Positions 1-64,000 of a stretch of DNA of 64,000 nucleotides are shown here, piece by piece. Made by a program: the position numbers and the translations under genes. The notes under the pieces are model-generated. The model searched no databases. It was not told where the DNA came from and saw nothing but the letters and a program-made list of their open reading frames with translations. This DNA comes from Macrostomum lignano (taxonomy: Eukaryota), in the NCBI GenBank assembly GCA_002269645.1, contig NIVC01000364.1:124001-188000 (forward strand). The letters are read 5' to 3'. Position 1 is the stretch's first letter. The number at the start of each line of letters is the position of its first letter.

Positions 1-420
1 TCACCAATAAGCCAGTCTTGATTGTCACCAATAAGCCAGTCCTGATTGTCACCAATAAGCCAGTCCTGATTGTCACCAATAAGCCAGTCTTGATTGTCAC
101 CAATAAGCCAGTCTTGATTGTCACCAATAAGCCAGTCTTGATTGTCACCAATAAGCCAGTCTTGATTGTCACCAATAAGCCAGTCTTGATTGTCACCAAT
201 AAGCCAGTCTTGATTGTCACCAATAAGCCAGTCCTGATTGTCACCAATAAGCCAGTCTTGATTGTCACCAATAAGCCAGCCTTGATTGTCACCAATAAGC
301 CACCAGCCTTGATTGCCACCAATAAGCCAGCCTTGATTGCCACCAATAAGCCAGCCTTGATTGCCACCAATAAGCCAGCCTTGATTGCCACCAATAAGCC
401 AGCCTTGATTGCCACCAATA
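1..420. repeat. 24-bp minisatellite (TTGATTGTCACCAATAAGCCAGTC)n, about 17 copies, truncated by the window edge
   Basis: Directly visible periodicity; it produces the spurious IVTNKPVL ORF. Confidence 0.97.
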
Positions 421-1439
421 AGCTACAAGTGTTGTAAATCTATTGGCGTTGATAAAAATCTACACCGAGAGAAATCATAATCTTTGAAAAGCATGCCCGT
501 ACAAGTCACGGGTTATTCGTACAGGGGTGTGTTAAAGTGCTGGTAAAACTTCATTTGGGGTGCGGCTTTAGTACGTCGCTCGTATGCACGCAAAGCATAC
601 TCTAGCAACGTCTTAACTACATGTGGATTTTTACCTGAGGCACTGTGCAATCAGCCTGTTTTAGTGTATTGAGATTCCGATCAAAGCACTCTGCGTTACA
701 GAATGTTGCCAATTTCTTATTAAATTGCTCGTACACAAACAAGTACGAGTACTGTGCATGAACCGGGACTTGTACATTTTATGTTGACTGCATGTGTAGC
801 GCGTTTGCGCTGACTTTTTGGCTGTCCAGGCCGCAGTTCGCCGCCACTATACAATCGGAAATGGGCCGGATTTCTCTCTCTCTCTGTTTTTCAAGCTTTT
901 AACGCCTGCCAACTGACTTGTTATACATGGTAGATATTCTCCTCTCTCTCTTATCTTTTCTCTCCGCACCCCTCTGCTGAGTGAAGCAGTTCGCACGCAG
1001 CCGTCACCGCGCCCGTCTTCAGGCTGCACAGCAATAGACCAGTTATTGCTAAACAGATTGGAATTGATTGCAGGACCGCACCAAGCAGAGGCGTGCGCGC
1101 GCGCCCCGCCCCCCTTATTTTCTCTCTGTGTCCCCCACCTCCCCGTCCCATGCAATTTTGTTTTGTTATCTAACAAACGGTTTTAACTGCTAAAAGACGC
1201 GGCGTTTATTTCAGATTAAAAACTCTGCCGCCTACAGCTAACGTGGTTGCTTGCGTCTCGCGGAGTTCTTATAGCTTAGCTTTTTAACTTTACTAAGCCC
1301 GCAACAGTTGGACTTGGTACTCTCCTCTCCTCTCTGTATAGCAGCAGTCCTGCCAGCGCGAGCCGAGCCCCTGCACCACGCTTTAATAATAACGATTCCG
1401 CATTTTGACCGTTGGATTTTGATCCACAAGCAGACCCTG

Positions 1440-8570
<7,131 letters not shown>

Positions 8571-8719
8571 CTAGCGAGAGGGCGGGGAATTCCTGCTGTC
8601 ACAGGTGTGCAGGACTCTGCTGGTAGCTGCTTGCGTACTTTGTAGACTTTAGCTCTTAGATTGCAGTCTTTGTTATTTTATCGCTGCTGAAATTTCCATG
8701 CTTGCATGTGCTCTTCTTG

Positions 8720-9290
8720 TAATGCTCGATTCCATGAATTTTCCGAATTTCCTGAATTTCCTGAATGTGTCCGAATTTCCAGAATTTCTCGAATGTACTG
8801 AATTTCCTGAATTTCCTTAATTTTTTAAATTTCCTTTCCAATTTCATGGATTTCCTGAATGTTCCGAATTTCCTGAATTTCCCGATTTCTTGAATTTCCT
8901 GGGTTTCCTGAATTTTCAGAAATTTCCGGCTCTTCTTCCCAATTTTCTGACCTGAATTTCCCAATTTTCTGAAATTTCCCGAATTTCCTGAATTTCCAAT
9001 TTATTTTCAATTTCCTGAATTTCCCGATTTGCTGAATTTGCTGAATTTTCTGAGTTTACTTCCCAATTTTCTGAATTTCGTGAAATTCGTGAATTTTCAA
9101 ATTTTCTGAATTTTCTAAATCTCCCAATTTCCTGAATTTCCCAATTTTCTGAAATTTCTCTTGCATTTCCCAAATTTCCCGATTTCCGAATTTCCCAAAT
9201 TCAGTCTGTCTTCATTTTCCTGATAATCTGAACTTCCTAAATTACCAAATTTACATAACATCCTGATTTTTCTGAATTTTCCAATAGAAA
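8720..9290. repeat. Degenerate AATTTCCTGA-type low-complexity repeat
   Basis: Recurrent AATTTCC/TGAATTT motifs. Confidence 0.85.
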
Positions 9291-9624
9291 ATTTTCTAAA
9301 GTCTCTTTTAGATTTCTTTTTTTCTTAAAACAAAGGACAGTTCACTCATTTCTTCAACTATAACTGCCTGCATCAAAACTGCGGACTAACCCGAGTTGCA
9401 GAATCGTCTCGAAAATGAACTTACGGAGCAGAGGGTTTGCCAGATCTTAGCGGCCCGTTCTGGTCCAGACTCCCTGATTTGAGTGACTCTGGAGTACCAA
9501 TTTGTTTCTGATTTTTATTTTTAACATTTGTAATTAAATTTTCAATATCTCTATGAAAGTGCGCTTGGCTTGAACGAATTACCATTGAGCTGCTTGCCGT
9601 TATCTCTGTACCTACATGTATGTA

Positions 9625-10150
9625 TCTCTGCCACCCTCTGACACCCTCTGCCACCCTCTGACACCCTCTGCCACCCTCTGCCTCCCTCTGCCTCCCTCTG
9701 CCTCCCTCTGCCTCCCTCTGCCCCTCTGCCAGTCCTCTGCCCCTCTGCCAGTCCTCTGCCACCCTCTGCCACCCTCTGCCACCCTCTGACACCCTCTGCC
9801 ACCCTCTGCCTCCCTCTGCCTCCCTCTGCCTCCCTCTGCCCCTCTGCCAGTCCTCTGCCCCTCTGCCAGTCCTCTGCCCCTCTGCCAGTCCTCTGCCACC
9901 CTCTGCCACCCTCTGCCAGTCCTCTGCCACCCTCTGCCACCCTCTGCCACCCTCTGCCACCCTCTGCCACCCTCTGCCACCCTCTCTGCCACCCTCTGCC
10001 ACCCTCTCTGCCACCCTCTGCCACCCTCTCTGCCACCCTCTGCCACCCTCTCTGCCACCCTCTGCCACCCTCTCTGCCACCCTCTGCCACCCTCTCTGCC
10101 ACCCTCTGCCACCCTCTGACACCCTCTGTCACCCTCTGCCACCCTCTCTG
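9625..10150. repeat. 10-bp minisatellite (CCACCCTCTG)n with variants
   Basis: Directly visible. Confidence 0.96.
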
Positions 10151-10544
10151 CCTTCATAGTTTCTAATATCCCACATGCGTGCCATTTCCTACGAGTACAT
10201 TACGCTTGCACGAGTACTATTAGTAGTAAAAACCAATATAACTCTGCCAAATTTTAAAGCCAATAAAGGCTGGCCGTTGCATCAACATTTTGCCAAAAAT
10301 CTTTAAAGCACCGATAACAATTTCGAATTCTGTTGTTGTTGATTTTTTAGTTTTTTCCTACAGGAAAAATGCTTATTCCCTACATAAGTATCCCGTGAAA
10401 TATGATATTGAAACTCTGGTAATTTGATCATCTCAAGTATCACTCAACGATTGCTTTCTTGGACTTCCGTTGGGTCATCGATTCACGGACTTGATTTGAG
10501 TGCGTCCGAGATACAGAAATCAGTAATTTAATTAGTGATATACT

Positions 10545-11015
10545 TTCAGTGGTCCTTGGCTTACGTTCTGATTGCTACTAGTGGTCCTTGGCTCACGCCT
10601 TGATATACTGCTAGTGGTCCTTGACTTACGTACTGATTGCTACTAGTGACCTTGGCTCACGCCCTGATATACTGCTAGTGGTCCTTGACTTACGTACTGA
10701 TTGCTACTAGTGACCTTGGCTCACGCCCTGATATACTGCTAGTGGTCCTTGACTTACGTACTGATTGCTACTAGTGGTCCTTAGCTCACGCCTTGATATA
10801 CTGCTAGTGGTCCTTGGCTTACGTTCTGATTGCTACTAGTGGTCCTCGGCTCACGTCCTGATATACTCCTAGTGGTCCTTGGCTCACGTTTTGATATACT
10901 GCTAGTGGTCCTTGGCTCAAGTCTTGATATACTGCTAGTGGTCCTTGGCTCACGTTCTGATATACTGCTAGTGGTCCTTGACTCAAGTCTTGATATACTG
11001 CTAGTGGTCCTTGGC
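10545..11015. repeat. ~30-33-bp minisatellite (CTGCTAGTGGTCCTTGGCTCACGTTTTGATATA)n
   Basis: Directly visible. Confidence 0.94.
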
Positions 11016-11707
11016 TTATCCAAGATCGCAGCCCCGTTGAACTGAAACGGCTGGCACCAACTGTCAAGTGAAGTCAGCAAAGATCACCAAACTCGTATTT
11101 AGTTTAAATATTAGTCAGTAAAACGCAGTTCAAACTGTTTATTTGTTTTATTAACATAAGCCATTAACATTTTTTCCAAACAGGAATAATCTTGCAAAAT
11201 TCAGTGCATTGCGCAGTTGTTCACACCTTGACTTAATTACTCGGATCAATTAGATATCATTAGTAATAAAAATAGTTAGAGCGCTCAACAATTTACAATT
11301 AAGGCCTCTCTGGAAATCAGTCAGTCAGATTTTATATTGCTGCAGCCGCAGCGGGTAGCATAAAAAATAAAGAGGCTTTGAAAAATAAAATCACTCACAC
11401 AAAAAAAGCAGAGAAGGCACAACAAAAGAGCTTGGGTAAAACTGCCGAGAAAAAAACCAATTGAGCCAAAAAACACGAAGCGTTGTTCTCGCCTTTTTAT
11501 TCGTCTACGATTTTTTTTTCATTTCAGCGATAGAAAATTTGACTGAAGAGAGAAAGAGTACAAAAATATTCGAGTTTTTAGTGCACTGTTTTCATAGAGA
11601 GAGAGAGAGAGAAGTTTTGAGACAACTTTACTGTTAGGAGACAATGCCTTAGAAAAGTAGACACAGAAAGCCAAGAGTCTCTGGGTTGTCCGTCTCGAAC
11701 TCCCGGC

Positions 11708-14700
11708 TCAGGCAGCTTGCTCTGAAATTCAGCATTAAGTTTGCATTTGCGAATTCACCTCGGTAAACTTTGTCGTTTCCGCTCCCCATCTATTCCGCCC
11801 CTAAGATCCGCCCCCGATACTTCCTCAGAACCAACTTCCGTCCTTGCAATCCTCTCTCAGATCCGCTCCCCAGATCTGGCGGATGATGAAGGCTCATGAT
11901 GAAGATGAGGAAGGTAAAGTTAGATCCGCCCTTCAGACCTGCCGCTCCAATCCTCACTCAAATCCGCCCTTCAGCCCACCCTTCAGATCCGCCCCTCAGA
12001 TCAGCCCCTCAGATCCGCCCTTCAGATCCGCCCTTCAGATCTACCCCTCAGATCCGCCCCTCAGATCCGCCCTCAGATCCGCCCTCAAATCCGCCCTCAG
12101 ATCCGCCCTCAGATCCGCCCTCAAATCCGCCCTCAGATCCGCCCTCAGATCCGCCCTCAGATCCGCCCCTCAGATCCGCCCCTCACGTCCGCCCCTCAGA
12201 TCCGCCCCTCAGATCCGCCCTCAGATCCGCCTCTCAGATCCGCCCCTCACGTCCGCCCCTTAGATCCGCCCTTCAGATTTGCCCCTCCAATCTCCAATCC
12301 TCTATCAGTTCAGCCATTCAGATCCGCCCTCAAATTCGCCCCTCCAATCCTCTATCAGATCCGCCATTCAGATCCGCCCTCAAATTCGCCCCTCCAATTC
12401 TCTATCAGATCCGCTTTTCAGATCCGCCCTCCAATCCTCTATCAGATCCGCCCTTCCTTCAGATCCGCCCTTCAGATCCGCCCCTCCAATCCTCTCTAAG
12501 ATCCGCCCTTCCTTCAGATCCGCTCTTCAGATCCGCCCCTCCAATTCTCTCTCAGATCCGCCCTTCAGATCCGCCCTTCAGATCCGCCCTTCAGATCCGC
12601 CCTTCAGATCCGCCCTTCAGATCCGCCCCTCAGATCCGCCCTTCAGATCCGCCCCTCAGATCCGCCCTCAGATCCGCCCCTCAGATCCGCTCTTTGAACT
12701 CACGTTCCTCCCCGGCGGTCTCGCCCTGAGCGGCGGCCTCTCCCTCGGCTGCCGGCGCCGGCGAAGCGGCATCTGGCGGGGCGTCACCGGCCGCCGGCGT
12801 CGCCGAAGTCTCGGCTTGGTCTCCGGCCTCCGGCGCTACCGCCGCCTCGTCCGCCGGCTTTTCTTCGCCCGCACCTTCGGCATTCTCGGCTGGCTGCGGC
12901 GTGGAACTTCCGGCTGCGGCGGCGCCTGCCAGTTGAAAAAAGTGAACGGTCGTAATTAAGTAGATTTCAAACTGGCCGGCTTCATCGCTTATTAAAATGT
13001 TTACCAATCTCCCCGTTTGCCTCGGGGGCAGCGCCGTTCTCCTGCTTCTTGTCGGCGTTGTCGGCCGCGTTGGCCTGCTGCTGCTGCTGCTGCTGGCCCG
13101 CTGCCGGCTTGGAGGAGTTCGCGGCCGCGTTGCCGCTGGCCGCCGTCTGTCCGCCTGCCGGCTTGTTGCCGTTCGCAACTGGATGGTGGGAAAGGGTGGG
13201 TGGGTTTTTATGGCTGCAGAAGTAAAGTTAGTCTGCTTGTAATGGCGATGAGTCTCTCCTACCTCACATCCCAACACGCATCCGCCCATCATCCGCCCCA
13301 TCGTCCGCCCTATCATCCGCTCTCTAACATCCGCCCCATCATCCGCTGTCTATCATCCGCTCATCAAACGCCCCATCATCCGCTCTCTATCATCCGCCCC
13401 ATCATCCGCTGTCTATCATCCGCTCATCATCCGCCCCATCATCCGCTGTCTATCATCCGCCCATCATCCGCCCCATCATCCGCTCTCTATCATCCGCCCC
13501 ATCATCCGCTCTCTATCATCCGCCCCATCATCCGCTGTCTATCATCCGCTCATCATCCGCCCCATCATCTGCTCTCTAACATCCGCCCCATCATCTGCCT
13601 CATCATCCTCCCCATCATCCGCCCCATCATCTGCCTCATCATCCGCTGTCTATCATCCGCTCATCATCCTCCCCATCATCTGCTCTCTATCATCCACCCC
13701 ATCATCCGCCTCATCATCCTCCCCATCATCCGCCCCATAATCTGCCTCATCATCCGCTGTCTATCATCCGCTCATCATCCTCCCCATCATCTGCTCTCTA
13801 ACATCCGCCCCATCATCCGCCTCATCATCCTCCCCATCATCCGCCCCATCATCTGCCTCATCATCCTCCCCATCATCTGCTCTCTAACATCCGCCCCATC
13901 ATCCGCTCTCTATCATCCGCCCCATCATCCGCCCCATCATCCGCTCTCCATTGTCCGCCTCATCATCTGTCTAATCAACCAACCAGTTATCAACCGCCCA
14001 TCACCTGCCCTTAAATATTCCTCGTTTGTCTTCAGTTCTCTATCATCCCTTATCCTCCGCCCCCCATAATCCGCCTCTCGTCAGGACTGTCTTTTTACTA
14101 TCAGTTTAAAGGACCACGTGCGTCATTCAGCATCGCGGAAAATTTATACTGCGCAACGGAATTTTTTTTAATCGATGCCCTGTCGGATCTCCACCGCCTC
14201 CGCGTTGCTAGCCAAAATAGTCAGTTGAAACGGTGGGGGAGGGGTTATCGCATGTCCATTGTCCACCCCGCGGCCCTCACGATTCCCAATTATCCATATC
14301 TGGTATGAGGAAGAGGGGAGGCGGGTTAGAGGGGATGGAACTTCCAGCCTCTTTAAAGCTGCGGCCCCCTGTCGCGTTGTTAGCCAAATGATTTCGCCGC
14401 GACCCTCTGTCTCTGTGTGTGTCCGGGTGTCCGGTAGCGAATGGGTTGGTGTGGGTGGCTGGCGGGCTTGCCCACTAAAACAAACGAGCGTCAGTAAATA
14501 CGTTGCCATGGTAACGCTGAGGACTGGGGGAGAGAGGAAGAGGGAAATAGGAGAGTCGCCAGACGGGACAAGCCCTGTTTTCCATGCCCCAGTTCAACCC
14601 CCCCCCCACCCGGCTGCTGAAGTGTGCGGCAGTATTGTAGACGCCGACAAAAACAATTTTCCACCCCAAATCCCCAGAGCGCTTCTACTAGAGGCAGGAG

Positions 14701-15390
14701 AGGGGAAGAGAGAGAGGCGGGTAGGGAAGGTAAAAAGTGGCTCGCTGCGGTGTGAGTGGGGAATTGGGGAGTAAATAGATTCCCTATAGACCTGCCAGCT
14801 GCATTCTCTATTCCCTGTTCCCTGTTCCTACCCTGGTTGCCAGGGCCATGGACAGCTAACTCTGTGGAGTTCTCAAGCGAGAGAAAGAGGAGAATGAGAT
14901 GAGATTTCAATGCGAGGTGGGCTTCCCCCCCCCTCGTTTCTCTATTTTTATTTTTGCAGCTGTTCGCTCCAACTTTGCACACGCTTAGCATTGGTTACCA
15001 TGGCAACAGGTTTTTTACGAATACTATAGTCATTTCGCGTTTGCAGAGATTTGAAGGCCCCGTTTGACGATAACCGATGAAGAGAAAGGAGATTGGACAT
15101 TTGAATGCTACAATTCAATAATTTTGGTGTGCTGGGAAGATTTGAAGCATTTGTCTACTCAGAATCTTCGGATTGTGGGGTAGTAGCTAACGAACAACCA
15201 GCATAGCTAGAAAACCAGCTGAAAGAGATGATGGCACTGAGGGCCTCACTTCCATTCCTGACTATGTTACGAGCATATACGTGACAATGATTTCGTTGAT
15301 TACAATTGATTACATTCACAAGCTCTTTTATTAAAATACATGTACTTCGTCCTTACCCTGCTGCTGGCCTTTGCTGCTGTTGCAACCCAT
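11708..15390 (-). CDS. Novel 147-aa Ala/Glu/Gln-rich disordered protein with N-terminal MGCNSSK dual-acylation motif. Exons 15390-15357, 13178-13005, 12925-12704, 11721-11708
   Basis: Four exons with canonical GT-AG sites (GTAAGG, GTAAAC, GTGAGT donors), all phase 1, summing to 444 nt: [22 protein letters not shown]...[23 protein letters not shown]...GETAGEEQQAA*. A minus-strand AATAAA lies near 11140. No family recognised with certainty. Confidence 0.78.
11920..12690. repeat. 12-13-bp minisatellite (TCAGATCCGCCC)n in intron 3 of the novel gene
   Basis: Starts immediately after the GTGAGT donor at 12703. Confidence 0.95.
13280..13960. repeat. Degenerate 12-bp minisatellite (CATCATCCGCCC)n in intron 1 of the novel gene
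   Basis: Directly visible. Confidence 0.93.
14502..14515. promoter_or_regulatory. RFX X-box GTTGCCATGGTAAC
   Basis: Perfect match to the GTTNCCATGGNAAC consensus. Confidence 0.75.
14994..15007. promoter_or_regulatory. RFX X-box GTTACCATGGCAAC
   Basis: Perfect consensus; exact reverse complement of the site at 14502. Confidence 0.75.
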
Positions 15391-15729
15391 GCCGATATGT
15401 CAATCAGTTGGTTTTCCTGTCCTGTCGACTGTGTGTACACACGAAAGCGAAACCCGGTCAAGACTTTGTTATTTAACCGGCTTAAGGGAAGTCGAACTGC
15501 TTCTAGTCAAGAAAAAATCGATTTCTATAAGCTGGGGTAGAAGAACTATAATTTCAAAGCAAGCAAGATTAGAAGAGACTGGCGGCAGCTGCTGCAGAAG
15601 CAGAAGTGAGGACAAAGGAGGGACTGGCAAAGACAATGGGGCCGAGGCGAGGCGGGAGGTCTCTCTTGAGGGGGGGGGCTGGCGACAGCATTTTTATTTG
15701 CACCCCAGGTTTTGCTTCAGGATATGCTT

Positions 15730-15743
15730 GTTGGCATGGCAAC
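15730..15743. promoter_or_regulatory. RFX X-box GTTGGCATGGCAAC (one mismatch)
   Basis: About 340 bp upstream of the ATG at 15390 (minus strand). Confidence 0.6.
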
Positions 15744-16239
15744 GGGCTCGGGGTTGGGATCGGGGTTGGAGTGGGGAAGCAGCAGGAAAACTGTCAGGCG
15801 TTTGGGAGGCTGGGTAGCGGGAGAGATGGAGCCACGGATTGGGGGAATTTGGGCATAGGGAGAAGTTGCGCGATTATTTCTGCTGGGAATTATAGAGCTG
15901 GGCATGGAGGCGGGTTTTGGACAAGGCAAACAGATGAGAAGGGAGTTAGAGGGGTTGGGTTGAGCTGTTGCTGAGCAGGCCAGAGGGGAACAGCAGCGTG
16001 GGAACTGCCAAGCTCTACAATATTGAGCAGCCGTCTGAGCAGGGAATGAGCACCAATTGGATCCGATTAGATCTTTGGAGAATTAAGACCAAACAAGACG
16101 TTGAAAGCAATTTGCAGTTGTCTGATTAACCAATTGATTAAAATCGAATTCTTGACAGAATTTTCATGCATCACACTTTTGTAAATGTTTTTTTCACACG
16201 TTCTGTTTCGTGGCGCTCTCACGGTCACTGCCACCGGCA

Positions 16240-16990
16240 CTTTAGTTGTCACTGTCACTGTCACTGCAACCCCTCACTGTCACTGCAACTCCGTCACTGT
16301 CACTGCAACCCCGTCAATGTCACTGCAACTCCTCTGTGTCACTGAAACCCCGTCAATGTCACTGCAACCCGTCACTGTAACTGCAACCCCGTCACTGTCA
16401 CTGCAACCCCGTCACTGTCACTGCAACTCCTCTGTGTCACTGAAACCCCGTCAATGTCACTGCAACCCCGTCACTGTCACTGCAACCCCGTCAATGTCAC
16501 TGCAACTCCTTTGTGTCACTGCAACCCCGTCACTGTCACTGCAACCCCGTCACTGTCACTGCAACCCCGTCACTGTCACTGCAACCCCGTCAATGTCACT
16601 GCAACTCCTTTGTGTCACTGCAACCCCGTCACTGTCACTGCAACCCCGTCACTGTCACTGCAACCCCTCACTGTCTCTACAACCCCTCACTGTCACTGAA
16701 ACAGTCACTGTCACTGCAACCCCTCACTGTCACTGAAACAGTCACTGTCACTGAAACAGGCACTGTCACTGTAACCCCTCACTGTCACTGTAATCCAGTC
16801 ACTGTCACTGAAACAGTCACTGCAACCCCTCACTGTCACTGCAACCCCGTCACTGTCACTGAAACAGTCACTGTCACTGTAACCCCTCACTGTCACTGTA
16901 ACCCCTCACTGTCACTGTAATCCAGTCACTGTCACTGAAACAGTCACTGTAGCCCCGTCACTGTCACTGCAACCCAGTCACTGTCACGAT
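16240..16990. repeat. GTCACT-based degenerate minisatellite (GTCACTGCAACCCCGTCACT)n
   Basis: Directly visible. Confidence 0.94.
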
Positions 16991-17305
16991 ACCAACTTAT
17001 TAAACTAGTGGATTTACTGATGAATGACTCCGAAAAAACTATTTAAAAAATTGAAGGTTTACCGATTAGCTCTAATATTTAATATTGATATTTCATCATT
17101 TATTCAATTGAAAACACACGGAAGCATCTCTTGATGGAAAATGTTTTTGTTTATAGCTCATATTGTTAGTAATAAATAAAAACGCATATGAAGTATATAG
17201 AAGTCGGACGTTAACACGACGCATTAAAAGACAAAGACAAAAAGTTACATAGTCACATGCAATCTTGCTACTTGCAGTAGCTAGTAATATTCATAGTCAG
17301 TTTAA

Positions 17306-30857
<13,552 letters not shown>

Positions 30858-31117
30858 CCGAGCGACAAACAGCCACAGAAGAAGAAGAAGAAGCAGGAAT
30901 TCTTTCGCTGAAATTATCGGTTGGAAGAAAACAAAAAGTTAAATGTCGGCTGGGGGGGGGGATTTCTGCACGAAGACAGCGTCAGCTGATGCGCAAACTT
31001 CCCAGACCCCCGGGACCCTTGCGCTGTGGATAATATAAGAGACTGCATGCGGCAGACACGCATTTGGAGACAATTTTTGCAAAAAATTGCAAAAAATCAA
31101 AGATAGATTGCAAAAAA

Positions 31118-33913
31118 ATGCAACGCGCGATTCGATACTTTGCTCTGATTGTCATGAGCTGGCTTGGTAATTGATTAACTATTGTTTTGTAACTTTTATT
31201 GTGAAATAGCATATATATGAGTATTGCTTTTTAGCCAGAGACTTATTACATATATGATGGGTATTAAACCGTGAGCCACTGTCAAGGTTGAACAATCTGT
31301 TTTCTTAAAGTTAATTTTTTCTACATTAGACCATAATAAATAGCACTATTATAGTAATAAGTAACAGAAATTAAGACAGACTGTCCACCTATTAGAGTAG
31401 GGTGTCCACCTTTAGGAGTAAGGGTGTCCACCTTTAGGGGTAATGATGTCCACCTGTAGAGGTAAAGTGTCCACCTGTAGGGATAGAGAGTGTCCAGTGT
31501 CCACCTGTAGGGATAGAGAGTGTCCAGTGTCCACCTGTAGGGATAGGCTGTCCACTTGTAAGGGTAAGGGTATCCACCTGTAGGGATAGGCTGTCCACCT
31601 GTAGGGATAGGGTGTCCACCTTTAGGGGTAAGGGTGTCCACCTGTAGGGATAGGCTGTCCACCTGTAGGGATAGGGTGTCCACCTTTAGGGGTAATGATG
31701 TCCACCTGTAGAGGTAAGGTGTCCACCTGTAGGGATAGAGAGTGTCCAGTGTCCACCTGTAGGGATAGGCTGTCCACTTGTAAGGGTAAGGGTGTCCAAC
31801 TGTAGGGATAGGGTGTCCACCTGTATGGATAGGGTGTCCACCTGTAGGGATAGGCTGTCCACTTGTAAGGGTAAGGGTATCCACCTGTAGGGATAGGCTG
31901 TCCACCTGTAGGGATAGGGTGTCCACCTTTAGGGGTAAGGGTGTCCACCTGTAGAGGTAAGGTGTCCACCTGTAGGGATAGAGAGTGTCCAGTGTCCACC
32001 TGTAGGGATAGGCTGTCCACTTGTAAGGGTAAGGGTGTCCAACTGTAGGGATAGGGTGTCCACCTGTATGGATAGGGTGTCCACCTGTAGGGATAGGCTG
32101 TCCACTTGTAAGGGTAAGGGTATCCACCTGTAGGGATAGGCTGTCCACCTGTAGGGATAGGGTGTCCACCTTTAGGGGTAAGGGTGTCCACCTGTAGAGG
32201 TAAGGTGTCCACCTGTAGGGATAGAGAGTGACCAGTGTCCACCTGTAGGGATAGGCTGTCCACTTGTAAGGGTAAGGGTGTCCACCTGTAGGGGTAGGGT
32301 GTCCACCTGTAGGGATAGGGTGTCCACCTGTAGGGATAGGCTGTCCACCTGTAGGGATAGGGTGTCCACCTGTAGGGATAGGGTGTCCACCTGTAGGGAT
32401 AAGGGTGTCCACCTGTAGGGATAGGCTGTCCACCTGTAGGGATAGGGTGTCCACCTGTAGGGATAGGGTGTCCACCTGTAGGGATAAGGGTGTCCACCTG
32501 TAAGGATAGGGTGTCCACCTGTAGGGATAGGGTGTCCACCTGTAGGGATAGGGTATCCACCTGTAGGGATAGGCTGTCCACCTGTAGGGATAGGCTGTCC
32601 ACCTGTAGGGATAGGCTGTCCACCTGTAGGGATAGGCTGTCCGGGATAGGTTGTCCACCTGTAAAGATAGGCTGTCCACCTGTAGGGATAGGGTGTCCAC
32701 CTGTAGGGATAGGCTGTCCGGGATAGGTTGTCCACCTGTAAAGATAGGGTGTCCATCTGTTAGAGTAGGGTGTCCACCTGTAAGGATAGGGTGTCCACCT
32801 GTGGAATAGGGTGTCTGCCTGCAAGGATAAGAGCGTCCACTAAAAGAGGGACTAAGTAGACACCACTAAAAGTTACGAGTCCAGTGGTCCTTGAGAATAG
32901 TGTCCATGTGTAGGGAAATAGCCGAGATTGTCCCCGATTCACAGGTTCTGATAGCCAGAGCACATTGTTCAACCCTGAAGCCCATAGGATAAATTGAAAA
33001 ATCGGCAGGATGAGAAGGCCCGCTTCGAATCCCTTCGCCCGCAGGCCTCATTTCGCTGCCAAGCGTTGACGCAGCCAAAAGGCCGAGGCCGACTCCCACG
33101 ACCGTCCCGATGCGCAAGCTGTGCCTGGAGCACGGCGGCGCCGACTGGATCTTCACCAAGAGCTTCTCCATAGACGAGATGCTGCATTATTGCGAGACCC
33201 TGGCTGGCAACACGGCTACGCTGCAGCGAGTCGCCGAGCAGTGGCCGAGCATCTCCGACCAGCGCGGCGCCTGCTACAATCCTGACAGTTGGACTTTCCA
33301 GCCAGGCGCTTACAGCTTCCTGTTGCGAGCTATATTCCGTCATCATATCGATGTCAACCTGGACGGCAAGATGAGCTGGCGAGAGATGCGGCTCTACCTG
33401 GAGCCGGCGCTGCGCTACCGCCTGCTTCCAGGCCTCCTGGATGACGAATACCGCAGCCTGCTGGACGCTCACTTCCGCGGCTCTCGAACGCCCCGGATGC
33501 CGATTAGCGAAGCGGAGTTCGTGTCGGCCGCGCTGCGGATGCTTCGAGCCGAGTGGCCGCTGTTGGTGAAGCGGACCATCCCGGATCTGGACGGCGACAA
33601 CTGCGTGACCAGGGCGGAGTTCGCCAGGGCCGACTGTCGGCGCAGGATCAAGGAGGTGGACCTGTACTTCCGGGTGGCCGATCTGGACGGCAATCGGGCC
33701 GTGACGGGGCCGGAGCTGATGCACTTCCGGGACACGGTGCAGCCGCAACCGGGCGAGGAGAGCGGCGCGCAGGCGTTTAATGCGTTCTTCGGCGCAGTGC
33801 AGGGCATGATCGACAGCTACAAGGAGGACTATTATCATAAGACGTCGTACGCGCACGATCAGATGATCACGTTCAACGAGATCAATTTGTACATCTGCGA
33901 GCGAGTCATCTAA
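31118..33913 (+). CDS. Secreted multi-EF-hand calcium-binding protein, about 305 aa. Exons 31118-31166 and 33045-33913
   Basis: The spliced N-terminus MQRAIRYFALIVMSWLG|LISLPSVDA-AKRP forms a clear signal peptide. Canonical EF loops DVNLDGKMSWRE, DLDGDNCVTRAE and DLDGNRAVTGPE. Total 918 nt. Confidence 0.78.
31390..32820. repeat. 22-23-bp minisatellite (GTGTCCACCTGTAGGGATAGGG)n with higher-order blocks, in the EF-hand gene intron
   Basis: Directly visible. Confidence 0.96.
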
Positions 33914-34436
33914 AGTACAAAAACACTGCTAAATTCAATGTATAGTGTGCAGTATAAACTCTCGTATGAATACTTTCGATTAAAGTACAAAGCAGTTTAC
34001 AAAACAAACAACATAGAGATTATAAAAGTACATAAAAAAGTGTACACTAGAGGCCTTACTAAGATATAGTCTCTCATCTGGAACCTCGCTAAGATCTCGA
34101 GACCATTTTCATCCGGACTCGAAAACAACTCGAATATCGATGATTAAAAAACAACTTGCTCGTGAAGTTGGCTTTGTTCAATGATTTCTCTTACTTTTTT
34201 GTTGGCTAGATTCTTGGCCTACGTAAAGTGCTCAGGCTACTTGGAGTAGCATTGTGCAAATAAGTAAATTAATATTAATCCAATGCTAATCCCATTCAGT
34301 TTAGCTATATTTATTTAAAAGTACAAATTAACCAATTAAGTAAAAGTTACTGCCGACAAGAATAAGCTTTGTTGCACACAGATGCATTACTACTGACATT
34401 AACAATGACTATGCAGTCATATGCGTTACATTAGTA

Positions 34437-34844
34437 TCACACAGCCATCGGGGCTTTGAACTCGTGGCCGCTGAGCGTGGATAGGCACTTCTTTTCCCTG
34501 TCGCACAGGTATTCGCCAGCGCAGCGCAGCGCCAGTTTGATGTTGTCTATGGGCACTCGGCGCTCTCTCTCTTCGTCGGTAAGCGCGAACACGTGATTCA
34601 GCACCTCGCTATAATAGAATCGCTCCTGGTTGCCTACGCAACAGATGCCAAAACAGGCTATTAATATTCTTGCCAGGGCCATCATGCTGACTATGGCAAC
34701 GATCAGGTTGCCAGTGTAAACAAATAGAACTCGTTCGGTGCTGCTGATACGAAAAGTTGGCCGCTCGGTAGCAATTGGTGAGGCATGTCCAGGACAGGCC
34801 AGGAAAAGTAAAGACAGCGGAATTAGCGAGAGATAACTGCGCAT
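34437..34844 (-). CDS. Orphan 135-aa single-pass membrane protein (signal peptide plus one TM helix)
   Basis: Single-exon non-repetitive GC-elevated ORF in AT-rich surroundings. Signal MRSYLSLIPLSLLFLACPGHA; TM LFVYTGNLIVAIVSMMALARILIACFGICCV. Confidence 0.6.
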   Translation of the reverse strand: MRSYLSLIPLSLLFLACPGHASPIATERPTFRISSTERVLFVYTGNLIVAIVSMMALARILIACFGICCVGNQERFYYSEVLNHVFALTDEERERRVPIDNIKLALRCAGEYLCDREKKCLSTLSGHEFKAPMAV

Positions 34845-36668
34845 GGCACCTGACTAATGCTAGTTCCTCATCATCTGCGCTTCATCTGAGCTTGCGCTCG
34901 CAAAAATTCAATCAATGTACCACAGACGAAAAACAATCACATTAGAGTTATATATATATAATAATCGGGTTTCTTAAAAAACATTTTATGATTGTCTCTG
35001 CAATGCTACGTTATGAAAGTGCATTCGTAGAAGCTTGTTCAAGCTAGTGTAGGATAGTATCCATATTACACTTACGAGTAGGTAGATTGCAAATATAGTC
35101 ACCTAATGCTGTCTAATACACAAACGAGCTCTTAAGACAAAAAAATTAACTTAAGTATAAATAAGCCTATTTAATCCTAGTACTAATCCTAAGTTGAATA
35201 ATATACTGCTTGAACATAATGAAGTACGATATATATATGAAGTACAGCTACAGTATATTAGGACTCCCTATTCCTTATGGAGTTCAATTCTAGAAAAAAA
35301 GCCTTGTTCATTTGAAAAAAATCAAAAGTTTATGTATCACCTTTGAATGAAATTTAATTCATAATTTATAAACATATTACAGTGCGCAATAACTGTGTCT
35401 GTACATCTAATATCAAATAGCGGAATTTTCGACTATTTGCAGCCAAATCAGCCGCAGCTAAAGCATATTGGATTATATGCAGGACAGAAAAGCATTACCA
35501 AGTTCTTTTTAGCCAAATAAGTTAGCAATGTTTCGCCATAAAAAATCCTATTATAAGTAACATCTTTACGATTTAAAAAAGTCTCGCTATACCAAAGGTG
35601 TATATGTACATACATCCCATACGTCTATACTAAAATATACTGGTATATTTAAATCGTTTATGTATACTATACTCTTCAAAGAAAATTTGGAAGTGCACAA
35701 TGCTAAACGAGTTTTGGCTGTGACATGCAGCAATTATATCAATAAAATTTTCTAATTTCGCATGTTAAATTAGCTTAGAATCATAAATAATTGCTGCATA
35801 TTATAGCTGTTTTTTTACAGAATATAAAGTAAAAAAACAATAAAACTGGGAAAAAGCTGAAAAACAAGTTTTAATCCTTAAATATAGACCACGGAAAAAT
35901 GGTTTGCTATAACGGGTATTTCTACGAAAATCCAAACAATAAAAATTTAACAGTAAAAAATTTTTTCTTCACTTGAACTACTACAGCTACCGTTAGGAAC
36001 CAGTTAATTCGGCGACAGGTTGATTCGGCGACAACCAATTCGGCGACAAGTCAATCCGGCGACAGTCAATTCGGCGACATATGAGGGGGCGGTTAAAATA
36101 GGGCGGCAATTTGTCATCCATTGCGTTGAGTTCGCTTGTTTACTCCGTTTCTAAAATAAGACAGTGGTAAAGTCACACGACTGCTGTACAAAGAATAATG
36201 AATAAAGGGAACATAACATTAAGTTAGCTTTGTAAAATATAAATGTACAAAGCGAATATAAAAAGTAAAAATGAGCTATATTTGAGCGTACAGTCTTGCC
36301 CATCTAGCTAGTACATTATTATTGGATTCAATCAATAGAGTTTTTTGTCTATTGTGTGGTGATACATATTAGCTCAATATAAGAAGATAATAGTAGATAA
36401 TATAAAGTAGATTAGTAAATAAATTTATCGGCATGCGACATAGCCATAGCTAATGTTCATTTATTCTTTCATAATAAATGAAAATACCAAATAATATAAT
36501 AATGTGATTTTTATGCTGAGATTTTTGGGCTGATCCTACTTCAGATAACAAAATTCCCTATCATTTAAATCATGAGTAGCAGCTTAGAAATTGGCATCTC
36601 TTATACTAGTGTTGATGCAAAAGCTTGGACCCCCTACCAAAATGAAATTCTAGATCCACCACTAAGCA

Positions 36669-37056
36669 TATATATGGCAATGTCCTAGTTTCCCGCGTTA
36701 AATTATTTTGACCCAAAATTTGAAACCAAACAAAACAAACAAACAAGAGCAATTCTTCAAAAGCAAGTGTCAGCCTTCCTGAAAGTGGCTGCAGTTCCAT
36801 GAGTGAGTTGGCTATTAAATGATAGGTTTCCAGCCAATGCATAGTCAACTCAACATCAATTGTTAATAGCACCAGATCGCAGTGACTGATCTCAAGGTGA
36901 CAAAGGTTGCCCAATGGCCACAAATTGGCAGGAGGTACAATAGGCCTATTTACCAGCGCTTGAGGTCATCTAGCCATGATTTATATCCTATGCTAAAAAT
37001 ACAAAAATTGGGTCGAAATAATTTAACATGGGAAACTAGGACATTGCCCATATATA
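36669..37056. mobile_element. Candidate MITE with ~52-bp terminal inverted repeats and TA-rich ends
   Basis: 36669-36721 (TATATATGGCAATGTCCTAGTTTCCCGCGTTAAATTATTTTGACCCAAAATT) is the near reverse complement of 37003-37056; no coding capacity. Confidence 0.55.
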
Positions 37057-37529
37057 CTATAGTTAGGAAGGTGACACAGTCACACACATAATTTTTCAGG
37101 CAGGGATGCTTACCAGTTTGAAGTTATAAAATGATGCAAATGAAAATTAAATTAAAAAGTTTAAAAGTCTATATGGACTATTGAGATAAAATAATAGTAG
37201 TATGCTTTAGAAAGCACATAGACTATATTCTACAAAATAAATGAAATTTCTATGGGACTATGCACCTGGGCACCAAAAAAGCTAATAGGTCTACATTGCA
37301 GATTGGCTCAAAAAGAAGAAGACAAATGCATATAGAAGCAAAAAAGAAGGTAATAAACTAGGTTGCTCATTTTAGCTTTAAACTAGCAATCTTCGCCCCC
37401 CGGTGGGGGACATCTGGATAGAATCTCTGTTCTCTACAATTAACAAAAAGACAGCCAAAAAATCCTTCACAAATACAACAGACAAACTGCTCAAATGAAG
37501 TGAATTGCAATAAGAAATCTTCCCAAGAC

Positions 37530-37960
37530 CACAAGCATCCCCAAGATAGCAAGCATCCCCCAGATAGCAAGCATCCCCCAGATAGCAAGCATCCCCCAAG
37601 ATAGCAAGCATCCTCCAGATAGCAAGCATCCCCCAGATAGCAAGCATCCCCCAGATAGCAAGCATCCCCCAGATAGCAAACATTCCCCAGATAGCAAGCA
37701 TCCCCAAGATAGCAAGCATCCCCAAGATAGCAAGCATCCCCAAGATAGCAAGCATCCCTCAGATAGCAAGCATCCCCCAGATAGCAAGCATCACTCAGAT
37801 AGCAAGCATCCCTCAGATAGCAAGCATCCACCAGATAGCAAGCATCCCTCAGATAGCAAGCATCCCCCAAATTGCAAGCATCGCCCAGATAGCAAGCATC
37901 CCCCAGAAAGCAAGCATCCTCCAAATAGCAAGCATCCCCCAGATAGCAAACATCCACCAG
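37530..37960. repeat. 18-19-bp minisatellite (GATAGCAAGCATCCCCCA)n; a second array lies at 40615-40980
   Basis: Directly visible inside both Helitron-like copies. Confidence 0.95.
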
Positions 37961-38059
37961 ACAATAAGTAGCTAGAGCGACAATTTCCTTAGCTTTATAG
38001 TGGCTCCTTTAAATTGGCATGGCGCTTTATACCTTTACATTTGAAATTAGATATCTTGA

Positions 38060-39850
38060 ATGTTTGACATGGTGGCTCTTTTATGTTTGACATGGTGGCT
38101 CTTCTATGTTTGACATGGTGGCTTTTTAATGTCCGACATGGTGGCTTTTTAATGTTCGACATGGTGGCTTTTTAATGTTCGACATGGTGGCTCTTTTAGG
38201 TTTGAACCGGTGGCTCTTTAATGTTTGACATGGTGGCTCTTTAATGTTCGACATGGTGGCTCTTTTATGTTTGACATGGTGGCTCTTCTATGTTTGACAT
38301 GGTGGCTTTTTTAGGTTTGACATGGTGGCTCTTTTATGTTTGACATGTTGGCTTTTTAATGTCCGACATGGTGGCTTTTTAATGTTCGACATGGTGGCTT
38401 TTTAATGTTCGACATGGTGGCTCTTTTAGGTTTGAACCGGTGGCTCTTTAATGTTTGACATGGTGTCTCTTTAATGTTCGACATGGTGGCTCTTTAATGT
38501 TTGACATGGTGTCTGTTTTATGTTTGACATGGTGGCTCTTTAATGTTCGACATGGTTGCTCTTTAATGTTCGACATGGTGGCTCTTTTATGTTCTACATG
38601 GTGGCTCTTTAATATTTGACAAGGTGGCTCTTTAATGTTTGACATGGTGGCTCTTTAATGTTCGACATGGTGGCTCTTTTAGGTTTGAACCGGTGGCTCT
38701 TTAATGTTTGACATGGTGGCTCTTTAATGTTCGACATGGTGGCTCTTTAATGTTTGACATGGTGTCTGTTTTATGTTTGACATGGTGGCTCTTTAATGTT
38801 CGACATGGTGGCTCTTTAATGTTTGACATGGTAACTCTTTTATGTTTAATATGGTGGCTCTTTTATGTTCGACATGGTGGCTCTTTAATGTTCGACATGG
38901 TGGCTCTTTAATTTTTGAAATGGTGGCTTTTTTTGTTTGACATGGTGGCTTTTTAATGTTCGACATGGTGGCTCTTTTAGGTTTGAACGGGTGGCTCTTT
39001 TATGTTTGACATGGTGGCTCTTTAATGTTCGACATGGTGGCTCTTTAATTTTTAACATGGTGACTCTTTTATGTTTGATATGGTGGCTCTTTTATGTTCT
39101 ACATGTTGGCTCCTTTAGGTTTGAAATATTGGCTCTTTAATGTTTAACATGGTGGCTTTTCTATGTTCGACATGGTGGCTTTTCTATGTTCGACATGGTG
39201 GCTCTTGTATGTTCGACATGGTGGCTCTTTTAATGGTCGACATGGTGGCTCTTTAATGTTCTTCATGTTGGCTCTTTTATGTTTGACATGGTGGCTTTTT
39301 TATGTTTGACATGGTGGCTCTTTTATGTTCGACATGGTGGCTCTTGTATGTTCGACAGGGTCGCTCTTTTAGGTTTGAAATGGTGGCTCTTTAATATTTG
39401 ACAAGGTGGCCCTTTAACGTTTAACATGGCGGCTCTTTAATGTTCTTAATGGTGTCTGTTTTATGTTTGACATGGTTGCTCTTTATTGTTCGACATGGTG
39501 GCTCTTTAATGTTCGACATGGTGGCTCTTTAATGTTTGACATGGTAACTCTTTTATGTTTGATATGGTGGCTTTTTTATGTTCGACATGGTGGCTCTTTA
39601 ATTTTCGACATGGTGGCTCCTTTAGGTTTGAAATGGTGGCTCTTTAATGTTCTTAATGGTGTCGGTTTTATGTTTGACATGGTGGCTCTTCTATGTTCGA
39701 CATGGTGGCTCTTTAAAGTTTGACATGGTGGCTTTTTAATTTTCGAAATGGTGGCTGTTTTATGTTTGACAAAGTGGCTCTTTTATGTTCGACATGGTGG
39801 TTCTTTAATGTTCGACATGGTGGCTCCTTTAGGTTTGACATGGTGGCTCT
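38060..39850. repeat. 23-bp minisatellite (GACATGGTGGCTCTTTAATGTTC)n; a second array lies at 40985-42650
   Basis: Directly visible inside both Helitron-like copies. Confidence 0.96.
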
Positions 39851-40467
39851 TCTATTGCGCTTTTTTATGTTTAGCAGTTTTTTTGATTTTAAGGTGTTTT
39901 AATAAAAAAATTATTTTGCGCTTCTAAGATTCGAACCCAGGTCGCTACATTAGCATTCCAGTCTGTTCGCATCAGGGCTATCTCTTTTCAATTGGAGAAC
40001 ATGAATTGTGGCCCTTATAATTCAATTCTTACAGCAAGTCAATTGGAGTAAAAAGTTATGACATAATCAATTTCTCAGTCAGCCAGTATCAGTCTCACTT
40101 CAAGTTAGCAATATGGTTACGCAATTTAAATCATGTCGTATGTGCATTTCTTCGGCACTGTTTTCAACTTGTTGTGATGCAATCTTTATCACAATCGGAA
40201 TTCAGTCTGTCAGTTTTTTCTCTAGCATTCTTACAATGCATTTCAAGTCGAAAATTTGGCTTGACCTTTGCAAAAAAGCGTGTTTTTCGAATATTTAATC
40301 CCTTTAACATTGAGCAATTTCTTAGCCAAGATGCATGTACTGTGCCAGGAAAATTTCTGATCGAATGGTGCAAGTTTGAAGAAAATCGGTTGAGCCATTT
40401 TTTCTGAAATCAATCGCATACCCATATACATACATCCATACAGACAACTCATTTTTAGTATATAGGA

Positions 40468-43251
40468 AGCAATATTCGCCCCCCGATGGGGGACATCTAG
40501 ATAGAATCTCTGTTCTCTACAAGTATCAATAAGATGGCCAAACAAAGCCTTCACATAGTCAATAGAAAAACTGCTCAGATGAAGTGCAATGCAAAAAGAA
40601 AACATCCAAAGACAGCAAGCATCCCCCCAGATAGCAAGCACCCCCCAGATAGCAAGCATCCCCCCAGATAGCAAGCACCCCCCAGATAGCAGGCACCCCC
40701 AGATAGCAGGCACCCCCAGATAGCAGGCACCCCCAGATAGCAAGCACCCCAGATAGCAAGCACCCCCAGATAGCAAGCACCCCCAGATAGCAGGCACCCC
40801 CAGGTAGCAGGCACCCCCAGATAGCAAGCACCCCCAGATAGCAAGCACCCCCCAGATAGCAAGCACCCCCAGAGAGCTAGCACCCCCAGATAGCAGGCAC
40901 CCCCAGATAGCAGGCACCCCCAGATAGCAAGCACCTCCAGATAGCAAGCACCCCCAGATAGCAAGCACCCGCAGATAGCAGGCGACATGGTGGCTTTTTA
41001 CTGTTAGACATGGTGGCTCTTTAATGTTAGACATGGTGGCTCTTTAATGTTAGACATGGCGGCTCTTCTATGTTTGACATGGTGGCTCTTCTATTTTTGA
41101 CATGGCGGCTCTTTTATATTTGACATGGTGGCTCTTCTATTTTTGACATGGTGGTTTTTTAATGTTCGACATGGTGGCTCTTTAATGTTCTACATGGTGG
41201 CCCTTTAATGTTCGACATGGTGGCTCTTTACTATTAGACATGGTGGCTCTTTAATGTTCGATATGGTGGCACTTTAATGTTTGACATCATGCCAGATTTA
41301 TGTTTGACATGGTGGCTCTTTTAGCTTTGACATAATGGCTCTTTAATGTTTGACATGGTGGCTCTTTAATGTTCGATATGGTGGCTCTTTTATGTTAGAC
41401 ATGGTGTCTCTTTTAGGTTTGACATGATGGCACTTTTATGTTTTGACATGGCGGCTCTTTAATGTTTGACATGGTGGCTCTTTAATGTTTTACATGGTGG
41501 CTCTTTAATGTACGACATAATGGCTCTTTTATGTTTGACAATGTGGCTCTTTAATGTTTTACATGGTGGCTCTTTAATGTTCGACATGGTGGCTCTTTAT
41601 TTTCGACATGGTGGCTCTTTAATGTTCGTAATGGTGGCTCTTTAATGTTTGACATAAAGTCACATATATGTTTGACATAAAGTCACATATATGTTTGACA
41701 TAAAGTCACATATATGTTTGACATAAAGTCACATATATGTTTGACATAAAGTCACATATATGTTTGACATGGTGGCTCTTTTATGTTCGACATGGTGGCT
41801 CTTTTTAACATCTGACATGGTGGCTCTTCTATGTTTGACATGGTGGCTCTTTAATGTTTAACATGGTGGCTCTGTTATGTTTGACATGGTGGCTCTTAAT
41901 GTTCTTTATGGTGGCTCTTTTTTGTTCGACATGGTGGCTCTTTTTTGTGTTCTACATGGTAACTCTTTTATGTTTGATACGGTGGCTTTTTAATGTCTGA
42001 CACGTTGGCTCTTTAATGTTCGACAAAGTGGCTCTTTAATGTTTGACATGGTGGCTCTTAATTGTTTGACATGGGCGCTCTTTAATGTTCGAAATGGTGG
42101 CTCTTAAATGTTTGACATGGTGGCTCTTTAACGTTTCACATGGTGGCTCTTTAATTTTTAACATGGTGGCTCTTTGATGTTCTTCATGATATAGCTCTTT
42201 TATGTTACACATGGTGGCTCTTTAATGTTCGACATAGTGGCTTTTTAAGGTTTGAAATGGTGGCTCTTAAATGTTTGACATGGTTGCTCTTAAATGTTTG
42301 ACATGGTGGCTCTTTAATATTCTACATGGTGGCTCTTTTATGTTCGACATGGTGGCTCTTTAATGTTCTTCATGGTATAGCTCTTTTATGTTAGACATGG
42401 TGGCTCTTTAATGTTCGACATAGTGGCTTTTTAAGGTTTGAAATGGTGGCTCTTTAATGTTTGACTTTAAGTCACATATATGTTTGACATGGAGGCTCCT
42501 AAATGTTTGACAGGGTGGCTCTTTATGTTTGACATGGTGGGTCTTTTATGTTTGACATGGTGGCTCTTTAATGTTCGACATTGTGGCTCTTCTATGTTTG
42601 ATATGGTAACTCTTTTATGTTCGATATGTTGGCTCTTCTATGTTTGACATTGCGCTTCTTTGAAGTTTAGCAGTTTTGTTGTGTTTTAAAGGTGTTTTAA
42701 TAAAAACAATCTTTTTGCACTACTAAGATTCGAACCCAGGTCACTACATTAGCATTCTAGTCTGTTCGCATCAGGGCTATCTCTTTTCAATTGGAGAACA
42801 TGAATTGTGGCCCTTATAATTTATTTCTTACAGCAAGTCAATTGGAGTAAAAAGTTATGACATAATCAATTTCTCAGTCAGCCAGTATCAGTCTCAATTT
42901 AAGTTAGCAATATGGTTACGCAATTTAAATCAAGTCGTGTGTGCATTTCTTCGGCACTGTTTTCAACTTGTTGTGATGCAATCTTTATCACAATCGGAAT
43001 TCAGTCAGTCAGTTTTTTCTCTAGCATTCTTACAATGCATTTCAAAGTCGAAAATTTGGCTTGACCTTTGCAAAAAAGCATGTTTTTCGAATATTTAATC
43101 CCTTTAACATTGAGCTATTTCTTAGCCAAGATGCATGTACCGTGCCAGGAAAATTTCTGATCGAATGGTGCAAGTTTGAAGAAAATTGGTTGAGCCAATT
43201 TTTCTGAAATCTATCGCATAGCTACAGACATTTCGTTTTTAGTATATGGGA
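40468..43251 (-). mobile_element. Non-autonomous Helitron-like element, copy 2 (about 2.8 kb), head-to-tail with copy 1
   Basis: 5' A|TCCCATATACTAAAAA at 43251. The ~600-bp block 42650-43251 repeats 39860-40467. The 3' hairpin CCCCC-ATC-GGGGG and ...TTGCT abut the TC start of copy 1. Confidence 0.75.
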
Positions 43252-44234
43252 TATTAAAAATCTAAATTCTTAAAATTGACTCACATTATGCCATTTTATG
43301 GTAAGTTTAGAGCATTATTAATTACTAAGATATTACAATTTAAGGAAAAGCTAAGATGGATATGCTTGCCTCCTAAACTTTTAATTAAATGATAAGAGAA
43401 ATAAAAATCAGATAGAATATAAATTAAAAATTGAATTAAAATAGGCTGATAAGTAAGTAAAAATGACATAAAAAATTATTATCTTTTCTTTAAAATTTTG
43501 TTATACTATTTTCATTTTAACAAATACAAATACAGATGTTTATTATTATTGAAATGCTTAATGACTTATAGAAATAAAGCTGATATAAATATGTCTACTT
43601 TTATAACCATCATTTTCCTAATTAATTGCCATATTAATATATATATTTCTTGTTTAATCTTCTAATTTCTATTTATCTATCATGTTATATTAGGGTTATA
43701 CAGAAATATTTGATAAAATAAATTGTTTTTTATTTGTTTATTTATTTATATTTTTATAATGTTATTAAAATCATTATGTAAATATTTGCAATTATTTAAA
43801 TAGAAATATTTACTTTTTTGGTTGCTAGGTTAATAGCTAAATAAAGATCAGTTTCTATTTTTATATTTAAATTATAATTTAAATAAAAATATTCTATTCT
43901 ATTCTATTTCTTAAATATTAATATTCTAAATACTCTATTTTTATAATGTTTTTATTAAAAAATCATATTTTAGACTATCTTTAGTTTTTTAATTTTAATA
44001 GGGGCTTATATACCAAAAGGAGAAGTTTGAGTTGGCAATATTATCAACAAGTTTCTTAGGCCTAGTATTCAATCTATCAGTAATTCTTAAATTCTAAGCT
44101 AGCTAGGATCTTATGTAATAGCTATTATACATATTCTAGATTTCTTTGAATGGTTAAAATATAGTGTCATTTTTGTATCGACTAGGTTGCCAAATTATAT
44201 AAATCATTGAATAAAAGCTGGCATCAACCAAAAA

Positions 44235-44855
44235 GTTCAAAATAAAATAAAATATTAGCATCTTTATCCCATTCCTTTACATTGCTAAGCCTCGAACAAT
44301 AATTATTATTCTTCTTATAATAAATAATAATTATAAAATTAGTGATTTACATAAAATAATTATAGAACTTATAAAATTAAATTAAATAGTTAAAAACATT
44401 GCCCCAATTATATATTATGTAATAATATTTCTACATACTATGACAAAGAAATAAAACCTAGCATATATTCAAGCATCTTTCAACTGCCAGTATATAACTA
44501 TTGCCATTTTATGACATTTTGCTAATCTTTAGTAGGGTACTCATAAAATAAAATAAAATAAAATATTAGCATCTTTATCCCATTCCTTTACATTGCTAAG
44601 CCTCGAACAATAATAATTATTCTTCTTATAATAAATAATAATTATAAAATTAGTGATTTACATAAAATAATTATAGAACTTATAAAATTAAATTAAATAG
44701 TTAAAAACATTGCCCCAATTATATATTATGTAATAATATTTCTACATACTATGACAAAGAAATAAAACCTAGCATATATTCAAGCATCTTTCAGCTGCCA
44801 GTATATAACTATTGCCATTTTATGACATTTTGCTAATCTTTAGTAGGGTACTCAT
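44235..44855. repeat. 311-bp near-perfect tandem duplication in an AT-rich tract
   Basis: TATTAGCATC...TAGGGTACTCAT occurs starting at 44253 and again at 44564. Confidence 0.92.
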
Positions 44856-45013
44856 GATTTTTAGTCTATTGTATAGATCATTTTACATTTTTACATACAT
44901 TTCAGCACTCTTCCCTGGCATCAGTGTGGAGAGGATTGCTAAGTGTGGACCTGGGACCCTGAGCTAAACAGATCCTGAGAGTGCAGTTTGGCACCCAGCC
45001 AACCCTTAGACCC

Positions 45014-48000
45014 ATGGACTGGCTTGTTCGCGAAGTGAGCGCCAGTTTCACTGGCAACCGCTATCCCGTTCACATTGGCTGGCTCATTGTTCAAGTGCTA
45101 TGCGCCTCCTTATTCTGGCTATTCATGTACGCCGCCCTGTGCCTCTCCATGCCCAGATTCCGCTGCGAGTGGCACTGCCGCATGGTCACTGCAGTCCACG
45201 CTCTGATTGTGTCCGCTCTGGCCTTTCTGGACGTCTTCATTATTGGCAGAATCCCGTTCTATCATAAGAATCAAGGTGAGAGATGTCAGGATCTAGGCCA
45301 GGGCCTGTTAGACATACTCGTTCGAATATCTGTTTCACTTGTTACTCCTTATTATGCAATCTTACTAAGGTGTTTAGTGAAAAGTTTCAGCCTCAATAAT
45401 CATAATAACAATATTTCAAGTTTCGCTTTTTGTCTATGTCCTATCTCTCTACAGGCATTCGTATATTTTAGAGCACCGCTCTCTTGTTTTTTTCCTAAAA
45501 GCATGTTTGAGCCTTAAGGCAATATAGAAAACAATAAAGTGCTTCAGCATTAACGCTGCTCTAAGTCTTTGGAGAAGAGTCCACGTTCTGACGACAGTGC
45601 ATGAGCCACTTCAATGGCGTCGCGACTGAACGAGTTGCAACTCGAGAAACCCGAGCGGGCTCTGACCTGGCTGAAGGCTTTCCAGGCGTTGGCCCGTGCA
45701 AAAGGCTGGAAGGATGAAGGCAACGATTTTGCAATTGCGAACAATTTCCTGGCTACATGTGGCCTCAGTGCCTTTGAGAAATTAGAAAGCCTGGTGGCTC
45801 CAAAAAAAATCGAGACTTTGAAGTTTGCGGATCTAGAAAAAGCACTTCTCTCATATCTCCGACCGAAGGAGAAACTGACTGTTGCGGAACGCACGCGGTT
45901 TTTTCATGTGCGTCAGCGGCCTGATGAAACGGTTTGCGATTTTCTCTCGCGCCTTCGCACTGCGGCCACGGACTGCAAGTTTGACGAATTGCGGTCTTGT
46001 GCAAGTCCTGCTGAGGAGCTGATTCGACTGGCTTTGATTTCGGGAATGCGAGATCATCGGACTCAACAGCGTATTTTAGAAACAATGCAAACTGACGACA
46101 TGTCAATTGAAGACATTGTGGATTTTGTCCGCAACCAGGAGCAAGTGGCTGCTTTTATTGTCTCTACCGGTGCGGATGCCAATAGCGTTCAATCTAACAG
46201 TGCTACTGCCTCTACGAGCATTTCCTCTGCAGCTACGGATGCTGGCACATTGCATTATTCCCAGGCCAGCCACACAAAGAAATCAGATGGCTATAAACGT
46301 GTTGTTACGGACTGCAGGTTCTGTGGGAAATCACACCCGCAAGGCAAGTGCCCGGCATTTGGTAAGACATGCACGAAATGTTCCAAAAGAAATCACTTTA
46401 GTGCAGTTTGTCGCTCGCAACCATCAAAATCCGTGCACAACGTTTCCGAGACTGAGACCTCTGCAGACGAGGGTGCCACCCTCCCATCAACGGATGTCTT
46501 GCATCTCTCCGATTCACATTCGGTTAATTCCGTAGATATCGTTACCGAAAATCTCCTTATCAACGGCCGTCATATCGCCATGCAGATTGATACGGGAGCC
46601 TCTGTGTCCGTTCTTTCCAGTACCCTCTGGGAATCGCTTGGCCGACCCACGCTTCAGAAGTGCACTCGCCGACTAGAAGCCTACGACGGTCATGCTCTTA
46701 AAGCGCTCGGCAAACTGTGCACCACCGTTGAGATGAATGGTCGCCTCCATCCCGCTGAACTCATGGTAATATCCTCCTCTAAGAAATACGGACTTCTCGG
46801 CCGAGATCTGCTTGAGTCAGAGAGACTATTCCATGTGTCTGTGCCTACATCTGCGACTGCGCCGCAGATAGTTGCGCCTCTTCCGACGATCAAAGGAGTT
46901 AAGGCCACGATGGAACTTGTTGCTGGAGCGAAGCCTCGTTTTTGCCGTGCCCGAGCTGTGCCAATTGCTCGTGAGTCTCAAGTGAATGCGGAACTGGACC
47001 GGCTGCAACAGCTCGGCGTAATTGAGCCTATCGATGGTCCAGTAGAGAATGCGTCTCCAGTTGTTTGGGTCACAAAAAAAGACGGCACTTTAAGGATGTG
47101 TGCGGACTACAAGGTTCATGTTAATTCCAAAATAAAATCAGATTCTTATCCTATCCCAAACATCGAGGGGATGTTCGCTAAACTAAAGAACGCCAAAAGG
47201 TTTGCCAGCATTGACCTACGATCAGCGTATTGGCAGATTGAGTTAGATGAGGCGGCTCGTGATCTGTCCGTGATAAATACCTCACGTGGTCTGTACAGGG
47301 TGAATCGATTGCAAATGGGTATGAAGAACGCCTCTTTCATTTTTCAGCGCACAATGGAGGCTATTCTATCCGACTTGAAAGGGCTGCTGATTTACCAAGA
47401 TGACATTCTTGTATTCGCCGATAACCATGACTCCTTGCAGAAGCGTCTGATGGCAGTCAAGAAACGCTTGGAGGAGAAGCGTGTTACCATCAACGAAGCT
47501 AAGTGCATTGACTACTGTGACGAGATTTCTTTCCTAGGCTTCAAGATCTCCGCCGCTGGCATTCAACCTGATGATCGCCTCGTTGAAAAGGTTCGCCAAA
47601 TCGCTACGCCCGTAAACAAGCAAGAGGTATCGCAGTTTCTGGGTCTCGTCAACTTTTTTGGCCGACTAATCCCAAATTTCACCGCTAAAACACGCGCGTT
47701 AAACAATCTTCGCAAGGCTAGCACAGCGTTTGTCTGGGATTCCAGTTGCTCTGAGGAATTTGAAAATCTGAAGCGTGAGATTAGCTCCGCTCCTGTCATA
47801 AGGCCGTACAGTTTAGAGAAACCAGTCACTTTGACTACCGATGCCTCCAAAGGTGCCGTGGCTGGCGTACTCACGCAGGAAGGACATCCCATCATCTATG
47901 TTTCGAGAACGTTATCAAAAGCTGAGGAAAACTACTCAAACATTGAGCGCGAGGCGCTTGCAGTTTTCTGGGCAATCAATCGCCTAAGACAATACCTCCT

Positions 48001-51000
48001 AGGAAGAAATTTTACTATCCAGACAGATCATCAGCCGCTACTTCGCCTCTTTGGTGGCGAGGTGCCCACGCACACCTCGGCTAGAATTGGTCGCTGGGCG
48101 CTTGCGCTTATGCAGTATGACTTCCAAATTCAATATGTTAGTGGTCCTCAAATTCCCCATGCCGACGCACTATCCCGCCTGCGTTTCACTAAAGCGTCGC
48201 CCGATCCAAAGGAAATTTCTGATGCGATCAACTGCGTGGTATTCGAAACCTCAACCATTGACTCTAAGCGTATACTGGCGGAGATGGATTCTGACCCTCT
48301 TGTTCAGAAGATAATTCAGCGCGTGCGCTCTGGAGACTGGTCGAAGTGCTCTCAGGCGGAATCCCCATTCAAAAAAGTCGCGGATCGCCTCACTATGGAA
48401 ACTGGCCTGCTATTCAAGCAGAGACGCATCTTTATTCCGCCTCGCCTACGTCTCGAAGCCTTTAACACTATTCACGACACGCACTTGGGCGCGCAAGCCT
48501 CTTACAATCTACTAGCCTCATCGTGTTGGTGGCCTGGGATGCGGCTTGATGTTGAACAATTTGTGCGTCGATGTGCTGGATGCAATCAGCTACGACCGCG
48601 ACTGCACAAAGAAAGAGACACTTGGCCAGCATCTACTTTTCCTTTCCAGCGGATCCACATCGATTGGGCGTATGTAAAGGACATTGGAAATATCCTAATT
48701 GTCGTCGATACGTTTTCAGGATGGATAGAAGCTTTTCCGTCGCGTGACAGATCAGGAGATAGCGTTGTTCGGTCCCTAATTACCGTATTTTCTCGATTTG
48801 GTGTACCCGAACTACTTGTGTCGGACAACGCACCTGAGTTTACTGGTGATCCCCTATCCTCATTCCTACGCGCCAACGGCGTTCGGAAATTGGAGTCACC
48901 TCCGTACTACCCTCAGGCAAATGGATCGGCGGAGCGGGCAGTTCGTACTGTCAAGACGGCGTTGAGAGCGTGGACCGAGCGCGTCACCCACATGGAGTTT
49001 CTCCGCTTCCTTCAGAAGATACTTTTCCACCATCGCAATTCGTCCATGTCCCGAGGTAAATGCCCGGCGGAATTGGTCTTTGGCAGACGACTGCGCGTGC
49101 CCGTAGTTTCACCTTTCGTTCAGGGGGAGACGGTCCACTACAAACCACATGAATCGTCGTCAGGCACCCCCGCGACCTTTGTGATGACTGCAGGCAGGAA
49201 CACGGCGTGGGTTCTCGCTGACAGTCGGTTGCAGTTAGCTAGCACTAATCAGCTGGCGCCTCAAAACCAGCCTTCAGACGCCGATGACGATGATGAAGAT
49301 GCTGTTCCCACATCCAATGCAGACGTGCCGCCCGATGACCAACAGCAGGCCCAACTGAGACGAAGTTTGCGAGACCGTCGACCTCCCGAGAGATTCACCC
49401 CATAGCATTCTCATGAGTTGCAGTGAACAACAACTACCTTGCCTGTTAACAATGAACTGAATAAGATATGTTTTCCCACTCTAAAAGTTACTCATGAAAT
49501 TTTATGCTTTATTGATATAACCCATACATATAGGTCATGGTTGTAAGCAGCTTCTGAAGAAGGGGCATGTTGTGCATTGAGAGAATGCCTCCTATCAACG
49601 CGCGCATTGATGTACTACTATTAATTCTCTTACTGACTCTCTCGTTCCCTTCAAGTTTCGCTTTTTGTCTATGTCCTATCTCTCTACAGGCATTCGTATA
49701 TTTTAGAGCACCGCTCTCTTGTTTGTTTCCTAAAAGCATGTTTGAGCCTTAAGGCAATATAGAAAACAATAAAGTGCTTCAGCATTAACGCTGCTCTAAG
49801 TCTTTGGAGAAGAGTCCACGTTCTGACGACAGTGCATGAGCCACTTCAATGTCAGGATCTAGGCCAGGGCCTGTTAGACATACTCGTTCGAATATCTGTT
49901 TCACTTGTTACTCCTTATTATGCAATCTTACTAAGGTGTTTAGTGAAAAGTTTCAGCCTCAATAATCATAATAACAATAATTGATTACAGATGCTCAGCC
50001 GCAGCTATTGCGCGGCGCATCTGAAGGCTGCGTACGGCAGTTCAGTCCAAGGACTGGGGGGGGGGGTCGCCACACAGCCTCAATTACCCCAGTTAATGCC
50101 GGCATCCCATTTTACAGCTGGGTGAACTGAAGCAGTGCAGAGTTAAGTGTCTTGCTTAAGGACACAAATTGTTCCGAGTGGGGCAAGAATCGAACCTAGA
50201 CCTTTCGGACGTAAGTCTGACGCTTCAACCACTAGGCTGCAACCCCTCAAAAAGCTTTTAAATACATTTTAGGATTCTCTAAGTTTAGATAGTGAGCAGG
50301 TATTTAGTTATGAATCTATTTAAAATCATTAATTTGCTGAATCATTCAACCATTAATCTTGTAGTCCTGCCTTACACGGAACTGGAAAGGCTAATATTCA
50401 CGGCCAGCCTCGGCTATTTTATATTCGACATCTCCTGGTGCCTGTACTATCAAACTGAGGGCCCCTTCATGCTGTTCCATCACGCTATGAGCATTCTGGG
50501 CCTGGCCGGCACCCTGCTGATGGGCAAATGCGGCGCTGAGATGGCCGCCACTGTTGGTGGGACGGAGGTCACCAATCCAGTGCTGCAGTTGCGATGGTTC
50601 CTGCGGGAACAGGTGGGTTTTGCTTGCTCAGCTTTTATTGCTGCTTGGCATTTTTGTGTGTCTGTATGGGGATTTGTTTTGGGATTCCATTGTGTCTGTA
50701 TGGAGTTTTGTTTGGGGATTCCATTGTGTCTGTATGGAGTTTTGTTTGATTATTCCATTGTGTCTGTATGGGGTTTTGTTTGGGGATTCCATTGTGTCTG
50801 TATGGGGTTTTGTTTGGGGATTCCATTGTGTCTGTATGGAGTTTTGTTTGATTATTCCATTGTGTCTGAATGGGGTTTTGTTTGGGGATTCCATTGTGTC
50901 TGAATGGGGTTTTTTTTGGGGATTCCATTGTGTCTGAATGGGGTTTTGTTTGGGGATTCCATTGTGTCTGAATGGGGTTTTGTTTGGGGATTCCATTGTG

Positions 51001-52379
51001 TCTGAATGGGGTTTTGTTTGGGGATTCCATTGTGTCTGAATGGGGTTTTGTTTGGGGATTCCATTGTGTCTGTATGGAGTTTTGTTTGGGGATTCCATTG
51101 TGTCTGTATGGAGTTTTGTTTAGGGATTCCATTGTGTCTGAATGGGGTTTTGTTTGGGGATTCCATTGTGTCTGTATGGGGTTTTGTTTGGGGATTCCAT
51201 TGTGTCTGAATGGGGTTTTGTTTGGGGATTCCATTGTGTCTGAATGGGGTTTTGTTTGGGGATTCCATTGTGTCTGAATGGGGTTTTGTTTGGGGATTCC
51301 ATTGTGTCTGAATGGGGTTTTGTTTGGGGATTCCATTGTGTCTGAATGGGGTTTTGTTTGGGGATTCCATTGTGTCTGAATGGGGTTTTGTTTGGGGATT
51401 CCATTGTGTCTGAATGGGGTTTTGTTTGGGGATTCCATTGTGTCTGAATGGGGTTTTGTTTGGGGATTCCATTGTGTCTGAATGGGGTTTTGTTTGGGGA
51501 TTCCATTGTGTCTGAATGGGGTTTTGTTTGGGGATTCCATTGTGTCTGAATGGGGTTTTGTTTGGGGATTCCATTGTGTCTGAATGGGGTTTTGTTTGGG
51601 GATTCCATTGTGATTTGTGTCTGTATGGGGTTTTGTTTGGGGATTCCATTTTGTCTGTATGGGTCTCAGTTTGTGGATTCCATTGTGTTTGTATGGGGAT
51701 TTCATTGTGTCTGTAGGAGGCTCGGTTTGGGGATTCCATTGTGGCTCGGTTTGGGAATCCATAGTTTCTATTTTTAGCTTTCGGAATGCACGCCTGTTTG
51801 TGACCGTGGTTCGAGACTCCACTGTTACTATATTTACTTTGGGGGATCCACTATTTCTAGTATTAATTCGGTATGTGCGAGCATTAAAAGTACATTGAGT
51901 GTACTCTAGAATCGAGCTCACAATTTGCTATAACTCGCTGGCAGGGCTTCACCGGCACCAGGCTGATGATGGGAGTTGAGGTGCTGTTCATGGTCAGCTT
52001 CGGAGTAATGCGCCTGCTGTTGGGCGGCGCTCTCATAATCTCATATTTTACCAATCCGCACACCGAACTGCTTGGCCGGCTGGCTGCTGTAGTGATCTAC
52101 GGCATCGGCGTGATTTTCTACGCCCAGCTGTGCAGCTACTGCATGCACAGATTCCGCAGGCGCGCCCCAATTGTCGTCGCTTCAAATGGCACCGCCCATC
52201 ATCATTTGGCGCAGTCGGTCTCGGATAGCTCGCTGGCGGCTGCCAGCCCAGCTGGCGGAGCCGGCGACAGTCCCATAGTGTCGCCAGCTGGAGTGGCAAC
52301 TGTTCTGTCCTTCTCGGCTTCGTCTGGCGATTTAAATCGAGCATTGGACACTGCCGGCTCGAGTAGGAAGCAGCATTAG
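45014..52379 (+). CDS. TLCD5: TLC-domain membrane protein (TLCD5/TMEM136-like), about 314 aa. Exons 45014-45275, 50365-50612, 51945-52379
   Basis: EWHCRMVTAVHA, LGYFIFDISWC, EGPFMLFHH and GTEVTNPVLQLRWFLRE match TMEM136 as recalled. GT-AG introns, 945 nt. Confidence 0.88.
45415..49848 (+). mobile_element. Ty3/Gypsy LTR retrotransposon in TLCD5 intron 1. 5' LTR truncated (45415-45613); full 281-bp 3' LTR (49568-49848)
   Basis: The 3' LTR is TGTTGTG...CACTTCA, preceded by the polypurine tract GAAGAAGGGG. The PBS-like TGGCGTCGCG follows the 5' LTR. I found one substitution in the 199 shared bp. Confidence 0.95.
45614..49405 (+). CDS. Intact single-ORF Gag-Pol polyprotein, 1263 aa (Gag-PR-RT-RNaseH-IN)
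   Basis: Zinc knuckle CTKCSKRNHFSAVC; protease IDTGAS; RT LRMCADYK and YQDD; RNase H TTDASKG; integrase HDTHLG...C, IHID, SDNAPEF, PQANGSAER. The domain order is that of Ty3/Gypsy. Confidence 0.97.
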   Translation: MASRLNELQLEKPERALTWLKAFQALARAKGWKDEGNDFAIANNFLATCGLSAFEKLESLVAPKKIETLKFADLEKALLSYLRPKEKLTVAERTRFFHVRQRPDETVCDFLSRLRTAATDCKFDELRSCASPAEELIRLALISGMRDHRTQQRILETMQTDDMSIEDIVDFVRNQEQVAAFIVSTGADANSVQSNSATASTSISSAATDAGTLHYSQASHTKKSDGYKRVVTDCRFCGKSHPQGKCPAFGKTCTKCSKRNHFSAVCRSQPSKSVHNVSETETSADEGATLPSTDVLHLSDSHSVNSVDIVTENLLINGRHIAMQIDTGASVSVLSSTLWESLGRPTLQKCTRRLEAYDGHALKALGKLCTTVEMNGRLHPAELMVISSSKKYGLLGRDLLESERLFHVSVPTSATAPQIVAPLPTIKGVKATMELVAGAKPRFCRARAVPIARESQVNAELDRLQQLGVIEPIDGPVENASPVVWVTKKDGTLRMCADYKVHVNSKIKSDSYPIPNIEGMFAKLKNAKRFASIDLRSAYWQIELDEAARDLSVINTSRGLYRVNRLQMGMKNASFIFQRTMEAILSDLKGLLIYQDDILVFADNHDSLQKRLMAVKKRLEEKRVTINEAKCIDYCDEISFLGFKISAAGIQPDDRLVEKVRQIATPVNKQEVSQFLGLVNFFGRLIPNFTAKTRALNNLRKASTAFVWDSSCSEEFENLKREISSAPVIRPYSLEKPVTLTTDASKGAVAGVLTQEGHPIIYVSRTLSKAEENYSNIEREALAVFWAINRLRQYLLGRNFTIQTDHQPLLRLFGGEVPTHTSARIGRWALALMQYDFQIQYVSGPQIPHADALSRLRFTKASPDPKEISDAINCVVFETSTIDSKRILAEMDSDPLVQKIIQRVRSGDWSKCSQAESPFKKVADRLTMETGLLFKQRRIFIPPRLRLEAFNTIHDTHLGAQASYNLLASSCWWPGMRLDVEQFVRRCAGCNQLRPRLHKERDTWPASTFPFQRIHIDWAYVKDIGNILIVVDTFSGWIEAFPSRDRSGDSVVRSLITVFSRFGVPELLVSDNAPEFTGDPLSSFLRANGVRKLESPPYYPQANGSAERAVRTVKTALRAWTERVTHMEFLRFLQKILFHHRNSSMSRGKCPAELVFGRRLRVPVVSPFVQGETVHYKPHESSSGTPATFVMTAGRNTAWVLADSRLQLASTNQLAPQNQPSDADDDDEDAVPTSNADVPPDDQQQAQLRRSLRDRRPPERFTP
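49962..50246 (-). mobile_element. tRNA-derived CORE-type (MIR-like) SINE
   Basis: Minus strand: A-box CAGCCTAGTGG, B-box GGTTCGATTC, CORE-like GCAAGACACTTAAC...CAGTTCACCCAGCTGTAAAATGGG, and an (ATT)n-like tail. Confidence 0.75.
50650..51750. repeat. 34-bp minisatellite (TGGGGTTTTGTTTGGGGATTCCATTGTGTCTGAA)n in TLCD5 intron 2
   Basis: Directly visible. Confidence 0.97.
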
Positions 52380-52589
52380 AGTGCGTAGTGCTGTCGCGTT
52401 TTGCTTTTAGTGAATGAATAGCGCACTGATTTCTGCTCAATAGTGTCCGCGCTTGTTCATGTTGCTTTTAACAATCTTCTTAATATTTCAACACTTACAC
52501 CTGAGATCAGGAGGGAGAATTTTATGCTACTGTAAGTAGTATATAGTAAGATTTCAGCTGGTCAGCTTCAGGCCTATTAAAGACAAGGA

Positions 52590-53575
52590 AATTGCAGCTC
52601 ACTGAATGGATAGCAGGTCACTGAATGGATAGCAGGTCACTGAATGGATAGCAGCCAGGTCACTGAATGGATAGCAGCTCACTGAATGGATAGCAGCTCA
52701 CTGAATGGATAGCAGCTCACTGAATGAATAGCAGCAGCTCACTGAATGGATAGCAGGTCACTGAATGGATAGCAGCTCACTGAATGGATAGCAGCTCACT
52801 GAATGGATAGCAGCTCACTGAATGAATAGCAGCAGCTTACTTAATGGATAGCAGCTCACTGAATGGATAGCAGCAGCTCACTGAATGGATAGCAGCTCAC
52901 TGAATAGATAGCAGGTCACTGAATGGATAGCAGCAGCTCACTGAATGGATAGCAGCTCACTGAATGGATAGCAGCTCACTGAATGAATAGCAGCAGCTCA
53001 CTGAATGGATAGCAGCTCACTGAATAGATAGCAGCTCACTGAATAGATAGCAGCTCACTGAATGGATAGCAGGTAACTGAATGGATAGCAGCTCACTGAA
53101 TGAATAGCAGCAGCTCACTGAATGGATAGCAGCTCACTGAATAGATAGCAGCTCACTGAATGAATAGCAGCAGCTCACTGAATGGATAGCAGCTCACTGA
53201 ATAGATAGCAGCTCACTGAATAGATAGCAGCTCACTGAATGGATAGCAGGTAACTGAATGGATAGCAGCTCACTGAATGAATAGCAGCAGCTCACTGAAT
53301 GGATAGCAGCTCACTGAATAGATAGCAGCTCACTGAATGAATAGCAGCAGCTCACTGAATGGATAGCAGCTCACTGAATAGATAGCAGCTCACTGAATAG
53401 ATAGCAGCTCACTGAATGGATAGCAGGTAACTGAATGGATAGCAGCTCACTGAATGAATAGCAGCAGCTCACTGAATGGATAGCAGCTCACTGAATAGAT
53501 AGCAGCTCACTGAATAGATAGCAGCTCACTGAATAGATAGCAGCTCACTGAATGGATAGCAGGTAACTGAACCAC
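52590..53575. repeat. 19/22-bp minisatellite (CACTGAATGGATAGCAGCT)n
   Basis: Directly visible. Confidence 0.97.
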
Positions 53576-54484
53576 TTGGCTGTCTAATCTTAGTACCCTT
53601 AAACCTGTAATACAACTTGATGGCTGGCATCACATTTAATTTAGCGGTTATTTTTATTACCTTTCGAGCATATGACTTGCTTGCTACTCGTTAGTAGTTT
53701 TGACGCATATTTGTAGCCCGATATTTTTAGCCCTGACGACCAATCTTCTTACAGCTTGCCTGCGCCCAGCAATTGTTGGACGGTATTTTGTCGTCTCAAA
53801 CTTATGTTTGAACTCAATACTTTAGTTAGTAATTTTTACTAATTAATTTTTAGCGTTACTGCACAATTGCTTTGTTCTGTTGAACTCAATGAATACGAGC
53901 GGGTACATAATGATATGGTTATCAGTACGTCTATTTTTCTAGGTTTGAGCTGAACTCCGTCCCGTTTTAAAGTTTTAGAAAGATAGTAAGAATGCAAAAA
54001 TTATCATTTTCTCCTATTGCTACTGATTTCATTTGAGCCAGTAGTATGATTTGCTTTTCTTAAAATGATTTTAATTCGTTTTTTTCACCTTGATATTTAT
54101 GTCGGTTTTCTTTATTTTCTCATGTGCTCTGCTGTGTTGACTAAATGCCTTTAAAGCGATATTTTTCTGACTGTTTGCTCTGTTTTGCACTGAACTTACA
54201 CCAGGAGCCTTAATACAGATATCGATTTTTAATTTGCACTTTTCAGCTTTATCTTTTTGTCATTTAAAAAAAGTTTTTTCACGTCTACGTGGCCTGGCCC
54301 AGTGTCGGTTTATTTGTCTCAATTGTTGCTTTGTAGTTCGCGTAAATGTACATTCGGTTCTTCTCCTGACTGGCTTGTGGATTTTTCTGCTGCAGCTGAC
54401 TTTTGCATTGACTTTTTCATTTGTTAGACCGGCCTTAAGGAGCTGTCCCTGATGCCTGACCCCTGACTCTTGTTGGCCCTGAAC

Positions 54485-56045
54485 TGTCCCAATCCGTGTA
54501 CCACATCCCTCCAGACTGTCCCAATCCGTGTCCCACATCCCTCCAGACTGTCCCAATTTGTGTCCCACATCCCTCCAGACTGTCCCAATCCGTGTACCAC
54601 ATCCCTCCAGACTGTCCCAATCCGTGTACCACATCCCTCCAGACTGTCCCAATCCGTGTCCCACATCCCTCCAGACTGTCCCAATTTGTGTCCCACATCC
54701 CTCCAGACTGTCCCAATTTGTGTCCCACATCCCTCCAGACTGTCCCAATCCGTGTCCCACATCCCTCCAGACTGTCCCAATTTGTGTCCCACATCCCTCC
54801 AGACTGTCCCAATTTGTGTCCCACATCCCTCCAGACTGTCCCAATCCGTGTCCCACATCCCTCCAGACTGTCCCAATTCGTGTCCCACATCCCTCCAGAC
54901 TGTCCCAATAATCCGTGTCCCACATCCCTCCAGACTGTCCCAATTCGTGTCCCACATCCCTCCAGACTGTCCCAACCCGTGTCCCATCCCTACAGACTGT
55001 CTCAACCCGTGTCCCATCCCTCCAGACTGTCCCAATTTGTGTCCCACATCCCTCCAGACTGTCCCAATTTGTGTCCCACATCCCTCCAGACTGTCCCAAT
55101 TTGTGTCCCACATCCCTCCAGACTGTCCCAATTTGTGTCCCACATCCCTCCAGACTGTCCCAATTTGTGTCCCACATCCCTCCAGACTGTCCCAATTTGT
55201 GTCCCACATCCCTCCAGACTGTCCGAATTTGTGTCCCACATCCCTCCAGACTGTCCCAATTTGTGTCCCACATCCCTCCAGACTGTCCCAATCCGTGTAC
55301 CACATCCCTCCAGACTGTCCCAATCCGTGTCCCACATCCCTCCAGACTGTCCCAATCCGTGTCCCACATCCCTCCAGACTGTCCCAATCCGTGTCCCACA
55401 TCCCTCCAGACTGTCCGAACCCGTGTCCCATCCCTCCAGACTGTCCCAATTTGTGTCCCACATCCCTCCAGACTGTCCCAATTTGTGTTCCACATCCCTC
55501 CAGACTGTCCCAACCCGTGTCCCATCCCTACAGACTGTCTCAACCCGTGTCCCATCCCTCCAAACTGTCCCAATTCGTGTCCCACATCCCTCCAGACTGT
55601 CCCAATTTGTGTGCCTCATCCCTCCAGACTGTCTCAACCCGTGTCCCACATCCCTGTCCCAACCCGTGTCTCATATCCCTCCAGACTGTCTCAACCCGTG
55701 TCCCACATCCCTGTCCCAACCCGTGTCCCACATCCCTGTCCCAACCCGTGTCCCACATCCCTCCAGACTGTCCCAATTTGTGTCCCACATCCCTCCAGAC
55801 TGTCCCAATTTGTGTCCCACATCCCTCCAGACTGTCCCAATTCGTGTCCCACATCCCTCCAGACTGTCCCAATTTGTGTCCCATCCCTCCAGACTGTCCC
55901 AATTTGTGTCCCTCATCTCTCCAGACTGTCCCAACCCGTGTCCCACATCTCTCCAGACTGTCCCAACCTGTTTCCCACATCCCTCCAGACTGTCCCAACC
56001 CGTGTCCCACATCCCTCCAGACTGTCCGAACCCGTTTCCCACATC
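54485..56045. repeat. 32-bp minisatellite (GTCCCACATCCCTCCAGACTGTCCCAATTTGT)n
   Basis: Directly visible; source of many spurious ORFs. Confidence 0.97.
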
Positions 56046-56634
56046 CTTTAATATTTTGCACTGTTTTGTCAGTAGGCCAGTGTGTTCTGTTCTGCCGGCT
56101 TAAGTTGTCATTATTTTCAAGTTTCACGTTTGTTCAATACTGTAGAATTTTCTAAACAATTTTTCTATATGAAAACCGTGCCTGAATAAACAAAACTATT
56201 TCGAGTTTTCTGTCTTCGTTCCACACGGCGTTGTCTTTCCTAATTTCTTGGCTTTTTATCTGACAACTCGGTCTCGAAATATCTAGACCTAGACTGAGCA
56301 GTAAGCAGAATGTCTCCATGTCCTAACTTAGTGTCATACTTTAGCCATTGCGGTCTAATCTACATTACTTTTTAGTGTGAATGCACATGAGAATGACAAA
56401 AATCGATATTGATACACCCGCCGCAGGTGTTGTCACCGTGTACTTTCGGTGGCTAGCATTTTGTTTGACTTTATTCGGTTTTGATAAGTCTAATCTAAAT
56501 TTAATCTCTTAGGTGTAAAGCAAAGCAAAATTGTACGTGTGATCGTACTTGGTCTCTGTGCATTGAACTTCGAATGATCCACCTTACTCACACAGCTAAC
56601 CCTACCGAACACATTCCTGACTTACTACTGTTCG

Positions 56635-57600
56635 GAACTTCTCCCTGACACAGTTCATCCGATTCTGTCTGAGTCGCTTGACCTTCTCCCTGACACAGTT
56701 CATCCGATTCTGTCTGAGTCCTTCTCCCTGACACAGTTCATCCGATTCTGTCTGAGTCGCTTGACCTCCCTGACACAGTTCATCCGATTCTGTCTGAGTC
56801 GCTTGACCTCCCTGACACAGTTCATCCGATTCCTGTCTGAGTCCTTCTCCCTGACACAGTTCATCCGATTCTGTCTGAGTCGCTTGACCTTCTCCCTGAC
56901 ACAGTTCATCCGATTCTGTCTGAGTCCTTCTCCCTGACACAGTTCATCCGATTCTGTCTGAGTCGCTTGACCTCCCTGACACAGTTCATCCGATTCCTGT
57001 CTGAGTCCTTCTCCCTGACACAGTTCATTCGATTTCTATCTGAGTCGCTTGACCTCCCTGACACAGTTCATCCGATTCCTGTCTGAGTCCTTCTCCCTGA
57101 CACAGTTCATCCGATTCTGTCTGAGTCGCTTGACCTTCTCCCTGACACAGTTCATCCGATTCTGTCTGAGTCGCTTGACCTTCTCCCTGACAGTTCATCC
57201 GATTCCTGTCTGAGTCCTTCTCCCTGACACAGTTCATCCGATTCTGTCTGAGTCCTTCTCCCTGACACAGTTCATCCGATTCTGTCTGAGTCCTTCTCCC
57301 TGACACAGTTCATCCGATTCTGTCTGAGTCCTTCTCCCTGACACAGTTCATCCGATTCTGTCTGAGTCGCTTGACCTTCTCCCCGACACAGTTGGTCCGA
57401 TTCCTGACTTACTACTGTTGGGAACTTCTCCCTGACACAGTTGGTCCGATTCCTGTCTGAGTCACTTGACCTTCTCCCTGACACAGTTGGTCCGATTCCT
57501 GACTTACTACTGTTTGGAACTTCTCCCTGACACAGTTGGTCCGATTCCTGTCTGAGTCACTTGACCTTCTCCCTGACACAGTTGGTCCGATTCCTGACAC
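56635..57600. repeat. 35-45-bp composite minisatellite (CCCTGACACAGTTCATCCGATTCTGTCTGAGTC...)n
   Basis: Directly visible. Confidence 0.95.
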
Positions 57601-57829
57601 ACAGATGTGCTTTGCTGACTCACCTATTCCACTCTCTGGCACATGAATTGTACACCAGACTCATCTACATAACTTACATGTATTTAAGCTCAATTGTCTC
57701 ATTTGCTATAATCTGAAGCTTCATCCACCAAAATCTGTCAATTGCCTCACCGCTTCATGCATGCTTCCAGCCGCAGTTCGCGCCGCTCTGCAGCACTGAA
57801 CTCCCGCCCAGCGCGCAGCACCCGTGTCA

Positions 57830-59783
57830 ATGGCTACAGCCGCGAAATCGGCCATTTCCGCCAAGGCGAATCTCTACTGCAAGAACAACTGCGGTTTCTA
57901 TGGCAACTCCAGTTGGCACGGTTACTGCTCCGTGTGCTACAGGGACGCCTATCTCAAGCCGAAATCCCGCACAGACGATGCCCGCGAACATCAGCAGCAG
58001 CAGCGTCAGTCATCCTCTGCCGCAGCCACCGCTGTGGCCTCCTCGGCCGCGGCCGCCGCCGCCGCCGGTCTGTCCGCCTCGTTCAACCAGTTCGAAGAGA
58101 AACGGCGCCAAGTGACCGGCCGCGGCGCCAGCACCATAAAAAACCTGCTGAAAAAGCCGACAGATTCGGCGGCCTCCGCGCGCAGTCGATCGCCGCCAGC
58201 CGCCGCAGTCTCCGACGATGACTCGGCATCGACAACCGGCCTATCGACTATCTCAGAGGTCGACAAGCACTCGAACTACGAGTACATGACGTTTGTGAAG
58301 TCCCTGCCCAGAGCGGCCGGGGTCGACCTGACCAAGCAGATCAAATCGGCCATCGCCAGGCTGAAAGTTCTGCCGGCTGCGACCGCCTCAGTCGAAGAGT
58401 TCAGCGACGCGGCGCAGGAGTTCTACGCCAGCCTGGCCAAGCGGATCGGCGCGGAGCCGGCCTATCACCGCCTCACAGAGCAGCAGCGGACTGACGCTCT
58501 GTTCTGGGCTGAAACTTTCCTGACTAAACGAATCTACAGGACCGTGTTCAGCCAGGGCCCGGACGAGGAGGCTAAAGACATCGCTTTGCAGAAGAAGCTG
58601 CGCTCTTTGCACTGGGTGACCCCGGCTATCCTGGAGTCGCGAGTGTCTAATAATAGTCCGCACTTTTACGAGGCCGTAGCCTGCCTGCTGGCGCTGGACA
58701 CTCTGGTGACTCCGCCAGCCAAGCTGGACAGCATCGTCCGCTGCGCCAATCACATCTTCAAAGCTTTGAACGAAGCCTCTGGCGATGCCGCGTCAGCCGA
58801 CGACTTCTTGCCAGCCCTGATCTACGTACTGCTGAAAGGCAATCCACCTAGGCTGCAATCCAATATCGCTTTCATCACTAGGTTCGCCAATTCCGCCAGG
58901 CTTAACACCGGGGAACAGGTGAGGCTTATTATGGTCTTTGTGGAGTCCTGTTCCCCATCATCAACTGTGTGCACTGTGGAGTCCTGTTCCCCATCATCAA
59001 CTGTGTGCACTGTGGAGTCCTGTTCCCCATCATCAACTGTGTGCACTGTGGAGTCCTGTTCCCCATAATCAACTGTGTGCACTGTGGAGTCCTGTTCCCC
59101 ATCATCAACTGTGTGCACTGTAGAGTCCTGTTCTCCAGCGTCAAACTCTAGGTTAGTCTACACCTAAGGGTTAAACGGATTTTTTCCCTGAGGACTAAAC
59201 CATGGACTATATACCGGTAGATCCTACGTATCGTTGTTCAGCAATATCGTAGTGCACGCAGACGTCAAAGCCAGAAAAAAACAGTGTTTAAGAACCCTCC
59301 GGCACGCGGCGAAGGGGGGGGCGGAGGAGAGGTGGGCGAAGGGTGGCGTTAACACACTTAACACTGAGGCCCACGGAGCAGGCCTAGTGTAAAGTAGACA
59401 TCAATTGAATTCCAAATTCTCAGGGCTATTACTTCACCAATCTGTGCTGCGCCGTGTCGTTTTTGGAGTCGTTGAATCACGAGTCGCTCAGCCTGCCCAA
59501 GGAGCTGTTCGACAAGTTCATGACCGGCCAATTGTCGCCGGCTACGCACGGCCTCAGCGTAGCCGAGCGGGTGGCGCAGTGCCTCGCCCTGCTAGACGCC
59601 GGATCTAGCAGGCTGAACGAGCTGGACGCCAGGGCTAAACAGCTGCGGACGGACATGGACTCCGTTGAGGCCGACATGGCCAAATGCGTTGCCGAGGTCC
59701 GCGAGCAGGTTGCTAAGCACAGGGCGGAGCGGCCGCTGCGGCTGCCAATTAAGGAGGGCCGGGTGCACCAGCCGGCTGAGTGA
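57830..59783 (+). CDS. RABGEF1: Rab5 GDP/GTP exchange factor Rabex-5, about 482 aa. Exons 57830-58918 and 59424-59783
   Basis: A20 zinc finger CKNNCGFYGNSSWHGYCSVC; VPS9 domain SADDFLPALIY...TGEQ|GYYFTNLCCAVSFLE; C-terminal coiled coil. Confidence 0.93.
58939..59135. repeat. 36-bp minisatellite, about 5.5 copies, in the RABGEF1 intron
   Basis: Unit GTGGAGTCCTGTTCCCCATCATCAACTGTGTGCACT. Confidence 0.95.
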
Positions 59784-62027
59784 GGCGGCTTAGAGGATTG
59801 TCTCATCTACCGCCGATGATTCCTCACTTAATCTGTGATAATAGCACGACTATTAGTGCATTGGTAGTACTGCATTGTTTTTATATCCCGTTGAAAACGT
59901 TACTGGGATATTAGGTACAGCTAAAGAGTCATTGTCAAAAACTTACTTGGGATTCTAGCGACTCTGAGCGCATCAGGTGAGTTGTAGAAAGTCGTTGTGC
60001 TAGCGCTTAAAAAGGTTATGAAAATGATTTCAATTCATAAAGGACTGCAGATGCGCTTAAAACGCAACTACGAGCTACGACTCTACGCTCGTATGGTCAC
60101 AGAGTCATTATAAAATCACTCCAGAGTCACGACTTGTACCGTGTAACGTCTCCTCGTTTTAGAGTCATCTAGTAGAGTCACTTCGTTCCTATCTTACCTG
60201 TGTTACCTGCAGTGACTTTAGTACATCTTGCTTTAATATTTAATATCATCTCATCTAATGACGTCGGGATCAGGATCATTCCTTCGATAAATCGTGCACC
60301 AGCATTATAAAAGGCACATGCCGCACGGTCTTCCAGTATTTTTGTTTTATGCGTACCTTCTCGAACTATTACTAATTATACGTAGATATATACAGTATAT
60401 TGTACGCATATATATTACTAAGCTGATACTTTACTATAAGACAATAAGTTATGCGTATTGAGCAATAACTGTTGTCTGATGATATATATTAATTTGTAAA
60501 TATACAAGCTTCAGTGTTACTCTTGATGTGTTACTTTCGTTCGTGGTCCTGTGTGCAACACATTTAAACAGAATTTTCTTTGTTTGCGAAGTGATTTCTA
60601 GTAAATTTATCTTTTTATTTAACTTAATCAACAGTTTTATGTTCATAACTAGATGTTACTCGCAAATAATGCGCTTATCTACTCTTTTATCTAAAGTTTT
60701 TGAAGCTGTACATGTAGCAATTGTCTCTGGCTTTCTGCAAACTATCTTCGCCCTGTTTACCGACTCCAGACTCCATAAGACTCGGAATCATTAAAAAAAT
60801 TAATTAAAACTGAAAAGCTTGAAAAACCCAAATCCAATGCGTCTGCATAGATAGCACGACAGAAAGAGGGTTCCGTACTGCTCTCTCATTGGCTGAGCTA
60901 GATTGGTCACTTGTGTACATCTAGTCAAATGCTTGTTGTCCATTCTTACCACAGATGCTCCTGAGGCCGCAAGCCCCAGCCGAGGAAGAAAAGAAAATTT
61001 TTGCTGCCACAATCAATTTAAGTGACACTGCGCAGATGAACTACTGAAAAAAGAGTTGACGCTGTATTTATTTGCGAGTGGTACATCTAGTAGTTCTAGT
61101 ATCTGTTGCCGTGATACAAGATGTGCGGTGTAATACTGCACCTGCCATATTCGCACTTTACGCTTAAGGCGTACTTCAGTTCCGTGTCGACAGTCATATA
61201 TTCTATTAACGAGTGTATATGTAATGTATGTCATTGTAAGATAGCACAGATCAGCATAAATTTGGATTCTCTTAGATAATATCCAAATTATCAGGTAGCT
61301 TTACATCAGCCAATTCCACACCGTCTTGGTTTGACTTTTGGCAGTGTTCAAACTCGTAATGCTGTTCGTGATGACCCACGTGTAAGTTGTATAAATTGAC
61401 AGATCGCCACCAAATAAGTCGTGAGTCAGAAAAATTGGCAATAAAAACATTCTGACTAAGAGTCGTCACTTTTTAATCAGCGAAAAGTATTTAATTAATG
61501 ATTTTAATGCTTGGCTTACGAGCTGAAAAATCGCGATTGTCAATTTTTATTGTAGCTAGTATCAATTTGCTCAAATTATTAATGGAGCTCAGAGATCCCG
61601 GATGTTTAAGAAAGTGCCACGCAATTGTGAAAAATGACAATAATTACTGTTATAGCCACTTCTTGCTTCTCTCATTGTCTCGCCTAATCTCAATAATATT
61701 AATGAATTAATACCTTGGTTTGTTGACTTGTTTGACTTGAAAAAATGATTTTTTTAGCACACTAAAAACGCTGAAGCATGAAATGGCTTTCCATTATAGA
61801 CAGCACTAGAGAGAAAAATGAAATAAATCATATTTGTGATGTGCATAATATCGTGAGGTGATAGACAATGCCCCTTAATTTCGCATTATTGCAGTCAAAA
61901 ACATATAGTTATTCAGTCGAGGGTAGTCGCAAGAACTGATTTCGATCAGCCAAAATAATGTTATGTAAATTTTGTTTCGCTGTGCTTTACTGGTTCAGCT
62001 TTTGTCGCGCAAGTCTATGCCGCAAGC

Positions 62028-63975
62028 CTACTTGCTTGGCGCGGCCATGACGCACATGCCGGCGTTCCACAGGCGCATATGGTCGCTAGCCGATCCGCCA
62101 TGCAGATCGTTGAATTGGTTCCCGTCCATGTTTCCGAATGCTCCGTTAATGCGGCCGTGGTACAGCGGATGCACGTCGATCTTGATGTCGCCTGATTCGT
62201 AGCTGGATACCTTCAAGACACCTCTTATCTCGGTATCAATCTCAAGATACAAGTTCTGGCTGTAGCTACTAGAAATAATGACCAATTTTGGATTGTCCAG
62301 CTCTATCCTTCCGTTCTCGGGAAGGTCTATTGATCCGTCCACCCTGACCTTTTTCGTGTTGGTGATGAAGATTCGCCGATTTCCAATTCGAATCAGAAGA
62401 TCGCCTAGCCGCCTCCTGCTGCCGTTCCACGTGTAGGTCGCGTAAATTGAGAAGTCGCCATTAAGGAAGTCGTGAGCCAGTAAATATCTGCACGGAGACA
62501 AGTTTCTCAGCATAATGCCACCGAAAGTCGAAATAGAATCCTCGCCAACTGTGGCGGTTCTGTGCGACGGCTGTAGCACTCTGAGCAACATGCCACTGAC
62601 GCTATACCTGCCGAAATACTTTTCCATAGTACCAGCTGCTCTAGCATTAAGATTATATTTAAGCTTTTGCCACCAAGGCGAATACGAGTAGAAAGGAGGT
62701 AGGTACCTTTCGTACTGATTAGACTGCTCAGGAAAAGCGATTGCCGGGAAGGGCAAGTAGACGGTGCCGTTGATGGCCGCAAACGAGCCGCCGTCCATGC
62801 ACTTCTGGTCGCAGCTCAGTCTCCAGACTCGAACCTCGTTGGCGTCAGTGTTGAAAAACTGCTTGATGGCTCGACCGTAGTACCCATCTAGCAACAAAAC
62901 AGCAGACTCGGCCAGATTCCTGCTGTAAGCCGTCTGGCTAGACATTTTCTGCTCGATGCTGTTACCATTGTTCCTGCACGCCTTGATAAGATCGCTGACA
63001 TATCCGCGCCATTGGCTTCTTTCATAGGCCAAGTTGTCGAAGAAGTCGTACACTTTAGGCAGTGCTCCCAGGGTGTTCACGAGGATTGGTTGGACCACTT
63101 TGGCGAACTGGGAAATCAGCTCTTCAGCCGCCGTTTGAATGCATGTGGAGTACTCCTGAGCAACACGACTCATCTTCTCATAGCGGTCACTCACTGGGAA
63201 TACTGAGGCAAGCGCGTTGTACATAACCGAGAAAACCGAGCTACTGCTGCTGGCGGTCAAGCTAGAAATTCTTGTCCGAATATAGTTGTCCAGCATTTCA
63301 ACACAGGAAGAGAAATATGCTCCAATCTGGTCAGTGAAGTACTTTGTCATGGAGAGGACACTGCTCCAAATACGGGCTACAGGGATCCTACTCAACGCTC
63401 TTGATGCGGTATCAGAGAGCCAACTGATTCCAGAGCGGATTCCCGAGTCGATTGCTGGCAGTGCATTCGTGTATTGCGATGTTTGGATCATAGAAAGCCA
63501 GGCCTCCACACCGCCTTTACAGACGTAAAAGGCTGATACCATGGCCTTTCCAATTGTGTTGGACATAAACTCATTATTTTCTCGAGCCTTCAAGGCCCAC
63601 CGGTTCAAGGAGTCGATATCGTTGCTGGAGATAGAGGTGAGCATGTCAAGTACCACATCTGTATTAATGTTGTCGGCCTGGCTCTGCTTCACTGGTCTCA
63701 TCAGACTGTTGATTGTGCCAATGCTGATTGGTAGGTTTGTTGTCTTGGCCCATGGATCCACTAGAACTTCTTTGGCGACGGTGAAGGGCGACTTCTGAAA
63801 TTCGAAGCAATTTTGTTAGGGCTTGTTTTCGGATATCTGATCACTACCGTAGCTGTAGCAGTAGGTTCCGACAGCAGTGAGAAATGCGATTAAAACTCAC
63901 CTTGGTCTGCTGACGGATTCGCCAATGGGAGGCATAGCCCAGTGTGTTATCATTGTTCAGCTGGGCGCCCACGAA
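62028..63975 (-). CDS. 3' part of a large VWD-domain protein, apolipophorin/vitellogenin (LLTP)-like. Last exon 63794-62028; upstream exon ends at 63901; the gene continues beyond the window
   Basis: C-terminal VWD motifs ISTFGG...CRYLLAHDFLNGDFSI and IDVHPLYHGRINGAFGNMDGNQFND, preceded by an amphipathic helical region. Acceptor TTTCAG|AAG and donor AAG|GTGAGT are both phase 0. Confidence 0.7.
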
Positions 63976-64000
63976 AAAGAAATCAATTTCAGCCGGAATA

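Follow-up and report, generated by a model that had tools for sequence, protein, structure and literature searches.

A candidate four-exon gene for a predicted dual-acylated acidic protein amid RFX X-boxes in Macrostomum lignano

A cluster of RFX X-boxes in the genome of the flatworm Macrostomum lignano raises the question of whether a protein-coding gene lies among these sites and, if so, what kind of protein it encodes and which programme controls it. The initial annotation of the window (the whole stretch of 64 kb analysed here) had proposed an unannotated minus-strand gene, called below the MGCNSSK gene after the predicted start of its product, and had described this product as MARCKS/BASP1-like and as a candidate ciliary membrane protein. 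An Rfam scan of the window yields no known RNA families, and in the literature we found nothing specific on RFX in Macrostomum, on the MGCNSSK string, or on the MARCKS MH2 domain in invertebrates.

The proposed coordinates hold (Table 1): the four minus-strand exons, with 11721-11708 as the coding part of the last one, join in frame via GT..AG introns, the predicted junctions being agg/GTAAGG..ccag/, ttg/GTAAAC..gcag/, and aac/GTGAGT..tcag/. The spliced product comprises 147 aa, MGCNSSK...GEEQQAA, followed by TGA. This model is the best available for the gene, whose transcription and splicing we infer from the sequence.

Table 1. Features of the predicted MGCNSSK gene and the surrounding RFX sites (positions in the window)
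Feature	Position	Strand	Description
X-box 1, GTTGCCATGGTAAC	14502-14515		perfect two-half-site palindrome; intron 1, +875 from ATG
X-box 2, GTTACCATGGCAAC	14994-15007		perfect; exact reverse complement of X-box 1; intron 1, +383 from ATG
X-box 3, GTTGGCATGGCAAC	15730-15743		one half-site perfect, the other with 1 mismatch; presumed promoter, 340 bp upstream of ATG
Extra RFX half-site GTTGCC within GTTGCCAGGGCCAT	14836-14849		intron 1
Exon 1, coding part	15357-15390	-	ATG GGT TGC AAC AGC AGC AAA ...; phase-1 donor agg/GTAAGG
Intron 1	13179-15356	-	2178 nt; X-boxes 1 and 2, extra half-site, G-rich minisatellite
Intron 1 minisatellite (GGGGCGGATGAT)n	13279-13967	-	G-rich on sense strand; related to intron 3 array
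Exon 2	13005-13178	-	GC 0.70; includes (CAG)7 run
Intron 2	12926-13004	-	79 nt; AT-rich (GC 0.38); GTAAAC...TTTTTTCAACTGGCAG
Exon 3	12704-12925	-	predicted acidic Ala/Glu/Pro-rich body ending ...GETAGEE
Intron 3	11722-12703	-	982 nt; almost all minisatellite (GGGGCGGATCTGA)n
Exon 4	11480-11721	-	last 4 codons QQAA; TGA 11710-11708; acceptor gaatttcag/AG

Exon 1 is indispensable, because the protein has a single Met. Within the 5 kb upstream of exon 2, it is the only one out of 53 phase-1 ATG..GT candidates with a donor score of at least 4, and its ATG, found in the Kozak context ggcATGG, is the only one out of 90 that opens an N-myristoylation start according to PROSITE PS00008. The exon 1 donor ranks at the 99.4th percentile among all GT in the window and the exon 3 donor, GTGAGT, at the 98.7th, the predicted donors of the gene ranging from the 91st to the 99th percentile. 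In the predicted frame, GC3 equals 0.82 for exon 1 and 0.89 for exon 2 (local coding GC3, 0.62-0.88). The exon 2 acceptor consists of a C-rich polypyrimidine tract (82% Y), then AG. Intron 2 lies as an AT-rich interval between exons with GC of 0.70 and 0.76, its GT..AG boundaries are exact on the minus strand only, and its retention leads to in-frame stops; beyond it, the predicted frame of exon 3 is the sole stop-free sense frame and is in phase with exon 2. The 3'UTR is about 210 nt long, with AATAAA at 11501-11496, approximately 205 nt past the stop. If intron 3 is unspliced, the ORF stops at 12681; since exon 4 adds only QQAA, a three-exon read-through form with this stop is possible from sequence alone. 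We also considered translation from a supposed spliced leader that ends in ATG and is trans-spliced to the exon 2 acceptor; this would open another frame, Arg-rich and lower in GC3, with an early stop in exon 3, and is not favoured.

The same features could be read as no protein-coding gene at all, that is, as a unique GC-rich island flanked by two minisatellites, with chance splice sites and a free-standing X-box regulatory element. In exons 2 and 3, the sequence is GC-rich and of low complexity, and most frames on both strands are open: in exon 2 the predicted frame has the top GC3 among the three sense frames, yet six out of six frames are open, and so are several in exon 3. Codon-usage log-likelihoods favour the predicted frame in exons 1 and 2 and do not single it out in exon 3, while antisense frames perform equally well or better in synonymous-codon tests; the extreme low complexity of the protein and the lack of a homologue or annotation point the same way. 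However, such a reading needs several independent coincidences, and has to accommodate a unique, high-scoring, phase-correct exon 1 with both a Kozak context and a myristoylation consensus, a 79-nt spacer whose exact bounds restore the sole open frame, highly ranked donors, and a poly(A) signal at a normal distance from the stop. We regard it as unlikely.

The predicted protein has no entry in the protein databases searched. The whole sequence has no match at E<=0.01 among 5.8 billion clusters, and a search with exon 3 alone as the query identified no homologue among 1.84 billion representatives, producing one marginal compositional match (P0021, E=1.5e-4). According to a local control, E<1e-20 would have been reached by an identical protein and also by a single-exon ORF; thus, the absence is real for the database searched. 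The MGCNSSK gene is probably a previously uncatalogued small gene of M. lignano. Annotation of this repeat-rich genome misses short low-complexity genes, as the predicted gene illustrates.

The predicted protein (13.9 kDa, pI about 4, 30% Ala) has the acidic, Ala/Glu/Gln-rich body described initially, and contains no aromatic residues, Arg, His, or Leu in its 147 aa; hence it should be intrinsically disordered. Of recognisable functional elements it has only one, the N-terminal Met-Gly-Cys-Asn-Ser-Ser-Lys. The dual-acylation signal ascribed to Gly2, Cys3, Ser6, and Lys7 was recovered, as the start fits PS00008, G-{EDRKHPFYW}-x(2)-[STAGCN]-{P}, and has Cys3 next to Gly2; this combination of Gly2 in an N-myristoyltransferase consensus with Cys3, read directly from the sequence, is that of SH4-type proteins. 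In myristoylated Src-family kinases, palmitoylation is determined by Cys3, and Met-Gly-Cys anchors mostly confer plasma-membrane or raft localisation (PMC2200018, PMC2132482).

Kinship with MARCKS or BASP1, in contrast, did not withstand a profile search of the protein. MGCNSSK does agree with the MARCKS N-terminal consensus MGxxxSK, sharing M1, G2, S6, and K7, which do not vary across the MARCKS alignment, the composition is alanine-rich and acidic, and a QENG(x5)NGE string next to an intron loosely recalls QENGHVKxNGD of MH2. MGxxxSK starts are common to hundreds of unrelated proteins. Against a divergent invertebrate member of the family stand zero Pfam families at E<=10 and an hhalign probability of 2.9% over eight columns of a 14-sequence MARCKS/MARCKSL1 alignment, with the MH2-like region unaligned. 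The MH2 domain, K-x-N-G-Q-E-N-G-H-x-K-x-N-G-D, is represented by QENG...NGE only, with different spacing. An HMM of the MARCKS N-terminus and MH2 gives 28.6 bits, compared to 27.8 +/- 4.6 bits for shuffles that kept the first seven residues, and 405 out of 1000 shuffles reach or exceed the real score; the string noted as reminiscent of MH2 is real, but its resemblance is statistically indistinguishable from an effect of composition. The basic effector domain (KKKKKRFSFKKSFKLSGFSFKK) is absent from the protein, where no six-residue window has three or more K/R and no Phe occurs, and no effector-domain-like peptide or exon is present in the six frames of the window. All named MARCKS matches in the database are vertebrate proteins. 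As for BASP1, judged by Pfam and residue counts, its myristoylated polybasic N-terminal effector domain (MGGKLSKKKKGY...) has no counterpart, the first 30 residues containing only K7 and K17 (net charge +2). GAP-43/neuromodulin is palmitoylated at Cys3/Cys4 in the absence of myristate and carries a calmodulin-binding IQ motif; these features are likewise lacking, as the protein has no IQ-type motif and its N-terminus is MGC, not MLCC. The likeness to MARCKS/BASP1 is one of composition and a generic MGxxxSK start only, and membership in this family is effectively refuted, its probability being very small.

The X-boxes were scored by the consensus GTNRCC N0-3 RGYAAC. The two intron 1 sites reported as perfect and as exact reverse complements of each other both match it exactly; the third site is located where it had been placed, and deviates from the consensus by one mismatch. 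The three sites span 1.25 kb around exon 1, from -353 to +888 relative to the ATG, so that two exact sites and one single-mismatch site lie near the 5' end of the gene, as in RFX targets. The cluster is highly non-random: with up to one mismatch, 0.05-0.2 sites are expected per 64 kb compared to three observed, none of 100 shuffles reached three, and the Poisson chance of three X-boxes in any 1.25-kb stretch is about 1e-8. An origin of the sites as transposon or repeat copies was ruled out, since the similarity among them ends at the motif. Forkhead/FoxJ1 motifs are not enriched beside the X-boxes. Palindromic two-half-site X-boxes are of the RFX1-3 type (PMC8287911), and both the RFX consensus and the concentration of RFX sites near transcription starts have been described (bioRxiv 10.1101/2022.11.11.515474); here, intron 1 contains two out of three sites, which at 0.4-0.9 kb past the ATG lie farther from the start than typical X-boxes.

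Instead of, or besides, the small gene, the X-boxes may serve the neighbouring FBXL13/DRC6. This gene, identified by homology and LRR domains, is a bona fide axonemal, motile-cilia gene that shares the strand of the small gene; its end lies about 1.35 kb upstream of X-box 3. The cluster would then be a downstream or shared RFX enhancer of FBXL13/DRC6, and the MGCNSSK gene a bystander or a co-regulated neighbour. Apart from the axonemal nature of DRC6, this agrees with the absence of X-boxes, even with up to three mismatches, in the 2.5 kb (24016-26500) upstream of its most 5' recognised exon, and with its last exon and poly(A) signals, which reach 17422-17080, beyond the apparent stop at 18166, and hence nearer to the cluster than that stop suggests. 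However, RFX sites concentrate near transcription starts, and while the sites of the cluster lie on both sides of exon 1 of the small gene, at least 8.3 kb separates them from the most 5' exon found for FBXL13; moreover, an X-box of FBXL13 itself could sit in an unrecognised upstream exon or promoter. We assign a low probability to this enhancer role.

Taking all this into account, we tentatively prefer, at a little less than an even chance, the explanation that the locus holds a real, uncatalogued, lineage-restricted four-exon gene, encoding a dual-acylated, acidic, disordered, membrane-anchored protein and driven by dimeric RFX. Following Met removal, Gly2 would be acylated by N-myristoyltransferase and then Cys3 by a palmitoyltransferase. 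By means of this dual anchor, the acidic tail would be tethered to the plasma or ciliary membrane on its cytoplasmic face and would act there as a spacer or scaffold, rather than as a PIP2/calmodulin sequestering protein. The X-boxes at -340, +383, and +875, together with the extra half-site, are of the type bound by dimeric RFX1-3/DAF-19-class factors; as such X-boxes bracket exon 1, the gene would be switched on with the ciliogenic programme, possibly in the multiciliated epidermis, protonephridia, or ciliated sensory neurons. The epidermis of M. lignano is multiciliated (PMC7053086), and rfx3-like and foxJ1-like genes are expressed in flatworms (PMC6225667).

Ciliary localisation of the protein is plausible, if speculative. 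N-myristoylation is reportedly required for ciliary targeting but does not suffice for it (PMC6678300). At its most specific, the ciliary reading would make this flatworm-specific orphan a new ciliary membrane component of multiciliated epidermal cells, an RFX-driven acylated disordered "brush" on the inner leaflet, similar in function to cystin, HASPB, and SMP-1 and evolved independently; we hold this to be doubtful, less probable still than the enhancer role. The gene might also be real and RFX-controlled but not ciliary, its product being a general or neuronal cortical membrane protein under the control of an RFX1-3-class factor that acts outside ciliogenesis. Via the same DNA motif, members of the RFX family also activate non-ciliary programmes (PMC8287911), and such a role would suit the usual destination of Met-Gly-Cys anchors, the lack of Fox motif enrichment, and the lack of a ciliary targeting motif such as AxEGG of cystin, the closest string in the protein being AAEGE. 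On the other hand, two full palindromes are the preferred type of the dimeric RFX1-3 class, ciliogenic factors included, the animal is covered with multiciliated cells, and the immediate neighbour is a motile-cilia gene. A non-ciliary role thus appears improbable, about on a par with the enhancer role.

If the MGCNSSK gene is transcribed, an orphan lipid-anchored disordered protein joins the candidate RFX regulon of M. lignano, a flatworm that is genetically tractable, and, if our preferred explanation is true, it would show a conserved ciliogenic transcription factor acquiring young, lineage-specific targets. The promoter/intron module with three X-boxes is compact and could serve as a ciliated-cell driver, and transgenesis and RNAi exist in M. 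lignano, making tests easy. The gene has no bearing on MARCKS/BASP1 evolution and opens no long-standing question.

Compared with known systems, the locus resembles the RFX/DAF-19 ciliary regulon in having palindromic sites near the 5' end of a gene, with the consensus matched exactly twice; however, this regulon typically features a single box within about 100-250 bp of the start, whereas the three to four sites here extend over 1.25 kb, two of the X-boxes being in intron 1, and known ciliary genes include no orthologue of the small gene. At the protein level, the Met-Gly-Cys start, here with Gly2, Cys3, Ser6, and Lys7, is shared with the SH4-type proteins Yes (MGCIKSK), Fyn, Lck, G-alpha-i/o, and RP2. 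Myristate and palmitate together would provide stable inner-leaflet attachment. In SH4-type proteins, the anchor is followed by folded domains with catalytic or signalling functions, whereas in the predicted protein it is followed only by about 140 acidic disordered residues.

With MARCKS/MARCKSL1 (PF02063), BASP1/CAP-23, and GAP-43 (the GMC proteins), it shares the character of a small, acid-soluble-type, Ala/Glu/Pro-rich, disordered, N-terminally lipidated, and membrane-associated protein. However, it shows no significant sequence or profile similarity to them, it lacks the basic effector domain, the PKC-phosphorylated part that mediates binding to PIP2, calmodulin, and actin, and its second membrane signal is the predicted Cys3 palmitate and not a polybasic patch; thus, it cannot sequester PIP2 by an electrostatic switch.

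If the ciliary reading is right, the best functional analogy would be cystin (CYS1), with 145 compared to 147 aa, Gly2 myristoylation, and a mostly disordered Ala/Glu/Pro-rich chain. No sequence similarity between the two was detected; cystin has no Cys3 and requires AxEGG for ciliary targeting (PMC6678300). The kinetoplastid proteins calflagin/FCaBP, HASPB, and SMP-1 belong to an unrelated lineage and show no homology, and calflagins carry EF-hands, but all of them use N-terminal myristoyl and palmitoyl groups to reach the flagellar membrane, and HASPB, like the predicted protein, is hydrophilic, repetitive, disordered, and acylated (PMC6678300, PMC3491706).

The minus-strand gene of four exons and 147 codons proposed in the initial annotation holds up on re-examination, as its segments join in frame via canonical introns and end on a TGA at 11710-11708, giving a product with the C-terminal end ...GETAGEEQQAA. 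In the 5 kb that precede exon 2, 53 ATG..GT segments have the required phase, and a good donor is found only in the proposed exon 1 (score 5.1, the 99.4th percentile among all GT of the window); the same exon carries the only one of 90 ATGs in this interval that is followed by an N-myristoylation consensus, and position -3 of this ATG is a purine, position +4 a G. The protein has no second methionine, and thus exon 1 is required. Intron 2 is AT-rich (GC 0.38, flanking exons 0.70 and 0.76) and its edges coincide exactly with GT..AG, and do so on the minus strand alone. When kept, it introduces in-frame stops; when spliced, the frame of exon 2 with the highest GC3 continues into the one sense frame of exon 3 that is open. 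GC3 of exons 1 and 2 (0.82 and 0.89) agrees with that of local coding sequence (0.62-0.88). Exons 2 and 3 are GC-rich and of low complexity, with most frames open on both strands, and codon-preference scores in exon 3 do not distinguish the proposed frame from the others. The last exon carries the stop, 205 nt upstream of an AATAAA, and contributes QQAA only, so a three-exon read-through form is possible. Judging from the sequence, exons 1-3 probably constitute a real coding gene.

Coordinates and properties of features in and around the candidate gene
Feature	Position (strand)	Sequence or junction	Remark
Exon 1	15357-15390 (minus)	agg/GTAAGG...ccag/	intron 1, 2178 nt
Exon 2	13005-13178 (minus)	ttg/GTAAAC...gcag/	intron 2, 79 nt
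Polyglutamine run	about 13044-13064 (minus)	(CAG)7	residues 40-46, exon 2; could be length-polymorphic
Exon 3	12704-12925 (minus)	aac/GTGAGT...tcag/	intron 3, 982 nt, nearly all minisatellite
Exon 4, coding part	11708-11721 (minus)
X-box 1	14502-14515	GTTGCCATGGTAAC	perfect GTNRCC N0-3 RGYAAC; reverse complement of X-box 2
X-box 2	14994-15007	GTTACCATGGCAAC	perfect GTNRCC N0-3 RGYAAC; reverse complement of X-box 1
X-box 3	15730-15743	GTTGGCATGGCAAC	one mismatch; 340 bp upstream of candidate ATG
Extra RFX half-site	14836	GTTGCC
X-box-like site	57894-57907	GTTTCTATGGCAAC	coding first exon of Rabex-5-like gene
Related minisatellites	11922-12690 and 13279-13967	(GGGGCGGATCTGA)n and (GGGGCGGATGAT)n	occupy both large introns of the candidate
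Further arrays	9626-10147 and 16254-16987		near the candidate
FBXL13/DRC6, last large exon	18166-19071 (minus)
FBXL13/DRC6, further exon	17422-17344 (minus)	ASVIRMTRRIPSVTHSTQDPLGPGP	stop 17346-17344
FBXL13/DRC6, poly(A) signals	17104-17078	AATAAA/ATTAAA
Cys-rich gene	26596-28868 (plus)	CxxCxGxG repeats	divergent to FBXL13
HNF4-like receptor exons	3134-4450 (plus)	(LYPNPAS)n	ligand-binding domain
Ty3/gypsy-type gag-pol	45614-49405 (plus)		uninterrupted ORF, 1263 aa

Minisatellites crowd the window. Those in the introns of the candidate have a G-rich sense strand with the potential to form G-quadruplexes, and in the arrays near the gene the minus strand is likewise rich in G. The window also contains genes for an HNF4-like nuclear receptor, an EF-hand protein, a Rabex-5-like VPS9 protein and a VWD-domain protein, and a Ty3/gypsy element, whose long uninterrupted gag-pol frame suggests a young LTR retrotransposon insertion. 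The HNF4-like exons share one open frame through a minisatellite, which translates as (LYPNPAS)n, is stop-free in all three frames and is probably intronic.

The whole candidate protein had no match at E<=0.01 among 5.8 billion protein clusters (M. lignano UniRef entries included), in keeping with its description as unannotated. In a local control, an identical protein scored E=1.7e-71, and a single-exon ORF alone scored below 1e-20; hence, the gene is missing from the searched catalogues and a homologue is not detectable. Exon 3 yielded one marginal match among 1.84 billion representatives, multi-stretch and compositional.

The predicted protein (13.9 kDa, pI 4.05, 30% Ala, 21 acidic and six basic residues) has no aromatic residues, Arg, His, or Leu, and thus is certainly disordered. 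Its sole recognisable element is the N-terminus, where Gly2, Cys3, Ser6, and Lys7 agree both with the consensus for NMT and with a dual-acylation signal of the Met-Gly-Cys type, and so would provide the myristoylation/palmitoylation signal originally proposed. In Src-family kinases, palmitoylation is determined by Cys3 (PMC2200018; for Fyn, PMC2132482).

The supposed MARCKS/BASP1 kinship is rejected. The profile searches suggested in the initial annotation, run with Pfam and hhalign, gave no family support: Pfam returned no family even at E<=10, and hhalign against 14 aligned MARCKS/MARCKSL1 proteins gave a probability of 2.9% over eight columns. The named matches fetched for this comparison were all vertebrate, and their alignment shows no variation at M1, G2, S6, and K7, in the MH2 core, or in the effector domain. 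The segment said to be reminiscent of MH2 fared no better, as with an HMM of the MARCKS N-terminus and MH2 the candidate scored 28.6 bits, compared with 27.8 +/- 4.6 for shuffles preserving the first seven residues (405 of 1000 scored at least as high). The protein contains no basic cluster, and no frame of the window encodes an effector-domain-like peptide. The likeness is one of composition plus a generic myristoylation start, and the predicted protein is a relative of neither MARCKS nor BASP1. A role as an electrostatic-switch binder of PIP2/calmodulin is excluded for it; unlike in MARCKS-type switches, its second membrane signal would be palmitate.

All three X-boxes reported for the locus are present. 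With up to one mismatch, 0.05 sites are expected per 64 kb, three sites occurred in none of 100 dinucleotide-preserving shuffles, and the Poisson chance of three in any 1.25 kb is about 1e-8. Similarity among the sites ends at the motif; each is thus an independent instance, and an origin as repeat copies is rejected. Forkhead motifs are not enriched beside them. The X-box-like site in the Rabex-5-like gene probably matches by chance, as part of the codons for GFYGN in the A20 zinc finger. Conservation of the RFX half-site (GTTRCY) and of the palindromic X-box spans choanoflagellates and animals, and such sites are enriched in ciliary-gene promoters and concentrated near transcription starts (bioRxiv 10.1101/2022.11.11.515474); dimeric RFX1-3 prefer two-half-site palindromes, whereas a single half-site serves RFX5 and RFX7 (PMC8287911), and rfx3-like and foxJ1-like genes are expressed in flatworms (PMC6225667).

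The X-boxes bracket exon 1 of the candidate (-340, +383, and +875 relative to the ATG), and thus nearest-promoter assignment favours this gene. A serious alternative is a shared enhancer, or one directed to the axonemal gene FBXL13/DRC6, the same-strand upstream neighbour, which has no X-box with up to three mismatches over the 2.5 kb that precede the most 5' of its recognised exons and ends closer to the cluster than it appears to. The last large exon of this F-box/LRR gene matches P0001, the M. lignano UniRef protein of FBXL13, as well as vertebrate and mollusc FBXL13/DRC6 (~40% identity), and tblastn of P0001 against the window gives several exons with identical or nearly identical blocks (92-100%; 91% for the large LRR-exon block, lowered only by an internal gap), which identifies the window as DNA of M. 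lignano. The apparent stop TGA at 18166-18168 overlaps a GTGAGT donor (G at 18169, minus strand), and splicing to the further exon adds a C-terminus resembling those of homologues (…GISKSAAQKMMKTVEIVHYSTDDTP…). With this exon and the poly(A) signals, DRC6 extends to about 17080, only 1.35 kb from X-box 3. The P0001 model reads the further exon in a different frame and contains several frame errors. The Cys-rich gene divergent to FBXL13 has a DnaJ-zinc-finger-like region and is perhaps SSUH2-type; Pfam gave no match to it at E<=0.001.

Ciliary localisation is the weakest step of the reading. Met-Gly-Cys proteins, e.g., RP2, are located on the plasma membrane or at the base of the cilium. The candidate has one VxPx string (VAPE, residues 99-102) resembling a ciliary targeting motif, with ~0.16 expected by chance. 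Myristoylation is needed yet not sufficient for ciliary targeting; cystin also depends on AxEGG, and NPHP3 on a coiled coil together with UNC119/ARL3 (PMC6678300). Unlike cystin, the candidate protein lacks AxEGG. Its residence in the ciliary membrane seems unlikely.

The initial interpretation finds partial support. Most likely, the locus holds an uncatalogued gene that is restricted to its lineage, is under RFX-type control and encodes an acidic, disordered protein anchored to the membrane by putative dual acylation, a reading easily testable in M. lignano, a transgenic flatworm model. The candidate would thereby join two known kinds, the SH4-anchored disordered proteins and the X-box genes.
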